Positions 1-64,000 of a stretch of 64,000 nucleotides of DNA are shown here, piece after piece (positions within the stretch are counted from its first letter, which is position 1; each line of letters starts with the position of its first letter). Under the pieces are notes generated by a model, which was given only the letters and a program-made list of their open reading frames with translations, searched no databases and was not told the origin of the DNA. The stretch is from an uncultured virus (IMG/VR IMGVR_UViG_3300032665_001598) (Duplodnaviria > Heunggongvirae > Uroviricota > Caudoviricetes). The DNA lies in the IMG/VR virus record IMGVR_UViG_3300032665_001598; one strand, 5' to 3'. The position numbers and the translations under genes were made by a program.

Positions 1-284
1 TTTCGTTTGAAGCAGAAGCAGGTACTCCTTTGTATATCCTTTGGATGACTTACGGATCCGGGGATAGCTTTGGGCACGGCGATGGATATGGCGAGATCTT
101 GTGGGTATTTAAAAACGCAGATGTTGCCGAACGAGCATTGGCGGCTTTCCAGGCAGACACCGAGCAGTATTCAATCCCAGTTAAAGACGATGAAGGTAAC
201 ACAGTTACGCTACATAACCCGGGTTCGGGATACTTCGAATCGGTCAACTCTTTACAAGTTGATACATTTTTATTAAGCATATAA
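1..284 (+). CDS. hypothetical protein, 5'-truncated by window edge
   Basis: Frame is open from position 3 to TAA at 282-284; followed by an RBS for the next gene. Confidence 0.7.
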   Translation, partial: SFEAEAGTPLYILWMTYGSGDSFGHGDGYGEILWVFKNADVAERALAAFQADTEQYSIPVKDDEGNTVTLHNPGSGYFESVNSLQVDTFLLSI

Positions 285-299
285 AGAAAGGAGCATAAT

Positions 300-863
300 A
301 TGCCAGCAGTATTTTTAGTTAGCGATACGCACTTTGGTCATCATGGTGTATGTCGCTTCACACGCAACGATGGTATTACAAAACTTCGCCCGTGGGATGA
401 TCCTGCGGAAATGGATGAGGCCATGATTACAGCATGGAATGACCGGGTTAGACCCAACGACAAAGTCTATCACTTAGGCGATGTTGTTATTAATCGGAAA
501 GCGTTAAAAGTTTTATCCAGACTTAACGGCGACAAAGTTTTAATTCGTGGTAACCACGATATCTTTCGAGATGACGAATACCGTCAATACTTTAGAGAAC
601 TTCGTGCCTACCATGTTATGAACGGACTTATTCTTAGTCACATTCCTATTCACGAAGAAAGTCTTGGTCGCTTTGGTTGCAACATACACGGACATACTCA
701 CGCCAATCGTGTTATGAAAGATGGCGTAATTGATCCACGCTATCATGCAGTATGCGTAGAGCAAACTGACTGGGCACCGATTCTTTTTGAAGATGTATTA
801 AAAAGGATTGAAGCAGAAGGCGGTACTGTGGGATTCAGGAACAGTAACGGTCCTGCAATGTAA
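300..863 (+). CDS. calcineurin-like metallophosphoesterase
   Basis: Motifs DTHFGH, LGD, GNHD, HGHTH; AAGGAG RBS. Confidence 0.9.
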   Translation: MPAVFLVSDTHFGHHGVCRFTRNDGITKLRPWDDPAEMDEAMITAWNDRVRPNDKVYHLGDVVINRKALKVLSRLNGDKVLIRGNHDIFRDDEYRQYFRELRAYHVMNGLILSHIPIHEESLGRFGCNIHGHTHANRVMKDGVIDPRYHAVCVEQTDWAPILFEDVLKRIEAEGGTVGFRNSNGPAM

Positions 864-922
864 TAGTCCTGGACACGCGGACTTTAAAACGAGGTGGGTG
901 TAGGTGGAATCCCTACATTAAT

Positions 923-2215
923 CTAATAAATTGACAGTTTACCACGTATACAATGTACGTAGGTAGTTTGATCATTGAGTATTTCTTGCTTTGATACACA
1001 AAACGGTTTATTAGCAACTGGTATAGTACTATCTCCGATATAATAAAATGGAGTTTGGTATTGTTTAAGATCACTTACACAGTTACGATAGTATTGAAAG
1101 TATCTGCTGTCAAGATTTGTTTTTAAATAATCTACGCCAGCTGTCCAAGTTGCATATAAATCAGTATCTTTAAAATTTGTAAAGAACCATGTATCCATCT
1201 CTGCATTAATAGCAGTAGTACTCTTAGCAGTTTGGAAGGTATTAAAATCGTAGTCAGAATAGATGATAGGTTTGAGAATTTGTTCTCGGAATGTGCGAGT
1301 ACTATAATCATGGTTGGGCCATTGCAGGATATGACTCATGGCATAGTGTGCCGGCATACTAAACCAATTCTTAATCATGTGTGCCTGTTTAGCCAGTAAC
1401 TCGCAAGCATCGGGTGACCAGTAGAAGAATTCGTTGGTAATATTGGTGTAGTCACCAATCTCGGGGTGATTATTGCTTGCTTGACTATCAACAAAATACA
1501 TAAAGAATTTACTGTCCTTGATACAAACCTTGGGTTTGTCAATGCCGAAAACAACAGCAATACGCTTGCCGGTGTCAGCCAATTCTTTATCTATTGTGTG
1601 CTTATGCACATGACCAGGATGTATATAGTGTCGTGTTTTGTAAATCCAATTTTCATCATTGGTTTTTTCATTGACTATGTTATCGGTAAAATCGTGTACA
1701 GTAACTTTAACTTCTGGATAATTAGTTTTGATCCAATTTAATAATGGCTTAGCTGCAAATTCCCATTCACTCAAATGATTTCGACTTTCGGTATCCCACG
1801 GATTATTTGATACATCCTTAGAACCTTTTTCAGGATATCGAAATACAACTTCATCTAATCGTATGCCATTTAATAAAAACGCATACGCTACAGTGGTACT
1901 ATCTGCGCCGCCGCTTAGTTCTAACCGTATGTAGTCATACTGGTCGCGCAACTGTTGAGCACGTATGCGGTACAATTCATTTAATGGAACATTAGGTTCT
2001 TCGTGCCACGGAAATCGAATAAAAGTATCTTCGTTGAATAACCAGCGAACAGGATCGTTATTAAGTCCGCCTACATCACCCGGTTGTTTAGACCCAACGA
2101 GCATGGCCTGGTTCTTGTTGTAATAAATTTCGTTATTAACAACATAGTAACCTAATTTTTTATTTGGTTCAAAGCGGACTCCGCCGGCAGAGGTATGTTC
2201 TATTTTGGTTGACAT
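923..2215 (-). CDS. PP-loop (adenine nucleotide alpha-hydrolase-like) protein
   Basis: SGGADS PP-loop motif in a 430-aa ORF. Confidence 0.65.
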   Translation of the reverse strand: MSTKIEHTSAGGVRFEPNKKLGYYVVNNEIYYNKNQAMLVGSKQPGDVGGLNNDPVRWLFNEDTFIRFPWHEEPNVPLNELYRIRAQQLRDQYDYIRLELSGGADSTTVAYAFLLNGIRLDEVVFRYPEKGSKDVSNNPWDTESRNHLSEWEFAAKPLLNWIKTNYPEVKVTVHDFTDNIVNEKTNDENWIYKTRHYIHPGHVHKHTIDKELADTGKRIAVVFGIDKPKVCIKDSKFFMYFVDSQASNNHPEIGDYTNITNEFFYWSPDACELLAKQAHMIKNWFSMPAHYAMSHILQWPNHDYSTRTFREQILKPIIYSDYDFNTFQTAKSTTAINAEMDTWFFTNFKDTDLYATWTAGVDYLKTNLDSRYFQYYRNCVSDLKQYQTPFYYIGDSTIPVANKPFCVSKQEILNDQTTYVHCIRGKLSIY

Positions 2216-2286
2216 TGTGGTGGTTTACTACTTAGATACAACTATTTATTAAGTAACCTGCTATTAATAAAATATTTAATTAACCA

Positions 2287-2315
2287 TTGACACAAATACA
2301 AAATTGTATTATACT
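2287..2315 (+). promoter_or_regulatory. sigma70-like promoter
   Basis: TTGACA-N17-TATACT upstream of the rpoZ-like gene and tRNAs. Confidence 0.75.
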
Positions 2316-2342
2316 AGCTACTTAATTAACTAAAGGAACAAA

Positions 2343-2570
2343 ATGTCAAAATATCACAGTCGTCATGAACACCTAGACGTGGAGAAATGCGTTAAAGAGT
2401 CCGGCGGTAATAAGTTTGAGTTGATTATTATGGCTGCTCAACGTGCCCGTGAAATTAAAGCAGGCAATTCACGTAGTATTCATATGGAACACCATCACGG
2501 TGTTATGACAGCATTGTTAGAAATTCAACACGGAAAAGTAGATCAAGAGTACTACAAAAAGATTAAATAA
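2343..2570 (+). CDS. rpoZ: RNA polymerase omega subunit-like protein
   Basis: VEKCV...GNKFELIIMAAQRAREI...ALLEIQHGKV matches the RpoZ pattern NRFeLv.vAa.RArql...AL.EI..Gk. Confidence 0.75.
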   Translation: MSKYHSRHEHLDVEKCVKESGGNKFELIIMAAQRAREIKAGNSRSIHMEHHHGVMTALLEIQHGKVDQEYYKKIK

Positions 2571-2577
2571 GTTTAAT

Positions 2578-2662
2578 GCGACTGTGGAGAAATTGGTATA
2601 CTCATCAGACTTAAAATCTGACGCTTCACGGCATGGCGGTTCAAGTCCGCCCAGTCGCACCA
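2578..2662 (+). tRNA. tRNA-Leu(TAA)
   Basis: Acceptor GCGACTG/CAGTCGC, anticodon arm TCAGA-CTTAAAA-TCTGA, long variable arm, GGTTCAAGTCC T arm, encoded CCA. Confidence 0.95.
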
Positions 2663-2678
2663 ATAATAAAGGGAAAGT

Positions 2679-2822
2679 ATGTCAAAGCAAAAAAATACAA
2701 TTGATCGAGCATACGGTAACATTCCTAAAGAAGTTGGTCCTGGCGATATATTCGACTGGTTCCCTACATACCGTGGTTTACGGTATTATTGGTATAAGTT
2801 AGTAAGACAAGTAACAAGATAA
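2679..2822 (+). CDS. small hypothetical protein (47 aa, MSKQKNTIDRAYG...)
   Basis: Translated by hand; purine-rich RBS AAAGGGAAAG; fills the gap between two tRNAs. Confidence 0.55.
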   Translation: MSKQKNTIDRAYGNIPKEVGPGDIFDWFPTYRGLRYYWYKLVRQVTR

Positions 2823-2829
2823 AAGTAAC

Positions 2830-2919
2830 GGAAGCGTGGCCGAGTGGCCGATGGCACCTGCCTACTAAGCAGGCATACGGGCAACTGTATCGTGAGTTCG
2901 AATCTCACCGCTTCCGCCA
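2830..2919 (+). tRNA. tRNA-Ser with anticodon ACT
   Basis: Acceptor GGAAGCG/CGCTTCC, G73 discriminator, long variable arm, anticodon arm CCTGC-CTACTAA-GCAGG, GTTCGAATC T loop, CCA. Confidence 0.9.
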
Positions 2920-2924
2920 AGTAG

Positions 2925-3178
2925 CAATAAGTTTGGGCATATGGTGTGGCGACCATCTGATACATGTGGGAGTATGAGTAACAGTCGTAGGACCGGCCCC
3001 GTGGCACTGATACTGCAATTTCGGATACTTCCGAGGGTACAAGTTATTTTAAAACTGTGAAAGTGTTGCTAGATCCCGTGAAAGAGCCTGCGAAGGCGAG
3101 CCTTATTGGTTGGGTAGCTCCCGACTGGCATTGCGGTCCACTGTCGAAAAGCAGATTTTAGTATGCCCAAATTTATTG
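2925..3178 (+). ncRNA. candidate structured non-coding RNA of unknown family (~254 nt)
   Basis: 17-bp terminal stem (2925-2941 with 3162-3178, one G-U), GGACCG/CGGTCC long-range helix, several internal hairpins, raised GC, no credible ORF. Confidence 0.7.
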
Positions 3179-3252
3179 ATATTTTGGTTATTTTATTCAG
3201 ATTCATAAATAATACTATACAATCGTATCACACGAAACTGGAGAATCCCCAA

Positions 3253-4236
3253 ATGAGTCAAACAACAAAAATCCGCTGGCTAATTGCACATGAACCTGTA
3301 AAGCTATTTTTACGTACAGCTGAAGCGTTTAGTGCTAAAATTGCTGAATTAACCGATGGCAAATTTGAAATAGAAATTTTCACACCATCCCATTATTTTG
3401 AGCAAGCTAAACTTACTGGCTACGAAAACAACCTAGGTAACTTTTACCGTGATAACGGTCCTATCATCGAAATGGAACAAGGCAACATTGAAATTAGCCA
3501 AGTTCATATTAATGAATTGGCCATGTGGTGTAATACAGATTTTTGGGCACTTGAAATGCCATTCTTATTTCGTGATCATGAACATGCAAGTCGCGTATTT
3601 GAAGGACCAATTGGTAAAGGCCTATTGGGTACTATTGAAGAAACAAGCCCGGCTAAAGGAATGGCATTTACTTACAGTGGCGGATTCCGTTGTGTAGTAT
3701 CAGAAACTCCGATCAACGACATTAGTGATATGAAGGGGTTAAGCTATGCAATTAATACAAATCCTGTAGCAGTTGATACTGTACTTGCACTTGGCGGTGT
3801 TCCTGAATCTTTCTCTATTAGAGATTATGTAAAGAAAGTTACAGAAGAAGGTTTTAATTCTACTCTTTTAGAAACAACTATTCCACGTTACCTAGCACAA
3901 TTCCAAGGTACAAATAAGAAGCATCTTATCAACACAAAACACAGTTTGTTCCTGACTAGTATTATTATCAGTAAAGCATTCTGGGAATCATTGGACGCAG
4001 TTGATCAAGCAGCGTTTGAAGAAGCAAGTATGTACGCAAGTCAATTAGAACGTCAATGGTCAGTTGACGACTCAGTTGAATTTGCTGCTAAAGATAATCA
4101 TGACGATATCGGTGTTACTTATCAAGAACTAAGTGATGTTGATACAGCTAAGTTCAAAGAACTAACTGCTCCCTTGTATGACAAATATCAACATTTCTTC
4201 CAACCTGGATTACTGGACGGTATTATCAAATCGTAA
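3253..4236 (+). CDS. TRAP transporter DctP-like solute-binding-fold protein
   Basis: ELTDGKFEIEIF, LEMPFLFRD.EH, GGFR, DMKGL, FWESL motifs typical of DctP; ATG 3253 follows GGAG. Confidence 0.8.
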   Translation: MSQTTKIRWLIAHEPVKLFLRTAEAFSAKIAELTDGKFEIEIFTPSHYFEQAKLTGYENNLGNFYRDNGPIIEMEQGNIEISQVHINELAMWCNTDFWALEMPFLFRDHEHASRVFEGPIGKGLLGTIEETSPAKGMAFTYSGGFRCVVSETPINDISDMKGLSYAINTNPVAVDTVLALGGVPESFSIRDYVKKVTEEGFNSTLLETTIPRYLAQFQGTNKKHLINTKHSLFLTSIIISKAFWESLDAVDQAAFEEASMYASQLERQWSVDDSVEFAAKDNHDDIGVTYQELSDVDTAKFKELTAPLYDKYQHFFQPGLLDGIIKS

Positions 4237-4240
4237 TTAA

Positions 4241-4753
4241 ATGGTAATTGATTTTCAACAACAACTAAAAACTGTAAAATTTAAAGGACTGCACAATTGT
4301 AATGATTATGCAGATCTTTTTGCTGGCCGCAGAACAGTAGTCTTTTCTTTACCCTTGCCGGCAAATGTAAATTCGTGGGACCAGATAAAGAGATACGAAA
4401 CAGCTTACAAAGAATTAAGTAATGCCGGTGTAGACCAAATCTGTGTAGTAAGTGATACTTCATTTTTAATTCCCTATGTTGAATATCACGGCCCGCATAT
4501 TATGCCGTTGGTAGATACAACAATGCAATTCACTGCACTAGTTAAAGACTATGCAGAATCATCAAAAGATCTCAATGAGTTATCGCATTTATGGCAATAC
4601 GTTATTGTTTTAAACGATGGTGTTCCGGAAAAATTATTTAATAATCCGTTAATACCCAACATGCCATTTAAACTTTATTGTAAACCTGTATATCAATATT
4701 TTAGATTAGGTCCAGATAGAGTAGCAAAATATTTACTTGACAATGCCAAGTGA
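4241..4753 (+). CDS. peroxiredoxin (Prx5/redoxin)-like protein, degenerate
   Basis: DLFAGRRTVVFSLP...YKEL..AGVDQICVVS resembles Prx5, but the peroxidatic PxxxTxxC motif is missing. Confidence 0.6.
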   Translation: MVIDFQQQLKTVKFKGLHNCNDYADLFAGRRTVVFSLPLPANVNSWDQIKRYETAYKELSNAGVDQICVVSDTSFLIPYVEYHGPHIMPLVDTTMQFTALVKDYAESSKDLNELSHLWQYVIVLNDGVPEKLFNNPLIPNMPFKLYCKPVYQYFRLGPDRVAKYLLDNAK

Positions 4754-4776
4754 AATAAGTACAATATAGTTTTAAT

Positions 4777-4852
4777 GCCCTTATAGCTCAGCTGGTAGAG
4801 CGCAACATTTGTAATGCTGATGTCCCGTGTTCGAATCATGGTGGGGGCACCA
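4777..4852 (+). tRNA. tRNA-Thr(TGT)
   Basis: 76-nt cloverleaf, TAGCTCAGCTGGTAGAGC D arm, anticodon loop TTTGTAA, GTTCGAATC, CCA; TTGACA-N17-TACAAT promoter at 4737-4765. Confidence 0.92.
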
Positions 4853-4861
4853 AATAATTCA

Positions 4862-5161
4862 ATGTCAAAGAAAAAACCTGAACCTATTAAACCAAGAACC
4901 ACATGGGGTCAGATGCTAACCAAAGAAGAACTATTAGCATTACTAGATCGAATAGAAAAAAAACAACTAGCGAGAAAAGAAATGGCAGAAGAAGCTAAAA
5001 AATCTAAGAATCCTTTTATCAATGCGGCCAATGCCGCCAAGGCTATAGCAGCCAATCCAAAAGTGCCTAGTACTACAACGGCACAAGTGCAAAAGGCCAA
5101 ATCTGGTCCACAAGTCAGCACAAACAAACCAACAAAAAAATCAGCAGGACGCGGCAGATGA
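4862..5161 (+). CDS. basic Lys/Ala-rich hypothetical protein
   Basis: ORF after the tRNA; ATGA overlap with the next gene. Confidence 0.6.
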   Translation: MSKKKPEPIKPRTTWGQMLTKEELLALLDRIEKKQLARKEMAEEAKKSKNPFINAANAAKAIAANPKVPSTTTAQVQKAKSGPQVSTNKPTKKSAGRGR

Positions 5162-5688
5162 AGCCAAAGTTAGCACAAGCCTATATGAAGACTGCGGAAA
5201 CATTCGCAGAGCTTAGTCATGCACGTAGATTGCATGTAGGTGCTATTGTGGTCAAGGATGATCGCATTATTAGTATTGGATATAATGGTATGCCTTCGGG
5301 CTGGGACAACGACTGTGAGAATAAAGAATATTCAAGCGGTGACGAGGGCGGTTGGTTAGCTCCAGAGGAAATTCAGGAAAGTTGGCCACACGAAGAATTA
5401 GTCCATGAAACGCAAAGTGACGATACAGTATGGACACATACACGTCGATTCAGACTTAAAACAAAACCTGAGGTACTTCATGCTGAAACCAACGCCATTG
5501 CGAAACTGGCAAAATCAAACGAAAGTGGTCTTGATGCTAGTTTATTTGTTACTCACGCTCCTTGTATGGATTGTGCCAAACTTATATACCAAAGTGGCAT
5601 TTCTACTGTTTACTATCGGAATAGTTATCGTGAGTCTACAGGACTTGATTTCCTACGAAAATCTGGTGTAGAAGTAATCCAAAGTTAA
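5158..5688 (+). CDS. dCMP deaminase
   Basis: VGAIVVKDDRIISIGYNG, HAETNAI, PCMDC zinc motifs. Confidence 0.92.
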   Translation: MKPKLAQAYMKTAETFAELSHARRLHVGAIVVKDDRIISIGYNGMPSGWDNDCENKEYSSGDEGGWLAPEEIQESWPHEELVHETQSDDTVWTHTRRFRLKTKPEVLHAETNAIAKLAKSNESGLDASLFVTHAPCMDCAKLIYQSGISTVYYRNSYRESTGLDFLRKSGVEVIQS

Positions 5689-5795
5689 ATACATCTGTAG
5701 TTTACCATTTGACATATACTCTAAATATATGTTAATATCAATTTAATAGTATTACACTATTACCCGTTGTACAATAATTAAAAAGGAGAAGTAAA

Positions 5796-6974
5796 ATGAA
5801 AAAGCTATTAATAGCTCTATTAGCAGTAACTGGGTTTAGCCTCGCGCAAGCCCAATCAAACGTAACCGTGTACGGTTTGTTAGACGTAGGTTATATTGGT
5901 ACTAACTATAAGGGCGTTGGTACTTCGGCTACATCAAGTCAAAATACAAATGCCTTTGGGAATAGTGCCGAACAATCGAGTCGATTAGGCTTTAAAGGCA
6001 GTGAAGATTTAGGCGGCGGATTAAGTGCAATCTTTACTGTTGAGACAGGATTAAATCCGTCTGACTCAACCGCAAGTACATTTAACAATCGTCAATCATT
6101 TGTTGGCTTCCGTCAAAACGGTATTGGTCAAGTTGCAGTGGGTACTCAGTACACCCCGATCTTTAATGCAGTAGCATTAACAGATGCAGGTCAAATGAAC
6201 AACTTAGTCGGCGATGCGATCTATGCATCGAATCCACAAAGTAACGGCAATAGTGGATCTGGCCCATATGCTAACAGCACTTCTAGCTCTAGTTCAAGCG
6301 ATGCATTTACAGTTCGTGTTTCAAATTCGTTAACAGCAACAACTAGTAACTTTGAAGGGTTTACTGGTACTGCGTTGCTGGTTGTAAACAATCAAAATGC
6401 AACACAAACTAGTTCTACTTCTGGTGGTACTAACAATGCAAGTGGTTGGGGCTTAGGTGCTAACTACGAATGGGAAAAGTTATTAGTAACAGCTAACTAC
6501 CAAGCTCTTAAGAGTTTCCAGTCAGCAGCTACGTTAACAACACCTGCTCCTGCATTGTGGACTGGTGCCGCAGGCGGAACAAATACACAAGACAATCAAA
6601 CATACGTTGCTGCAACATATGACTTTGGTATCTTGAAGGCCTACGCTCAATACATCAACCGTAAAGCTACTGATACTTTGAACACAGGTTACTATGCTCA
6701 ACGTAAAGCTGAACAAATTGGTATCCGTGGTAACATTACACCAAATATTGATGCATGGTTATCAGGCGGCTTAGGTAAAGTAACAGCGTTTGGCGTAGGC
6801 CAACCAGTTGCTAATTTTACAGCATTTCAACTTGGTTCTAACTACTGGCTAAGCAAGCGTACAAACTTGTATGCTATCTATGGTCAGACACAAACATCAA
6901 GCGTGGCATCAGCAGGTAGCAATCCAGCACTTGCAGGTAGCAACTATGCGTTAGGTGTACGTCATACATTCTAA
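5796..6974 (+). CDS. Gram-negative (Burkholderiales/Neisseria-type) outer-membrane porin
   Basis: Signal peptide ending AQA; SNVTVYGLLD, SRLGFKGSEDLGGGL, LSKRTNLY, C-terminal GVRHTF. Confidence 0.92.
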   Translation: MKKLLIALLAVTGFSLAQAQSNVTVYGLLDVGYIGTNYKGVGTSATSSQNTNAFGNSAEQSSRLGFKGSEDLGGGLSAIFTVETGLNPSDSTASTFNNRQSFVGFRQNGIGQVAVGTQYTPIFNAVALTDAGQMNNLVGDAIYASNPQSNGNSGSGPYANSTSSSSSSDAFTVRVSNSLTATTSNFEGFTGTALLVVNNQNATQTSSTSGGTNNASGWGLGANYEWEKLLVTANYQALKSFQSAATLTTPAPALWTGAAGGTNTQDNQTYVAATYDFGILKAYAQYINRKATDTLNTGYYAQRKAEQIGIRGNITPNIDAWLSGGLGKVTAFGVGQPVANFTAFQLGSNYWLSKRTNLYAIYGQTQTSSVASAGSNPALAGSNYALGVRHTF

Positions 6975-6996
6975 TCCAAATTTTGGATAGATAATT

Positions 6997-7018
6997 AGCC
7001 CACTTCGGTGGGCTTTTT
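6997..7018 (+). terminator. intrinsic terminator
   Basis: AGCCCAC-TTCG-GTGGGCT followed by a T run. Confidence 0.85.
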
Positions 7019-7080
7019 GTTGACTTTAATTTCTTGATACTGTATACTAGCTACTAGTTAACCCCTATTGGAGTATTACA

Positions 7081-7242
7081 ATGTTTGAATCATTAGAAAT
7101 CCGTCGTGCCGCAAATGGCTTTATCTTAGTAGTTACCACTGAAGAAGATGCTAAAGAATTTGTTTACGATACAGAACGTAAACTTGTGCGAGTTGTTAAA
7201 CAATACCTAGGTGAACGAGTAACTACACAAGAAGCCGAGTAA
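7081..7242 (+). CDS. small hypothetical protein (53 aa, MFESLEIRRAANGFIL...)
   Basis: GGAG RBS; TTGACT-N17-TATACT promoter at 7020-7048; TAATG coupling to the next gene. Confidence 0.75.
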   Translation: MFESLEIRRAANGFILVVTTEEDAKEFVYDTERKLVRVVKQYLGERVTTQEAE

Positions 7243-8597
7243 TGAATTCGTTTGACGTATTTGATACACTACTAGCACGTAGATATTTTACTAGCGATCC
7301 AATTTGGCATCATCTATCTGCTGAATTTAATTTGCCCGACTTTGTTCAACAAAGAAAAGCCGCTGACACTGGCGGACGTTCGTATGAACAAATATACGAT
7401 TATCTAGTTGACACCAACGCTATCGCCGCAGACCAGCGTAATGTTATTGCTACTCGCGAACTCGAACTAGAAATTGAAACTTCTTTTCCGATACAAAAAA
7501 ATATAGATAGAGTTAAGGATGGAGACATTCTAATTTCTGATATGTATTTGCATGGTAGTGCTATTTTACAATTTGTACGTAGCATTGGCCTTACCAAGCA
7601 AGTAACAATATATCAAAGTGGCGGCGACAAAAGCACCGGGGATATATGGCGTCGTATGCAACATTGCAAGCCTGGTATACATCTAGGTGACCATACTAAC
7701 AGCGATGTAGCGCAAGCTCTTGCACATAACATCAACGGTGAACTATATCTAGGCACACACTTTAACGACTATGAGCAAGATCTGTTTAGTAATAATTTAA
7801 AAAATATTGCCACACTTGCAAGAGAAGCGAGGTTACGTAGTGGTTCTGCGACAAATGAAGTATTCTCAGATTTATCTGCCAGTTTAAACTTACCTTTTTT
7901 GTTTATTGCTAGTGAGTTGCTGTATAGAAAATATCAAGCACGTCCCATAGTATTCCTTGGCAGAGATTGTCAGCTATTACATAAGATATACAATGAGTAT
8001 TTTGAACTAAGCTACTATACACCTTTCTCACGCAAGGTTGCCTACACAGATCCTGCATTAGCTCTAGCATACTTACACAGACATAGTGCGCCTAACGCAG
8101 TTCTAGTAGATATTTCAAGCACTGGCGGCACATGGCAAAAACTTGATCCCATTGATGTTGAAGTATTAATCTACTCAGACCAAAGTTATTACACTCCTAC
8201 TAAGCCAACTCTACCTGCAACCTTTAGCTACCTTACTACTAATACAGAAATTGGACAGACTAACTTATTGCTAGAAGTATTTAATTGCGGCGATCACGGA
8301 CATTTAAATCGTGTAGAACAATTTACAGATGGTATGTTCCATGCAGAGTTTGGTACTCCCGAACTAGATAAAGACATTGTTAATGCTATACACCGTCCTG
8401 TATATCAAGCGGTAGCATTGTCTAGTATATATAAACAAGCAATTAAGAATGAACTTGCTGGCCTACCTCATGATCAGCTTATAGAGTTTTTCCGATATTG
8501 CACAAGTAGCTTATGTGTTCGTACAGATTTGTATGCACTATTAGGCGACTTTGTTAATCAAGAAACAACCTACTTGGATCAATTTACAAATGGATAA
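7242..8597 (+). CDS. HAD-superfamily hydrolase-like protein (polysaccharide-locus type)
   Basis: SFDVFDTLL motif I, ISDMY, HLGD..SD motif IV. Confidence 0.75.
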   Translation: MNSFDVFDTLLARRYFTSDPIWHHLSAEFNLPDFVQQRKAADTGGRSYEQIYDYLVDTNAIAADQRNVIATRELELEIETSFPIQKNIDRVKDGDILISDMYLHGSAILQFVRSIGLTKQVTIYQSGGDKSTGDIWRRMQHCKPGIHLGDHTNSDVAQALAHNINGELYLGTHFNDYEQDLFSNNLKNIATLAREARLRSGSATNEVFSDLSASLNLPFLFIASELLYRKYQARPIVFLGRDCQLLHKIYNEYFELSYYTPFSRKVAYTDPALALAYLHRHSAPNAVLVDISSTGGTWQKLDPIDVEVLIYSDQSYYTPTKPTLPATFSYLTTNTEIGQTNLLLEVFNCGDHGHLNRVEQFTDGMFHAEFGTPELDKDIVNAIHRPVYQAVALSSIYKQAIKNELAGLPHDQLIEFFRYCTSSLCVRTDLYALLGDFVNQETTYLDQFTNG

Positions 8598-9294
8598 AAT
8601 AGTTAATAGTTTTGTATACCAGCGTATACTAGAAACAGGTATGCCGAACCCAAACATACCTGCATACTTAACAGCAACCTATAGTCAATGCTATGAGGAC
8701 ATTATAGTCGAAGGATTATTACGGGCACACGTAAAAATACACGGAAGTCCTGAATCTATCGCTTTTGTGGAAATCGGTGCTAATCATCCTGTATGCACAA
8801 GTAGTAGTTATTTACTAAAAGAAAAGTTTGGAATACAAGCATTCCTAGTAGAAGCAAATCCAAAATTGATTCCGGCGTTGCAACAATTCCGCCGTGGGGA
8901 TATTATTATTCAAGCGGCAGTAGTTGACACAGACGAGCCCACGGTAGACTTTTACATTAGTGCCAATAATGAAACAAGCAGTCTAGATGATAAATTTGTT
9001 TCAATTAGAACACCAGGAATCGATGAAAAGATTACAGTACCGACTATCAGGGCCAACGAAGTATTAGCACGTGCAGATTCAGAAATGATTTTGTTAAGTG
9101 TAGACGTCGAAGGATATGACTTGCGTATTCTACAAGATATTGATTGGGTAAAATACAAACCATTTATTCTTATTGTAGAACCAAGTGAAGATTATAGTCC
9201 GGGTAGTACGCAAAGTATCATTGACTTTATGCTTGCTAACAATTATAATTTAGTAGCAGAAACAGATGTAAACTTAATATTCCAGAGACAATGA
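8590..9294 (+). CDS. FkbM-family methyltransferase
   Basis: VEIGANHP, VEANP, LSVDVEGYD motifs. Confidence 0.85.
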   Translation: MDKIVNSFVYQRILETGMPNPNIPAYLTATYSQCYEDIIVEGLLRAHVKIHGSPESIAFVEIGANHPVCTSSSYLLKEKFGIQAFLVEANPKLIPALQQFRRGDIIIQAAVVDTDEPTVDFYISANNETSSLDDKFVSIRTPGIDEKITVPTIRANEVLARADSEMILLSVDVEGYDLRILQDIDWVKYKPFILIVEPSEDYSPGSTQSIIDFMLANNYNLVAETDVNLIFQRQ

Positions 9295-10136
9295 AAATAT
9301 ACGATTGCTTTCCCTTTTACAATGAATTAGATTTACTAGACCTACGTTTAGCAGAGTTATACAATCATGTTGATCACTTTGTTATTGTAGAAGCAACTAC
9401 TACTTTCCAAAGTACTCCTAAGCAGTTATTCCTTAAAGATAACTGGGATCGGTATGCTCAGTATCATGACAAAATGATTCACGTTGTTGTTGATGATGCG
9501 CCCGGCGATCCAGATGCTTGGGTAAATGATATCTTCCAACGCAATGCTATCATGCGTGGACTAGATGGAGCAGACCCGGAAGATATTTGTATCATTGGTG
9601 ATGCAGACGAAATTTTACGTCCAGAAACAATTGATCACATACGAGCTAATCCTAAAGATATCATGGGATTCCGTATGCCGTATTTTAATTTCAAACTTAA
9701 CTATATGCTAGTTAATAATAATGAAAGTTATCACGTATGGACAGTTGCTTGCCGACGTAAGTTCTTAGAAGCACCAGATGCTTTCCGTGGAACTAGATTT
9801 AATTTAACACAGTTACCGATGAATTATGAAGATGACACTATCCGTATGTACGAACATGCAGGATGGCATTTTACCTACCTAGGCGATACAGAGTTTGTTA
9901 AGAATAAAATTCGTAGTTTTGCACACACAGAATTAAACAATGATCAAGTATTAAGCAACATTGATGTGGATGCTATGATCGCACGTGGGGTTGGATTCAA
10001 TCCACAAGACCCTAGGCCGTTTACACCAGTTGCAGTTGATGATTACTTTCCACGTACAGTAGTAGACAACCTAGCGCAGTATCAAGATAAAATTATTTCT
10101 GGGGTTACAAAAAGTGCCCGTGAACTTTTTAGCTAA
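9291..10136 (+). CDS. glycosyltransferase family 17-like
   Basis: IYDCFPFYNELDLLDLRL..L...VDHFVIVEA, QRNAI, DADEI, AGWHFTY. Confidence 0.85.
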   Translation: MKIYDCFPFYNELDLLDLRLAELYNHVDHFVIVEATTTFQSTPKQLFLKDNWDRYAQYHDKMIHVVVDDAPGDPDAWVNDIFQRNAIMRGLDGADPEDICIIGDADEILRPETIDHIRANPKDIMGFRMPYFNFKLNYMLVNNNESYHVWTVACRRKFLEAPDAFRGTRFNLTQLPMNYEDDTIRMYEHAGWHFTYLGDTEFVKNKIRSFAHTELNNDQVLSNIDVDAMIARGVGFNPQDPRPFTPVAVDDYFPRTVVDNLAQYQDKIISGVTKSARELFS

Positions 10137-10169
10137 TAAATAGTAGTATCAAATAATAACGGAGTTCAA

Positions 10170-11201
10170 ATGACAAAAAGAGTGTTAATCACTGGCGGTG
10201 CTGGCTTTATTGCACACCACGTAATCGAGCGTATCTTACGCACAACAGATTGGGAAATTGTAAGTCTAGATCGTTTAGACTTTAGCGGTAACTTAAACCG
10301 CCTTGCTGATATGATGCAAGACATTCCTAAAGATCAGCAAAATCGTTTAAAAATTGTATGGCATGATCTTAAAGCAGAAATCAATCCGCTTACTGCCGCA
10401 ATGATTGGCGATATCAATATTGTACTACACTTGGCCGCAGGTAGCCACGTAGACCGTAGTATTGAATTCCCAATGGAATTTGTTATGGACAACGTGGTTG
10501 GCACAACCAACTTGCTACAGTATGCACGTACACTACCTAACCTAGATCGCTTTGTTTATTTCTCAACAGATGAAGTATTTGGTCCAGCACCAGAAGGTGT
10601 TAATTACGCTGAGTATGATCGTTACAACTCAACAAACCCTTACTCAGCATCAAAAGCGGCCGCAGAAGAAATTTGCGTAGCGTTTGAAAACACCTACAAG
10701 TTACCTATTGTAGTTACACATACTATGAATGTGTTTGGCGAACGTCAACATCCGGAGAAGTTTATCCCGATGGTAATCCAAAAAGCACGTGATGGTGAAG
10801 TTGTTACTGTACACAGTGATCCAAGCAAAACTATCGCAGGTTCACGTCATTACATCCACGCCAAAGATGTAGCAGATGGCCTAATGTTTATTCTTGAGAA
10901 CTTACAAGACTACAAGCATACAGGTGATTACGGCGGAGCCAAGTGTCCTAAGTTTAACCTGGTCGGGCCAGAAGAAATCGATAACCTAACACTTGCTAAA
11001 ATGATTGCTGCGGCAGTAGGTAATGAACTACAGTATGAAATGACCGACTTCCATTCAAGCCGTCCTGGGCATGACTTGCGTTACGCACTCAGTGGCGAAT
11101 TGTTAAAGAGCCTAGGTTGGGAACCAAAGATCAAGTTCAGTGAACGTGTTAAAGAAGTAGTTGAATGGACATTAGTTAATACTCGTTGGTTGCGTAAATG
11201 A
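10170..11201 (+). CDS. dTDP-glucose 4,6-dehydratase (RmlB-like)
   Basis: TGGAGFI, HLAAGSHVDRSI, STDEVFG, YSASK, RPGHDLRYA. Confidence 0.92.
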   Translation: MTKRVLITGGAGFIAHHVIERILRTTDWEIVSLDRLDFSGNLNRLADMMQDIPKDQQNRLKIVWHDLKAEINPLTAAMIGDINIVLHLAAGSHVDRSIEFPMEFVMDNVVGTTNLLQYARTLPNLDRFVYFSTDEVFGPAPEGVNYAEYDRYNSTNPYSASKAAAEEICVAFENTYKLPIVVTHTMNVFGERQHPEKFIPMVIQKARDGEVVTVHSDPSKTIAGSRHYIHAKDVADGLMFILENLQDYKHTGDYGGAKCPKFNLVGPEEIDNLTLAKMIAAAVGNELQYEMTDFHSSRPGHDLRYALSGELLKSLGWEPKIKFSERVKEVVEWTLVNTRWLRK

Positions 11202-11914
11202 TCAAACACGCATTTATCGTAACCAGTGCAGTCAACAGTAAGTTTGGCGTATTCAAACCCGAAGAACGGTTGCAACAAACCATTGACACAATTAACAGTA
11301 TCAAGTCTAAGATTCCTACTGCTCTTATTGTTATTATGGAATGTTGCGGAGAACCAATCAAGCCTACACAAGAAGCTATTCTACGTAGTAACTGTGATGT
11401 ATTTGTTGATTACAGTCAGGACGAAGAAGTACAAGCATTGTATGATAACGATAACTGGGACGTAGTAAAGAACGGAACAGAAATCATGTGTTTTGGTCGT
11501 GCATTGGCTGTATTAGCGCATGAAGGACTTTTTGCTAATATTGATCGTATACACAAGATGTCTGGTCGATATATTCTTAACGATATGTTTGATGTAGAAA
11601 CATACGAACAGTCTGATGTGCAGGATAAAATTGTTATTGGACCAAAATACAAAAGCCAATTCCCGCCAGAAATAACACAGGTGCCATTTCAATACATGGC
11701 TCGCTTATGGTCTTGGCCAACTAGTCGTGTAGATGAAGTTGTTAAGGTATACGGAGATTCATTTATTTTCTTTGCTGAACGTTTAAGTCAAGGCGGTTAT
11801 GTGGACATTGAACACGTGCTTGCTAAATTCTTAGATCCTGCAAATGTTCACGAAATTGCCAATCTTGGTGTGGAAGGACAAATTGCACCAAATGGAACAC
11901 CTATTAAGAACTAA
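11198..11914 (+). CDS. hypothetical protein in the sugar-modification cluster
   Basis: 238-aa ORF coupled to both neighbours; K.SGRY motif. Confidence 0.7.
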   Translation: MIKHAFIVTSAVNSKFGVFKPEERLQQTIDTINSIKSKIPTALIVIMECCGEPIKPTQEAILRSNCDVFVDYSQDEEVQALYDNDNWDVVKNGTEIMCFGRALAVLAHEGLFANIDRIHKMSGRYILNDMFDVETYEQSDVQDKIVIGPKYKSQFPPEITQVPFQYMARLWSWPTSRVDEVVKVYGDSFIFFAERLSQGGYVDIEHVLAKFLDPANVHEIANLGVEGQIAPNGTPIKN

Positions 11915-13140
11915 TGGAAGATTGTACACAAATTACAGAATGTCTTGCATGTGGCGGCAATGATCTAGTATTGACATTAGATTTACAAGATCAGCCACTG
12001 GCAAATAACTTCCAGGAACATGCCGGAGTTCTAGATACAGATTTATGGTTCCCACTTGCAATTAACCGTTGCACTAACTGTAACCACCTACAACTTACAC
12101 ATGCAGTTAACCCTGCACTAATCTACACACACTATCTATATGTTAGCGGAACTAGCGGCACCTACGTAGAGTACATGGATTGGTACGCCAATTTTGTGCG
12201 TGAGCAATTTGATCGTTGGCCCGATGGCGGAGTATTGGACATTGGCTGTAATGATGGTAGTCAACTTAACGCATTTAAAAAGATCAAATTACAAACATTT
12301 GGGGTAGATCCAGCAACTAACTTACACGCTAAGTCAAGTGCTAACCACAATGTGGTACTGGGATTCTGGGACGAAGATAGTGCAGGTAAGTTAGGTAGAG
12401 ACTTTGATATTATTACTACACAAAATTCATTTGCTCATATTCCTGATCCACTTGCATATTTACGTCTTGCCCGGGATTATTTACGTAACGATGGCAAGAT
12501 CTTTATTAGCACAAGTCAAGCAGACATGGTGCCAAATGGAGAGTTTGACACTATCTATCACGAGCATATTAGTTATTACAATGCGTATAGCATGAAGTGT
12601 TTAGCAGAACGTGCCGGCTTGTATTTGAATGATGTAATTAAAACTCCTATCCACGGAACTAGTTATATCTTTATCTTATCCAAGAAAGCTACAGAACAAG
12701 CACGTGTAGAAAACATCCTTGCAAATGAACGAGCACTTGGATTACAAACGCCTGAAACCTATACCAAGTGGGCAGAAGGTGTAAACAAACTAATCACTCG
12801 ACTTAAAGATCAACTTGACGAATATCGTCATCACGGATATCATATTGTTGGGTACGGCGCTGCTGCTAAAGGTATGACCTTAATCAATGCAAGCGACATT
12901 TATTTAGATGCGGTTGTTGATGATAACCCCTTGAAACAAGGCCTATTCTGTCCAGGTACAACTATTCCAGTAGTTAGTTCTGATTATATCAAGGGCATTC
13001 GCAACAAGGACAGCGTGATATTCGTCCCGCTTGCGTGGAATGTTTATAACGAGATTGTCAAGAAGATTCGCAATATACGTGATAACGAAAACGATTTGTT
13101 TATTAAATACTTTCCCACAATAACACACGAATCTTTTTAA
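11914..13140 (+). CDS. NDP-sugar C-methyltransferase-like protein
   Basis: N-terminal CxxC...CxxC zinc site, DIGCNDG SAM motif, FDTIYHEH, YGAAAKG. Confidence 0.88.
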   Translation: MEDCTQITECLACGGNDLVLTLDLQDQPLANNFQEHAGVLDTDLWFPLAINRCTNCNHLQLTHAVNPALIYTHYLYVSGTSGTYVEYMDWYANFVREQFDRWPDGGVLDIGCNDGSQLNAFKKIKLQTFGVDPATNLHAKSSANHNVVLGFWDEDSAGKLGRDFDIITTQNSFAHIPDPLAYLRLARDYLRNDGKIFISTSQADMVPNGEFDTIYHEHISYYNAYSMKCLAERAGLYLNDVIKTPIHGTSYIFILSKKATEQARVENILANERALGLQTPETYTKWAEGVNKLITRLKDQLDEYRHHGYHIVGYGAAAKGMTLINASDIYLDAVVDDNPLKQGLFCPGTTIPVVSSDYIKGIRNKDSVIFVPLAWNVYNEIVKKIRNIRDNENDLFIKYFPTITHESF

Positions 13141-13145
13141 ATAAT

Positions 13146-14036
13146 ATGAAATTAGAAAAACCCATTAACATTCTTGTACAAAGACGTGCTGCCATTGGTG
13201 ACGTTATTATGACTACAGGCGTTGTGCGTGAGTTAAAACGTAAGTTTGGAGATGATGCTCAAATTGATATTGCTACAGATTTTGCGGAACCATATCGCAA
13301 TAATCCGCATATTAGAAATATATTCCCGGTTGATCAGATTCCAGATGTAAAAAGCCGATGGGATTTATATTTTAATTTAGATGATGCATACGAGCTCAAT
13401 CCTACTGAACACTATGTAAAGAACTATTTTTATCGCGTGTTTGCAGATACTACTCGCAATATGGCTGTAGAACTATTCCCCACAGAAGAAGATAAGATTG
13501 CTGTAGACGCAGACTTAAAAGAAATTGGTACCAAGTTTATTGTTGTTCACATGCGTAATTGGCACTGGACTGCAAAGAACATTAGTATGGATGTATGGTT
13601 AGAAGTATTTGGCAAACTGTTTGAAGCTTGTGCAGACTTTAAAGTAGTATGTGTGGGCGGCACAACAGATCATTGGGTAGATCATCCCTTGTTTGTTGAT
13701 CTACGTGGTCAATACAATAGTCAGCAAATTAAGTATCTATGCGATCATGCCAAGGCATTTGTTGGTATTGATAGCGGGCCATTCCATTGTGCCGCAGCAA
13801 GTAGCACTCACATCATTGCTTTACTAACGCACTTAGATCCCGATGTTATTATTCCACAACGTCGACATGAAGATGGATATCATACTACTGCTATTCCAAC
13901 AGAAGAAGACTGCCGAGGCTGTAATCGAGATCAAGCCCGCCCTGTACGTCAGTTAGTATGCAAAAAAGGTAACACACCTTGCAATAACAATTTTGATACA
14001 GATGTAATAGCACAAGCAATTTTAAGACAACTATGA
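13146..14036 (+). CDS. glycosyltransferase family 9 (heptosyltransferase-like)
   Basis: AIGDVIMTT and FVGIDSGPFHCAAA motifs. Confidence 0.85.
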   Translation: MKLEKPINILVQRRAAIGDVIMTTGVVRELKRKFGDDAQIDIATDFAEPYRNNPHIRNIFPVDQIPDVKSRWDLYFNLDDAYELNPTEHYVKNYFYRVFADTTRNMAVELFPTEEDKIAVDADLKEIGTKFIVVHMRNWHWTAKNISMDVWLEVFGKLFEACADFKVVCVGGTTDHWVDHPLFVDLRGQYNSQQIKYLCDHAKAFVGIDSGPFHCAAASSTHIIALLTHLDPDVIIPQRRHEDGYHTTAIPTEEDCRGCNRDQARPVRQLVCKKGNTPCNNNFDTDVIAQAILRQL

Positions 14037-14848
14037 AAAACATTACCTTAGTAGCAATTGAATTCCAGTGGTATGATTTAACTCGTCACGCAATTGAACA
14101 CAGTTTAAAACACATTGATCCAAAAGAAATATTAGTTATCAGTGATCGAGAAATTTATCCTGGTGCCAAGCATATCATTGTACCACCGGTTGCCAACATT
14201 AGCGAGTATGCTGATATCATGCTTAAAGGTACTGCTGAACACGTTGATACTAGCCATGCGCTATATGTACAATGGGATGGCATGGCAAACGATAGCGAAC
14301 TATGGTTAGATCACTTTATGGAGTTTGACTATATCGGTGCACCTTGGCCATGGGAACAAGAAGGACGTAACGTTGGCAATGGTGGCTTTAGTTTACGCAG
14401 TAAGAAACTATTAGATGCTTGCCAGGATCCCGCTATCAGTTTAACCCCAGAAGAATCTGTTGCAGAAGATAATATTATTGGCAAAACTAAAAGAGCATAC
14501 TTAGAAGAACAATACGGCATACAGTTTGCTCCTACCACAGTAGCACAGCAATTTAGTTTTGAATTAGGCACATACAAGCCAAGTTTTGGATTCCACGGAC
14601 TTTGGAACATATTTAACTTTATGCCTGACGCAGATATGGATTACTTCATGCCCAAGATTAACTATGCAGGATGGAACATTTATAAATGGCACCATGTACT
14701 TGCCGCAGTTATACGTAGAAATCGCATGGATATCTATGAGTACATGATAGATCAACTAGTTAAGAATAGTCCAGACCTACTAGACGGTGTTGCACAATGG
14801 TTAGAGCGTGATGCCCAAAATCCACAAACTAACTTAGTTATTAATTGA
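14033..14848 (+). CDS. DUF5672-like putative glycosyltransferase
   Basis: QWDG, DYIGAPW, VGNGGFSLRS, ED, FGFH motifs. Confidence 0.75.
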   Translation: MKNITLVAIEFQWYDLTRHAIEHSLKHIDPKEILVISDREIYPGAKHIIVPPVANISEYADIMLKGTAEHVDTSHALYVQWDGMANDSELWLDHFMEFDYIGAPWPWEQEGRNVGNGGFSLRSKKLLDACQDPAISLTPEESVAEDNIIGKTKRAYLEEQYGIQFAPTTVAQQFSFELGTYKPSFGFHGLWNIFNFMPDADMDYFMPKINYAGWNIYKWHHVLAAVIRRNRMDIYEYMIDQLVKNSPDLLDGVAQWLERDAQNPQTNLVIN

Positions 14849-14910
14849 CATACAGCAGTTTTTCGTAGTACAATAACACAAATCATTTATTTTATTAAAA
14901 GGAGTTCATA

Positions 14911-15210
14911 ATGAATCTTAAACCTCTATCCGACAGAGTTGTAGTTCGCAGAGTCGACAGCGAAACAGTAACTAAAGGTGGTATCTTTATTCCTGACGCC
15001 GCCGCAGAAAAAGCAGATCAAGGTACAGTACTAGCAGTAGGTCCGGGCAAACGTAACAAAGAAACAAGTGAATTAATTGCACTTGATGTTGCTGTTAACG
15101 ATCGTGTATTGTTTGGCAAGTTTTCTGGTCAGACTGTCAAGATTGACGGAGAAGAATTATTGATTTTAAAAGAGGAAGACATCCTCGGCGTTATCACACT
15201 AGGAGAATAA
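14911..15210 (+). CDS. groES: co-chaperonin GroES
   Basis: [33 protein letters not shown]. Confidence 0.95.
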
Positions 15211-16833
<1,623 letters not shown>

Positions 16834-16852
16834 GTTAGTAGGTACTAACATT

Positions 16853-16876
16853 AAACCCACTTCGGTGGGTTTTTTG
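16853..16876 (+). terminator. intrinsic terminator
   Basis: AAACCCAC-TTCG-GTGGGTTT plus T run. Confidence 0.85.
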
Positions 16877-16905
16877 TTGACCAAAAATACTCAAAATAGT
16901 ACAAT
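16877..16905 (+). promoter_or_regulatory. early-type sigma70 promoter (conserved-spacer family)
   Basis: TTGACC-N17-TACAAT. Confidence 0.7.
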
Positions 16906-16914
16906 AGCAGTATT

Positions 16915-17229
16915 ATGAAAATCGTAAAGCTAAACCGCAGACACACAGCCTTTAAAAAATGGGGCTTCCCAATTGGCATACGGTTTGATGCCTGGGACGA
17001 TACTGCCAGAGCCGCAGACACATATCTTTCAAACACATATAATACAGCCAGCTACCAAAGACCTGACTGTTCGTGGAGCAAGGTACGAGTACAATGGTAT
17101 GGTAACTGGGGTAATAAGAGTAAGAACTTTAAAGATTTATGCCCACGTCGCCCGTATTGGATATATTTACGCAACGAAGCAGATCTTACAATGCTCGTTC
17201 TTAGTAGAGTACTAGATGAAAGTAATTAA
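16915..17229 (+). CDS. hypothetical protein (paralog of the next ORF)
   Basis: MKIVKLNRRH...IYLRNEADL. Confidence 0.75.
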   Translation: MKIVKLNRRHTAFKKWGFPIGIRFDAWDDTARAADTYLSNTYNTASYQRPDCSWSKVRVQWYGNWGNKSKNFKDLCPRRPYWIYLRNEADLTMLVLSRVLDESN

Positions 17230-17506
17230 ATTAGACCGTAGATACGCAGGTAGTAGCAAATGGAAATTTGCTATACAGTTTGCCGGTACTGCAAAACACT
17301 CTCGAACTGAGCGTGTTAGATACCAATTGGCGTTTCGACGATTGTATGGTGACGACCGCGAACTTAATTCTGATAAGACTGTACCTATCTTTAGTAAAGA
17401 GTGGTACTTTTGGAATGAAAACTGGAGACTTGATTTAAAGCACAATCGCATCTACTTTAACAACGAAGGTGATGTCAGTGCAGTCTTGTTGGTGATTGAC
17501 CAATAA
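17216..17506 (+). CDS. hypothetical protein (paralog of the previous ORF)
   Basis: MKVIKLDRRY...IYFNNEGDV. Confidence 0.75.
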   Translation: MKVIKLDRRYAGSSKWKFAIQFAGTAKHSRTERVRYQLAFRRLYGDDRELNSDKTVPIFSKEWYFWNENWRLDLKHNRIYFNNEGDVSAVLLVIDQ

Positions 17507-17524
17507 ATCCCGAAATGCTATAAT
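17496..17524 (+). promoter_or_regulatory. early-type sigma70 promoter
   Basis: TTGACC-aataaatcccgaaatgc-TATAAT. Confidence 0.75.
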
Positions 17525-17553
17525 AGTCGTATGTTATATAAAAAGGACTATTA

Positions 17554-18018
17554 ATGAAGTACTTCGCGTACGGTATGAATACTAACCAGGCCCAAATGGC
17601 CAATCGTTGTCCTAGTGCTAAAAGCCTTGGTAAAGCAGTATTAATGAATCACGAGTTTCGATTCGCACGTCACGCAGATATAATCGAAAATCCCGACTAT
17701 AATTGCCAAGGAGTATTATGGGATATTACCGCAGAATGTGAAAAGTCGTTAGATGCATTAGAAGGATTCCCTACATATTATCTAAAGAAAACAGTTAGGG
17801 TATTACATAATGGTAAGGCTGTAGAATGTATGGTATATTATATGGCCGGAGAACAAATTGACGAATTACCTAGCGATGGGTATTTAGAAATGTTATTCGA
17901 AGGATATAAAGAACATAATATCGATGATTATCAGATATACGAAAGTTTGACATTAATTAACAGTATTAAACAACGTCAGAAACAATTACAATCCAGGTAT
18001 TTTCCAGAGGAACTATAA
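17554..18018 (+). CDS. gamma-glutamylcyclotransferase-like (GGCT/AIG2) protein
   Basis: YFAYGMN, GVLWDI, LDALEG.P..Y motifs. Confidence 0.85.
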   Translation: MKYFAYGMNTNQAQMANRCPSAKSLGKAVLMNHEFRFARHADIIENPDYNCQGVLWDITAECEKSLDALEGFPTYYLKKTVRVLHNGKAVECMVYYMAGEQIDELPSDGYLEMLFEGYKEHNIDDYQIYESLTLINSIKQRQKQLQSRYFPEEL

Positions 18019-18221
18019 TGAAACTAAAGAATATGATTATTGAAACAGAATATGATAATGCTTTCCCCCAAGATCGAGAGTTTACTGATTGGGTTAATGC
18101 AATTGATTATGAGTATAATGAAAAGGATAATGTTCCTGCGTTAGAAGTCAATGATAAGACCAATATAGTGTTGCATAAAGACGACACTGATTATAGCCCG
18201 TACATTACTATAAACAGTTAA
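18018..18221 (+). CDS. hypothetical protein
   Basis: TAATG-coupled acidic 67-aa ORF. Confidence 0.6.
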   Translation: MKLKNMIIETEYDNAFPQDREFTDWVNAIDYEYNEKDNVPALEVNDKTNIVLHKDDTDYSPYITINS

Positions 18222-18227
18222 TTTTGG

Positions 18228-18256
18228 TAGACCGTTAATTCCCAAAATGCTATACT
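18228..18256 (+). promoter_or_regulatory. early-type sigma70 promoter
   Basis: TAGACC-gttaattcccaaaatgc-TATACT. Confidence 0.7.
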
Positions 18257-18286
18257 GTTGTTATAGTAAATAACAAGGAGAAACAA

Positions 18287-18475
18287 ATGCAATTATTTGA
18301 AGTTTCATACAGTTTAGGTCAACGTGCTGATTCAGGTAGCTGGGCTGGTTCAAGTTCGACACAGAATCTTAAAATGACTGTACAAGCACTCCATGTTGGG
18401 CAAGCCCGTGCAATGGTTGAAAGCATGAATGGCGGGTACAAGCATTGTCAGATTCATAGTGCTAATCAAAAATAA
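18287..18475 (+). CDS. hypothetical protein
   Basis: Own promoter and AAGGAG RBS. Confidence 0.75.
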   Translation: MQLFEVSYSLGQRADSGSWAGSSSTQNLKMTVQALHVGQARAMVESMNGGYKHCQIHSANQK

Positions 18476-18481
18476 TTTTGG

Positions 18482-18510
18482 TTGTTCAATAAATCCATTT
18501 AATGTATAAT
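18482..18510 (+). promoter_or_regulatory. early-type sigma70 promoter
   Basis: TTGTTC-N17-TATAAT. Confidence 0.65.
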
Positions 18511-18538
18511 AGTTGTATAGTTAATTAAAGGAGCATTT

Positions 18539-18838
18539 ATGAGTCAGAACCATTTAGCCCAGTATAATGTAGAAGAATTGCAAGGTTACTTTAGCGATTT
18601 CCACAAGGATTATTATGGTTTTCGTCCACGTTTTGCTACCCCTGAACAATGGCGTGATCGTAGTTGGTTGGAAGAGCAGATTACTGCAATCCATGACGCT
18701 ATCGACACAATGAAGGAAACTTCAGAAGGTCGCGCAGAATTGCGCCGTCAGGGTTGGTCGGTTGAAGAAAGTGATTTTGATGTGTTGGAACAGGCCGAAG
18801 AGCTAGCCAATGCTGATGCGGTATATTACGGGGCTTGA
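18539..18838 (+). CDS. hypothetical protein
   Basis: AAGGAG RBS; SDFHKDYYGFRPR motif. Confidence 0.8.
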   Translation: MSQNHLAQYNVEELQGYFSDFHKDYYGFRPRFATPEQWRDRSWLEEQITAIHDAIDTMKETSEGRAELRRQGWSVEESDFDVLEQAEELANADAVYYGA

Positions 18839-18863
18839 CCCATAATTCGTTTTAATGTATAAT
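18835..18863 (+). promoter_or_regulatory. early-type sigma70 promoter
   Basis: TTGACC-N17-TATAAT. Confidence 0.75.
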
Positions 18864-18894
18864 AGTTGTATTGTTAATAAAGAAGGAGCTAAAA

Positions 18895-19941
18895 ATGAGT
18901 GTATCTTTTATTCGTGTTAAAGCTGGCGCATATCGCACTACAGATGTAAGCGGCCAGGTGTTTCAGTTAGTAGAGCAGTACAAAAATACAGCCAAAGGTG
19001 GCTATGTTACTGTTAAGAATGGTGACAAGTTTCCTGGCTTCCCAGAAGACATCCGTGTTAAGGTCGAAGGTATGAGTGATTATGAGTTTGTAAGCGAGGT
19101 AGAGTTTGTTGAAGCTGGCAATACTCCTATTGCTGAAGCCAAGGCTTTAGAAGCATTGGGCGCAGAAACAGACGAAGCGGTTATGGAACGTATCCGTCAG
19201 CGTTTTGAAATCTTAGACGAAATGACTACAGCGGCAACCACAGGTGATATTCGTGCAATGATTGTAAGTGGCCCTCCTGGAGTAGGTAAGAGCTTTGGCG
19301 TAGAACGCATTGTTGAAAAGGCTTGTTTATTTGATCAAATCTCAGGCAAGCGTTTACGTGCAGAAGTAATTAAAGGTAGTACCAGTGCATTAGGTTTGTA
19401 TTGTGCATTATATAAGCACAGTGATGCGAACTGTATGTTAGTGTTTGATGACTGTGACTCTATTTTGTTAGATGACGTGTCGTTGAACTTGCTTAAAGGT
19501 GCATTAGACTCTGGCAAGAAGCGTAAGATTAGCTGGTTATCTGATAGCCATATGCTAAGTCGTGAAGGAGTTCCTAACTCATTCGAGTTTAAGGGTAGTG
19601 TAATCTTTATTACCAACTTGAAGTTTGACAAAATGAAGAGTCAAAAGTTGCGTGATCACTTAGATGCATTACAATCCCGTTGTCATTATCTGGACTTGAC
19701 ACTTGATACAATGCGTGATAAGATTTTACGTATCAAGCAGATTGCCCAAGATGGCGAATTGTTTAGTGAATATGAATTCCAACAATCTGAACAAGATGAA
19801 ATTATCGAGTTCATGGAAGCAAATCAAAACAAGTTCCGTGAAATGAGTTTGCGTATGGCTATTAAGATTGCAGACTTGAAAAAGAGCTTTCCACTTAAAT
19901 GGAAAGCCATGTCAGAAGTAACTTGTATGAGAGCAGCATAA
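18895..19941 (+). CDS. AAA+ family ATPase
   Basis: Walker A GPPGVGKS, Walker B VFDDCD, IFITN sensor; ATG 18895 follows AGGAG. Confidence 0.88.
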   Translation: MSVSFIRVKAGAYRTTDVSGQVFQLVEQYKNTAKGGYVTVKNGDKFPGFPEDIRVKVEGMSDYEFVSEVEFVEAGNTPIAEAKALEALGAETDEAVMERIRQRFEILDEMTTAATTGDIRAMIVSGPPGVGKSFGVERIVEKACLFDQISGKRLRAEVIKGSTSALGLYCALYKHSDANCMLVFDDCDSILLDDVSLNLLKGALDSGKKRKISWLSDSHMLSREGVPNSFEFKGSVIFITNLKFDKMKSQKLRDHLDALQSRCHYLDLTLDTMRDKILRIKQIAQDGELFSEYEFQQSEQDEIIEFMEANQNKFREMSLRMAIKIADLKKSFPLKWKAMSEVTCMRAA

Positions 19942-20042
19942 TGTTTGCTTGGATAGTAGTATTCATTGTACTATTTTCCGGGCACACAGATTTAGCCGTA
20001 GCATTGGCAGTTATTTTATTTTTATTGGAGATCATATTATGA
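19941..20042 (+). CDS. small hydrophobic membrane protein (33 aa)
   Basis: MFAWIVVFIVLFSGHTDLAVALAVILFLLEIIL; TAATG and ATGA coupling on the two sides. Confidence 0.55.
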   Translation: MFAWIVVFIVLFSGHTDLAVALAVILFLLEIIL

Positions 20043-20362
20043 AAGATATTTTTACAGGCATCACCGGTATTATTGTAGCGATTGGTATTTTGTTTGGTAT
20101 TAGTTTACTAGGCTATGAAAGTTACAAGTTCTTTGTACCTAAGTATCGTGCAGTAGATAATCAAGTATTCAAAGAGTCTGAACAGTATAACGATGGTATG
20201 ATTCGTGACTTAGAGAATTTGCAAGTAGAATATATCAATGGTGATGCAGATAAGAAGCAGGCTCTACGTGCTATTGTACTGCATCGTTTTAGTGTATATC
20301 CAGAAGATAAGATGCCCCCAAACCTACGTAATTTTTATGAACAACTAAAGGCAGGTAAGTAA
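20039..20362 (+). CDS. N-terminally membrane-anchored protein
   Basis: GGAG RBS before ATG 20039; hydrophobic N-terminal helix. Confidence 0.75.
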   Translation: MKDIFTGITGIIVAIGILFGISLLGYESYKFFVPKYRAVDNQVFKESEQYNDGMIRDLENLQVEYINGDADKKQALRAIVLHRFSVYPEDKMPPNLRNFYEQLKAGK

Positions 20363-20364
20363 TT

Positions 20365-20850
20365 ATGAAACGAATTCTATTAGCATTGCCCTTTGTATTT
20401 GCGTTGACAGCTTGTGACGCACCACGTGAAACATCCACACAGATCGAACGCAAGAAGCAAGAAGAACTCAGCTTGCGTGGTGTAGAATCTGTTGGTATGC
20501 CAGCAATCACAAACTTTGCTGAAAAGCGTATGATGAAAGACATCATTGAGTTGCGTGATCAAAACGTGGCTACTACTGTCTACATCACAGACTTGAATGG
20601 CAAGTTGCACAAGGTATGTAATGCAGTTGGTTATGGTCTCCCTTATGCTACACAATACACCAACCCACAGCGTGTCAGTGGTGATGGTACTCATGGGTAT
20701 GTAACATTGCCACAGGCAGATCCAAATGGTTTGTATAGTCCAGCAAGTGCAGATGGCACTTGGGTATTATGTGTAGATACCAAGTCAGGCAAACCAAAAC
20801 CAGTTTATATCGAACCACGTGTTATTGTTAGTCCAATTCCACTAGATTAA
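20365..20850 (+). CDS. lipoprotein
   Basis: Signal peptide with LTAC lipobox. Confidence 0.8.
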   Translation: MKRILLALPFVFALTACDAPRETSTQIERKKQEELSLRGVESVGMPAITNFAEKRMMKDIIELRDQNVATTVYITDLNGKLHKVCNAVGYGLPYATQYTNPQRVSGDGTHGYVTLPQADPNGLYSPASADGTWVLCVDTKSGKPKPVYIEPRVIVSPIPLD

Positions 20851-20899
20851 TAAAAGTTTTACCCCATAGCTCGCGTTAGCTCCTGAGTTATGGTTTTGT

Positions 20900-20928
20900 G
20901 CCCCGGGTTTAACCACTCGGGGCTTTTT
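20900..20928 (+). terminator. intrinsic terminator
   Basis: GCCCCGGG...CTCGGGGC followed by TTTTT. Confidence 0.8.
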
Positions 20929-20965
20929 ATTTGATATCCTTTGAAAATTATGTTACACTAACTCT

Positions 20966-22156
20966 ATGGCACAAATATACAAGCACACGCACGTTGAAGA
21001 TTACATGGAAATCATTGCTGGTTATCGTAAGCCAGATGGTAAAAGTAATCACAGTATCTTTACTATAGGAGAAAGTCCTATTAATCTTGCACGGTATGAT
21101 ATGAAGGTTGTGCCTAGTCTTGCTGAACAGAGCATAGCAAACAACAAAGGCTATACAGACAAACAAGCCAAGCTGGCCACAGAATTAGTTATTAAATATG
21201 AACGTCAATTGTTTAAATTAGGGGTAGACATTACTCCAGTTAAGACCAACCCAGAATACCGGTTGCCAATTAGGGACATTGATCGTAGTACTAGAGCCTG
21301 GGTCGAAAACGATGTTATCAAACTACGCTTTCCGTATAATGTACAACAGATTGAACAAGTACGTGATGCCGGAAAAACAAGCAATGGTAAAATACAGTTT
21401 ATTCGTGAAGAAAAAGTTCAGCAATTAGAGTTAACTGAATGGAATGTCAACTGGGTGTATGCTTTCTGCGAGCAACATAAATTTGAAATAGATTCGTCAC
21501 TACATGAATTAATGGATATTATTCTGGCAGTAGAACAAACTCCTTACGCAATTGAACTACGATATAAGAATGATGTTATAGAGATTGCCAATGCAGCAGA
21601 CAGTTTAATTGAATATCTCAATGAAAAAGAAGGTGGCATTACCACAGATAACCTGTTCCGCTTGATAGACCTAGCTCCTATCCTGGGCTACACTATAGCA
21701 CGAGATATAGAAGAAACAGTTATTGCAGAGTTTGGTACACGATTCTATAGCCTGTGCGCTAACCGCCAGCTTAAAGTAGATAGCATGACCAATTCTACGA
21801 TTGTTAATGATATTGCTGAGTATGCACGTGCCACTAACCGTTTCCCGATATATGTATACGAACCAGATTTAAGCGATAGATTAAAAACTGAATTTAATAA
21901 GTTATTCCCCGGGGCAATGATGACCTTAAATAATAAAGTAATGGATACAGGTATCACTGATGATATTAAAGTAGTATATACTACTAAAATTCCACGTACT
22001 CCAATACATAATATTCCCTTGATGGTTAGTAGTGCAGGCATGTTATTTGGCGGTGACAGACAAGTTTGGATACAGACAGCCGAAAAGATTGTATACTTTA
22101 CCAAAGACGTGTATACTAAGAACTCCAAAGGACCCGACGTGTGCAAGCTAAACTAA
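20966..22156 (+). CDS. hypothetical protein (396 aa)
   Basis: Long ORF overlapping the helicase start. Confidence 0.8.
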   Translation: MAQIYKHTHVEDYMEIIAGYRKPDGKSNHSIFTIGESPINLARYDMKVVPSLAEQSIANNKGYTDKQAKLATELVIKYERQLFKLGVDITPVKTNPEYRLPIRDIDRSTRAWVENDVIKLRFPYNVQQIEQVRDAGKTSNGKIQFIREEKVQQLELTEWNVNWVYAFCEQHKFEIDSSLHELMDIILAVEQTPYAIELRYKNDVIEIANAADSLIEYLNEKEGGITTDNLFRLIDLAPILGYTIARDIEETVIAEFGTRFYSLCANRQLKVDSMTNSTIVNDIAEYARATNRFPIYVYEPDLSDRLKTEFNKLFPGAMMTLNNKVMDTGITDDIKVVYTTKIPRTPIHNIPLMVSSAGMLFGGDRQVWIQTAEKIVYFTKDVYTKNSKGPDVCKLN

Positions 22157-23625
22157 TAATCAAAGATGAAGTAAACGTAAAGATCGAAGGATTGGAACTT
22201 GCTGACCGCACGGCTCTAGTAAAGAAGTTCAAATATGAAATTCCTGGTGCACGTTATCAACCTAGTGTACGATTAGGACGATGGGACGGCAAGGTTGCGT
22301 TTTTTCAGCTAGGTGGTAGCAGTTACATTAACTTGTTGCCCGAAATACTTGCTTATATAGATAGCAAGGGTTACGATATTGAAGTAGAAGACCTGCGTGA
22401 ATACAAAACACAATTTACGTTTGATCAATTCACTGAAGATACTTTTGCAGATCAAACTTGGCCCAAGGGACACCCACAAGTAGGTGAACCTATCAAGTTC
22501 CGTGATTATCAAGTTGACATCATCAACAACTTTTTACAAAACCCGCAGAGCATACAAGAAATTGCCACAGGTGCAGGTAAGACTATTATGACTGCTGCAC
22601 TTAGTAAAAACATAGAGCCATATGGTCGTAGCATTGTAATTGTGCCTAACAAAAGCCTAGTAACACAAACAGAAGCAGACTATCGGAATCTAGGTCTTGA
22701 TGTGGGTGTGTACTTTGGTGACCGTAAAGAATTTGGCAAGACACATACTATTTGCACTTGGCAAAGTTTAAATATTTTATTAAAAAATACACAAGCCGGC
22801 ATTGGCGATGTTACTATAGGTGACTTCATCGAAGATGTTGTTCTAGTAATGGTAGACGAAGTACACATGGCCAAAGCAGATGCCCTAAAGACTCTGCTCA
22901 CAGGTGTGTTTGCTCGGGTACCCTTGCGTTGGGGATTAACAGGAACTATTCCCAAGGAAGATTACGAAAAAGTAAGCATTTTCTGTAGCCTAGGTACAGT
23001 AGTAGGCAAGTTAAGCGCCAGCGAATTACAAGAAGCAGGACACTTAGCCAACTGTCACGTGAACATTGTACAGATGGTAGATCACGTTGAGTACAAGGAC
23101 TATCAGTCTGAGCTTAAATACTTAACTACTAACGCAGAACGTCTGGCATACTTGGCCAAGATGATTGACTCGATCAAAGAAGGTGGTAATACACTTATCC
23201 TAGTTGACCGAATTGAAACAGGCAAGATCTTACAAATAGAACTAAGCAGTTTGTTTAGTTTACTCAAAGACAAGCCTGAAGTAGCATTTGTATCCGGCGC
23301 AACTAAAGCCGGTGATAGAAAAGACGAATACGATGAAATTGCAACAAGTACTAACAAGATTATTATTGCTACCTATGGTGTTGCTGCTGTGGGCATTAAT
23401 ATCCCTAGGATTTTTAATCTTGTGCTTATTGAGCCCGGTAAGTCCTTTGTTAGAGTTATCCAGTCCATTGGGCGTGGGATCCGTAAAGCGGAAGACAAAG
23501 ACTTTGTACAAATCTGGGACGTAACATCAACCTGTAAGTTCGCCAAGCGACACTTAACAGCACGTAAGAAATTCTACAACGAAGCAAACTATCCATTCAC
23601 AGTTGAGAAAGCAAATTGGCAATGA
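22141..23625 (+). CDS. superfamily 2 helicase (UvsW-like)
   Basis: RDYQ, ATGAGKT, DEVH, TGT, QSIGRGIR motifs. Confidence 0.92.
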   Translation: MQAKLIIKDEVNVKIEGLELADRTALVKKFKYEIPGARYQPSVRLGRWDGKVAFFQLGGSSYINLLPEILAYIDSKGYDIEVEDLREYKTQFTFDQFTEDTFADQTWPKGHPQVGEPIKFRDYQVDIINNFLQNPQSIQEIATGAGKTIMTAALSKNIEPYGRSIVIVPNKSLVTQTEADYRNLGLDVGVYFGDRKEFGKTHTICTWQSLNILLKNTQAGIGDVTIGDFIEDVVLVMVDEVHMAKADALKTLLTGVFARVPLRWGLTGTIPKEDYEKVSIFCSLGTVVGKLSASELQEAGHLANCHVNIVQMVDHVEYKDYQSELKYLTTNAERLAYLAKMIDSIKEGGNTLILVDRIETGKILQIELSSLFSLLKDKPEVAFVSGATKAGDRKDEYDEIATSTNKIIIATYGVAAVGINIPRIFNLVLIEPGKSFVRVIQSIGRGIRKAEDKDFVQIWDVTSTCKFAKRHLTARKKFYNEANYPFTVEKANWQ

Positions 23626-24419
23626 AAAAACTAATCGTGTGCGGGTGTAGCTTTAGCGCACCAGCAAAAGATCTACCTGGCACAGCCTACGGTGAAGTAC
23701 TAGCAAAAAAACTAGGATGGGACTTAGAGATCCTGGCAAGGCAAGGATGCAGTAACGGTGGTATCCGTGTGCAGATAGATGAGGTATTAAGACAGAAGCC
23801 TGCGTTCGCCATCATTGCACCTACATTCCATGATCGTATGGAAATCCCTGCAACCGCAGCACCATATGTTCCACCAAAAGAAGAAAACAAAGGTTGGAAC
23901 TCGGACTTACAAAAACATCTACAACATAGCCACCTAAATGGATATGATCGAACCGTGGGCATTGACAATATTAACTATGGTACGAATCCGTATCGTATGA
24001 TTTTTGAAACTATTTTTAGCCTGGTAGAGAATTACGATCACCCATACCGTAGTGCCAAGATAGATCGTAATACACAGCAGGCAATGAAGCAGTATGTAAA
24101 CTTTCTATACGATAGTGAATGGAAGCGACAGCAGGACGAGTGGATTATCCGTGACGGGATTATGCAGTTGTTCTATTCCGGAATACCTTTCCTATTGGTT
24201 GCAAATAACCTATGGAATAGTAATACTGTTCGTGAAGCTATACCTAGTGTAGTACCTGACAAATACATGACCCTGGAATACGAAGAAACTCCTGCTTATG
24301 CAACCAATACCTGGCCATTTAGCGGTAAAGTAGATCCTGGATACCACGGTGATCCCAAGAGCCAAGAGTATTTGGCAGACATATATTACAAGAAGATATG
24401 CGAGCAGTTGCACTTGTAG
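23622..24419 (+). CDS. SGNH-hydrolase-like protein
   Basis: CGCSF block I, ARQGCSN block II, C-terminal DPGYH. Confidence 0.6.
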   Translation: MKKLIVCGCSFSAPAKDLPGTAYGEVLAKKLGWDLEILARQGCSNGGIRVQIDEVLRQKPAFAIIAPTFHDRMEIPATAAPYVPPKEENKGWNSDLQKHLQHSHLNGYDRTVGIDNINYGTNPYRMIFETIFSLVENYDHPYRSAKIDRNTQQAMKQYVNFLYDSEWKRQQDEWIIRDGIMQLFYSGIPFLLVANNLWNSNTVREAIPSVVPDKYMTLEYEETPAYATNTWPFSGKVDPGYHGDPKSQEYLADIYYKKICEQLHL

Positions 24420-24937
24420 CCCATCCTGATGATTGTGTTATATTTGCTTGGCCCTTTATTGAAGCCCATCCAAAATTTAACTGGACCATTGTTTACTTGA
24501 CCTATCACGCAACAGACCCACGTGGACAAGAACTAGAAGCCTATTGGAATCGTCGTAATATACCTACAGCGTTTTTGGGCAATACTGACACATGGTTAGA
24601 CATGGTTAGGGGAAAGATCAGTTTTGATATTACCAAAGCTTCTGCAGATCTGATAACAGCCAGCTCGGGAGCAGACTTGATATTAACCCATAATCAAGAT
24701 GGCGACTATGGACATATACATCACAGGTTTGTTTGTGAAGTAGCCAACTCAATTGATACACCAAAGGTTTACTTTGCAAGTACTTTCAATTATAATACAG
24801 AGTACACAGTCTTAGATTCTGTTGCAGCAGACGAACTACCATTACACAGCGAAGTTATCATAGGCTTCCAAGATCGTAATATAGGTAGATATATTGTAAC
24901 ACCGGAAGCGGAACTTATATTAAAAGAAAACCAATGA
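24398..24937 (+). CDS. PIG-L/LmbE-family deacetylase
   Basis: VAHPDD and GDYGHIHH motifs. Confidence 0.8.
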   Translation: MRAVALVAHPDDCVIFAWPFIEAHPKFNWTIVYLTYHATDPRGQELEAYWNRRNIPTAFLGNTDTWLDMVRGKISFDITKASADLITASSGADLILTHNQDGDYGHIHHRFVCEVANSIDTPKVYFASTFNYNTEYTVLDSVAADELPLHSEVIIGFQDRNIGRYIVTPEAELILKENQ

Positions 24938-25434
24938 GAATATTAACACTAGATAATACAGCATACGAAATGGATCAAATCCCTGAGGAAATTGATGAAG
25001 TTAGATTTTGTGTACTAGACAACAGTGATCCCAAAGAACCGGACTATTTTTATATTCCTTTAATCTTTCTAGAATCGTTTAACAGTCCTGCATTAGTATT
25101 GCGAATTGGTAACAATGTTATTCGTATGCCAGTGGATTGGCAAATACTTATCGGCGAACCAGACTTTGGCGATTTAGAAGTTGTTCCGCTAACCAGTATC
25201 AATGATCGCGGATTTAATGTGTTTACATTTAACCCATTGAGTAGTTTCCGCCCAGAGTTTGCTCCTGTGGAAATTGTGGATATCTATCAAGATGTTAAAT
25301 GGTATTTCCCCAAACTTAAACCAGGACAGTTATTGGCAGTTCCGTTGACCGAAGGCGATAAACCTATGTGTGCATATTTTATCAAAGATATCTCACGTCA
25401 AAGCGAGGTCATTAACTACGGTAAGGTTTGGTAA
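24934..25434 (+). CDS. hypothetical protein
   Basis: 166-aa ORF, ATGA-coupled. Confidence 0.8.
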   Translation: MRILTLDNTAYEMDQIPEEIDEVRFCVLDNSDPKEPDYFYIPLIFLESFNSPALVLRIGNNVIRMPVDWQILIGEPDFGDLEVVPLTSINDRGFNVFTFNPLSSFRPEFAPVEIVDIYQDVKWYFPKLKPGQLLAVPLTEGDKPMCAYFIKDISRQSEVINYGKVW

Positions 25435-25435
25435 T

Positions 25436-25711
25436 ATGGGCAACCTTAAACCGGGTGCTACTTACATCTACGAACGAGCAGACGGCGTAACCTATGCTAG
25501 AGAAGCAGGTGCCCACCCCGGTGATAGAATAGCAATTGGCTGGGATTATGATTACAGACAAAAAACTGAAGCAATAGAACGTATGAAAATGTGGACTGAA
25601 ATACTTCAAGCCGCAAAGACCAATCCTGCTTTACAAGATGCTATAGAACGTGTTATAATACTATATGAATTGCAAAAGGGCGAAGATCCACCACCATGGC
25701 ATCCAGTATAA
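25436..25711 (+). CDS. hypothetical protein
   Basis: ATG 25436 after AAGG; MGNLKPGATYIYER. Confidence 0.75.
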   Translation: MGNLKPGATYIYERADGVTYAREAGAHPGDRIAIGWDYDYRQKTEAIERMKMWTEILQAAKTNPALQDAIERVIILYELQKGEDPPPWHPV

Positions 25712-25866
25712 CAGAAGATAAATTTGGACATAATCAATTAATTGCAGAGATGAAACATGCAAGCCTTTGGGGCGACATACACAGACGTGCAAAAACAAAT
25801 CCAGAGTTACAAGAGCAGTTAGATAAAATTGTTGTATACTATAAGTTAAAATATGACCGTAGATAA
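25696..25866 (+). CDS. small hypothetical protein (56 aa), paralog of the C-terminal half of the preceding ORF
   Basis: LWGDIHRRAKTNPELQEQLDKIVVYYKL versus MWTEILQAAKTNPALQDAIERVIILYEL. Confidence 0.65.
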   Translation: MASSITEDKFGHNQLIAEMKHASLWGDIHRRAKTNPELQEQLDKIVVYYKLKYDRR

Positions 25867-26326
25867 ATTAGATATTAAAAACGAAATGGCACAGTTTGAT
25901 CGTAAGAACAGAGAGTTTTACGATAGTCTTGATGAACAGGAAAAGAAGAAGTTTGCTCCTTTCTTAATGATTCGTTGGGGTAGTGCAGTTGGCGGCAATG
26001 TAGACCTGCAAGCATACTATCTAATGAGCTGTAACGAAAACTTAAATAAGAACTTCTTTGAGATTAGTGCTGCAAAACACAAAAAGCTACAATGGTTATT
26101 AGCAACAACAGTGAGCCCGGGCATGGGCAATCAATATCACCAATGGATTACTCCAAAGAAAAAAGGTGCCGGCGACAATACGGCTGTTAAATTCTTAAAA
26201 GCACTACGACCTGATTTAAAAGAAGATGAAATTAAACTATTAGCACAAATTAATACTAAAGACGATCTCAAGGCCTATGCAAAAGAGCTAGGATGGGATG
26301 ATAAAAAGATCAAAGAGCTAACATGA
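25853..26326 (+). CDS. putative clamp-loader small subunit (T4 gp62-like)
   Basis: KKFAPFLMIRW, HKKLQW pattern, size and replication-module context. Confidence 0.5.
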   Translation: MTVDKLDIKNEMAQFDRKNREFYDSLDEQEKKKFAPFLMIRWGSAVGGNVDLQAYYLMSCNENLNKNFFEISAAKHKKLQWLLATTVSPGMGNQYHQWITPKKKGAGDNTAVKFLKALRPDLKEDEIKLLAQINTKDDLKAYAKELGWDDKKIKELT

Positions 26327-27060
26327 TCAAGAATCTAGTTGTCAATGGATGTAGTTACATGGAAGGATATGCCATTGGCAACGGACATGTAGACTTGGCT
26401 AACCGATTGGGTATTCCACATGCAGAAAGTTTGGCCATCGGTGGTAGCGCCAACAGCAGAATAATTAGAACTACACTAAAGCATAGTTATAGAGCAACAG
26501 AACCTACTTTGTATGTATTAGGATTAACTTTTATAAGCCGTGGCGAAATACCTATTCTTGGTATGGATCCAGCAACTGAAGCTGACTCGTTTGAAGGACG
26601 CTGGTGTAATCCGCAAAATCAGGAATTTGCTAATCGTTACGATCACTTCTGGAACAAAACAGAAAGTGAAAAGTTTGTTAAACAAAAACTAATGGTAGAA
26701 GCCTATAGCTTAATTGACAGAACTGAAGATTTACTGTATCGTATACTGTCAACTATAGATAGCTTAAAGTCTAGAGGACATCGCGTATTGGTATATCAAC
26801 AGGCTGATGATAGTTATAGATATCTACTGGAAAATCCTAGATTAAGTTTATTGTCCAGTACAGATTGTATCATTGATGGGTTCCGTTGGTGTGCAGTTGG
26901 GTACCAGCATGAACAAGGTGTTGCTAAGGCTTCATCTACTGGTGGCAATTTTATTGGACCTCAATCAACTCCTGACCATATGCGTCACCCAAAAGCAGGA
27001 GAACATGCTGTTCTTAACGAGTATCTTGTAAAGTATATCAATGACTGCAACATCATTTAA
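26323..27060 (+). CDS. SGNH-hydrolase-like protein
   Basis: VNGCSY, LAIGGSAN, C-terminal HP...H. Confidence 0.6.
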   Translation: MIKNLVVNGCSYMEGYAIGNGHVDLANRLGIPHAESLAIGGSANSRIIRTTLKHSYRATEPTLYVLGLTFISRGEIPILGMDPATEADSFEGRWCNPQNQEFANRYDHFWNKTESEKFVKQKLMVEAYSLIDRTEDLLYRILSTIDSLKSRGHRVLVYQQADDSYRYLLENPRLSLLSSTDCIIDGFRWCAVGYQHEQGVAKASSTGGNFIGPQSTPDHMRHPKAGEHAVLNEYLVKYINDCNII

Positions 27061-27733
27061 GTGTCGGTATTGTGAAAAAACATTTGCCAAGGAAAGTACG
27101 TTGGCTGTGCATCTCTGTGAACAAAAGCGTCGTTGGCAACAAGAAAAAGAAGTAGGTGTGCAATTAGGACTTAAAGCATATCTAAAGTTTTATGAAATGA
27201 CACAGGGTAGCGCCAAGTTAAAGAGCTACGAGAACTTTGTAACTAGCCCATACTATGGTGCGTTTGTTAAGTGGGGTCGTCATATGGTAGGTATACGTGG
27301 CATTAATCCCACAGCTTTCTTAGACTGGCTATTAAAAAACAACAAGAAAATTGACCACTGGTGTAAAGACGAGTTCTATGTCACCTACTTGCACGAGTGG
27401 TTACGTAGAGAAGCAGTACAGGACGCATTGGAGAGAGCATTAAATGAAATGCAAACGTATGCAGAAGATCATTTGGAACTTAGGAATGGATTTAGCGACT
27501 ATTTTAGGTATGGTAACAGCAATCGTGTGGTGCATCATATTGCTACCGGTCGCATTAGCCCGTGGGTCGTTTATAACTGCACATCGGGAGTTGAGTTCCT
27601 GGATAACCTGGGTGATGAACAAGTTCAAATAATCCTGCCGTGGATTGATCCCGACCACTGGCAACGCAAATTTAAAGATTATCTAGCAGACACTGAGTGG
27701 GTTAAGGATATATTGCAGAAAGCAAATCTATGA
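27041..27733 (+). CDS. protein with N-terminal C2H2/C2HC zinc finger
   Basis: FKCRYCEKTF...LAVHLC. Confidence 0.75.
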   Translation: MTATSFKCRYCEKTFAKESTLAVHLCEQKRRWQQEKEVGVQLGLKAYLKFYEMTQGSAKLKSYENFVTSPYYGAFVKWGRHMVGIRGINPTAFLDWLLKNNKKIDHWCKDEFYVTYLHEWLRREAVQDALERALNEMQTYAEDHLELRNGFSDYFRYGNSNRVVHHIATGRISPWVVYNCTSGVEFLDNLGDEQVQIILPWIDPDHWQRKFKDYLADTEWVKDILQKANL

Positions 27734-28320
27734 AATTTAAATCAGACATTGATATTGACTTCCCCGATAGAGATCGAGCACTTGCATTGCTTAAAACTAC
27801 ACCTGCGAGCATCCTGCGTGATGGTCGTTTAATTCGACACAATACAGGAGTATATGCCACAGACATTCCTGTTGATCCATTTACTGGTATTGCCAGCATT
27901 GACCATGAGTCGGCAGAAGATCGCGGCTATGCTAAACTGGACTTTTTGAACGTATCGTTATATACGCAGATAAAGAGTGAAGAACATTTACAAGAACTTA
28001 TTGCACAGGAACCCAAATGGGACAAACTGTATGATCCAGAGTTCTGTGGAAAACTAATACACATTGGTAATCACTATAAAACACTAATACAAATGCCAGA
28101 AGCAGTTAATAGTATTGTGCGTATGGCTATGTTGTTGGCAGTAATACGTCCGGCAAAACGACACCTAATAGGTCGAACTTGGAAAGAGGTTGGTGAATCA
28201 GTTTGGGAACGTCCCGAGGATGACAGTTATTTTTTCAAACGTAGCCATTCTGTGGCCTATGCACACCTGGTAGTAGTTAATATGAATCTTTTATCCAACC
28301 AGGAACGTTATAGCGTGTGA
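27730..28320 (+). CDS. miniature DNA polymerase III alpha (DnaE)-like protein
   Basis: SDIDIDF, HNTGVY, GYAKLDFL, IRPA, FKRSHSVAYA in DnaE order within 196 aa. Confidence 0.75.
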   Translation: MKFKSDIDIDFPDRDRALALLKTTPASILRDGRLIRHNTGVYATDIPVDPFTGIASIDHESAEDRGYAKLDFLNVSLYTQIKSEEHLQELIAQEPKWDKLYDPEFCGKLIHIGNHYKTLIQMPEAVNSIVRMAMLLAVIRPAKRHLIGRTWKEVGESVWERPEDDSYFFKRSHSVAYAHLVVVNMNLLSNQERYSV

Positions 28321-28360
28321 TTTTGGCTTAATACGCCAATATCGCGAACTACACCTTTAT

Positions 28361-28735
28361 TTAGCTTACTTTTCGTATAAGAGTGATGCTCTTACGCTTG
28401 CTTCGTTTGCTAGCCATTTCTTTTAGGCTCACATAAGGGCCCATTTTAATTTCAACGTCTTTACTGTTCATAGTACGTAGACAAGTTTTAAACAAAGACC
28501 AATCGGCTTTAAGAAATACATTAATTGGGATTAATCTATTACTTTCCCACCACCACGTTTCCCCTAAACTTAGGAATACCTTCTTAACTTCATCTCCTCT
28601 TAAGAGTCCAAAGTCGTATAGAGTTGTAATAACTTCATCAGAATTTTGAATAATTCCGATGTAATCATTGCCACCGTAGGTAACGTGAGAAAGGAAAGGG
28701 TAGGAGCTAAGTACTGATGTCTGTTCGTTATTCAT
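28361..28735 (-). CDS. hypothetical protein
   Basis: 124-aa ORF whose start overlaps the end of the upstream endonuclease. Confidence 0.75.
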   Translation of the reverse strand: MNNEQTSVLSSYPFLSHVTYGGNDYIGIIQNSDEVITTLYDFGLLRGDEVKKVFLSLGETWWWESNRLIPINVFLKADWSLFKTCLRTMNSKDVEIKMGPYVSLKEMASKRSKRKSITLIRKVS

Positions 28736-29363
28736 TATTCTTACAATTATTAAAGTGATACCGGGTCATATTACCACCACCGCCGGTTTTATTACAATGC
28801 GGACAAGTTACTTTTTTAATATTGCGGATATCAATAACCCCGGATTGTTTGCGTAGTTCCATTGATTTACGCCATTTATCTGTAGTTTCTTTAGTAATTG
28901 TTTTCCCTTTATGTGCTTGCCCTATTTTATCTCTATGTTCTTTAGACAATGGCAAACGTTTAATACCTTTTTGCGAGTCTGACAATCGTTTGCGGTGTAT
29001 TTCTGATCTGTTTGGTAATTTTTTACCAGTATTACTAGCACTAATTTTAGCACGAGTTTCGGCAGATCTATATGCTCCGCTAGATCCTTCTCCGCCATTG
29101 CTACGGTTATGTAAAATTCCAGTTCCTAAATCTTTACGACCAAAAATAGAAATTAATTTTGCCTCCAATTGGTGTGCCTCAGATTCCGATAGATTTTTTG
29201 CTATTATTTGTATTTTAGATCTATCTTTGGGGACAGTGACTGAGTGTTGTTTACTAAACATTCTCCAACCACAGCCCTTACCGATATGGTACGGCGTTCC
29301 GTTAGAGGATCGTGCATAAGAATATACATAAAATTTTGTTATCTGTTGAGTTAAATCTTCCAC
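28728..29363 (-). mobile_element. free-standing GIY-YIG-type homing endonuclease with NUMOD3-like repeats
   Basis: FYVYSY...PYHIGKG..R, E..LI...GR, LHNRSNGGEG, repeated SAETRAKIS/SKEHRDKIG, C-terminal CPHC; likely GTG start at 29363. Confidence 0.85.
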
Positions 29364-29389
29364 GGTGTCCAATAATTGTTGTGCTTGTT

Positions 29390-29435
29390 TATTTATATTC
29401 TGGATACAGCCAATCAAAAGAATAACGTATAAATA
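29390..29435. promoter_or_regulatory. divergent pair of T4-like late promoters (TATAAATA)
   Basis: TATAAATA on - at 29390-29397 and on + at 29428-29435. Confidence 0.65.
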
Positions 29436-29456
29436 TAGAATAAGAGACCTAAAACT

Positions 29457-29912
29457 ATGATCACCGTAAAAGCATACATCTACCCAAATACCGCGGAAGT
29501 CCAAGTTTTTGATCCTACGATATTTACAACAAGGAATCGCCAAGTGTATTCACGACCAATTAAAGTCTATCAAGGCATAGACAATCCCGTACAAGTTATA
29601 GTCCGTAATCAGGACCAAAAATCCATTGATTTAACTGGATCCACAATGACTGCACAAATACAAGATCCTACCAATCAAACAACTATCAGCTCATATCCAG
29701 TTACTTGGGCAAACATAATGTTAGGTCAAGGCAATTTCACACTAGATCGTGCTACTATAGACAGTTTGGAAAACCGTTTCTACAAATTAACCTTTAGTAC
29801 CAGCAAAACAACTGGTAATGTCACACACGTAACACCAGTTTACATTGATGATAATTATGGTGTTCCTTTGGATCTAGAAGTACTTCCGGCCTACTATTCT
29901 ACAACCCCATAA
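29457..29912 (+). CDS. hypothetical beta-rich protein, possibly structural
   Basis: Late promoter upstream; IDLTG motif. Confidence 0.7.
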   Translation: MITVKAYIYPNTAEVQVFDPTIFTTRNRQVYSRPIKVYQGIDNPVQVIVRNQDQKSIDLTGSTMTAQIQDPTNQTTISSYPVTWANIMLGQGNFTLDRATIDSLENRFYKLTFSTSKTTGNVTHVTPVYIDDNYGVPLDLEVLPAYYSTTP

Positions 29913-29951
29913 CAGTTGACGTAACTCAAACAATCCTGTATACTATACAGA

Positions 29952-30986
29952 ATGTTAAACTCTATTCGCGACGCCGTAACCCAAATATTACCGCATAAAC
30001 GTAAAACTAACTCTAGCTCAGGTTGGATAAGTTTCAACGGCGTTTGCTGTCAACACAACGGTGAATCGGCAGACACACGTGGTCGTGGCGGTCTAGTTAT
30101 GAACGCAGATGGTGGTGTCTCGTACCATTGCTTCAATTGCCAATTTAAGGCCAGCTATGTCCCGGGTCGTCATTTAACATATAAGTTTCGCAAACTATTG
30201 TCATGGTTAGGTGCAGATGATGGCACAGTCCAACGCTTGGTCATTGATGCTATCCGTGTTAAGGACTTGATAGCACCCGAACAACTAGTAGAAGTAATTG
30301 AACAAGAAGAAATAAAGTTTAAAGCAAGGCCTTTGCCGCCAGATGCTAGTAACTTAGAAGAACTTGGTTTAATGTATCGGCTCCAAGACTTTACAAACAT
30401 GCCACTAGAATTCGTGGCTGCTGTGGTATATGTTAACGATAGAAAAATAGATTTAAATAAATATCATTTCTACTGGACACCCGATACGGCACATAACATG
30501 AATAAACGTGTGATTGTTCCATTTACATGGAAAAATCAAATTATTGGTTATACAGCTCGTACCTTTGCAGAAGATGTAAAGCCCAAGTACCACAACAGTC
30601 ACGAAGGTAACTATGTATTCAACACAGACAATCAACATCGAGATAGTAAATTTGTTATTGTAGTCGAAGGCCCGTTTGATGCCATGGCTGTAGATGGTGT
30701 TGCTATCTTAGGCAATGAGTGTAGTGAAATACAAGCAGACATTATCGACAGCTTGGGTCGTGAAGTTATTGTTGTACCTGATGCCGACAAGGCCGGCGCC
30801 AATCTAGTAGACAAGGCATTGGAATACGGGTGGAGTGTTAGTTTTCCGGTATGGCAAGACAAGCACAAAGACGTAGCTAGTGCAGTACAAGAATACGGCA
30901 AGCTATTTGTTATTAAGAGTATTATAGACGCTAGACAATCGAACAGATTAAAAATTGAGCTTAGAAAGAAAAAAGTATATAATTAA
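29952..30986 (+). CDS. DNA primase (zinc finger plus TOPRIM)
   Basis: C..H...CFNC zinc site, YTAR, VVEGPFDA, PDAD.AG. Confidence 0.9.
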   Translation: MLNSIRDAVTQILPHKRKTNSSSGWISFNGVCCQHNGESADTRGRGGLVMNADGGVSYHCFNCQFKASYVPGRHLTYKFRKLLSWLGADDGTVQRLVIDAIRVKDLIAPEQLVEVIEQEEIKFKARPLPPDASNLEELGLMYRLQDFTNMPLEFVAAVVYVNDRKIDLNKYHFYWTPDTAHNMNKRVIVPFTWKNQIIGYTARTFAEDVKPKYHNSHEGNYVFNTDNQHRDSKFVIVVEGPFDAMAVDGVAILGNECSEIQADIIDSLGREVIVVPDADKAGANLVDKALEYGWSVSFPVWQDKHKDVASAVQEYGKLFVIKSIIDARQSNRLKIELRKKKVYN

Positions 30987-30988
30987 AT

Positions 30989-32425
30989 ATGGCTACTGAT
31001 TACACACCCGAACTACAAAAACTATTTTTAGAAATGATGATGCAAGATGCACAAAGTTATGTGCGTGTTGCTAATATCTACAATCCAGAGAACTTCCACG
31101 GCAGCGTTAGAGAAGCGGCCAAGTTTATTCAAAGTCACTCTGCTGAATATAAAACATTACCTACACTTGAACAGATTCGAGCAGTAACAGGTGTAGATCT
31201 CAGACCCATTCCCGAAGCCGGGGACGGGCATCAAGAATGGTTTATGAAGGAGTTTGAAAGTTTTAGTCGTAAAGAAGAACTATCTAGGGCTATTCTTAAG
31301 GCAGCAGACTTGTTGGAAGAAGGCGATTACGATCCTGTAGAAAAACTAATTAAAGATGCAGTACAGATTGGCCTAACAAAAGATCTAGGCACAGATTACT
31401 TTGCAGATCCACATGCACGTATTGACAAGTACTTTAACTCAGGCGGACAAGTATCAACAGGTTGGCCACAGATGGATAAGATCTTGTATGGCGGATTTAG
31501 TCGAGGTGAGCTTAACATCTTTGCCGGCGGATCAGGGTCAGGTAAATCACTTGTTATGATGAACATTGCATTGAGTTGGTTACAAGCAGGGTTAAGTGGT
31601 GTTTACATTAGTTTAGAACTCTCTGAAGAACTAGTGGCTCTGCGTACTGATGCCATGTTAACCAGCACAGGTACTAAAGAAATTCGTAAGGATATTGATA
31701 CTACAGAACTTAAAGTTAAAATGGTAGGTAAGAAGTCGGGAAAGTATCGTATTAAGTCATTACCGGCGCAGAGCAACGTAAACGATATCCGTAGCTTTAT
31801 TAAAGAGTATCAAATACAAACAGGAAACGCAGTTGACTTTATCATGTGCGATTACTTGGACTTGGTAATGCCAGTGAGTGTTAAAGTAAATCCAAATGAT
31901 CAGTTTATCAAAGACAAATATGTAGCAGAAGAATTGCGTAACTTATCGCAAGAACTAGGTGTGTTGTTTGTAACAGCATCACAGTTGAATCGTAGTGCAG
32001 TAGAAGAAATTGAATTTGATCATAGTCATATTGCAGGTGGTATTTCAAAGATTAATACTGCGGATAACGTGTTTGGTATCTTTACAAGTCGTGCTATGAA
32101 AGAACGTGGCAAGTATCAAATACAATGTATGAAGTCACGTAGTTCAACAGGTGTAGGACAAAAGATCGACTTAGAGTACAATATTGAAACCATGCGTATT
32201 ACTGATGCAGGCGAAGAAGGCGGAGACAGTAATAGCGGCGGATATGGTAAACCATCTGCAAGTATTTTAAATTCTATCAAGACATCTACAGTAGTAAATG
32301 ATGGTATGCCTAAGGCAAGAGATGGATTTACTCTCGATAAAGATACAGGACCTCCTCCCGGAAGTAGTGTGGAAAGTAATAAACTTAAACAGATGATTGC
32401 TGGACTGAAAGCTAAATCCGAATGA
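30989..32425 (+). CDS. DnaB-like replicative helicase
   Basis: GGSGSGKS, SLELSE, DYLDL, ASQLNR. Confidence 0.92.
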   Translation: MATDYTPELQKLFLEMMMQDAQSYVRVANIYNPENFHGSVREAAKFIQSHSAEYKTLPTLEQIRAVTGVDLRPIPEAGDGHQEWFMKEFESFSRKEELSRAILKAADLLEEGDYDPVEKLIKDAVQIGLTKDLGTDYFADPHARIDKYFNSGGQVSTGWPQMDKILYGGFSRGELNIFAGGSGSGKSLVMMNIALSWLQAGLSGVYISLELSEELVALRTDAMLTSTGTKEIRKDIDTTELKVKMVGKKSGKYRIKSLPAQSNVNDIRSFIKEYQIQTGNAVDFIMCDYLDLVMPVSVKVNPNDQFIKDKYVAEELRNLSQELGVLFVTASQLNRSAVEEIEFDHSHIAGGISKINTADNVFGIFTSRAMKERGKYQIQCMKSRSSTGVGQKIDLEYNIETMRITDAGEEGGDSNSGGYGKPSASILNSIKTSTVVNDGMPKARDGFTLDKDTGPPPGSSVESNKLKQMIAGLKAKSE

Positions 32426-33480
32426 CGTCTAACAAATTTTGTAAATTTTTAACCAATGGTTGGTCAATTTTCCAAAACCAGCAAGGAATCATTGTAAAAC
32501 CGTGTTGTTGGTATAAGGAAGATATTCTGTTAAACGGTAATAACTCGTTGGATCACTTACATCAAATTGACAATTGGACGCCACAATGTGGAGTATGTAA
32601 GCAACAAGAAGATTCGGGTATTAGTAGTTTTAGACAAGCTAGTTTTGATATAATACCCGATACGATTCCTGGAAAACCTGTAGCTATAGATATAAGTTTG
32701 GACTTTAATTGCAATGCAGCATGTATTACATGCGGACCAGACGTAAGCACATTGTGGCAAAAAGAATTTAAAAAAAGCCAGAGAATCTATTCAATAGTAC
32801 CTAATTCAATTAATACAGTATTAGCCGACCTTGATCTGAGTCATCTTAGACGTATAAAGTTTTTCGGCGGCGAGCCATTATTTACAAATACACATCTACA
32901 AGTGTTAAAGAAAATCCCAGATCCCTCTCAAGTTGAAATTTGGTATACCACCAATGGTAGTATATATCCCACTGCCGAAGTATTTAATACATGGAGTCAG
33001 TTTAAATTGGTATTTTTTGAAGTATCAATTGATGGAATTGGGGAGCAATTTAATTATATACGATGGCCATTAAAATGGGACAAAGTAGAAAATAATCTAC
33101 TAAGATTGGTTAAGGAAGCTCCCGTAAATGTTATGTTCAGGGTTAACCATACATTAAACCTTTTTAATGTTTTTTATTATAATCGATTAACAGACTGGGT
33201 TAAAAATACATTTTCTACTAATAGATTAGGAGATCCCACGGAAATTAATGTTCACCCTTGTTGGGGTATTTGGGATTTGGAAAAGACTCCTCGTTCTCTG
33301 CGGGATTTAATTAATAAAACAGAGCCCGCCGGAATTGTTAATAGGTTATTGCTCAACACCAAATTAAATAGTAATCTGTCGGATATTGATAATTTTATTA
33401 ATACGTGGGAACATCGTCGGCAAAACAGTTGGAAAGAAGTCTTTCCGGACATAGTCGAATATTTTAAAGAATTATGTTAG
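32422..33480 (+). CDS. radical SAM protein
   Basis: CNAACITC, GGEP, TTNG, SIDG. Confidence 0.88.
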   Translation: MTSNKFCKFLTNGWSIFQNQQGIIVKPCCWYKEDILLNGNNSLDHLHQIDNWTPQCGVCKQQEDSGISSFRQASFDIIPDTIPGKPVAIDISLDFNCNAACITCGPDVSTLWQKEFKKSQRIYSIVPNSINTVLADLDLSHLRRIKFFGGEPLFTNTHLQVLKKIPDPSQVEIWYTTNGSIYPTAEVFNTWSQFKLVFFEVSIDGIGEQFNYIRWPLKWDKVENNLLRLVKEAPVNVMFRVNHTLNLFNVFYYNRLTDWVKNTFSTNRLGDPTEINVHPCWGIWDLEKTPRSLRDLINKTEPAGIVNRLLLNTKLNSNLSDIDNFINTWEHRRQNSWKEVFPDIVEYFKELC

Positions 33481-34486
33481 TAAATCGAGGTATGAAATTG
33501 GCACCGGTTAATCCTTTAAGTTGATCTTGTGCATTGATTTCTTTTATTGCTAACATAAAATTTTGATCATCTATTGGTAAGTGGGGTCTAAAAAATTGAT
33601 TTAATTCGGGGTGTTGATCTTTAATAGACTGAGGCAATGAATTAACATTAAAATAACTAGGATGCGAAACTATATTAGTATTAAATGTTAGATTGTTTTG
33701 ATTAAACCACCCAATAGTGTCATGGTAATATAAAATATTTAAATTGCTTATAGTATAACTAACACTCACATAAGTTGCAAATTCTTTAAATAATTTGATG
33801 TTGTTTATTAAAACTGACCATTTTAGCGGATAGCGTAAATATTCAAAAACCGGGCCAATTCCGTCAATGCTAACACAGATACTTAAATTTTTAAATTGGG
33901 AAAGTATATCTATATGTTTTTGAGTAAGCTCAGTACTTCCATTGGTAACAATACTTATAAAACACGAGGTATTGTTTTTATCTAATAGTTGTTGTAAAAT
34001 AATAAGAATGTTTTTATCGTACAGGGGCTCGCCCCCTAATAAACTCAGAGACGTTATTGTGGAAAAATTAATTTTGTTTAAGGAATCGTCACCCATAGTA
34101 ACTAAATTAATTGGTATACTTTTCAATTTTGCCCAGCTGGTGCTAGCGGTTGGTCCGCATGTAATACATGTTGCATTACAAAGATTTGAAGTGTATAGTT
34201 TTATAATTTTTGGACTATATTTGCCTTGACAACAATCTTGGAATATAAAATTAATATCTCGATTTTCATAAAAATCAAAGGTTTCGTTTTTTAATTGTCT
34301 ATCGCTTTTAATGGATTGATCCTCAAGATCCCAACAGGATTTACAGCATTCTGGACGAATATTGTTAAGCATCTGGGATCTTACTTCGTCTATCTTGTGT
34401 GGTTTCATTAAACAGCAAGGTGTAATAAACCCAGATTTATCGTATTCGCCTCCAAAAAACGGCATTACACAAAAATTATTATTCAT
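33464..34486 (-). CDS. radical SAM protein (paralog of the previous ORF)
   Basis: CNATCITC, GGEP, VTNG, SIDG..FEYLRYP. Confidence 0.88.
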   Translation of the reverse strand: MNNNFCVMPFFGGEYDKSGFITPCCLMKPHKIDEVRSQMLNNIRPECCKSCWDLEDQSIKSDRQLKNETFDFYENRDINFIFQDCCQGKYSPKIIKLYTSNLCNATCITCGPTASTSWAKLKSIPINLVTMGDDSLNKINFSTITSLSLLGGEPLYDKNILIILQQLLDKNNTSCFISIVTNGSTELTQKHIDILSQFKNLSICVSIDGIGPVFEYLRYPLKWSVLINNIKLFKEFATYVSVSYTISNLNILYYHDTIGWFNQNNLTFNTNIVSHPSYFNVNSLPQSIKDQHPELNQFFRPHLPIDDQNFMLAIKEINAQDQLKGLTGANFIPRFTNIIL

Positions 34487-34532
34487 ATAGCATATTTACT
34501 GGCGTTGAGAAATATCATTAAATAAATTAACA

Positions 34533-34540
34533 TATAAATA
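34533..34540 (+). promoter_or_regulatory. T4-like late promoter
   Basis: TATAAATA at the head of the late cluster. Confidence 0.65.
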
Positions 34541-34563
34541 CAACATAACAACTGGAGCATACC

Positions 34564-34812
34564 TTGCAAAAGAAGGCCCGTAGCATATTAGACGAACTAG
34601 ACACGTTGCTAGTACACAAAGATCGTGAGAATCTTGTGGAAAGCCGTGCCTCCAACGTAATCGCTGGAGCAATCAATCTAATCAATTATATACGTGAAAA
34701 TTACGATGCCGAGCAAGCAGGAGAGCTGGAACGACGATTAATCAATTCAATCCGTACCCAGGAACCAGAGAAATTTAAACGCGGTGTACGGAGAATGAAA
34801 AGTGAAGATTAA
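34564..34812 (+). CDS. hypothetical protein
   Basis: TTG start after GGAG. Confidence 0.75.
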   Translation: MQKKARSILDELDTLLVHKDRENLVESRASNVIAGAINLINYIRENYDAEQAGELERRLINSIRTQEPEKFKRGVRRMKSED

Positions 34813-35593
34813 CGAAGTTATTAGCGAAGCAATAAACACAGGCACAGGAACCCCCAAGGCGGCGCCAGCACAGGCAGCACCAGCACAGGCGGCGCCAGCA
34901 CCTGAGGATACTCCGGCAAGAGCAAGTCTATGGAACAAAGTAAAAGGTTTTGTTCCTGGCACAGCTGAAAGACAGGCCAAGGTTTCCGGGCAACAAGCCA
35001 CACAGCGAAATCAAGAAGATGCCAAAATTTGGGTCAATAAATGGACACAAGGCGTACAGGCAAATCCAGCATCAAACACTCCGGCTAACCTACAAAAATA
35101 TGCTAGACAACTAGCAACAAGACACGATGGTACACAGTTATTTGCTATTCCAAAACCAACTGATATGTCTCCTAAAGGGGTAAGTCAATTTTTAACTAAC
35201 ATTGTTGCCCGTGTATCAGCTGGTATCGAAAACGGTCCTGCTGTTAAAAAGGCTACAGCTAAAGCGCCGGCACCAGCTCAAGGGTCGAAAGTATTTGGGC
35301 AAATGGCCAACCAACTTGGTCAACAACCCGGGGATGAACAAACGGCAACACCGGCAACAACGGCAACACCACCTGTACCCGATCAGCCACAAGATATTGT
35401 ACAACAAGCACAAGCTGCTGGCGTACAAATTAAGAATCAAGAACCCATTATCATTACAACAGGTAAGGGTAAAGAATATGGGCTTGACGATCGAGGACAA
35501 TGGATTCATTTAGCAAGTGGCAAGGTTCAGCCTGAATCATTACAACAGTTCTTAAGTCAACAGCATGATATTAGTTTAGGTATGCAGAAATAA
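34802..35593 (+). CDS. putative virion internal protein, Ala/Pro/Gln-rich
   Basis: MKINEVISE leader; AAPAQ repeats. Confidence 0.65.
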   Translation: MKINEVISEAINTGTGTPKAAPAQAAPAQAAPAPEDTPARASLWNKVKGFVPGTAERQAKVSGQQATQRNQEDAKIWVNKWTQGVQANPASNTPANLQKYARQLATRHDGTQLFAIPKPTDMSPKGVSQFLTNIVARVSAGIENGPAVKKATAKAPAPAQGSKVFGQMANQLGQQPGDEQTATPATTATPPVPDQPQDIVQQAQAAGVQIKNQEPIIITTGKGKEYGLDDRGQWIHLASGKVQPESLQQFLSQQHDISLGMQK

Positions 35594-36360
35594 TGTACCT
35601 ATACGAAGGTGGAAATGTATTCGATAATACAAGCGATGTGGCAAAAGAAAATGTTGCCGCAGTAGTAGACACAATTAAACGAGATCTACCAAGTGGACTA
35701 CAGCGTCATGTCATGGCAGATATTGGTAGTGCTGGTTATAAAGTAGCAAGTGGAGATATTGATTTGTTTTTAGATCAAGCTGTCACAGTAAAGAACTTTG
35801 GTGTAGCAGATGAGAAGCAGGCTAAACAAGCATTAGCACAATACTTCCAAGCTAAAGGTTATGCAGTAGCAGTAAAAGGTCGCAACGTACACGTTGATGT
35901 TCCTTACAAACTAGCAGATGGTAAGACATTATATGCACAAGTAGATTTAATGATCATACCCGATGCTAAAAGAGTTGCCGACTGGCATCAGCATGGCCCA
36001 CGTGGCATGTACGATGATCCAGCATTCAAAGGCAATCAATTGTTCATTCTATTAAACAGTATTGGTAAATTTTTAGGTCTTAAAGTAGATGCATTTGGTG
36101 GTACAGTAATGCGCCGGGACGACAACTCCGTAGTCGCAGACACCCGTGAAGCAGCCGCAAAAGTACTTTTGAACCCGGGCGCACACGCCGCAGATTTAAA
36201 CTCAGTAGCTTCTGTATTAAAAGCATTAGCCAGTGACCCCGACCGCGAAGGCAAGTTAGCGCAAGCCAAACAAGACCAAGCCAAGGGGTTACTAACCCTT
36301 CCCGAAGACGTAGCACCGGGAACAGCTGCATGGTTTAGAAAGCTAGGCCATCAGATATGA
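35593..36360 (+). CDS. Pol-beta-superfamily nucleotidyltransferase-like protein
   Basis: IGSAG..ASGDIDL and AQVDLM (third Asp). Confidence 0.7.
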   Translation: MYLYEGGNVFDNTSDVAKENVAAVVDTIKRDLPSGLQRHVMADIGSAGYKVASGDIDLFLDQAVTVKNFGVADEKQAKQALAQYFQAKGYAVAVKGRNVHVDVPYKLADGKTLYAQVDLMIIPDAKRVADWHQHGPRGMYDDPAFKGNQLFILLNSIGKFLGLKVDAFGGTVMRRDDNSVVADTREAAAKVLLNPGAHAADLNSVASVLKALASDPDREGKLAQAKQDQAKGLLTLPEDVAPGTAAWFRKLGHQI

Positions 36361-37709
36361 AAATAAGAGATATTATTCTTGAGTGGAACTCAGATTCAAG
36401 TCTACCTGCGTTGATTAATAAAACAGCAGAGGTTGATGGTATTCAAGTAAGTATCAACACTAATAGCAAAAATGCAAGTGTTTATGCATCATCAAACGGA
36501 CGGAGACTAGGATACGCAGAGTTTGATCGAGATGGCAACGTTATGGTGCCTTATGATTTGGCAGTAGACGACAAGTATCGCGGGCAAGGCATAGCTGCAA
36601 TCATGTATGATTATGTAAAAAGCCTAGGTTTTAAAATTGAACGCAGTTCGGAACAAACCGATGCTGGCAAATACTTCTGGGACAAGAATCGCGGCGAAGA
36701 AGGTCGACTATGGGAAGGTGGCTGGGACACAACCTTAACACAAGGTACAGTTCTACACCCTCGGATTGTTGCAGTAGCCCTGCAAGTAGTAGACCGTTTT
36801 GTTGCAGACTTTAATGCGTATTTAAAGCCACACGGATTGGGTCCAGTACGTCGCGGACGTCCCACAGGATCCAGCGCACATCACGAAGCTGATACTCAGG
36901 AAAATCCTGACAAAGTATATGGTGATATTGATTTACAAATGATTGGTCCAGAAACAGCGGGTCAAAGTTACGGACAATTTACAGCATACTGGAACAAGCT
37001 GGCTGATGACTTTGTTAAACAAGGCCATGCTCCTTATGTAGATACAAGCGAAAGTAAAGCAGGACATCCTATCTTTGCCCTGGGTAACAACCAATTTGTA
37101 CAAGTAGATTTTATGTGGCACCCAGAGCGGTTAGAACAATGGGGTGCGAGTCGTGTTACTCCCGAACGCGGAGTTAAAGGCTTATTGCATGGCAATATGT
37201 TTAGCGTACTAGGAGAACTACTTGATCTAAGTATTCAACATGCTGGCGTACAATTAAAAGTACAAGATGGCCAACACGTTCCTTTTAGTAAACAAAAAGA
37301 CACAGAGGTAGTCACAGTTACAACTAGCCCAACAACATTTATCTATGATACATTCATGTATCTGGCCAAGAACCTGGGTATTAAGAATCCCAAGGTTAGT
37401 CCACTATTAAAGCAAAATCCCGGCAATGACGTCAATGATGTTAAGATTAGTAAATTGGTACAGGGTATTAAAGGCTTTGCTGAAAGTTGTGACATGAATG
37501 ATATGTTCGGTCAAGGCGACTTGGCAGGTTTCCTGTCAGGGCAAGACTTCTTAACCAAGTTCCTGCAACGCTACGACGAAAAAGCACAAATAGATATTGC
37601 CGGTAAAAAACGTGATAAAGCTACAACACCAGATGCTATTGCACGTGCTAATAGCGATAGAGAAAAAATACAACAAGGTTTAGATATGGTTAAGGGTTAT
37701 TTTAAATGA
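36357..37709 (+). CDS. GNAT acetyltransferase fused to a Pol-beta-like nucleotidyltransferase
   Basis: VDDKYRGQGIA GNAT motif A; TGSS...YGDIDL...VQVDF. Confidence 0.7.
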   Translation: MKIRDIILEWNSDSSLPALINKTAEVDGIQVSINTNSKNASVYASSNGRRLGYAEFDRDGNVMVPYDLAVDDKYRGQGIAAIMYDYVKSLGFKIERSSEQTDAGKYFWDKNRGEEGRLWEGGWDTTLTQGTVLHPRIVAVALQVVDRFVADFNAYLKPHGLGPVRRGRPTGSSAHHEADTQENPDKVYGDIDLQMIGPETAGQSYGQFTAYWNKLADDFVKQGHAPYVDTSESKAGHPIFALGNNQFVQVDFMWHPERLEQWGASRVTPERGVKGLLHGNMFSVLGELLDLSIQHAGVQLKVQDGQHVPFSKQKDTEVVTVTTSPTTFIYDTFMYLAKNLGIKNPKVSPLLKQNPGNDVNDVKISKLVQGIKGFAESCDMNDMFGQGDLAGFLSGQDFLTKFLQRYDEKAQIDIAGKKRDKATTPDAIARANSDREKIQQGLDMVKGYFK

Positions 37710-38776
37710 AATTAGAATTTATAGATAACCTGTTTGAAGCTGCTGCACCAACACGCATTCCGCACCCAGAAGATAGTATATTTGATGGTAGTGCCAGCGC
37801 GGCCAAGTATGTTCGAGGCCTACAAGAAGTTATTGCCAATCCCGGCTCCGTTAGTATTAAGTGGGATGGCGGCATTGCATTAATATTTGGTTATACACCT
37901 GCTGGCGAATTCTTTATCAATGACAAATATATGCCTGAAGGTTTCTTTGCCAAGAGTGCAAAGGACTGGGAAGTATACGACACTACAATGAAGTCATCAC
38001 GTACAGCACGTCCCGATCTATATCCTAAGATTGCATTGGTGTGGAATGGGTTAAAAGCCGCAGTAACAGAACGAGCGATATTTAAAGGCGATTTAATGTC
38101 AGTCGGCGAACTACAGCCACAGAACGGTATGTTTATATTCAGCCCAACTACAGTGGAATATCATGTTCCGGTTAAATCTGCAATTGGTCAATTGATTGCA
38201 GGTAAAGTTGGCATCTTGGCAGTACACCAAATGAATGGTACTCCATGGGATGGCAAAACTGGCCTAGCCAACAAAGGCAACGTAGCAATACTAAGTCCTA
38301 CTGCTGGTATAAAATTTAAATTAAACACACCTGTGCAGTTAGTTGGAGCTGCTACCAAGGCAGTTACACAGTATGGCAAATTGTCCGATGAGTTTTTAGC
38401 TGGCTTGCAAAGTGTTGCTAAGGCCGCGATACAAAAGTATTTTAACCACAAGATCACAGCACAAACCAATGAAGAAATTGTTCCTTGGCTACAACATAAT
38501 ATATCTGCACAGCAATTTAAGAAATTAGTTGGCGAAAACGAAGATGGCTATCTATATACCAACGCACAAGGGTTTGAAGCATTAAAGGCTATTTGGAACG
38601 CCATTTATGCACTAAAAACTAATTTAGCGGCTCAATTAGAGCCTCAAGTACAGGGTTTTGAACAGTGGACTGGCGGTCATAAAGCAGGAGAGGGCTTTGT
38701 ATTCAATAGCCCCACAGCAGGAATGATCAAGCTGGTCAATCGCGGTGTATTTGGCGCAGCACACTTTAACAAATAG
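37706..38776 (+). CDS. DUF6267-like protein with ligase-type nucleotidyltransferase motifs
   Basis: HPED, SIKWDG (KxDG), KGD, EGFV, IKLVNR. Confidence 0.6.
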   Translation: MKLEFIDNLFEAAAPTRIPHPEDSIFDGSASAAKYVRGLQEVIANPGSVSIKWDGGIALIFGYTPAGEFFINDKYMPEGFFAKSAKDWEVYDTTMKSSRTARPDLYPKIALVWNGLKAAVTERAIFKGDLMSVGELQPQNGMFIFSPTTVEYHVPVKSAIGQLIAGKVGILAVHQMNGTPWDGKTGLANKGNVAILSPTAGIKFKLNTPVQLVGAATKAVTQYGKLSDEFLAGLQSVAKAAIQKYFNHKITAQTNEEIVPWLQHNISAQQFKKLVGENEDGYLYTNAQGFEALKAIWNAIYALKTNLAAQLEPQVQGFEQWTGGHKAGEGFVFNSPTAGMIKLVNRGVFGAAHFNK

Positions 38777-38807
38777 AGTAGCTAAAATAACATTTTTTTT
38801 ATAAAAG

Positions 38808-38815
38808 TATAAATA
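38808..38815 (+). promoter_or_regulatory. T4-like late promoter
   Basis: TATAAATA. Confidence 0.65.
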
Positions 38816-38855
38816 AATGTATGCAGAGATGCACATATATTAAGGAGATTTAAAA

Positions 38856-39257
38856 ATGGCAATCCAAACACGTTATGCAGGTGATGCAAATGGCGTTAAC
38901 AACGTTGACGCAAGTTACACAGGTACACTAGGTTCATTAATCGCTACAGGTTTAACAAAAAACCCAACAGCAATTAAAATTGTTTTAGGCAAGAGTCAAG
39001 TTTTTGCTTCAACAGACTTAGCTACTGGTGGTCCAGTAGAAGCAATTTTACGCGAACTAGCGATTGATTCAACAATCGTTATGTATCAAGTTGATACAGA
39101 TCGTTTAAGCGTTTTAGTTGAATCTACAGGCGGTTCAGATACAACTCATACTACAGCTATTGCTACATTGGCTAACGCTAGTGCAACATTAGGTACAGGT
39201 AACGTATGGGCTAACGCTGTTACTGTTACAAGTACAACAGGTTTCAAATTAGCTTAA
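38856..39257 (+). CDS. putative abundant virion structural protein
   Basis: Own late promoter, TAAGGAG RBS, own terminator, Thr/Ala/Gly-rich. Confidence 0.65.
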   Translation: MAIQTRYAGDANGVNNVDASYTGTLGSLIATGLTKNPTAIKIVLGKSQVFASTDLATGGPVEAILRELAIDSTIVMYQVDTDRLSVLVESTGGSDTTHTTAIATLANASATLGTGNVWANAVTVTSTTGFKLA

Positions 39258-39280
39258 TAGCTTTTTTAAACTAACAAAAG

Positions 39281-39305
39281 AACGCACTTTATAGTGCGTT
39301 TTTTT
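39281..39305 (+). terminator. intrinsic terminator
   Basis: AACGCACT-TTAT-AGTGCGTT plus T run. Confidence 0.8.
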
Positions 39306-39318
39306 ATGGCCACTAAAT

Positions 39319-39753
39319 ATGTTTATGTCCAGCAACTTATATTTCTTCCAGGGGTACAGTCTAATAGATATTACAGCCACTGGTATGACTCGCGGGGACA
39401 ACAACAGTACAGACCGTAACCAACAACGTAATTGGGAAACAGTATTACAATGTATCGGGTTACGAACACAGCCACAGCACATACATGAACCTATAACTGC
39501 CGAACTTGAATTGAGTAATTTAGAGTTTGGCGACTTTTACACTGGACAACAAAAAATTTGGATGTGGCAATGGGCTGTTGAAGTGTCGGGTATATATGAT
39601 ATGTCCGATAAACCCCTGGGCGGGCTGATGCAAGACTTTGAGCAAGTGCCTATTATTACAGGATTAAATGAAACAGCACGTTTTATGCTACCTATCTTTT
39701 ATCCATATGGCACAATCAAAAACATATACTTTAAACAAATCATTCCTAGCTAA
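39319..39753 (+). CDS. hypothetical protein
   Basis: 144-aa ORF; LIDITATG...QQRNWETV. Confidence 0.75.
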   Translation: MFMSSNLYFFQGYSLIDITATGMTRGDNNSTDRNQQRNWETVLQCIGLRTQPQHIHEPITAELELSNLEFGDFYTGQQKIWMWQWAVEVSGIYDMSDKPLGGLMQDFEQVPIITGLNETARFMLPIFYPYGTIKNIYFKQIIPS

Positions 39754-39847
39754 ATAGTATAGATGCTTAGGCACCATTATGGCTCATTATTAAGGCACAA
39801 ACAGGCTCAATTAACAAATGCATCGCTAAATGAAAGCGAATAGGATA

Positions 39848-40108
39848 ATGTCCACAACAACCGATATTGAAAAAAAGAGCCTGGAAGCGCACGTAGAACT
39901 CTGTGCCGAACGATACTCTAACTTGGAATTTAAACTGGAAAATTTAGATAAACGGATGGACAGCTTAGAAGGTCATATTATTGACATCAAAGACAGCCTA
40001 GGTAAAGTAGGCGGTGAAAGCAATAAAACATTAATTACCATTGGTACTGCGGTACTTGTAGCATTAATGACAGGACTTATTGGTGTAGTATTACACCTTT
40101 TAAAATGA
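39848..40108 (+). CDS. XhlA-like coiled-coil protein with C-terminal TM helix (holin-like)
   Basis: HVELCAERY, heptad pattern, hydrophobic C-terminus; AGGA RBS. Confidence 0.55.
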   Translation: MSTTTDIEKKSLEAHVELCAERYSNLEFKLENLDKRMDSLEGHIIDIKDSLGKVGGESNKTLITIGTAVLVALMTGLIGVVLHLLK

Positions 40109-40314
40109 AAATAGTAGAATTACTCAGCAACATACAAGTTGCAATAACAAACGAACAAGCCGATCTACTAGGACGTTTTCAACATGAACCTAGTATTACA
40201 AAGAATAAACTCGATGAACGAGAGCAAGTAATTGCAAATCAATTAACGACGCAGGACATCCTGTTACGTCGAAATGACAATGGTCAAATCACATACACGA
40301 AAAAAATACGCTAA
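40105..40314 (+). CDS. hypothetical protein
   Basis: ATGA-coupled; MKIVELL leader. Confidence 0.7.
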   Translation: MKIVELLSNIQVAITNEQADLLGRFQHEPSITKNKLDEREQVIANQLTTQDILLRRNDNGQITYTKKIR

Positions 40315-40810
40315 CCCAGCGAAGCACGAAATCCGAGCAGTATCTAACGCCGCAACAGACTACATTAAACAGTGGACCACACGTGAGTTAGGTAAAATCC
40401 AACAGGCTCAAACAAGCCCACTATGTATTCCAGTCAACAACGGCTATAAAATTGGGCAATATAGATTAATTACACATCCTAATAAAACCTGCGAAGTATA
40501 CAATCATAACCACGAATTAGTTCACATATTTGAGAACAAAATTAGTGCTATGTTGTATACTGTATATACTATTAAGCGTCGATATCATTCAGCAGATGAA
40601 ATCATCATCCTTGATAGAGAAATAAATAAAAACTATACAGATATGTTATCTTTACGACACATAATTGAAGCGGCACGTAAAAATAAGGACTATTTGCTTG
40701 TAGATTCGCGAGTGGCCAGGTTGGAAATGGCCGAGACTAAGTTAACGATTGCTAGGAACAAAGTATCGCAAATACACCTATATGCAAAGTTAGCCAAAGT
40801 CTGGGATTAG
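40274..40810 (+). CDS. hypothetical protein
   Basis: 178-aa ORF. Confidence 0.7.
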   Translation: MTMVKSHTRKKYANPAKHEIRAVSNAATDYIKQWTTRELGKIQQAQTSPLCIPVNNGYKIGQYRLITHPNKTCEVYNHNHELVHIFENKISAMLYTVYTIKRRYHSADEIIILDREINKNYTDMLSLRHIIEAARKNKDYLLVDSRVARLEMAETKLTIARNKVSQIHLYAKLAKVWD

Positions 40811-40846
40811 ACATAAATACTACATAAAGTTTAGGAATATAAACAA

Positions 40847-41560
40847 ATGAGACTCTCTGAAATGCACACCGCGGTAACACCGCAAAAAATTAATAAAGTT
40901 ATGGAAAGTCGCTTTGGCTTCACAGTCGACTATGATAACTTAACTTATGCTAAAGCCGAACGTTTAAGCCAAGCACTTGCTGAAAACATTACTGCTATTA
41001 AGAAATCTTTTGGCTCGCATACAGCTGAAAAGAATAGTAAGTACATGGAATTAATGTTAGTAAAAGAAGGCCTAGATCGTTGGATGTCAAGCGAACAAGG
41101 TTTATTTGAAAGCGCAATGGGCAAGAGCGAAGCAGTTCTAGCCGCTAAAGATATTGTTGACAGTCTACAAGACATGTTAGAAAAAGTATCTAAAGTACAA
41201 AACGAACAAATCCCTGCACTTGTTGACACAATCCGTGATCAAATTGGTGCAACAGAAGCAGAAGCATTTAAAAGTGCTATTGCTCCGGTATTGACTAGTT
41301 TATATCAAGCACTACAGTCTGGTCGTGAATCAAGCGATACAGCAGTACGTCAATTGGCAGGCGAAGAAGCTCCAGCCGGTGATATGAATTTAGGCGGTGA
41401 CGAAGGCGGCTTTGGTGGTGAAGAACTCGGTGCAGACTTAGGTGGTGCTCCAGAAGGCGACTTAGGCGCTCCTCCTGAATCAGACTTCGATGGCGACGAA
41501 TTTGGCGCTACTGATGCTGCTGCCGGTGGCGAAGAAGAATTAGGCCGCGAGCGTCGTTAA
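40847..41560 (+). CDS. putative head/scaffold-associated protein with acidic Gly-rich tail
   Basis: TAAATA upstream, AGGA RBS, helical body and D/E/G-rich C-terminus. Confidence 0.6.
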   Translation: MRLSEMHTAVTPQKINKVMESRFGFTVDYDNLTYAKAERLSQALAENITAIKKSFGSHTAEKNSKYMELMLVKEGLDRWMSSEQGLFESAMGKSEAVLAAKDIVDSLQDMLEKVSKVQNEQIPALVDTIRDQIGATEAEAFKSAIAPVLTSLYQALQSGRESSDTAVRQLAGEEAPAGDMNLGGDEGGFGGEELGADLGGAPEGDLGAPPESDFDGDEFGATDAAAGGEEELGRERR

Positions 41561-41561
41561 T

Positions 41562-41987
41562 ATGCGTATAAACGAAATCATTCTAGAAGATACCACAGTT
41601 CCAGGTAGCGCAATTGAAGATGAAGCAGAGACTCGTGGAGATTCTGCTTTACTTACTACTCTAGAATGGTTACGTCACGAAGCGCAACAAAGCAATGCAG
41701 TAACACCACGTGTTGCTGTTGATACAGTTATTGAACGTGTTCGTGCCATCCCAGGCAATGAAGCGTTCAATTTTGCTGCTCTTGAAGCTGCAAATGAGCA
41801 CAACGAAACTGTAAAAAGTCTAATTAAAGATATCAAAGACGATGAAAAAACTGGAGCCAAGTATATCTATTTGGCCTTACCAGAAAATACCGTTGATGAT
41901 TCTGATCCACTAGGCGCACAAGATGCGGCTCCAGGCGACCCAGCTAAAGTAGTTAGCTCAATGGCTAAACGAGCTGCCGGCGCTTAA
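41562..41987 (+). CDS. putative virion internal protein
   Basis: MRINEIILE leader; acidic. Confidence 0.6.
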   Translation: MRINEIILEDTTVPGSAIEDEAETRGDSALLTTLEWLRHEAQQSNAVTPRVAVDTVIERVRAIPGNEAFNFAALEAANEHNETVKSLIKDIKDDEKTGAKYIYLALPENTVDDSDPLGAQDAAPGDPAKVVSSMAKRAAGA

Positions 41988-42045
41988 CCAAAAACCAATT
42001 GACTTTTTAAAATAAATACCTTATAATGGTATAAGGAGAATCGTA

Positions 42046-42351
42046 ATGAAAAAAATTATACTTGTTTTATTATTAAGTATCTGTTCCTTAGCGCATGCCG
42101 ACCGGCGGCGCCACGGCGGCGGAGCCTACTACTACCACCCCGGATACGGCTGGGCAGTTCCTGCACTAATTGGTGGTGCTATTGTATATGAAGCAACTCG
42201 TCCTCCGGTTATTATTCAACAGACTCCGGTATATATTCAACAACCTATGCCAGCACCACCGGCATATCCACAGCCAGCTGGCTACCACTGGGAAGCAATA
42301 TTAGATGCCAATTGTAATTGTTACAAAACTGTATTGGTTCCTAACCAATGA
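42046..42351 (+). CDS. secreted or membrane Pro-rich protein
   Basis: Signal peptide ending AHA; TTGACT-N17-TATAAT promoter at 41999-42027; AAGGAG RBS. Confidence 0.75.
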   Translation: MKKIILVLLLSICSLAHADRRRHGGGAYYYHPGYGWAVPALIGGAIVYEATRPPVIIQQTPVYIQQPMPAPPAYPQPAGYHWEAILDANCNCYKTVLVPNQ

Positions 42352-42659
42352 GACGCATTTCTTTTATGCTTATGATGCTGATTGCTGGCACCGGAATGGC
42401 AGCCGGTTTACAACAGTTGATAGACAGCGTTAAAAAACCTCCTGCAACTGCGCCGCAACCTCGACCACTTAGTGCGCCACCACAGGCACCTAAGCCGTTA
42501 CCGACCCCAATACTGGCTCCTAAATCTGCACCACCGACGGCGGTAGCACCCAAGCCTGCTGCACCCGTGCCCACAACAACCAACCCAACAAATTCTAATA
42601 ACCCTACCACAGATAACAACAAAACTTGTAGTCCAACAGATTCAATGTGTAAAAGGTAA
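42348..42659 (+). CDS. secreted Pro/Thr-rich protein
   Basis: Signal-like N-terminus; ATGA coupling. Confidence 0.6.
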   Translation: MRRISFMLMMLIAGTGMAAGLQQLIDSVKKPPATAPQPRPLSAPPQAPKPLPTPILAPKSAPPTAVAPKPAAPVPTTTNPTNSNNPTTDNNKTCSPTDSMCKR

Positions 42660-42661
42660 CT

Positions 42662-42786
42662 ATGGCATATTCAGACAAAGAAATAATATACAATTTATTA
42701 AAGGTGAAGAAAATCGTAAGAAGTGGGATAGCTATCAACCCACTGATGTAGTAAAATCTATATTAGGAGACAAATATGTCCTATAG
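42662..42786 (+). pseudogene. orphan iscU 5' end (MAYSDK) fused to the 3' remnant of a probable HNH homing endonuclease
   Basis: 42662-42679 encode MAYSDK; 42682-42786 encode NNIQFIKGEENRKKWD...VL* in another frame, resembling an HNH C-terminal N.Q.....EN..K element. Confidence 0.55.
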
Positions 42787-43155
42787 TGCAAAGGTCATTG
42801 ACCATTATGAAAATCCCAGAAATGTTGGGAAATTAGAGGAGACAGCGCAAGTTGGGACCGGTGTAGTTGGTGCCCCAGCTTGCGGATGACCGGAGATGTT
42901 ATGCGGTTACAAATAAAGGTAGTAGATGGGATTATTGTAGATGCAAAATTTAAAACTTACGGATGTGGATCTGCCATTGCCAGCTCGAGTCTGGTCACGG
43001 AATGGGTTAAAGGCAAAACGCTCGACTCCGCAATGGAAATTAAAAATTCTGAGATTGCACAAGAGTTGGCGCTCCCGCCTGTTAAAATCCACTGTAGCAT
43101 CTTGGCCGAAGATGCAATCAAAGCGGCTGTAGCGGATTACAGAAGTAAACACTAG
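42776..43155 (+). CDS. iscU: Fe-S scaffold IscU, interrupted by an 8-nt element containing TGA
   Basis: MSYSAKVIDHYENPRNVG...GAPACG* (42776-42889) then GDVMRLQIKV...FKTYGCGSAIAS...LPPVKIHCSILAEDA in the -1 frame. Confidence 0.9.
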
Positions 43156-43165
43156 GGGATAAATT

Positions 43166-43357
43166 ATGACACAAATCAATGTTGATATTGCAGTTCAATC
43201 GTGGTGCCCATTGGAACATACACCATACGAAGGTTTCTGCCTTGGAGATTTTCATAATATTTGGAAACGACCAGCAGAACCGTGTAAACATTCCGACCAA
43301 TGCTCGGAGCTTAAAGCAGTATTAGAATCGTATGATAACGAAAATCGAAGCCATTGA
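43166..43357 (+). CDS. small Cys-containing hypothetical protein
   Basis: GGGG RBS; lies between iscU and iscA. Confidence 0.55.
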   Translation: MTQINVDIAVQSWCPLEHTPYEGFCLGDFHNIWKRPAEPCKHSDQCSELKAVLESYDNENRSH

Positions 43358-43674
43358 TAATAATAACTGAATCTGCAGCTAAAAGAATTTCGGCTAATAT
43401 TACCAAACGTGGCTCGGGCGTAGGTATTCGAGTGGGAGTTAAAACAACCGGTTGCTCTGGGCTCGCTTATGTGTTAGAATATGTAGATGCAGTACTGCCA
43501 GACGATGTATCTATGTTGAATAATAATACTACCGTTATTGTGGATAAGAAAAGCCTACCCATAGTTGATGGCATTACTATAGATTATGTTCAACAGGGAC
43601 TCAATGAAGGATTTGAATTTATCAATTCCAACGAAAAGGATAGATGTGGCTGCGGAGAAAGTTTTAGAATATAA
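43354..43674 (+). CDS. iscA: Fe-S carrier IscA/HesB family
   Basis: GCSGLAY and CGCGESF motifs. Confidence 0.92.
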   Translation: MIIITESAAKRISANITKRGSGVGIRVGVKTTGCSGLAYVLEYVDAVLPDDVSMLNNNTTVIVDKKSLPIVDGITIDYVQQGLNEGFEFINSNEKDRCGCGESFRI

Positions 43675-44756
43675 TGTTGGTATACAGCGATAGTACAATC
43701 ATTGACCTTGAATGGTTGCCTAAATTAAATTTAGGTGATTATACTGTATCGCACAGTTTTGAAGAATACAGAGATACCACTGCTGACACAAAGATTGCAT
43801 TTACTATGCACCGCCTGCATTGCGACCACGATATCAATTGCGCTGCATACCAGGGCTTTGAAGATAAAATAAACAAACTTAGTAATATTAGTAATCTTGT
43901 TTTTTCTTTTGAAAGTGAGTTACATAATTTCCACTGGACGATATGGGATAAATGCCACTACGATAACGTCTACTGGATTGTACCCGGGCAAGTAAACACA
44001 GAAATGAATGATCGTCTTATATTCTGGGGCGATTGGTTCAAAACAACTACGTCACTGTACAAGCAATTACCATTGCAATTGGCAGAAATTACGTATGGTG
44101 TTAGTAAACCTAAAATGTTTGATGCCCTATTAGGCAGTCCCAAGCCACATAGGGATTTTGTGTATGATGCAGTACAAACAAACAGCCTGCAAGATAAGTT
44201 TATACTAACCTACGGTGGTAAATGGAACGATGAAGAGTTTTACGCAAAAGATTATTTTATCTGGGAACCCGGTGTTGAAGTTATAGGTGAACAACAACCC
44301 GGTACAGCCGGCCCAGTAAAGTATTATGGGGTGCATACTGGATTGAGTCGTGTGATTCCTGTGAGTGTTTTTAATGATACAGCGTACAGTATTGTTGCAG
44401 AAACTGACCACGATAATACATTAAGTTTCTACAGTGAAAAAACAGCCAAACCAATGATTGCCCGCAGATTGTTTATTGCATTTACTGGATACAAGTTCTT
44501 ATATAATTTAAAAGCACAAGGCTTTAAAACTTTTGATTGTGTAATTGATGAAAGTTACGACTTAATCGAGGATGCTGTAGAACGATACACACAAGCATTT
44601 GAACAAGTAAAGAAATTATGTTCAATGGATCAACTTGAAGTGTACAACACTATACAACCGGTATTAGATTACAACTACAATCATATTATGACAACCGACT
44701 GGACTGCATTTGCTGCCAGTCATATTGATCGAGTAATTAATTCAGCCCAGGCTTGA
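43674..44756 (+). CDS. hypothetical protein (glycosyltransferase-like C-terminus)
   Basis: SIVAET...SEKTAKP...GFKTFD..IDESYD. Confidence 0.65.
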   Translation: MLVYSDSTIIDLEWLPKLNLGDYTVSHSFEEYRDTTADTKIAFTMHRLHCDHDINCAAYQGFEDKINKLSNISNLVFSFESELHNFHWTIWDKCHYDNVYWIVPGQVNTEMNDRLIFWGDWFKTTTSLYKQLPLQLAEITYGVSKPKMFDALLGSPKPHRDFVYDAVQTNSLQDKFILTYGGKWNDEEFYAKDYFIWEPGVEVIGEQQPGTAGPVKYYGVHTGLSRVIPVSVFNDTAYSIVAETDHDNTLSFYSEKTAKPMIARRLFIAFTGYKFLYNLKAQGFKTFDCVIDESYDLIEDAVERYTQAFEQVKKLCSMDQLEVYNTIQPVLDYNYNHIMTTDWTAFAASHIDRVINSAQA

Positions 44757-45457
44757 TGTGCTGCAGGGCCGGGATGAAATCCATCTGCTTCAAAACTGTT
44801 TAGTTCTTTAGCAACATCGTAGATACATTTACGCTTATTATCTGCAAAAATCCATTGGTCAAAATCTATTTCATTGATAAGATACTGCACTTCGGGAATA
44901 TCCGACAAACCAAAGTCGCCGTTGGGACTTATATGTTTACCTTCAGTCCAGTAGTTTATATAACTCATAAACTTAAATGGTATACCTTTTGCCTTGAGAT
45001 AGTTTTGTAGTTTTATAATTTCCATTAGATTAATAGTTGCCAGACTTAGATCACTACTAACCTTATACATTTCGTAAAACATCTTATGTGCTACAGGATG
45101 CTTGAACCAAGTACCAAGTTGGCCGCCACTAAAGATCCAACCTAGTTTATCTCCGGGGATTCTACGATAAAACCCATAACTATCGAACAAGTTATTCCAT
45201 GCAGGATCTTCTATGCTAGTTAAATAATCTAACCGGGTTACACCAGACCACATGACAAGTACTTGGTCATATTGATTTAATAATGTTTCTCTTATTACAC
45301 TATCGCAAATATATTGATTACCTGCGGCTGCTTCTGCAATGCTAGTTAATTGATTATTTGGTAAAAGTTTTTGTAAGTAAACAGGCCAGCATATATTTGG
45401 ACCTCCTGGGTATTCGGGCCATTGAGTAAAGCTACAGCCACTTATTAGAGTTTTCAT
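44720..45457 (-). CDS. SGNH-hydrolase-like protein
   Basis: ISGCSF, AAAGN, DGFHP. Confidence 0.65.
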   Translation of the reverse strand: MKTLISGCSFTQWPEYPGGPNICWPVYLQKLLPNNQLTSIAEAAAGNQYICDSVIRETLLNQYDQVLVMWSGVTRLDYLTSIEDPAWNNLFDSYGFYRRIPGDKLGWIFSGGQLGTWFKHPVAHKMFYEMYKVSSDLSLATINLMEIIKLQNYLKAKGIPFKFMSYINYWTEGKHISPNGDFGLSDIPEVQYLINEIDFDQWIFADNKRKCIYDVAKELNSFEADGFHPGPAAHQAWAELITRSI

Positions 45458-45504
45458 CAAAATATTTATTGATTATTGTCATTAGAGATGCTATAATTAC
45501 TACT

Positions 45505-46215
45505 ATGATTACCCAAAAATTTAACTACGCAGCAATTAGTCGCACCACAATCGAAGGTAAACGCCATTATGCTTTACCCGGCGGAGACAAAGTACCTAGC
45601 GTCACTACTATCCTAGACAGAACCAAATCAGAAGAATCTAAAGCCGCATTGGCTAACTGGCGTAAGAATGTTGGCGAGGTTAGAGCACAGCAGATTACTA
45701 CAGAAGCCGCTAATCGTGGAACACGTATGCATGCCTACTTAGAATCTTACGCACTTAGCGATGACATGAAACCTTTGCCCGCTAACCCCTTTGCCCACCC
45801 AAGTTGGTTTATGGCCGCTGAAGTTATTATGAAGGGCCTGGTAAATGTTGATGAGTTCTGGGGAGTTGAGGTACCTGTTTATTATAGTGGGTTATATGCT
45901 GGCACAACAGATTGTGTTGGTGTATGGAAAGGCAAACCTGCTATCATCGACTTTAAACAAAGCAACAAGGTTAAGAAGCGTGAATACATCAGTGACTACT
46001 TTATTCAATTGGCTGCATACGCTCAAGCACACAATGTTACACACGGTACTGACATTGATTGCGGTGTCATTATGATGGCTGTACAACCCAAGGAACTAGA
46101 AGATGGTACCTTTACCACACCAGAATACTTAGAATTTGTTGTTGAAGGTGACGAGTTTAAGTACTGGACCGACGAGTGGACTAAAAAAGTAGAACTATAT
46201 TATTTGAGCAATTAA
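45505..46215 (+). CDS. PD-(D/E)XK exonuclease
   Basis: PSVTTIL, RGTRMH, E...YAGTTD, IIDFKQS, QLAAY. Confidence 0.85.
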   Translation: MITQKFNYAAISRTTIEGKRHYALPGGDKVPSVTTILDRTKSEESKAALANWRKNVGEVRAQQITTEAANRGTRMHAYLESYALSDDMKPLPANPFAHPSWFMAAEVIMKGLVNVDEFWGVEVPVYYSGLYAGTTDCVGVWKGKPAIIDFKQSNKVKKREYISDYFIQLAAYAQAHNVTHGTDIDCGVIMMAVQPKELEDGTFTTPEYLEFVVEGDEFKYWTDEWTKKVELYYLSN

Positions 46216-47201
46216 TGAACAAAATTAAAATAGAACATTTAGATATACCTATTATTAGAAGTTGCAACTTAGCCTGCGCCGGTTGTATGACACACAGTAA
46301 TCATAAAAATATCAAGGGTATAGTTAGGATTGATGAAAGTATAGACTGGCTAGAGTTTTGGTCTACAAAATTACAACCTAATGCAATTACTTTGTTTGGC
46401 GGTGAACCGCTACTGCATCCCGAGTTTACAGAATGGGCACAGGCAATTCGCCGTATATGGGGACCTACTGTTCCGGTTAGTTTAAATACCAATGGCTATT
46501 ACCTAGACACGCTACTTGATCATATTCCTTTGTTATTTTCTGACAGTAATCCCAATGACATTGCAATGAGCATGGTAGTTAGTTATCAAACAGCAACTGA
46601 GCCATACCTAAGTAAAGTTATAAACAGCTTTGAAAATCTTAAACAGAAAGTGTTAGAATATCATTTAAGTTTACCGGGTGTAACTTCTGCGGTATGGAAC
46701 CTATGGCTAGATGAAAAAGATATAAACACCAAGCAATGGTTTAACTTAGTAGTTAATGGACGTAGCACACGTATTGGATTTACTACTTGCGAACAGCATA
46801 AACTACACTGGTGCAAGCATTACGAAGGATACGCCGAAGAAATGCATCCTGTATATGATTATAATGACACGTGGTATGAAAGCAATTTTAAAAGTTGCCA
46901 GACCAATGATTTTATCACTTTGTACCGTGGAAAAATGTGGAAGTGTCCTCCAATGGGAGTATTAGAGCATACACTGAATACGTTTAACATACAGGATCGC
47001 GCAGACTGGGCACCATATCTTAACGAATATAAAACAGTGGGTCCTGACAGTACCGATGAAGAAATACAGTCCTGGTTTGCTAGAACACTAACTCCTGAAA
47101 AAGTGTGCAATATGTGTGGATTTAACGGGCCCAACGGCGGATCAATTACCGGCGAGGATCGCAGTCACATTTTGAAAAATTACTGGAAATACACTTTGTA
47201 A
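46215..47201 (+). CDS. radical SAM protein
   Basis: CNLACAGC, GGEPLLHP, NTNG, C-terminal CxxC. Confidence 0.88.
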   Translation: MNKIKIEHLDIPIIRSCNLACAGCMTHSNHKNIKGIVRIDESIDWLEFWSTKLQPNAITLFGGEPLLHPEFTEWAQAIRRIWGPTVPVSLNTNGYYLDTLLDHIPLLFSDSNPNDIAMSMVVSYQTATEPYLSKVINSFENLKQKVLEYHLSLPGVTSAVWNLWLDEKDINTKQWFNLVVNGRSTRIGFTTCEQHKLHWCKHYEGYAEEMHPVYDYNDTWYESNFKSCQTNDFITLYRGKMWKCPPMGVLEHTLNTFNIQDRADWAPYLNEYKTVGPDSTDEEIQSWFARTLTPEKVCNMCGFNGPNGGSITGEDRSHILKNYWKYTL

Positions 47202-47237
47202 AATGCTAAATACAGTATAAATTAGGATTCGAGTTAA

Positions 47238-47825
47238 ATGGCAATTTTACAAATTTCACAAATACAAGTTCGACGTGGTTTAAAACAGGACTTACCACAG
47301 TTAGCATCCGGTGAATTAGCTTGGAGCAATGATACAAGACAATTATACATTGGTAACGGCACACTGGCTGAAGGAGCACCCGCAGTAGGCTCAACTGAAA
47401 TTTTAACTCAGTTTAGTATTATTAATTTTACTAATACCCTTACTGCCAACGTAACAGCCTTACAGAGTAATGTTACAGTTTTACAGGGAAACATTACTAC
47501 TATCAACTCGCAAATTTCTGCATTGCAATCGGGTGTAACTAGCACTGGTGTTGCTCTCAATGCAAGTACATCCGGTAATATTGCAGGCATCTCTGCTAAC
47601 AATGCAGTGATTACTTATACATTAACCCAAGGTACAAAACATCGCACAGGCGATATTGTTGTTGCTTACAATGCCGCAGGATCTACAGTTTCGTACTACG
47701 AAGATTATACAGAAACGTCAACAACAGATTTAACATTTAGCATGACCGCAAACAGCTCAATGGCATCACTAAACTATATTACAACTACAGCAACATCTTT
47801 AGAATATATTATTAAATCACAATAA
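47238..47825 (+). CDS. tail-associated protein with Mtd-N/hyaluronidase-N-like domain
   Basis: IQVRRG...LASGELAW..DTRQLYIGNG followed by a coiled coil. Confidence 0.65.
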   Translation: MAILQISQIQVRRGLKQDLPQLASGELAWSNDTRQLYIGNGTLAEGAPAVGSTEILTQFSIINFTNTLTANVTALQSNVTVLQGNITTINSQISALQSGVTSTGVALNASTSGNIAGISANNAVITYTLTQGTKHRTGDIVVAYNAAGSTVSYYEDYTETSTTDLTFSMTANSSMASLNYITTTATSLEYIIKSQ

Positions 47826-47831
47826 CCATTT

Positions 47832-48287
47832 ATGTTTCAAAAAAAGCCAGAGGACCGTCTGAGATCCTGGCGTGAGTTTCGATCTGTGTTAGATCAACTA
47901 CCGTTAGAACAAGCACTTGCCCAAACCGTGGAGTTTTGGGCCCGTGCACCATTCGTTCCTTATAATCTAGACTATCGCAATCAAGAAAATTGGCCAGATC
48001 CCTGGACATTAATTGATGAAAATAGTTATTGTGATATTGCAAAATGTCTCGGGATAGTTTATACTATTACATTAAGTAAGCATAGAAAAGACTTGGATAT
48101 AGAATTTCGTGTTTATAAAGATCCAGATTCTGGATACGAGTATAATTTAGCTTGGATCAACCGGGGGAAATATATACTTAATATGGTCGACGGAGAGATC
48201 GTAAATAACAAACAGTTCAATAAAACGCTGAAGTTAAAACACAAGTACACAGCAGTAGATTTAAAAATAGATTACTATAACAATTAA
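47832..48287 (+). CDS. hypothetical protein
   Basis: 151-aa ORF; WPDPWTLI. Confidence 0.75.
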   Translation: MFQKKPEDRLRSWREFRSVLDQLPLEQALAQTVEFWARAPFVPYNLDYRNQENWPDPWTLIDENSYCDIAKCLGIVYTITLSKHRKDLDIEFRVYKDPDSGYEYNLAWINRGKYILNMVDGEIVNNKQFNKTLKLKHKYTAVDLKIDYYNN

Positions 48288-48296
48288 GAGATATCA

Positions 48297-50618
48297 ATGA
48301 CGACAATTCAAGTCACAAAAAGAAGTGGACAAAAAGAACCGCTCGCAGTAGAGAAGTGGCAAGCCCAGATTACTAAGGTTTGTGCAGGCATAGCGGACGT
48401 AAGTCAAAGTATGATTGAAATCAAAAGTCAACCACACTTTTATGATGGCATTACAACAAAAGAAATAGATGAAATTACATTACGAGCGATTGTAGACTTA
48501 ATCGACGTAGAAGCAAATCCCGATGTTGGGCACGTTAACTATCAATACGTAGCAGGCAAACAGCGTTTGTCGATGTTACGCAAGGATGTTTATGGCGACT
48601 ACGAGCCTCCTCGCCTGTATGACATTGTAAAGACAAATGTAGCAACAGGTCTTTACACAGATGAATTATTATCTTGGTACACCGAAGAAGAGTGGGACAA
48701 GATGGATGCTATGTTAGATCACAGCAAAGATGAACTATACAGTTATGCCGCTATTGAACAGCTAATTGAAAAATATCTAGTACGTAATCGCGCTACAAAG
48801 GAAACATATGAAACTCCACAAATTCGTTACATGGTTGCAGCCGCTACTGTCTTCCACAAAGAAGAACCTAGTAGTGCCCGTTTGCGCTACATCAAAGAAT
48901 ACTACAATGCGGCGAGTGACGGCCTTTTTACTCTTGCTACTCCTGTACTCGCTGGTCTGGGTACTCCTACAAAACAATTTTCGTCCTGTGTACTTATCCG
49001 CTCTGATGACGATCTTGATTCTATCTTTGCTTCTGGAGAGATGATGGCCAAGTATGCCAGCAAACGTGCAGGCATTGGTTTAGAAATTGGTCGCTTACGT
49101 CCATTAGGATCGCCTATACGTGGCGGCGAAATTATGCATACTGGAATGATTCCATTCTTAAAGAAGTGGTTTGGGGACTTACGTTCATGTTCACAAGGTG
49201 GCATTCGTAACGCAAGTGCAACAGTATTTTATCCTATTTGGCATCATCAATTTGATGACCTAATTGTATTAAAGAACAATCAAGGCACAGACGAAACACG
49301 TGTACGTTTTATGGACTATGGTGTTGTACTAAGTGCCCTGTTCTGGCGTCGTTTCAAGAACAAAGAAAACATTACCTTCTTTGATCCAAATGAAGTTCCT
49401 GATTTATATCAAGCATTCTATAGCAATATTGAACTATTTGAAGACTTATATGTCAAGTACGAAAAGCGTACCGACCTACGTAAGAAAACAATGTCAGCTG
49501 AAGAAGTATTCAAAGGCGGCATCTTAAAAGAACGTACAGACACAGGGCGTATCTATCTTGTGTTTATTGATAACGTACAAAAGCAAGGACCGTTTGATCC
49601 AGAGTATCATACTATCTATCAATCGAACTTGTGCTGTGAAATTCTATTACCAACTAAATCCTTTAAACGCTTAGATGACGAAGAAGGCCGTATTGCATTA
49701 TGTACACTAGGTAGTATTAACTGGGGTGCTTTCCGTAATCCAGAAGATATGCGCCGTGCGTGTCGCATCTTACATCGCAGTCTTAACAATATTTTGGACT
49801 ATCAAGATTTCTTGAGTATTCAAAGTAAACTAAGCAACGATGAAATTCGTCCGTTAGGCATTGGTATTACTAACTTGGCTTATTGGCATGCTAAACGCAG
49901 TTATAAGTATGGCGAGAAAGATGCCCTACATGATGTTAAGTCGTGGATGGAACATCAAGCCTACTACTTAACTGAAGCAAGTGTTGAGTTAGCCAAGGAA
50001 CGTGGCGCTTGTGTAGATTCTGCTCGAACACGTTATGGCCAAGGCGTCTTCCCGTGGGAGTTACGTGCCGAGGGTGTAAATCAATTAACAGACTTTACTC
50101 CTGAGCTAGATTGGGAAACACTAAGAACCAACATGAAACAATATGGTGTGCGTAATGCCACCCAGATGGCAGTTGCCCCAGTTGAGTCCAGTAGTGTTGT
50201 TATTAATTCTACCAACGGTATTGAAATGCCAATGAGTTTAATTAGTACCAAAGAATCAAAAGCAGGTTCACTTACACAGGTTGTTCCTGAATATGCTAAG
50301 TTGAAAAACAAATATCAATTGATGTGGGAACAGAAAGACTGTGACGCATACTTAAAGACAGCGGCAGTTATTGCGGCCTATGTTGATCAAAGTATTAGTA
50401 CAAATACTTTCTACAATCCAGCACACTGGGCAGATCGTAAAGTACCAACTACATTAATTGCAAAGAATTTAATGCAAGCGCACGTTTGGGGTCTGAAAAC
50501 CTTCTATTATAGCCTCGTGAATAAACAGGGTGCTAAAGCGGATGCCGAAGAGGCACCCGCTATGTTAGAAGCTGTTGATTTTGATGATGAAGCCGATTGC
50601 GAATCTTGTAAACTTTAG
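48297..50618 (+). CDS. nrdA: ribonucleotide reductase class Ia alpha subunit
   Basis: N-terminal ATP cone (VTKRSG), QFSSCV, SNLCCEI, GLKTFYY, C-terminal CESCKL. Confidence 0.96.
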   Translation: MTTIQVTKRSGQKEPLAVEKWQAQITKVCAGIADVSQSMIEIKSQPHFYDGITTKEIDEITLRAIVDLIDVEANPDVGHVNYQYVAGKQRLSMLRKDVYGDYEPPRLYDIVKTNVATGLYTDELLSWYTEEEWDKMDAMLDHSKDELYSYAAIEQLIEKYLVRNRATKETYETPQIRYMVAAATVFHKEEPSSARLRYIKEYYNAASDGLFTLATPVLAGLGTPTKQFSSCVLIRSDDDLDSIFASGEMMAKYASKRAGIGLEIGRLRPLGSPIRGGEIMHTGMIPFLKKWFGDLRSCSQGGIRNASATVFYPIWHHQFDDLIVLKNNQGTDETRVRFMDYGVVLSALFWRRFKNKENITFFDPNEVPDLYQAFYSNIELFEDLYVKYEKRTDLRKKTMSAEEVFKGGILKERTDTGRIYLVFIDNVQKQGPFDPEYHTIYQSNLCCEILLPTKSFKRLDDEEGRIALCTLGSINWGAFRNPEDMRRACRILHRSLNNILDYQDFLSIQSKLSNDEIRPLGIGITNLAYWHAKRSYKYGEKDALHDVKSWMEHQAYYLTEASVELAKERGACVDSARTRYGQGVFPWELRAEGVNQLTDFTPELDWETLRTNMKQYGVRNATQMAVAPVESSSVVINSTNGIEMPMSLISTKESKAGSLTQVVPEYAKLKNKYQLMWEQKDCDAYLKTAAVIAAYVDQSISTNTFYNPAHWADRKVPTTLIAKNLMQAHVWGLKTFYYSLVNKQGAKADAEEAPAMLEAVDFDDEADCESCKL

Positions 50619-50661
50619 AGTAAACAATAGTATTATTATTGTCTATTAGATAAATAATACT

Positions 50662-51429
50662 ATGGATTATAAAAAACATTACAATTTATTAATTGAGCGT
50701 AGCCGTGATAGAATATTAGATGGGTATGTTGAAAAACACCATATTACTCCAAGATGTTTAGGCGGAACAGACGATAGAAATAATATTGCTATCCTAACCC
50801 CGGAAGAACACTTTTTAGCACACCAACTGTTAATTAAGATACATCCGGGGAACAGAGATTTAGTTTATGCAACTCAATTGATGACAACACATCATACAGA
50901 AGCAAGAATAAACAATAAACTATTTGGATGGTTAAGAAAACAATGTGCATTAGCAATGTCTACACAAACAAAGAATTGGCAAGCAATAAACGGACACCCT
51001 AAGGGGTTTCTTGGTAAAAAGCATAATATAGAAGATCTTGATCGAATTACGTCGGGACTAAAGAAAACGGCTGTTGAAAAAAGAGTAGAAGTATATTCGT
51101 ATAATCTTGATGGATCATTCCATAAAAAATACGAGTCGCTAATAGAGTGTGCAAAAGATTTACAAACTAATGCATCTAATGTAAAATATACAGCAGAAGG
51201 CAAATTTGGTCATTGCAAACAAAAACAACTCAGATACGAGTTCACTGATAGTATTAGTCCGTACGTTAAACTATCGCCGTTAAAGGGTAAGAAGAAAACA
51301 GAAGAACATAAGCAAAATCAGAGTAAAGCAATGAAGGGCAGAAAAAGAACAGTAGAACAAAATGCCAACCATAGTTTGAAAATGAAAGCATATCACAGAG
51401 AAAAAAATAATGTCAAAACAACAATATGA
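50662..51429 (+). mobile_element. free-standing HNH homing endonuclease between nrdA and nrdB
   Basis: EKHHITPRCLGG.DD..N...LTPEEHFLAH; NUMOD-like C-terminal repeats; overlaps the nrdB start. Confidence 0.88.
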
Positions 51430-52513
51430 TTTAAGCAAACCAACCAACTATTTAAAACGAACAATGTTTTTAGATCCAGCCGGGCCAGTAACTATTCAAC
51501 GTTTTGAAGAAGTACGTTATCCTAAAATTGCAGACTTTGAAGCTACAGCACGTGGCTTCTTTTGGCAACCAGAAGAGATTAGTCTAACTAAAGACAGCAA
51601 CGACTTTAAAGATGCGTCTGATGCAGTTAAGCATATCTTCACAAGTAACTTGCTACGCCAAACAGCCTTAGACAGTTTACAAGGACGTGGACCTACACAA
51701 GTGTTTACACCTGTGTGTTCATTGCCGGAAGTTGAAGCCTTAATGTATAACTGGGGATTCTTCGAAACAAACATTCATAGTAAATCATACAGTCATATTA
51801 TTCGTAATATCTACAACGTGCCAAAGGATGTGTTTAACACTATCCACGATACTAAAGAAATTGTAGACATGGCGAGTAGTGTAGGCAACTACTATGATCA
51901 ACTACATAAAATTAACTGTGCTAAAGAACTAGGGGATACCAATGTCTCAGAAACACATCACATCAAAGCAATTTGGATGGCCTTACATGCCAGTTACGCA
52001 TTAGAAGCATTCCGCTTTATGGTATCGTTTGCTACAAGTTTGGCCATGGTTGAGAATCGTATCTTTATGGGCAATGGTAATATTATTAGCCTAATCCTAC
52101 AAGACGAGTTGTTGCACAAAGGTTGGACAGCTTACTTGATCAATCAGGTAATCAAAGATGACGCACGTTTTGCCGCTATCAAAGGCGAATGTGAAGCAGA
52201 AGTTTATCAGTTATACATGGATGTTATCCGTGAGGAGAAAGAATGGGCTACCTACTTGTTCAAGATGGGTCCTGTGATTGGTTTAAATGCCAATATCCTT
52301 AAGGATTTCGTTGATTATACCGCAGTTGGTGCACTAAAAGACATCGGTATCAAGTATCAGGCATCAGCACCTAAGACCACGCCTATTCCATGGTTCAACA
52401 AGCATACAGATACAAGTAAAAAGCAAACAGCTCTACAAGAATCAGAGAGTACGTCCTACGTCATTGGTGTTATGAGTGACGCAATTGACTACAACGAGTT
52501 ACCGAGTTTATAA
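51410..52513 (+). CDS. nrdB: ribonucleotide reductase class Ia beta subunit
   Basis: FFWQPEEI, QTALDS.QGR, ETNIHSKSY, LEAFRF, DELLH. Confidence 0.95.
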   Translation: MSKQQYDLSKPTNYLKRTMFLDPAGPVTIQRFEEVRYPKIADFEATARGFFWQPEEISLTKDSNDFKDASDAVKHIFTSNLLRQTALDSLQGRGPTQVFTPVCSLPEVEALMYNWGFFETNIHSKSYSHIIRNIYNVPKDVFNTIHDTKEIVDMASSVGNYYDQLHKINCAKELGDTNVSETHHIKAIWMALHASYALEAFRFMVSFATSLAMVENRIFMGNGNIISLILQDELLHKGWTAYLINQVIKDDARFAAIKGECEAEVYQLYMDVIREEKEWATYLFKMGPVIGLNANILKDFVDYTAVGALKDIGIKYQASAPKTTPIPWFNKHTDTSKKQTALQESESTSYVIGVMSDAIDYNELPSL

Positions 52514-52526
52514 GAAGGAAAGAGAT

Positions 52527-52751
52527 ATGAAAGCAATAGTATGGAGTAAGGATGCCTGTCCTTTTTGTGTTCAGGCAAAAGCATTATTAGATTCAAAGGG
52601 CATTGATTACGAAGAACGTAACGTAATGCACGAGTGGACTAAAGAACAGTTATTAGAAGCAGTACCAACTGCACGTACATTACCACAGATCTTCTTGGAT
52701 GATGTGTATGTAGGCGGATTTACAGAACTAAGAAAACATTTACAAGGATAA
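52527..52751 (+). CDS. glutaredoxin
   Basis: CPFC, TLPQIF, VGGF. Confidence 0.92.
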   Translation: MKAIVWSKDACPFCVQAKALLDSKGIDYEERNVMHEWTKEQLLEAVPTARTLPQIFLDDVYVGGFTELRKHLQG

Positions 52752-52754
52752 ATT

Positions 52755-53063
52755 ATGTTAATTCAAAAAGGATACTCAGCAGGAGATATCATGTGTTTCA
52801 AGATTACAACAGGCGAAGAAATTGTTGCTAAACTCGTAGAAGAAAAAGCAGACGGTTACGTTGTTAGTAAACCATGTACACTTATGCCAAGTAATCAAGG
52901 TATTGGCCTGATGCAAAGCATGATTTCTGCGGATATAAATAATAATGTAACACTGAATAAATCGCATGTTATTATGCATAATACTGTTATTAAGGATATC
53001 GAGAATCACTATATCCGTACTACAACAGGTATAGAACCAGTGTCTAGTGGAATAATTAAATAA
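52755..53063 (+). CDS. hypothetical protein
   Basis: AAGGA RBS; TGEEIVAKL. Confidence 0.75.
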   Translation: MLIQKGYSAGDIMCFKITTGEEIVAKLVEEKADGYVVSKPCTLMPSNQGIGLMQSMISADINNNVTLNKSHVIMHNTVIKDIENHYIRTTTGIEPVSSGIIK

Positions 53064-53353
53064 TGCCAGCAGCTGCAAGATTAGGTGACCCAGATAATAG
53101 CGACGGTGCAATTACAAGCCAGTGCTCAACCACGGTTTTCATTGATGGGCAACCTGCTGCAACTGTTGGTAGCTTAGATAGAGATCACGCACCATATCGC
53201 CCACAGCAAATACACCAACCGCATGTGCCTAATCCGATTATATCGGGAAGTGCTACAGTATTCATTGATGGTAAACCTGCCGCAAGAGTAGGCGATCCGT
53301 TTCAATGCGGACATGTGGTAGCTAGTGGTAGTCCGACTGTGACTATTAACTAA
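53063..53353 (+). CDS. PAAR-repeat spike-tip protein
   Basis: PAAARLGD, GQPAATVG, GKPAARVGD..CG. Confidence 0.9.
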   Translation: MPAAARLGDPDNSDGAITSQCSTTVFIDGQPAATVGSLDRDHAPYRPQQIHQPHVPNPIISGSATVFIDGKPAARVGDPFQCGHVVASGSPTVTIN

Positions 53354-55152
53354 TGGCTTCTGCAATTCAATTAACTGCTGCAAGCAGTATCGTTAACGGA
53401 CAAGGAATTGCTACTTCAGCAAATCTGTTGTCACAAATATCTACATTTAAAGCACAGGCTCCGATTGTGTTAATTGCCAACGTATTTGCCACAGCGGCAA
53501 ATGCCAATGCAAGTATATCTGGAACCTTGGTCAATGCTTTATCTAAACTAGGTCTCGGTGTTACTCACGGACAATGGTTAATTGATTTGTACCCTGCCAA
53601 TATTACTCCTGTATGTAGTACCAACGTTGTGCAATACAGCAATGCCAATGTTAATACTTCTAGTTTCTCTGGCACAGTACGAGCACAAGCACAAGCACCG
53701 TTTGCTTATGGCATGGCCAGTTTTGCCAACACGTTTCAAACAGCCTACAGTTATGCAGCATTAACATTTGATACAGTATCCAGCGTAAACTTACTACAAA
53801 GTAAGACCTATGCACAAAGTGGTATAGGATATACTGGACCCAGCGATCTTATTAGTAATGGAATTGATGCAAATGCACCATTGATTGCTAATGTTATTTC
53901 AACCTGGGGAACCATGTATGATATTAAAAATATCAACTCAATTGGTAACCCTTATGTGTTTGGACAAAACATATTGAATCGGCAGTTAGGCAACTACGGA
54001 AACTTATCGGTGCAGTTAGCGGCCGCTGGATTAAACACAAATAATCTATTACAAGTACCGCAGAGCTCTACAACAACCGCACCACAAATTACAACAACAA
54101 CACGTGGAACAACATTTGGCCCAATAACATTGCCGTCTGTTACCAACGTAACAACAACTAATTTAGTACTTGGAAATAGTACAGGTGTTGTACTATCAAT
54201 ATACGGAAATGTTACAGGCGCAAATTTACAAGCCATTACTACAGCAACTAAATCAACTATTGCCAATGTGTCAATTACGAATCTTGCAGATTATCTAAAC
54301 CTTAATAAGGTTGTAACTTCATCTCAGTATACACAACTTGGTGCCTTGGGCATTGTTGATTTTTACACTCTCGGTGAATACCTGCAGGCCAGGATCGGTC
54401 AGGGTAACTTTAACTCATGGACCGACTTAGCCAACTTCTTGTTGTCTATTGTTGTACCAACATTAAGTTACACTACTGCAAATGCAAATGCCACAGTACT
54501 ATCAAGTAATACAATTTCTACATTAAATTCAATAACAGGAACAGGAACAGGACCGTTTGGTAATCCTGTAATGTGCGACTACCTGGGAGCCGCAACTGGC
54601 ATACCTTACACCAGTTTATTTACAACATTAAATACCAATTACGTTGCAGCCGAAGGAACATTATTGGCCAACGTAACTACACTTGATGCAGCAGTTACTG
54701 GCTATATCGGAAACGCTAATATTACTCCAGTACAAAATGCCGTGACAGCAATTAATTCAACATTGACTGCATTGTCATCAACTGCACTGACTTCGGGGCA
54801 GACAGCTTACTACAAAATATTAAATAAAATCACCAACGAAATTACAAACTTAACTGATGCTGGAGTAACCTTTGGGTCTGGCACAGCACAGATGTTAGAA
54901 AACTTTGCACAACGAATTGGTGCACTATCTTCTGACGCTACCCAGTTTCAAACTTATCAATTTTTTGGTAATTTAGTCACCAGTGATGTCTACGGCGACA
55001 CTATCAAATCGGCCACTGCTGAGTCAATCAACAACAGTTTATTTGCCGCGAGGGGAATTACGTTAGACAACGATCCAAATCCTGCTCGTGCATTGGCTCA
55101 AGCTCAACTTCAAAATATACCGTTAACTACGTACTTATCACAGAATAAGTAG
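53353..55152 (+). CDS. putative baseplate/tail structural protein
   Basis: Coupled to the PAAR gene; Asn/Thr/Ala-rich 599 aa. Confidence 0.6.
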   Translation: MASAIQLTAASSIVNGQGIATSANLLSQISTFKAQAPIVLIANVFATAANANASISGTLVNALSKLGLGVTHGQWLIDLYPANITPVCSTNVVQYSNANVNTSSFSGTVRAQAQAPFAYGMASFANTFQTAYSYAALTFDTVSSVNLLQSKTYAQSGIGYTGPSDLISNGIDANAPLIANVISTWGTMYDIKNINSIGNPYVFGQNILNRQLGNYGNLSVQLAAAGLNTNNLLQVPQSSTTTAPQITTTTRGTTFGPITLPSVTNVTTTNLVLGNSTGVVLSIYGNVTGANLQAITTATKSTIANVSITNLADYLNLNKVVTSSQYTQLGALGIVDFYTLGEYLQARIGQGNFNSWTDLANFLLSIVVPTLSYTTANANATVLSSNTISTLNSITGTGTGPFGNPVMCDYLGAATGIPYTSLFTTLNTNYVAAEGTLLANVTTLDAAVTGYIGNANITPVQNAVTAINSTLTALSSTALTSGQTAYYKILNKITNEITNLTDAGVTFGSGTAQMLENFAQRIGALSSDATQFQTYQFFGNLVTSDVYGDTIKSATAESINNSLFAARGITLDNDPNPARALAQAQLQNIPLTTYLSQNK

Positions 55153-55295
55153 GGTTATAATGGCAGTTTTTTGTCCAGAAGCGTTACTTACCTTGACTTG
55201 CAATCACTTATATAGTATTATAACTCAATAGATATGTACTTAAATATCTAATGCCTTCTGCTGTATGGAAGGCATATTAACCTAAGGAGGACTTT

Positions 55296-55979
55296 ATGAG
55301 AACGATTATTCAAACAATCGTAGCAATATTAGCCCTGACCGTAATGGCACCCGGTCATGCAGAAGAAGTAGCAGTACAGCAACAAAGTTTTTTTAACACC
55401 GTCAAAATACAAGCACAAGATCGCTTGGACAATTTAGTAGGTGCTATAATGAGTCCCATTGTAGACATCAACATATCAAGCAAGGATGTCGATTGCCTTG
55501 CAAAGAATATCTATTACGAAGCTGGTATGGAACCAGAAGAAGGCAAAGTGGCAGTAGCCATGGTTACCATTAATCGCGTCCGCGATGGCCGCTTTGGTAA
55601 AACAATTTGCTCAGTAGTAGATCAACGTACAGTCAGAGTTCGTACCATTGAAGTCTCGGAAGAGCGCATGGTGAAAACTGGTTACTTTGGTACACCAGAA
55701 AAACAAAAAGTCAAAACATTTGTTACACAAAATGCCGACGTGTGTCAGTTTAGCTGGCGCTGTATGTTTGTACACAAACCCAAGGAAACAGACGACCGAT
55801 GGGAAGCTAGTCAAGAAGTTGCTGAACGTTTACTCAAAGGCGAGTATGTTACTTGGCAAAACAAGTATAGTGATGCACTATACTTCCATGCTACCGCAGT
55901 ACGGCCTGCATGGGCAAAGTCTAAACAACCGGTGTCTAGGATTGGCGGCCATGTATTTTATGCGGACCGTGTCATCTAA
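55296..55979 (+). CDS. SleB-like cell wall hydrolase (Hydrolase_2)
   Basis: CLAKNIYYEA, VAMVTINRV, CQFSW, ALYFHA, IGGHVFY; N-terminal signal peptide. Confidence 0.9.
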   Translation: MRTIIQTIVAILALTVMAPGHAEEVAVQQQSFFNTVKIQAQDRLDNLVGAIMSPIVDINISSKDVDCLAKNIYYEAGMEPEEGKVAVAMVTINRVRDGRFGKTICSVVDQRTVRVRTIEVSEERMVKTGYFGTPEKQKVKTFVTQNADVCQFSWRCMFVHKPKETDDRWEASQEVAERLLKGEYVTWQNKYSDALYFHATAVRPAWAKSKQPVSRIGGHVFYADRVI

Positions 55980-55984
55980 CTAAA

Positions 55985-56590
55985 ATGTTCTTCGAAGCTC
56001 TAGAGCGTATTAAATCTTTAGCCACTAGACACAGTGGCAGGATTTTTACGCCAGAGCAATTTACTCGTTTAATACGTATGCAATTTCGTGATAGCCAATT
56101 ACGATTCACTTGCATACGTAGTTCTCAATTAACCAAAAAAGACTTTTGGGTCGGCGGCGAGTACCGTCCTTACGAAGATAGTCATAATGAACCCTGTGTT
56201 TACATCACGTTGACTTTTGGTACCAAATGCCAACACGTAACTTTTAAAAACTACAACTGGGACTCGATTAGTTTTCATTTAGCCGATGTGGTTACTCACG
56301 AATACTTACATCAATACTATTGCCGAAAGCGTGGGTATCGACATGGTCGAGGATATCGTAGCGCATCAACTCTACGATACGGGGATAGTATGCAGGACTA
56401 CCTAGGATGCGAAGATGAAATACTTGCACATGCTTTTAATGTTGCAAGCGAAATGGTGGTGTACGATAGAGCAATGACCAAGACCAAAGTGTACAGAACA
56501 TATCAAAAATACTTTAGACAAGATCGTAATGTTATGTTACAATTAAAAAAACAAGTCGCTAAGTATATTAATAGACTGGAGCTAACATGA
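55985..56590 (+). CDS. HExxH zinc-metallopeptidase-like protein
   Basis: THEYLHQ plus downstream YL...DEILAHA. Confidence 0.6.
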   Translation: MFFEALERIKSLATRHSGRIFTPEQFTRLIRMQFRDSQLRFTCIRSSQLTKKDFWVGGEYRPYEDSHNEPCVYITLTFGTKCQHVTFKNYNWDSISFHLADVVTHEYLHQYYCRKRGYRHGRGYRSASTLRYGDSMQDYLGCEDEILAHAFNVASEMVVYDRAMTKTKVYRTYQKYFRQDRNVMLQLKKQVAKYINRLELT

Positions 56591-56814
56591 CTAAGTTATC
56601 AGAAGAATTAGCAATCGAAGATGGTTTTTGCGAAGACGATATTAGCGAAGACGATTATGGATTTATATTTGGACCAGACGGCGAACTAAAATCGGCGTTC
56701 TTCCCTGACAATCTTCCCTTTAAGACTCCAGACAATATTCAGAAAATACTTGCACTATTTGGATATTCAGATCCTGAGCAGTTAATGGACATAGATAGCG
56801 GCACTCTGCACTAA
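56587..56814 (+). CDS. acidic hypothetical protein
   Basis: GGAG RBS; ATGA coupling. Confidence 0.7.
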   Translation: MTKLSEELAIEDGFCEDDISEDDYGFIFGPDGELKSAFFPDNLPFKTPDNIQKILALFGYSDPEQLMDIDSGTLH

Positions 56815-56843
56815 TTGACCTTAAATTCCCAATATAGTATAAT
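56815..56843 (+). promoter_or_regulatory. early-type sigma70 promoter
   Basis: TTGACC-ttaaattcccaatatag-TATAAT. Confidence 0.75.
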
Positions 56844-56849
56844 TACTAT

Positions 56850-56996
56850 ATGAAGAATAAGATTGTTGCAAAATCCCCACGCAAAACACGCATTCACAAT
56901 GTGTTGTTTTTTCGCGACACCCCATTCAGACCCCAACAAGTGGAGCTCAAAACCCGCTACAAACGCACCCAAAAACACCGTAAATTGGAAGACTAA
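56850..56996 (+). CDS. small basic ArfA-like protein (48 aa)
   Basis: MKNKIVAKSPRKTRIHNVLFFRDTPFRPQQVELKTRYKRTQKHRKLED; begins 6 nt after the -10 box. Confidence 0.6.
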   Translation: MKNKIVAKSPRKTRIHNVLFFRDTPFRPQQVELKTRYKRTQKHRKLED

Positions 56997-57002
56997 TTTC
57001 GG

Positions 57003-57031
57003 TTGTCCGTTAATTCCCAAAATAGTATAAT
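57003..57031 (+). promoter_or_regulatory. early-type sigma70 promoter
   Basis: TTGTCC-gttaattcccaaaatag-TATAAT. Confidence 0.7.
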
Positions 57032-57061
57032 ACTTGTATAGTAACTAATAAGGAGTAGCAA

Positions 57062-57481
57062 ATGTCTAAATTAATTTCGTATGTAGGTTTTAGCCGTGTA
57101 GCAGGTGAACTCAAGTTCCGCACAGCAGGTAATGAAGCCCGTGTATTGCAGTTGGCAAAATTGGGCGACACTGATGTTACTATGATGTTACTCCCTAAAG
57201 AAATGACTAAAAACGAAGCTGCTAAGTTTGCGCTCACTAACTTTTTTAAGAAAGTTGACGCAGAAGTAGAAGCCATGTTTGCGGCTAATGCCAAAGATGA
57301 GAACCCTTTTGCAAAACCCAAGGCAGTAGCAAAGACAAAAACTGTAGTGGCAAAAAATGTTCGATTAGTTGTTGGTACTACTTCAGTTGGTGCAGATGAT
57401 GCGCCATACACTCCTAAGCAAGCGGCTAAGATCCGTGCAGAGTTTATGAAGAAGTTAAAAGCGGCTTACGAGGCTAACTAA
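57062..57481 (+). CDS. hypothetical protein
   Basis: TAAGGAG RBS; Lys/Ala-rich. Confidence 0.8.
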   Translation: MSKLISYVGFSRVAGELKFRTAGNEARVLQLAKLGDTDVTMMLLPKEMTKNEAAKFALTNFFKKVDAEVEAMFAANAKDENPFAKPKAVAKTKTVVAKNVRLVVGTTSVGADDAPYTPKQAAKIRAEFMKKLKAAYEAN

Positions 57482-57482
57482 G

Positions 57483-57731
57483 ATGTATTACAAGAACGGT
57501 GACTTAGTAACAGAAGCTTTTATTGCTGGGTTACCTGTCTTGTACAAAACTGTTAAAGAGTATCCTACTTTGCGTATGGTGCCCATTGACAGACTTGATG
57601 GTGTTAGAGAAGGTTTAAATCGTTTAGGTTATAATTATCGTACTCGATATCGCGGTCCGCATTTAAGACAACGCGACACCTTAAAAAGAAATGCCCGTGC
57701 TTTTACAATTTACTTTAAGGAACAATCATGA
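57483..57731 (+). CDS. hypothetical protein
   Basis: RTRYRGP motif; coupled ORF. Confidence 0.7.
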   Translation: MYYKNGDLVTEAFIAGLPVLYKTVKEYPTLRMVPIDRLDGVREGLNRLGYNYRTRYRGPHLRQRDTLKRNARAFTIYFKEQS

Positions 57732-57937
57732 ACAGTTTATACAGCTATCTAGGTTATGAATATCGTCCGAGCGAAGATGTAGAAGAAGATAACATTAAGA
57801 TCTTCCATGAGTGTTACAAGCATGGTCAACGAGTCGATATGCCGCGTGAGTTTTACAATCACAGTCCGTACAGTTTGTTGACGTTTGAAGAGTTTGTTGC
57901 GTGTGTACAAACAGTTGAAGTATTCATCCAAGGTTAA
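57728..57937 (+). CDS. hypothetical protein
   Basis: AAGGA RBS; ATGA coupling. Confidence 0.7.
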   Translation: MNSLYSYLGYEYRPSEDVEEDNIKIFHECYKHGQRVDMPREFYNHSPYSLLTFEEFVACVQTVEVFIQG

Positions 57938-57938
57938 T

Positions 57939-58082
57939 ATGATCACAGTTATTGCTTATAAAAATGGTCAAGCAGTTAGACACGAACAATGCTTTGACGT
58001 GTTTAGTGCTGATGCAATAGCAGATGAATTAAAAGAATGTAGTTTATATGATGATGTACATATTGTAGAGGATAATGAATAA
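57939..58082 (+). CDS. small hypothetical protein
   Basis: ATG 57939 after AAGG; TAATG coupling to the next gene. Confidence 0.55.
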   Translation: MITVIAYKNGQAVRHEQCFDVFSADAIADELKECSLYDDVHIVEDNE

Positions 58083-58273
58083 TGTGGCCTAACGATACAC
58101 CCCGTCCAGATAAAAATACATTTCGCATGACTATTCCACGAGATCAAATCCAAGGCTTTTTGGATGACTTAAACAAACTGCAACTGGACTATGTTGAGCA
58201 GGCGGTAGAAGCTAAAGCACGTCAAGGTTTCCCTGAAGCAACAGAAGCTATTAGTCGGATTATGAAACTATGA
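58082..58273 (+). CDS. hypothetical protein
   Basis: GAGG RBS; coupled. Confidence 0.65.
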   Translation: MWPNDTPRPDKNTFRMTIPRDQIQGFLDDLNKLQLDYVEQAVEAKARQGFPEATEAISRIMKL

Positions 58274-58554
58274 GAGATGTCGAAACTATAATTCGCGGAG
58301 TACTTGACAACAGTATATCTGTTAAAGATCTTACAGTAGCAGAATTGGATGCAGTAGTCGACGAGTTAGTTGACATTGGCGAAAGTCTATTAGACACAGA
58401 AAATCACGAAGTTGGTGTTGCTATGTTAGAAGTATTAGACCAAGCAATTGATTTGCGTAGCCAGGACTTGACAGCAGATTTTGAAAATGCTATACTAGCA
58501 GCAGAACAACGTGGTTCAACATACTGGGAGTTTGAAAATCCAAGCAGTCACTAA
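58270..58554 (+). CDS. acidic hypothetical protein
   Basis: ATGA-coupled 94-aa ORF. Confidence 0.65.
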   Translation: MRDVETIIRGVLDNSISVKDLTVAELDAVVDELVDIGESLLDTENHEVGVAMLEVLDQAIDLRSQDLTADFENAILAAEQRGSTYWEFENPSSH

Positions 58555-59572
58555 AAAAATTGGTTTCTGTTGCAAATGGATTGACCATGCTGGGCAAACT
58601 GAAGGTATTAAGCCCACAGATGATGCCAAGCGATATAATACCGGCACTACCACAGTTGCCTGGCTAAATAGACAATCTAGAGAAGTAGCGGAACAGAAAT
58701 TATGGGACTTAATGGTTCAAAACATCGAGGCAACAAGATTGCTAGTGGAGCGAGTAAGTGAACTCCCAGCGCCTCTTCGTATGGTCCGTCTTAGCAGTGA
58801 TATCCTTCCTTGTTATACCCATGGGGATTTTTCTAGTTATTGGCTGGAACCTTCTGTTGTATCATACGCCGAAACCCACTTTTCACGAGTGGGTGCTCAT
58901 GCTAGGGCTCACGGGGTTCGCCTTAGTTTCCATCCTGGGCAGTTTACTGTTCTTGCATCATCTAATCCTGGCATTGTAGAACGTTCAATAGAGGAGTTTG
59001 AATATCATGCAGATATGGCACGTTGGATGGGTTACGGAAAAAAATTCCAAGATTATAAGATTAACGTACACATCTCGGGTAAACGCGGGCCAGAAGGTAT
59101 CAGAGCCGCTTACAAAAAGTTGTCACCTGAAGCTCGTAACTGCATCACCATCGAAAACGAAGAAAACTCCTGGGGGTTAAATGATTGTCTTACCATTAGT
59201 GATATTGTGCCTATTGTGTTGGACGTTCATCATTATTGGATACGCGAAGGAGTCTATCTCCAGCCCAACGACGAACGTGTTAAGCGAGTTGTTGATAGTT
59301 GGCGCGGTGTTCGCCCTGCTATGCATTATAGCGTTAGTAGGGAAGATGTACTTGTGGGACATGCTACCGATCAAGCACCAGCATATCAGGCACTTTTGGT
59401 AGAAGGTTACAAAAAGCAAAAATTACGAGCACATAGTGACTTTTACTGGAATCAACCTGTAACTGATTGGGCCTTGAGCTTTTGGGACCAATTTGATATA
59501 CAATGCGAATCAAAAGGTAAAAATCTAGCCAGTGAACAGGTATATAATCGGGCAAAACAGTTAGGTTTATAA
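58511..59572 (+). CDS. uvsE: UV damage endonuclease UvsE/UVDE (start uncertain)
   Basis: KIGFCCK, RLSSDILP, RLSFHPGQF, INVH, ITIENEE, LDVHH, RAHSD, ESKGKNLA. Confidence 0.9.
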   Translation: MVQHTGSLKIQAVTKKIGFCCKWIDHAGQTEGIKPTDDAKRYNTGTTTVAWLNRQSREVAEQKLWDLMVQNIEATRLLVERVSELPAPLRMVRLSSDILPCYTHGDFSSYWLEPSVVSYAETHFSRVGAHARAHGVRLSFHPGQFTVLASSNPGIVERSIEEFEYHADMARWMGYGKKFQDYKINVHISGKRGPEGIRAAYKKLSPEARNCITIENEENSWGLNDCLTISDIVPIVLDVHHYWIREGVYLQPNDERVKRVVDSWRGVRPAMHYSVSREDVLVGHATDQAPAYQALLVEGYKKQKLRAHSDFYWNQPVTDWALSFWDQFDIQCESKGKNLASEQVYNRAKQLGL

Positions 59573-59609
59573 ATACTATATTGCCGAAGTTAGGTCTTAG
59601 TAGTACCCC

Positions 59610-59632
59610 AAAGCCCGCTTTATGCGGGCTTT
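59610..59632 (+). terminator. intrinsic terminator
   Basis: AAAGCCCGC-TTTAT-GCGGGCTTT. Confidence 0.75.
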
Positions 59633-59671
59633 GTTCTTTTCAGATAAATACTCAATAACAAGGTTAAAACA

Positions 59672-62600
59672 ATGAGTATTTTCGCTAACGTATTTGTAGG
59701 TAACACAGCTAACGACGGAACAGGCACACCGTTACGTAACGCATTTGAGATAATTGACCAGAACTTTGCTAATATTGCTGGCGGAAGCGCAGGCGCACCA
59801 GTGCAAAGTGTTGCTGGTCGAGGTGGCAATGTTATTTTAACAGTAAATGATGTCCAAGGTGTAGCCAGTAACGTTTATGTAGCAAGTCTATTCAATGGAT
59901 ATGCTTATACAAATTCTAATGTGGCCAACTACTTGCCCACTGACTCGACTATCATTGCAATACAAACCAGTGTTAACCTGGCCAATGCCGCTATCGTTAC
60001 GGCCAACACAGGTGTAGTTGGGTATGTTAATACCCTGGTTACCAACCTGGCAGGCACGATTGCCAACACATCAAACGATCATAACAATTTAAACAATGCA
60101 GTAACTAATATTACCACGTTGTTTAGTAATGCTGCCTCCCAGACAGTTAGTATCAACTTGATCAATGCCAACGTGACAGCCGCCAATGCCGCTATTGTTA
60201 CAGCAAACTCTGCTGTGGTCAGTTATGTCAATGCACAAGACAGTTTATTGCAAGCAGAAATCACTGCCGCTAATGTAGCGATTGCAAATGTATCTTCTGC
60301 ATGGCAAGCCAATGCCGCGGTATTGTATGCTGACATACAGACTAATAATACCAATGAAGTTACCTTGGGCAACTATATCACAGCTGCCAATGCCGCTATT
60401 GTTACAGCTAACACAGGTGTGGTTAGTTATGTCGATACTTTAGTTACTAACTTAGCAGGCACAATCGCCAACACATCTAACGATCATAATAATTTAAACA
60501 ATGCAGTAACTAATATCGCTACATTGTTCGGTAATGCTGCCGCACAAACAGTTAGTATCAACTTAATCAATGCAAACGTAACAGCCGCCAATGCCGCTAT
60601 CGTTACAGCAAACTCTGCTGTGGTCAGTTATGTTAATGCTCAAGACAGTTTATTACAATCAGAAATTACTGCCGCTAATATTGCGATTGCTAATGTATCA
60701 ACAGCATGGCAAGCAAATGCCGCAGTATTGTATTCGGATATTCAAACTAACAATGCCAACGAAGTTGCATTAGGAAATTATATTACAGCCGCTAATGCCG
60801 CTATTGTTACAGCTAACTCTGCGGTAGTAAGTTATGTCAACAATCTAGTAACCCCAATTCAGTCTAATATTGTTACCTTGTTGAACAATGCAAATAACTT
60901 ATCTGGTGCATTGACCAACATTACTACATTATCAACAGGTGTTAATCTAATCAACGCCAACATAACAGCCGCCAATTTGGCCATTGCATCTTTACAAAGT
61001 AATGCTGCTACACAATCTGCACAAATTGTAGCCGCTAATGCCGCTATTGTTACAGCCAACACCGCAGTGGTTAGTTATATCAACTCACTAATTGCTCCAA
61101 TACAGGCCAACACCGCAAACATATTAACAACAGATACAAACTTGGCCGGTGCATTGACCAACATTACTACACTAACAAATGATATCAATTTAATTAATGC
61201 CAACGTATCTGCTGCAAACATTGCTGGTATCAACGTAGCGTCGGAAATTACTGCTATCAATGCAAACGTAACAGCCGCTAACCTGGCAATTATTACAGCA
61301 AACTCTGCTGTGGTGACTTATGTTAATTCATTGATTGCTCCAATACAGGCCAACACCGCAAACATATTAGCCACAGATGCTACTCTGGTAGGAGCATTAA
61401 ACAACATCACAACTTTGGCCGCAGATGTTATTTTAATTAATGCCAACGTAACAGCCGCCAATGCAAAAATTGCAACACAGGCTGGCACCATTACAACTCT
61501 CAATACTGACGTTGCGGCATTGACTGCAAATGTAACAACTGGACCATTTACAATTAGTGGTAACGTCCGAAGTGCTAACCTTATTGCCACAAACTCTGTG
61601 ATATCAACTACAGGTTACTTCTGGGCCAATGGTGCAGAGTATGTGACCAGCATGAGTTCCACTGGTAATATTACTTTTGTTGGAGACAATATCAGTAGTG
61701 TTGACAACAGCGGCGGTATAAACTTTTATAGTAACGGTAAAATCCATATTGAAAGTCTAACTGGCTTCGACAGTAGTAATCCTGCATACTGGGTAGACAT
61801 TGGTAATTTACAAAATGTCAATACTGGCAACCTAGGTATCAATTTTAGTAATGCTGGCAGTTTTGCCAATACTACAGTGGCAACATATGACTGGTGGGAT
61901 GGTATTGGCGCTGGTCAAACAAACAATAGTTCTACCAAACACGCAACCTTTGGTCTATATCGTGGCGACGGAGTTCCGGGCAATGGCCAAACTCGTGCTT
62001 ATATCACGTTTGATACAGGTAGTGCTGCCGCAACTGCACCTATAGCAGTTCAAGCCAATAGTGCAGTCATTACTAACGGCGATAATATCACAGTCGGTAA
62101 CATATATACACTTGGTGGACACCTAAGAACTACAGCGCCAATTGCCAACGTGTTTAATTCAACTAACACATTGTATATGGGTATTGGTGCTAATGTTATC
62201 CTAATAGGTAATGTTAACAGCACAGTAACCACACAAGGCAATCTTGCAGTTACAGGTAATGTTATTTCTAACAATTATCAATTTGCAAATGGTGTTAATA
62301 TTTTATCTACTGTTACTTCAAATACTGCAACAGTATCGGCATCACTACAAACGTTGCAGGCGAATGTTGGTGCGTTTGAGTTATATGCTAATGCCAACAT
62401 TGGTGCTATAACAACATCTTTACAAACATTAAATGCCAACGTGGGCGCATACGAAATTGCCACAAATGCTAACCTAGGTACAGCAACTACAAATATTACT
62501 ACCCTGTTTAGTAATGCTGCCGCCCAGACTACGCAAATTAATGCGGTTAATGCAAACGTAACAGCCGCCAATGCCGCTATTGTTACGTTACAAACTCAGA

Positions 62601-62989
62601 CATACAGCAATGCAAACGTGGCCGCTTACTTGCCAACATACGCAGGTAACGTATCTGCTGGTAATGTAATATCTAACAATCACCTGTTTGCAAACGGTGT
62701 TAATATCTTATCTACTGTTACTGCAAGTAGTAGTATTAGTAGCGGTAGTAGTAGTGTTGGCTTCCAAGGTGCAGGTGGCAATATATTGCTTGATGTAGGT
62801 GGAGTTCAAGTTGCTACAATCTCACAAACACAGATAACAGTACTTGGTAACGTTGTAGCAACCGGCACAGTTTACTCCAGTGGCAACATTGCAATGGTAT
62901 CTAATGTGGCAAGGTTTACTTGGGTATCTAACGTAGCACCGACTTCAAGTCAAGGTAGTGTTGGCGATATTTGGTATCAGACTTTTTAA
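59672..62989 (+). CDS. long tail-fibre-like protein
   Basis: N-terminal VGNTANDGTGTPLRNAF, VQSVAGRGGNVIL, repeated Asn/Ala/Thr heptads, C-terminal GSVGDIWYQ. Confidence 0.8.
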   Translation: MSIFANVFVGNTANDGTGTPLRNAFEIIDQNFANIAGGSAGAPVQSVAGRGGNVILTVNDVQGVASNVYVASLFNGYAYTNSNVANYLPTDSTIIAIQTSVNLANAAIVTANTGVVGYVNTLVTNLAGTIANTSNDHNNLNNAVTNITTLFSNAASQTVSINLINANVTAANAAIVTANSAVVSYVNAQDSLLQAEITAANVAIANVSSAWQANAAVLYADIQTNNTNEVTLGNYITAANAAIVTANTGVVSYVDTLVTNLAGTIANTSNDHNNLNNAVTNIATLFGNAAAQTVSINLINANVTAANAAIVTANSAVVSYVNAQDSLLQSEITAANIAIANVSTAWQANAAVLYSDIQTNNANEVALGNYITAANAAIVTANSAVVSYVNNLVTPIQSNIVTLLNNANNLSGALTNITTLSTGVNLINANITAANLAIASLQSNAATQSAQIVAANAAIVTANTAVVSYINSLIAPIQANTANILTTDTNLAGALTNITTLTNDINLINANVSAANIAGINVASEITAINANVTAANLAIITANSAVVTYVNSLIAPIQANTANILATDATLVGALNNITTLAADVILINANVTAANAKIATQAGTITTLNTDVAALTANVTTGPFTISGNVRSANLIATNSVISTTGYFWANGAEYVTSMSSTGNITFVGDNISSVDNSGGINFYSNGKIHIESLTGFDSSNPAYWVDIGNLQNVNTGNLGINFSNAGSFANTTVATYDWWDGIGAGQTNNSSTKHATFGLYRGDGVPGNGQTRAYITFDTGSAAATAPIAVQANSAVITNGDNITVGNIYTLGGHLRTTAPIANVFNSTNTLYMGIGANVILIGNVNSTVTTQGNLAVTGNVISNNYQFANGVNILSTVTSNTATVSASLQTLQANVGAFELYANANIGAITTSLQTLNANVGAYEIATNANLGTATTNITTLFSNAAAQTTQINAVNANVTAANAAIVTLQTQTYSNANVAAYLPTYAGNVSAGNVISNNHLFANGVNILSTVTASSSISSGSSSVGFQGAGGNILLDVGGVQVATISQTQITVLGNVVATGTVYSSGNIAMVSNVARFTWVSNVAPTSSQGSVGDIWYQTF
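59981..60790 (+). repeat. two tandem 405-nt (135-aa) intragenic repeat units
   Basis: Units begin at 59981 and 60386 (third partial unit at 60791); near-identical protein sequence with synonymous divergence. Confidence 0.85.
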
Positions 62990-62992
62990 TAT

Positions 62993-64000
62993 ATGATAGC
63001 TACTAGCAACGTTAGCTCAAATTCATTTTCTATACCAATGGGAAGTTTTCCATCTGCGACTAATATTAACCAACTTGGGTTTTTAACTCCTACACAGATA
63101 GCAACAGCATACAACATGCCACTTTCCACTGGTTCTAACGTTAAAATTGGAATTATTAGTTTAGGAGGCGGATGGAACGCAACAGATTTTAATAATTCTA
63201 TGAGTGATATGGGGCTAAATTCACTGGTTACTAGTGCTAACATTACTACAGTACTAGTAGACGGAGCTACAGGTAATGTTGGATTTAATACAGATGCCGA
63301 CGGCGAGAATACTCTTGACTTATACTGCGTAGCCGGCATAGCACCTAAGGCTAATATTGTTATATATATCGGAACACCATCAGGACCCAATTACGGAACT
63401 ACTAATCCGTTAGTGACCCCATCGCAGAATTTAACAACAGGATTTGGTAATCTTATTAATCGTGCTGTAAATGAAAACTGTGATATTATTTCGATTAGTT
63501 GGGCAACTCCAGAATCATTTATTAGTAGCGGAACAACTTATTATTTCGGAGACTGGCTTGCGGCCCCATTGGCAAATGCTGCCGCAAAAGGTATCAGTGT
63601 TCTTGTTGCGGCGGGCGATTATGGAAGTGAGGGGTATGCTAATGCTAATATAGTTAGTGTATCGTATCCAGCAACAAGCTCAAATGCTATTGCTGTTGGT
63701 GGAACTAACTTAACCTTGGGAACAGGCAATGTTCGACTTGGAGAAATTGTTGAAAACAGAGACCCATTATTTGGGATGGGGTGGGGTAGTGGCGGAGGAA
63801 TTAGTACTACTATTCCTGTGCCAACTTGGCAATCCGGGTTAACATACAAACGCTATTTTGTATCTAATTTAACGGCTAGTTCTCCTATTACATTAACTAC
63901 TAGGGGAATTCCTGACATCGCTGGACCAATGAACGCTTATGCTATGTGGTTAAACGGTACTCCGGCCGGTTATGGTGGTACTAGTGCCGCAACACCCATC
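62993..64000 (+). CDS. sedolisin/kumamolisin-type (S53) serine protease, 3'-truncated by window edge
   Basis: Translated by hand: TPTQIATAY, ENTLD (E-x3-D), ISISW, AAGDYG, YPATS, VGGT, RGIPDIA, GGTSAATP. Confidence 0.88.
   Translation, partial: MIATSNVSSNSFSIPMGSFPSATNINQLGFLTPTQIATAYNMPLSTGSNVKIGIISLGGGWNATDFNNSMSDMGLNSLVTSANITTVLVDGATGNVGFNTDADGENTLDLYCVAGIAPKANIVIYIGTPSGPNYGTTNPLVTPSQNLTTGFGNLINRAVNENCDIISISWATPESFISSGTTYYFGDWLAAPLANAAAKGISVLVAAGDYGSEGYANANIVSVSYPATSSNAIAVGGTNLTLGTGNVRLGEIVENRDPLFGMGWGSGGGISTTIPVPTWQSGLTYKRYFVSNLTASSPITLTTRGIPDIAGPMNAYAMWLNGTPAGYGGTSAATPI

Follow-up and report, generated by a model that had tools for sequence, protein, structure and literature searches.

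Introduction

That the tRNA clusters of phages can harbour additional stable RNAs has been clear since the 1970s, species 1 and 2 of T4 being examples. In the T4 annotation these are RNAC and RNAD, the rnaC (139 nt) and rnaD (119 nt) genes lying behind tRNA-Arg, and PMC3014915 gives their biological roles as unknown. The ROOL and GOLLD RNAs, for their part, are borne by phages and prophages, often near tRNA islands, and are credited with no known function or protein partner in a preprint (bioRxiv 10.1101/2024.12.08.627333), according to which many GOLLD members exceed 800 nt. A covariation-based catalogue of candidate structured RNAs, compiled from uncultured viral contigs like the one considered here, also exists (Fremin et al. 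2023; PMC10690425); its IMG/VR candidates measure 29-151 nt, so that the 258-nt RNA described below would not be catalogued there as a unit. Four short words of that RNA are absent from six of the article's supplements; three more lay outside the search, such that a partial overlap is possible.

Here we consider a locus at the same kind of ‘address’, within a 64,000-nt stretch of DNA from an uncultured virus (the whole of which we call ‘the window’). Behind a tRNA-Ser gene sits an element of 258 nt, which a first-pass annotation of the bare sequence had put forward as a structured phage non-coding RNA, possibly of a new class; the suggestion has stood up well, in that the fold covaries across 27 homologues, has no match in Rfam 15, and is not described in the full-text literature that we searched. 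Judged from its sequence, the RNA appears to define a new family of phage tRNA-island RNAs, and would be the third unrelated family at this address, after the T4 RNAs and ROOL/GOLLD. Its definition is unusually good: there are 13 helices and 40 covarying pairs, the core is strongly conserved, and upstream lies a promoter of its own or a tRNA. Its size suits chemical probing, crystallography, cryo-EM and simple activity tests. Should it bind or act upon tRNA or the translation apparatus, the purpose of such phage RNAs would be revealed; should it be catalytic, it would represent a new class of ribozyme.

Results

The element and its neighbours are listed here in order along the window.

2287..2315, + strand: candidate sigma-70-type promoter, TTGACA-17-TATACT, 11/12 (a match to consensus only)
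2343..2570, + strand: rpoZ-like gene (RNA polymerase omega / Rpb6 domain; Pfam PF01192, E 3.5e-9)
2578..2662, + strand: tRNA-Leu (UAA) (ARAGORN and Rfam)
2830..2919, + strand: tRNA-Ser (anticodon ACU) (ARAGORN and Rfam), with 3' CCA, 3 nt before P1
2923..3180, + strand: the structured RNA gene, whole (first to last paired base of P1), 258 nt; model R1, 280 bits, E 1.4e-80
3204..3211, + strand: CATAAATA, late-promoter-like motif, at +23 after P1 and ahead of the DctP-like gene
3253..4236, + strand: DctP-like gene, leaderless, outside the RNA (Pfam PF03480, E 1.1e-32)
4241..4753, + strand: peroxiredoxin-fold gene, second of an inserted two-gene module (PHROG 2281, E 2.4e-8)
4777..4852, + strand: tRNA-Thr (UGU) (ARAGORN)

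The promoter candidate at 2287-2315 lies upstream of the block formed by the rpoZ-like gene, tRNA-Leu, tRNA-Ser and the RNA, and is the nearest good one in the window; sites of its class number three in the region, against 3.4 expected from shuffles. Relatives of the rpoZ-like gene occur in 18 viral loci, and in relatives this gene sits in the same tRNA block. The adjoining tRNA-Ser has the 3' end GCCA. On the other side, CATAAATA (3204-3211) has one mismatch against TATAAATA, which we take to be the consensus of the T4-type late promoter, and the DctP-like gene starts (at 3253) 73 nt after the RNA; no terminator-like site was seen downstream of the RNA in the window. As had been remarked in the first pass, the segment is GC-rich (0.49-0.52 over 2801-3100, against 0.285-0.305 in intergenic stretches elsewhere in the window) and holds no credible open reading frame, the sole internal frame (39 codons, 2941-3060) being without an AUG in 9 of 23 homologues. 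One viral record is 100% identical to the window region over 701 nt.

Contigs from four lake-water metatranscriptome runs match positions 2946-3167 without a difference; as assemblies, they say nothing of strand, ends or level. The runs stem from four studies of 2017-2018, maybe of one campaign, and RNA libraries can carry DNA. The same runs also yield short contigs that cover the 3' portion of tRNA-Ser, and nine further RNA-library runs hold small shares only. No contig extends over the adjoining protein genes or the greater part of P1, an observation that is not usable as evidence; those of two runs both start at 2946, just inside P1, which is at most a weak hint of a mature 5' end there.

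Homologues were sought by five routes: two protein-synteny searches (with the DctP-like and the rpoZ-like protein) and three sequence patterns from different parts of the RNA, namely a 3' 19-mer, run in metagenomes, and degenerate 5' and central patterns, run in viral contigs. Once duplicates and false hits were removed, 27 distinct full-length homologues remained, from contigs of uncultured phages and lake metagenomes; since the patterns were drawn from conserved parts, the way in which the set was collected accounts for some of the invariance seen there. Pairwise identity among the first 23 ranges from 65% to 99% (median 78%), and the neighbouring rpoZ-like proteins of two relatives are 84% and 46% identical to that of the window. 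Twenty-six of the 48 metagenome loci matching the 3' 19-mer proved to be unrelated coding sequence (a putative ClpA/B-type ATPase motif) and were discarded.

In a 357-kb record, rated 100% complete and with 403 ORFs, the RNA is single-copy; tRNA-Ser(ACU) flanks it on one side and tRNA-Thr on the other, two protein genes intervening each time. This phage also encodes a permuted tmRNA gene, elsewhere in its genome. The RNA is single-copy in four further records too. Among cultured phages, a blastn search of positions 2560-3260 against 50,697 phage records recovered the two tRNAs only (54 records) and left the element uncovered, and neither T4 nor the cultured giant phages with the most similar helicases (Atu_ph07, PA5oct, Phosso and Vibrio phage 2.275.O) contain a match to model R1, which gave just two scraps of 12.7 and 10.3 bits. 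Across some 185,000 prokaryote species, taken as one genome each, the 5' pattern gave no hit. The central pattern gave 23 in the same genomes, none a homologue, R1 matching just the pattern itself; the best of these cellular hits (L138) is an unrelated hairpin.

Further out, model R1 had no match at 11 loci (L020-L030) whose rpoZ-like proteins are 40-48% identical; in four of the six distant loci of this group that were inspected, a small ORF sits behind tRNA-Ser. Four contigs of the group (12-33% complete) gave no match anywhere, although as fragments they do not prove absence. A single locus, L121, returned alone by the final viral scan, carries a 206-nt relative (24.5 bits) between tRNA-Tyr and tRNA-Ala, in which P3 and P4 look fully compensated by eye and the P2 loop is seemingly missing; it is possibly a distant, shorter variant, and this singleton was left out of the 27.

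All 27 homologues share a fold of 13 helices and 71 pairs, every one of them nested. Two branched domains, P5-P6-P6a-P6b and P7-P8-P9-P9a, bear the GNRA tetraloops. The helices are the following.

P1, 2923-2942 / 3161-3180, + strand: closing helix; 20 pairs, 13 with compensating changes, 95.4% of cells paired
P2, 2943-2945 / 2952-2954, + strand: hairpin GGU/ACC; 3/3 pairs covary; hexaloop GUGGCG
P3, 2955-2959 / 3152-3156, + strand: AUCUG/CAGAU; 100% paired
P4, 2962-2969 / 3138-3144, + strand: ACA-U-GUGG/CCACUGU; one bulged base
P5, 2981-2985 / 3054-3058, + strand: ACAGU/ACUGU; 5/5 pairs covary; encloses the P6 domain
P6 three-way junction, 2996..3038, + strand: most conserved block of the RNA
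P6, 2996-2999 / 3035-3038, + strand: GCCC/GGGU; carries hairpins P6a and P6b
P6a, 3004-3016, + strand: hairpin; GNRA loop in 16/23, the window's loop not GNRA
P6b, 3021-3034, + strand: hairpin UCGGA-UACU-UCCGA; loop UACU in 23/23
P7, 3076-3079 / 3133-3136, + strand: CCGU/GCGG; 2/4 pairs covary, 100% paired; encloses P8 and P9
P8, 3086-3097, + strand: hairpin GCCU-GCGA-AGGC; 4/4 pairs covary; GNRA in 22/23
P9, 3100-3102 / 3127-3129, + strand: GCC/GGC; 2/3 pairs covary; contains P9a
P9a, 3109-3125, + strand: hairpin GUUGG/CCGAC; 5/5 pairs covary

In the model-fitted alignment of the 27, standard pairs fill 97.9% of pair cells, a share that drops to 34-40% once the 3' partners are displaced by 1-3 columns, and 40 of the 71 pairs have changes on both sides (no shuffle of 500 reaches the observed values), the compensating changes that the covariation check proposed in the first pass was meant to look for; alignments fitted to a model lean towards its structure and hence favour such counts. 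A check without this fitting, RNAalifold on a MAFFT alignment of 19 homologues, gave 71 pairs, 31 with compensating changes, and so agrees in direction. It was from this 19-sequence structure that model R1 was built, all homologues then being re-aligned to it; a MAFFT alignment of 23 misaligned three sequences and lost P5, and the counts were therefore taken from the model-based alignments.

Among the pair cells, G-U occupies 112 and A-C three, which places the RNA on the + strand, the strand shared by the tRNAs and promoters. Folding of the single sequence gives -86.7 kcal/mol on that strand (z -2.63; 0 of 200 shuffles as good) and z -2.26 on the - strand (1 of 200). Single-sequence folding is only moderately unusual; it is conservation with compensating changes that lifts the element above chance.

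The first-pass annotation had drawn six helices, and five of them hold. Its closing helix (2925-2941 / 3162-3178) does comprise 17 bp with one G-U, and P1 extends beyond this core through U2942-G3161 and, after one mismatch, A2923-U3180; viewed purely as an inverted repeat, it is unremarkable, ranking third in length among the 20 pairs of at least 15 nt that the window holds within 400 nt. The hairpin ATGGT/ACCAT survives in its core, GGU/ACC (2943-2954), which covaries at all three pairs, its outer A-U and U-A being assigned to P1 and P3; GGTTGGG/CCCGACT does so in GUUGG/CCGAC (3109-3125), covarying at all five. Every one of the four pairs of GCCT-GCGA-AGGC covaries, beneath a loop that is GNRA in 22 of 23, and the inner pair of TCGGA-TACT-TCCGA is AU in 15 and GC in 12 of the 27 homologues. 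What falls is GGACCG (2990-2995) / CGGTCC (3134-3139), which pairs in 76% of cells, shows no compensating change and is equalled by 416 of 500 shuffles; its 3' strand is already used by the covarying P7 and P4.

Variation is unevenly spread over the fold, P3, P4, P6 and P6b hardly varying and P1, P2, P5, P8 and P9a covarying freely. Compensation persists within the quiet group in the more divergent homologues: P3 shows one compensating change from G-C to A-U (in L124) and two U-G cells, while the third pair of P4 takes all four Watson-Crick types in the 27 (UA 14, AU 11, CG 1, GC 1); the bulged base of P4 is mostly U, and A in L124. The P2 loop GUGGCG is invariant in 23 of 23 and in the four later homologues, the unpaired junction strands are conserved to the same degree as the helices, and the P3-P4 stack has an A-rich internal loop. 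Three homologues carry an extra GNRA-capped hairpin inserted between P5 and P6. The GNRA loops, the unchanged P2 and P6b loops, and the invariant helices and junctions are, on the modelled fold, marks of a compact three-dimensional RNA body, and do not resemble those of a regulator that acts by base-pairing. A scan over all column pairs for pseudoknots or further helices yielded no additional robust covarying helix: a GUA/UAU pairing was rejected, its support coming from one lineage of four sequences. Read by eye, there is also a putative AAAA/UUUU pairing, along with a putative AGUA/GAA S-turn beside P5.

Upstream of the RNA, two arrangements were found among the 23 homologues scanned. At 15 loci, TTGnnn-16..18-TATAAT/TATACT ends 2-10 nt before P1, a consensus match only, though one that just 0.67% of random positions in these loci attain; four of these candidate promoters are perfect (12/12), and it is these four alone that pass a stricter rule (-35 hexamer at least 4/6). 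An extended -10 (TGn) was not seen at the promoters of the window or of the homologue loci. At the remaining eight, the window included, a tRNA ends 1-18 nt upstream (tRNA-Ser in seven, tRNA-Val in one). The four later homologues came after the promoter scan, which covered the first 23; three lie behind tRNA-Ser and one is without a nearby tRNA. The loci thus display what look, from their sequences, like two alternative modes of transcription: from an own promoter, or as the tail of a tRNA transcript. The first pass had supposed processing from the tRNA transcript, which fits the window, where tRNA-Ser stands 3 nt from P1 and a promoter candidate lies upstream of the block, but does not generalise, since 15 of 23 homologues have a sigma-70-type promoter of their own and no upstream tRNA.

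The flanks are similarly variable. No tRNA adjoins the RNA on either side at 10 of the 15 own-promoter loci; downstream, 9 of 23 loci have tRNA-Thr 14-21 nt after P1, 12 (the window among them) have a late-promoter-like NATAAATA motif with a DctP-like gene, and two differ. Flanks and promoters vary and the RNA stays constant, so that it would be a gene in its own right, rather than a leader acting in cis upon a neighbour. The ancestral slot, to judge from these flanks and from the complete 357-kb record, would be tRNA-Ser / RNA / tRNA-Thr, with the DctP-like / peroxiredoxin-like pair a presumed insertion in the window.

Comparison with known families, also proposed in the first pass, brought up none. 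At the gathering threshold, Rfam 15 gave no match on the element over the whole window; at E <=10, no family fell on it in searches of 901 nt, of 267 nt alone, and of 12 homologue loci. The annotation had seen no signature of tmRNA, RNase P RNA, SRP RNA or a hammerhead, and neither did we: ARAGORN called three tRNAs and no tmRNA in the window, leaving the element without a call, tRNA-like ends and a tag frame were not found, and no family of RNase P RNA matched at E <=10 in the window or the 12 homologue loci, where SRP RNA, 6S RNA and Y RNA (YrlA) were likewise without an Rfam match on the element. RNase P RNA has pseudoknotted core helices; the 13 helices here are nested, with no extra covarying long-range helix. 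Models of self-cleaving ribozymes (hammerhead, twister, pistol, hatchet, HDV-like and others) gave no match at E <=10. A T-box is not indicated, there being no Rfam match, no terminator-like site after the RNA, and variable downstream genes, with UGGC present in the P2 loop. Two hints were set aside: mt-tmRNA, the only one from Rfam on the element (15-17 bits against a threshold of 65; E 7), and YrlA in locus L018, which falls on tRNAs (21 bits against 69). With regard to proteins, RVT_1 was found in none of five phage records (one complete), where the neighbours are tRNAs and DctP-like genes, an arrangement that does not suggest a retron msr/msd; TROVE, Ribonuclease III, RNase P protein and PolyA_pol/CCA-adding domains were each absent from the same five.

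Discussion

Taking these observations together, we favour, at somewhat better than even confidence, a reading in which the element encodes, in a single copy, an RNA that is stable, shape-dependent and active in trans, and in which, as part of the same judgement, it constitutes a gene family of one clade of giant phages from fresh water, all uncultured. Its target is probably a tRNA or the translation apparatus, going by the position of the gene alone; the tRNA-gene neighbourhood, along with the tmRNA gene of the complete relative, is a pointer towards translation or tRNA metabolism.

We envisage that the RNA would be made early by the host sigma-70 RNA polymerase, starting from a promoter 2-10 nt before P1 or, in the window, as the trailing part of a tRNA transcript. 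The nucleases that mature tRNAs may then set its ends, with RNase P cutting at the 5' end of tRNA-Thr where this is present, an endonuclease cutting behind the CCA of tRNA-Ser on the 5' side, and trimming back to P1 on the 3' side; a cut by RNase III in the long, 20-bp P1 is also conceivable. P1 itself would shield the ends. We suggest that the RNA acts through its three-dimensional shape, with the core (the P2 loop, P3, P4, P6/P6b and the junction strands) providing a binding or catalytic surface, and that this surface would act in trans on some protein or RNA involved with tRNA or translation. Such a molecule would neither work by base-pairing in the manner of a small regulatory RNA nor control a neighbouring gene in cis.

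Whether that surface might be catalytic is a question that the fold itself raises. Several GNRA tetraloops, invariant long-range helices, the P4 bulge and the A-rich internal loop are traits of large ribozymes, and, given the location among tRNA genes, the invariant core could be imagined to catalyse self-cleavage or a reaction on tRNA (end processing, or one at the 3' CCA end). In RNase P RNA a GGU loop pairs with the 3' CCA of tRNA, as UGGN does in T-box RNAs; by analogy, the UGGC of the P2 loop could pair with the 3' GCCA of the adjacent tRNA-Ser. Saying this, the P2 loop is constant, so that covariation is silent on such a pairing, and L121 seems to do without it; the P4 bulged base, being A in L124, is not invariant; the supported helices are all nested, without a robust pseudoknot; and the ribozyme families of Rfam are unmatched at E <=10. 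We hold a ribozyme to be unlikely, with a small but real chance of proving right.

An action in cis, whether as a leader 5' to the DctP-like module or as a structured spacer whose sole task is to direct maturation of the flanking tRNAs, is suggested by the DctP-like gene directly downstream in 12 of 23 loci, by a tRNA on one or both flanks at many, and by the want of a terminator-like site after the RNA in the window. As a leader it is disfavoured by the nine of 23 loci in which the next gene is tRNA-Thr, and by the late-promoter-like motif that separates the RNA from DctP; as a spacer, by the 10 of 15 own-promoter loci with a tRNA on neither flank, and by unpaired junction bases that are conserved like the helices, which would be needless in a mere spacer. 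Only a rather small chance is left to it.

An RNA-only assembly, a multimer that functions as an assembled particle, would be in keeping with the genomic habit of ROOL and GOLLD, phage-borne and often near tRNA islands according to the preprint (bioRxiv 10.1101/2024.12.08.627333). It would also accord with the partner protein families, none of those sought having been found in five phage records. However, the RNA measures 258 nt, against more than 800 for many GOLLD members and about 580 for ROOL, and is thus far smaller; the Rfam models of both are unmatched; and a conserved self-complementary loop was not seen, the UUUUAAAA stretch being broken at its centre in some homologues. We give this a slim chance.

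A DNA-level element (a miniature inverted-repeat transposon, attachment site or origin) or a small protein gene, for which terminal inverted repeats of 17-23 nt and the internal 39-codon frame might speak, is scarcely credible in view of selection on one RNA strand (G-U 112 against A-C 3), compensating changes throughout the internal helices, single copies in the complete 357-kb genome and four other records, the AUG missing in 9 of 23, and no reverse transcriptase in the five records.

Returning to the favoured reading, that of a trans-acting RNA working through its shape, we also offer a far bolder conjecture, which we rate as decidedly improbable: that it is a tRNA-directed RNA machine, whose P2 loop UGGC would dock the 3' GCCA of tRNAs (tRNA-Ser, for example) while the P3-P4-P6b core acts on the tRNA, be it through processing, shielding from host anticodon or acceptor-end nucleases, or altered charging. 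If this were true, the phage would encode a ribozyme or tRNA chaperone RNA without a known relative.

Set beside described systems, the RNA recalls bacterial RNase P RNA in its end-to-end closing helix, its long-range core helix with a single bulge, its GNRA loops, a G-rich loop able to pair with the 3' CCA of tRNA, and a link with tRNA genes; it differs in having no Rfam match, in being nested, and in that an RNase P protein gene is found in none of the five records. ROOL and GOLLD, as the preprint describes them, resemble it in being elaborately folded, phage-borne and often near tRNA islands, but are two to three times larger, and neither Rfam model matches it. The T4 RNAs appear unrelated, as R1 matches neither the T4 tRNA region nor anything else in that genome; they are two in number and shorter, and rnaC has a tRNA-like T-arm sequence where the 258-nt RNA has none. 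They do, however, share with it a non-coding nature and a location inside the tRNA cluster of a phage, where each has the orientation of the tRNAs and a tRNA gene within a few nucleotides; and in T4 itself tRNA-Thr follows directly after tRNA-Ser, the very slot that the 258-nt RNA occupies in the giant phages.

Neighbourhood of the structured RNA

The place occupied by the structured RNA, between tRNA-Ser and tRNA-Thr, belongs to a block of tRNA genes that also takes in a gene for a homologue of the RNA polymerase omega subunit, and tRNA genes adjoin this homologue in 18 viral loci, with relatives down to ~40% identity. In the window itself, the RNA is separated from tRNA-Thr by an insertion, a pair of DctP-like and peroxiredoxin-fold genes, of which the former (PF03480, E 1.1e-32) is leaderless and has the late-promoter-like CATAAATA upstream, and the latter corresponds to PHROG 2281.

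Features of the window
2343-2570, phage-encoded RNA polymerase omega homologue (Pfam RNA_pol_Rpb6, E 3.5e-9)
2830-2919, tRNA-Ser, anticodon ACU
3204-4753, late-promoter-like sequence, DctP-like gene and peroxiredoxin-fold gene
5796-6974, phage-encoded Gram-negative porin (Porin_4, E 3.5e-37)
14911-16830, GroES and GroEL genes (PHROG 3188, E 1.5e-26; PHROG 5725, E 6.9e-179)
50662-51426, homing-endonuclease-like gene (PHROG 655, E 2.1e-50)

Further along the window, the N-terminus of the porin resembles a signal peptide, and a porin relative lies at the corresponding place in the related locus L007; the homing-endonuclease-like gene is flanked by those for the large and small subunits of ribonucleotide reductase (48297-52510).

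Relatives of the locus

Among the loci scanned, the anticodon of the window's tRNA-Ser, with A at the wobble position, recurs in seven relatives (L007, L080, L059, L042, L123, L133 and the complete 357-kb record G002); tRNA-Ser with the usual GCU anticodon is found at the same slot in L005, L018 and L125. In more distant relatives (L020, L024, L027 and L029), a small conserved ORF, beginning MKPGKTFNLSKQTKRF... or MKPTSTFKLSKQTKRF..., replaces the RNA behind tRNA-Ser.

Features of the relatives
L020 3328-3527, small ORF in the slot of the RNA
L024 2971-3168, small ORF in the slot of the RNA
L027 3178-3429, small ORF in the slot of the RNA
L029 1730-1970, small ORF in the slot of the RNA
L121 595-800, minus strand, RNA-like element of ~206 nt
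L106 (G002) 11983-12379, minus strand, permuted (two-piece) tmRNA gene called by ARAGORN
L112 (G002) 15463-15538, tRNA-like gene called by ARAGORN as 'tRNA-??? (ac)'

The element of L121, which lies between tRNA-Tyr and tRNA-Ala on another phage contig, shares the P6/P6b block with the RNA, and its helices P3 and P4 are, as judged by eye, compensated; it is possibly a distant, smaller member of the RNA family, although it stands as a singleton.

In the complete relative, the tRNA-like gene of L112, which has a two-base anticodon, lies within the cluster of tRNA genes, and the tmRNA predicted for the same record would encode the tag peptide ANDEQFALAA.

Follow-up and report, generated by a model that had tools for sequence, protein, structure and literature searches.

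A probable translational hop at a stop-led gap in a phage iscU gene, the likely relic of a homing-endonuclease cassette

How is a gene translated when its reading frame runs into a stop codon inside an invariant motif and resumes a few nucleotides further on? The question is raised by the iscU gene in a 64,000-nucleotide stretch of DNA (the window) from an uncultured virus of the Caudoviricetes (IMG/VR record IMGVR_UViG_3300032665_001598), a phage from a lake. A first-pass annotation had described this gene as interrupted by GGA-TGA-CC-GGA, and had proposed either that ribosomes hop from the first GGA to the second, as in T4 gene 60 with its neighbouring homing endonuclease gene mobA, or that the gene is split into two chains. 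We analysed the locus and its relatives to decide between these and other readings.

The interrupted iscU gene of the window

The iscU gene starts at ATG 42776 and ends at TAG 43153–43155, and its junction reads GCT TGC GGA TGA CC GGA GAT GTT ATG CGG. The features of the locus are as follows.

42662..42680, + strand: 5' end of an older iscU, surviving as a remnant (ATG and 5 further codons, MAYSDK), 19/19 nt identical to the start of the intact iscU in L001
42679..42771, + strand: 3' remnant of an HNH-like ORF, its last ~31 codons, with no start codon (tblastn, alignment)
42776..42886, + strand: N half of iscU, codons 1–37 ending in PACG, apparently cassette-carried (NifU_N positions 2–35; N-half tree)
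42846..42884, + strand: predicted RNA hairpin, 5' arm 42846–42861, 3' arm 42867–42871 plus 42874–42884
42884..42886, + strand: candidate take-off codon GGA (Gly), from the sequence; GGN precedes the insert in 72/72 unique interrupted genes
42887..42891, + strand: putative undecoded gap TGACC, made up of TGA (42887–42889) and CC; landing is shifted by 8 nt relative to take-off
42892..42894, + strand: candidate landing codon GGA (Gly); GGN precedes GAY in 71/72 unique interrupted genes
42895..43155, + strand: C part of iscU, with GAT (Asp) as the codon of resumption and with GCGS, LPPVK and HC retained (NifU_N positions 35–123; open frame)

The Pfam profile of the IscU/NifU_N scaffold (PF01592) matched the 37-residue N part with its positions 2–35 (E 9.7e-11), and its positions 35–123 matched the sequence from 42892 onwards (E 5e-36). 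Since the two matches meet at profile position 35, the halves abut exactly, and together they span positions 2–123. Removal of 8 nt restores PACGD, and the product across the gap retains PACGD, GCGS, LPPVK and HC, whose residues we take to be the cluster ligands of IscU (Cys, Asp, Cys and His-Cys). Simple readthrough of the TGA fails, as the first-pass annotation had claimed, because a TAA follows 8 codons later in the zero frame. No tRNA-Gly gene was found in the window, whose tRNA genes are those for Leu, Ser and Thr.

To the explanation that the 8 nt are an assembly or sequencing error in the window we attach practically no weight. Contigs from three DNA runs cover the junction without a single inserted or deleted letter: record 1 of run X1 matches 42500–43128 with 0 differences, record 18 of run X7 covers the entire stretch and has no indel at the junction, and record 12 of run X20, which comes from another study, matches 42821–42995 with 7 substitutions and 0 gaps. 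Runs X1 and X7 may represent the source sample. Dozens of contigs in IMG/VR, originating from different samples, also have the same or a sister junction, and two such contigs (L101 and L148) have iscU halves identical to those of the window. The nearest record, the 35.7-kb fragment G001, is without the iscU region, and the RNA run X21 covers 42500–42577 only, ending short of the junction. The sequence, the Pfam matches and the three DNA runs all bear out that iscU is interrupted as described.

Same-site inserts and their hairpin in other phages

Alignment of related iscU loci revealed inserts of the form GGN-stop-Nn-GGN and of varying length (6–10 nt), as the hop proposal had anticipated. With all scans of IMG/VR pooled, 72 unique interrupted iscU genes of 26 junction types were found, all interrupted at this spot, so the insert is not unique to the window genome. 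GGN-stop-N0-4-GGN holds in 71 of the 72; two of the samples had been collected without requiring Gly codons, and 8/8 and 45/46 of their genes conformed. The stop follows directly on GGN in 71/72 and, among the conforming genes, is TGA in 37, TAG in 19 and TAA in 15. The exception, L250, reads GGT TGT TGA C GAT and lacks a landing Gly, a point against a hop. Shifts of 6, 7, 8, 9 and 10 nt occur in 2, 38, 20, 10 and 2 of the 72 genes, respectively, and the codons after landing (G-D-V) vary synonymously only (GAT/GAC; GTT/GTC/GTA/GTG). An alternative genetic code was considered and rejected, all three stop codons being used at the junction. Outside IMG/VR, the sole iscU match among cultured phages was a distant, intact gene in an Acinetobacter phage, and a narrow pattern (TGC, D-V-M-K-L) matched just once in 185,579 genomes of bacteria and archaea, in a place other than iscU.

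All three frames are represented among the inserts, including in-frame 9-nt ones, and therefore no single frameshift explains them. Every class could formally be rescued by a recoding event of its own: inserts of 8 nt by shifting –1 or +2, those of 7 nt by shifting +1, and those of 6 and 9 nt by readthrough. Frameshifting is known to be stimulated when a stop codon occupies the A site. For the window, the product would be PACG-MTG-DVMR, with ...GAPACGMTGDVMR as the –1 frameshift peptide. We regard such a scheme as very improbable, however: a single homologous element whose length changes freely would require three or four mechanisms, no slippery sequence is present and neither CGG nor GAU can re-pair with tRNA-Gly from GGA, and the products would gain 2–3 residues inside the invariant PACGD. 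Moreover, where stimulators of –1 frameshifting are known, they are found downstream of the shift site rather than upstream.

A hop has difficulties of its own in the choice of codons. The take-off codon and the landing codon are identical or wobble-compatible in 40/71 conforming genes (GGA/GGA in the window), but the remaining 31 pairs (GGT>GGA 22, GGA>GGT 7, GGA>GGC 1, GGG>GGT 1) are unreadable by one tRNA-Gly under standard wobble. Another possibility is that the second part of iscU is started anew. A 37-residue peptide would then end at the TGA, and a second chain would begin, by coupling or re-initiation, either at ATG 42886, with MTGDVMR as its N-terminus, or at the Met in DVM, with MRLQIK, the two chains assembling non-covalently with the Cys ligands on two polypeptides. 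ATG 42886 overlaps the stop (42887–42889) as ATGA; an ATG in this position, two codons before the landing codon, occurs in 17/71 conforming genes, and an in-frame Met lies three codons past the landing site in 60/71. Re-initiation is therefore possible in most of these genes, which favours a split and counts against a hop. Homing endonucleases are also known to split genes into pieces that still work, as in the two ORFs of the MobA-split topoisomerase and in nrdA/MobE, both covered in the part of the preprint by Manning & Atkins (bioRxiv 10.1101/2022.08.31.505936) drawn on here. Nevertheless, a split IscU seems unlikely to us. Across the junction types of the 71 conforming genes no shared start codon or spacing for the C piece was found: 13/71 have no upstream start, 6/71 have no ATG, GTG or TTG within 30 codons downstream, and D-V-L haplotypes are without the Met. 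A split would also leave unexplained why the landing GGN and the following GAY GTN are kept synonymously where no start precedes them and why a hairpin covaries in insert-bearing genes only, and there are no added tails like the CTE/NTE of the MobA or MobE splits.

This hairpin has 16 pairs, and its last base is the first G of the take-off codon (MFE –22.6 kcal/mol, z –3.09 in the window). Paired cells make up 95.7% across 23 distinct interrupted genes, and 0/500 shuffles equalled the observed covariation; pair 12–42, for example, is AU in 12 genes, CG in 7, UA in 3 and GC in 1. Pairing in 66 intact genes was 56.3%, the level of the shuffles and thus of chance. Invariant G-U pairs point to a structure in the RNA of this strand. 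Among loci with the HNH-like ORF, 34 insert-bearing haplotypes pair at 14–16 of the 16 positions and 12 insert-less haplotypes at 6–12; on these counts the hairpin evidently goes with the insert and not with the nuclease. Mean folding z over positions –30 to +30 did not separate interrupted (0.10) from intact (–0.94) genes; the signal is seen only with the upstream arm included, and that span missed it. By contrast, the small CGG-ATGA-CCG hairpin that the first-pass annotation had drawn around the stop did not hold up: a stem-loop enclosing take-off codon and stop amounts to 3 bp (CGG/CCG) and is not kept in the 7-, 9- and 10-nt types. A downstream stem predicted for the window is likewise not conserved, the third base of its CGG codon varying in L015, L020 and L028.

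The HNH-like cassette, its movement and its upkeep

The ORF upstream of interrupted iscU genes was characterized in the window and its relatives. A tblastn search with the ORF of L015 matched residues 162–196 to window positions 42667–42771 (77% identity, E 1e-13), and alignment places the start of the homology near 42679. Judged from these matches, the window holds a dead nuclease gene, a remnant of 93 nt, and positions 42662–42680 are evidently an old iscU start that was stranded upstream when the cassette arrived. In the first sample, the HNH-like ORF or a remnant of it lay upstream of 0/68 intact iscU genes; of 53 interrupted genes, 27 had it in full, 7 as a remnant and 4 in partial view, 11 lacked it, and 4 gave no clear picture. 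All 77 homologues of the ORF with room downstream sit directly before iscU. In most loci the ORF overlaps the carried iscU piece out of frame by 8–32 nt, and in L133 a 6-nt spacer takes the place of the overlap. L082 combines a full-length HNH-like ORF with a junction that matches the one in the window. Longer remnants of an old iscU were seen upstream of the ORF in L299 (29 codons), L304 and L333. Of 70 loci with the ORF, 24 carry no insert; the nuclease therefore does not need the insert, and this is a further point against a hop.

We assign the ORF, weakly, as an HNH-type homing endonuclease. Residues D145, H146, P149, N168, N177, R178 and K180 are invariant; Pfam HNH matched 7/14 ORFs below threshold (best E 0.0014) and NUMOD3 matched 2/14; and the best structural matches in VIA-align were HNH nucleases, albeit weak ones (Z ≤ 3.8). 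McrA was the name given by the source to 2 among the 120 clusters listed of 464 (E ≤ 0.001). Foldseek with the ORF returned no significant match, its profile found nothing meaningful among PDB sequences, and tblastn against 50,697 phage records gave 3 weak matches, none annotated as MobA. That the assignment is weak tells against a hop borne by such a nuclease.

The N-half tree included 47 of the 53 unique interrupted genes, rows that were too short or contained stops being dropped. In it, all interrupted genes fall into a single clade (support 0.959), and 1 Fitch change is required compared with a shuffled mean of 36.6. The C-half tree, on the other hand, requires 21 changes, with C halves scattered among intact genes, so that the two flanks of the element disagree and the cassette must end at the gap. 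Consistent with this, sequence identity falls at the gap between carriers of near-identical cassettes: L020 and L028 share 1.00 identity in the ORF, 1.00 in the N half, and 0.81 and 0.75 in the C half, and the corresponding values for L050 and L158 are 0.98, 0.99, and 0.42 and 0.37. The full cassette most likely comprises the HNH-like nuclease gene, a copy of iscU codons 1–37 with the hairpin, and the stop-led insert. The comparisons show that it lands in the DNA for the invariant PACGD motif, with its right end at the gap, and spreads between phages. The window copy has decayed to the nuclease remnant described above; its hairpin, take-off, stop and landing codons are intact.

Such recent movement bears on whether the interrupted gene is still functional. 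Because the C halves are scattered and diverge between near-identical cassettes, their low dN/dS mostly predates invasion and says little about later function, a weakness of the hop reading. The same scatter and divergence would be expected if the insert were a tolerated scar, guarding the DNA against the nuclease while inactivating a dispensable auxiliary iscU that looks intact owing to recent, repeated invasion. pN/pS for N-half codons 1–18, which at 0.22 in interrupted genes is double that of intact genes (0.10), also supports a scar and weakens a hop. Taken by itself, however, a value of 0.22 in the cassette-borne N half indicates that selection acts on it while it is linked to the insert. 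The clade is old enough for 26 junction types to have arisen, and yet the stop and both GGN codons persist in 71/72 genes; where the nuclease is gone or reduced, iscU is still open in 15/16 genes (~123 codons); and a dead gene would not keep a covarying hairpin. We judge a tolerated scar to be improbable. The first-pass annotation had argued from the absence of other decay against a dead pseudogene, and had looked to purifying selection on both halves. The frame is indeed open, but invasion of the C halves is recent and they have no long history of inheritance together with the insert, which makes the first argument weaker; for the second, the N-half value stands, whereas the C-half dN/dS tells little.

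Inserts were also found at another position of iscU. At the LPPVK site in other phages there is a second cassette, CCN-stop-CTN (CCG TAA CTA GTT in L347, for example), with its own hairpin and a Vsr-like ORF. All 17 matches to the pattern at this site were iscU with CCN-stop-CTN or CCN-stop-CCG, the hairpin covaries (98.7% paired vs 44.5%), and the Vsr-like ORF lies downstream in 8/14 insert-bearing loci compared with 1/134 without insert. This cassette is an independent replicate of the stop-led gap design.

The comparative data favour a hop over a split IscU: same-site inserts, linkage to the HNH-like ORF and the covarying hairpin all argue for it. They also confirm the parallel with T4 gene 60 and MobA, in the Gly-stop-Gly arrangement, the nuclease linkage and the 5' hairpin. 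We consider it probable that the gap is bridged by a translational hop borne by a homing endonuclease, and that the window copy is a nuclease-less relic. Counted against this is that stop-hops without stimulation are inefficient in E. coli. In the mechanism we propose, the insert would break the nuclease's own target site and so protect its carrier. The ribosome would stall while peptidyl-tRNA-Gly sits on GGA and the A site holds UGA-C, a poor context for a stop; the tRNA would then detach and the mRNA slip 8 nt forward, aided by the hairpin refolding behind the ribosome.

Whether 'hairpin, stop, hop' modules are a general device of phage homing endonucleases is, to our minds, an evenly balanced question. 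Two unrelated nuclease cassettes may each have brought a stop-led gap of 6–10 nt into ligand-motif DNA of iscU, the HNH-like one at the first Cys motif and the Vsr-like one at LPPVK-HC, each with a covarying 5' hairpin; tRNA-Gly may pass from GGN to GGN, and tRNA-Pro from CCN to CUN with a G-U pair at the middle position. If so, the ribosomes of ordinary freshwater bacteria would need no more for efficient bypass than a weak stop, a hairpin upstream of it and two G-C re-pairing pairs, and many 'frameshifted' phage genes would in fact be intact. Genes of this kind will be flagged by gene callers as split or broken, which here would mislabel a probably working Fe-S scaffold gene.

To our knowledge, T4 gene 60 and its homologues are the single bench-tested case of programmed bypassing that occurs naturally in bacteria or phages. 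As of 2022, according to the part of 10.1101/2022.08.31.505936 drawn on here, there was no report of similar bypassing from other phages, and our literature searches turned up no publication that describes hopping or bypassing in iscU or NifU. The iscU cassette appears to be unrelated to gene 60 and much simpler. Its relatives constitute a natural mutant series, with five gap lengths, three stops, nine codon pairings and compensatory hairpin changes, which makes it testable which minimal signals let a ribosome slide. They also support the view that a bypass gap originates as self-protection for a homing endonuclease whose target DNA is too conserved to vary.

Comparison with known systems

Work by Huang in 1988 and Bonocora in 2011 reportedly placed the coding gap of T4 gene 60 within the MobA element. 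The iscU cassette resembles that element, as far as the latter is described in the part of 10.1101/2022.08.31.505936 drawn on here. In both, an HNH-type ORF (putatively of that type in iscU) lies directly upstream and overlaps the carried coding piece out of frame, the cassette supplies its own copy of the flanking codons of the host gene, the gap falls at an invariant Gly with Gly take-off, immediate stop and Gly landing, a stem-loop lies 5' of the take-off codon, and the nuclease is lost stepwise while the gap is retained. By the same partial account, the two differ in host gene (iscU vs topoisomerase) and in gap length (6–10 nt vs 50 nt, or 20 nt in one clade), and members of the gene 60 family always combine take-off and landing codons that are identical or compatible by wobble. 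Unlike gene 60 as described there, iscU has no conserved stop stem-loop, no room for an internal Shine-Dalgarno sequence and no sign of a special nascent peptide; the nuclease is placed upstream of a putatively functional iscU, with the old 5' end as a decaying remnant; and, in contrast to the MobA split, there are not two working ORFs with added tails. The HNH-like ORF, moreover, has no T4-type relative among cultured phages, the 3 weak matches being all that was found.

Stop-hopping in E. coli test constructs is said to have been observed by Weiss in 1987 and O'Connor in 1989. As in those hops, the P-site tRNA would leave before a slow A-site codon and re-pair a few bases on, in any frame, and the 6-nt forms GGT TAG GGC, GGT TGA GGA and CCG TAA CCG have the same geometry. 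The E. coli constructs were artificial and inefficient, whereas the iscU gap is natural, conserved in many phages, tied to a mobile element and equipped with a dedicated hairpin. Hopping in such constructs is described as low-level, with 9 nt specifying one amino acid, in the part of 10.1101/2022.08.31.505936 drawn on here.

Two further systems are covered in that part of the same source (10.1101/2022.08.31.505936). The byp elements of Magnusiomyces capitatus are likewise mobile inserts in essential genes that are tolerated through ribosomal bypass; unlike the iscU gap, they are 27–55 nt long, occur in yeast mitochondria, carry no nuclease gene and involve a stall on a sense codon without a tRNA. 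In nrdA/MobE of phage Aeh1, as in iscU, a free-standing nuclease disrupts a conserved gene whose function is kept (in iscU, probably so). There, the nuclease lies between two ORFs that bear added tails and whose products form a complex, whereas the break in iscU consists of a few bases, with no tails and no common start codon.

The break in iscU and the junction rule

The first-pass annotation described iscU as broken at GGA-TGA-CC-GGA, and the sequence agrees: from ATG 42776 the gene reads ...GCT TGC GGA TGA CC GGA GAT GTT ATG CGG... through to its stop codon.

43153-43155, + strand: TAG stop codon of iscU, read from the sequence

Removal of 8 nt had been said to restore PACGD. Against the Pfam NifU_N profile, the first 37 residues cover positions 2-35 and those encoded from 42892 on cover positions 35-123, so that the two pieces abut to the residue. 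Simple readthrough is ruled out, as proposed, by a zero-frame TAA 8 codons past the TGA. Assembly error can be dismissed as the source of the insert: contigs from three DNA runs cross the junction with 0 indels, one of them from a different study and carrying 7 substitutions relative to the window (two of the three runs may be the source sample; the sole RNA run stops short of the junction). Identical iscU halves occur in two IMG/VR contigs.

The window comes from a large phage of lake water that also encodes GroEL, RNR, a DnaB-type helicase, a primase and several radical-SAM proteins. iscA lies just 3' of iscU, and between them is a small ORF (43166-43357, + strand; 63 residues, Cys-rich) with no Pfam match. 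The three tRNA genes of the 64-kb window are Leu-TAA, Ser-ACT and Thr-TGT (2578-2662, 2830-2919 and 4777-4852), with no tRNA-Gly gene among them. Between nrdA (48297-50618) and nrdB (51410-52513) is a 255-residue ORF (50662-51429, + strand) with a sub-threshold Pfam HNH match (E 0.0053); in T4 the free-standing nuclease mobE occupies this interval.

The first-pass annotation also proposed aligning iscU loci of related phages, and in such an alignment GGN-stop-GGN inserts of variable length recur at the same spot. Among the best 80 of 592 confirmed IMG/VR relatives of the C half (the part from the landing codon, GGA 42892-42894, on), 78 had both halves; 70 were uninterrupted and 8 interrupted, all at exactly the window's spot, with four different inserts (GGA TGA CT GGA, GGT TAG A GGA, GGT TAA C GGA and GGC TGA C GGC). 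A pattern scan demanding both Gly codons matched at least 120 loci, with 46 interrupted iscU genes among the matches listed. A complete scan without that demand (fixed CCN GCN TGC and GAT GTA ATG A, 4-20 free bases between) returned 66 loci, including 46 interrupted iscU genes, of which 45 read GGN-stop-N0-4-GGN. The exception, L250 (GGT TGT TGA C GAT; region 1518-1565), is the only interrupted iscU that lacks a Gly landing codon. The nuclease ORF of this locus appears to be intact; the iscU copy may be dead, the product of a sequencing error, or a different solution.

When all samples are pooled, the 248 parsed loci reduce to 154 unique genes, of which 82 are intact. The 72 interrupted ones show 26 junction types, and 71 of them follow the rule. 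Shifts are of 6 nt (2 genes), 7 nt (38), 8 nt (20), 9 nt (10) and 10 nt (2), and the stop is TGA in 37, TAG in 19 and TAA in 15, with 1 exception. A changed genetic code is excluded by the use of all three stops. All three frames are represented, in-frame 9-nt inserts included, so one kind of frameshift cannot account for the set. There is free variation in the filler and at the third position of either Gly codon but not in the two GG doublets or in the presence of a stop; the G-D-V codons past the landing site show synonymous changes only.

A hairpin at the take-off codon, and hop or split

In interrupted genes a hairpin lies just 5' of the take-off codon (GGA 42884-42886 in the window).

42846-42861 with 42867-42871 and 42874-42884, + strand: 16-pair hairpin, MFE -22.6 kcal/mol, z -3.09

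Across 23 distinct interrupted sequences 95.7% of cells are paired (shuffle mean 89.1%, slid controls 29-41%) and covariation exceeds that of 500 of 500 shuffles, whereas the same columns of 66 intact genes are 56.3% paired against a shuffle mean of 56.8%. One pair is AU in 12 of the 23, CG in 7, UA in 3, GC in 1 and unpaired in none, being maintained through a Gln/His change facing the third base of an Ala codon. Invariant G-U pairs indicate that the structure would form in sense-strand RNA. Among genes bearing the nuclease ORF described below, 34 insert-bearing haplotypes pair at 14-16 of 16 positions and 12 insert-less ones at 6-12, which ties the hairpin to the insert and not to the nuclease. 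Given its usual footprint, a ribosome whose P site holds GGA would cover the 3' arm and leave the 5' arm exposed; refolding behind the ribosome would then favour forward movement.

The best-supported mechanism for the window's iscU is a short translational hop, in which the ribosome would leave the first GGA, pass over UGA-CC and land on the second GGA; we regard this as probable. Counted against it, 31 of 71 take-off/landing pairs are not wobble-compatible, and re-pairing there would rest on two G-C pairs. A split IscU, with the C piece translated from its own start codon, seems unlikely. Of the 71 conforming genes, 17, the window's among them, have an ATG overlapping the stop, and 60 have the Met of D-V-M downstream of the landing codon; 5 have GTG at +2. 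However, no start codon is common to all junctions, 13 of the 71 lack an in-frame start upstream of the landing codon, 6 lack one within 30 codons downstream, and nine insert haplotypes read D-V-L. Nor would a split account for the landing Gly, for the conservation of the G-D-V codons or for the hairpin.

The linked probable nuclease and the mobile cassette

A further feature common to interrupted loci is an ORF, about 200 residues long, whose 3' end overlaps the start of iscU out of frame. In a de-duplicated first set of 68 intact and 53 interrupted genes, neither ORF nor remnant preceded any intact iscU (0/68); of the interrupted genes, 27 had the full ORF upstream and 7 a remnant, 4 showed it only partly in view, 11 had none and 4 were unclear. 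Conversely, among the best 80 of 134 relatives of the ORF, all 77 with room downstream directly precede iscU. The family numbers 464 clusters at E <= 0.001 and has the invariant motif DH..P...N...N.R.KW. Of 14 ORFs searched against Pfam, 7 gave below-threshold HNH matches and 2 matched NUMOD3. McrA is the source name on 2 of the 120 listed clusters, and structure comparison ranks HNH nucleases first, with Z no higher than 3.8; the ORF is probably an HNH nuclease, a weak assignment. About 35 nt directly 5' of its ATG are conserved (L015:2293 region and 11 other loci; consensus ...GGGTGCGCCAAGA..TAAATACTTGT) and could serve as its promoter or ribosome-binding region or mark the element's left end.

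The insert is missing from 24 of 70 nuclease-bearing loci, where the motif region differs otherwise (e.g. APSCGDVL), and this too counts against the hop. Twelve loci with the ORF (L281, L286, L294, L297, L299, L304, L312, L323, L328, L333, L334 and L337) have an uninterrupted, hairpin-less iscU with a differing motif region, e.g. APSCGDVL or SPACGD. Such loci may show what preceded gap acquisition, with protection via substitutions.

Trees were built from the 115 unique genes of that first set with full-length halves and no further stop (47 interrupted, 68 intact). In the tree of the N half (codons 1-37) all 47 interrupted genes form one clade (support 0.959), requiring 1 change (shuffles: mean 36.6, minimum 28); the C-half tree requires 21 for the same genes. 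Nuclease gene and N half are near-identical in pairs whose C halves differ widely (L020 and L028: ORF 1.00, N half 1.00, C half 0.81 and 0.75; L050 and L158: 0.98, 0.99, 0.42 and 0.37). Upstream of the nuclease gene, L299 (29 codons), L304 and L333 retain parts of an earlier iscU 5' end; the window has such a remnant as well as one of the nuclease ORF.

42662-42680, + strand: older iscU 5'-end remnant, 19/19 nt matching the start of intact iscU, fused to the nuclease remnant
42667-42771, + strand: nuclease-ORF remnant, matching ORF residues 162-196 at 77% identity

From the tree conflict, the drop in C-half identity and the upstream remnants, we infer that the element landed in a resident iscU and supplied its own codons 1-37, with the insert as its right edge. 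The window copy is a nuclease-less relic of this mobile cassette.

Purifying selection on both halves had been put forward as a check. dN/dS is low in both halves (0.04-0.39), which is weak evidence for C halves since these were invaded recently. More telling are the pN/pS over N-half codons 1-18 (0.22 when cassette-borne vs 0.10 in intact genes), the 15 of 16 genes still open after nuclease loss, and the junction rule across 26 junction types. That the insert is a tolerated scar appears very improbable.

Other iscU elements and the gene 60 parallel

One locus with an additional in-frame insert in LPPVK led to a scan that found 17 loci (L347-L363, e.g. L347:1147-1226), all iscU reading L-P-P-stop-(L/P)-V-K, as CCN TAA/TAG CTN (then GTN) or, once, CCG TAA CCG. 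The window is uninterrupted there (43068-43094). These genes have their own hairpin ending beside the take-off codon; it is 98.7% paired and shows compensatory changes (44.5% paired in 71 insert-less genes). A DUF559/Vsr-like ORF lies downstream, between iscU and iscA, in 8 of 14 insert-bearing loci vs 1 of 134 without the insert. The LPPVK insert is an independent replicate in the same gene, and two different nucleases thus share a hairpin-stop-landing design. A hop there would have tRNA-Pro re-pair with CUN through a G-U pair at the middle position. An insert of about 1 kb right at the second Cys motif (KTYGC|LTSNAPV...), in L271, L272 (about 2283-3292) and L299-L303 (about 2311-3263), looks like an intein; L271 and L272 also carry the 8-nt gap. 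With inserts at the first Cys motif, the second and LPPVK-HC, selfish elements occupy all three cluster-ligand motifs of iscU.

A literature search found no paper on an iscU hop element, the supplements of bioRxiv 10.1101/2022.08.31.505936 lying outside its reach; the break in the window's iscU is a genuine finding. The suggested parallel with T4 gene 60 and mobA holds in layout, with the nuclease upstream and the gap at the right edge of the cassette. In that preprint, MobA/gene 60 comprises a nuclease, an out-of-frame overlap, a homologous replacement region and a bypass cassette, and the nuclease is lost stepwise while the gap is retained (10.1101/2022.08.31.505936). The iscU cassette likewise has a nuclease, an out-of-frame overlap, its own replacement codons and a gap at the right end, kept where the nuclease is lost, as in the window. 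Refolding of the gene 60 5' stem-loop is proposed to aid forward movement (10.1101/2022.08.31.505936; Wills et al. preprint), the same push that the iscU hairpin would give. Unlike the gene 60 family (10.1101/2022.08.31.505936), iscU has many wobble-incompatible take-off/landing pairs (31/71).
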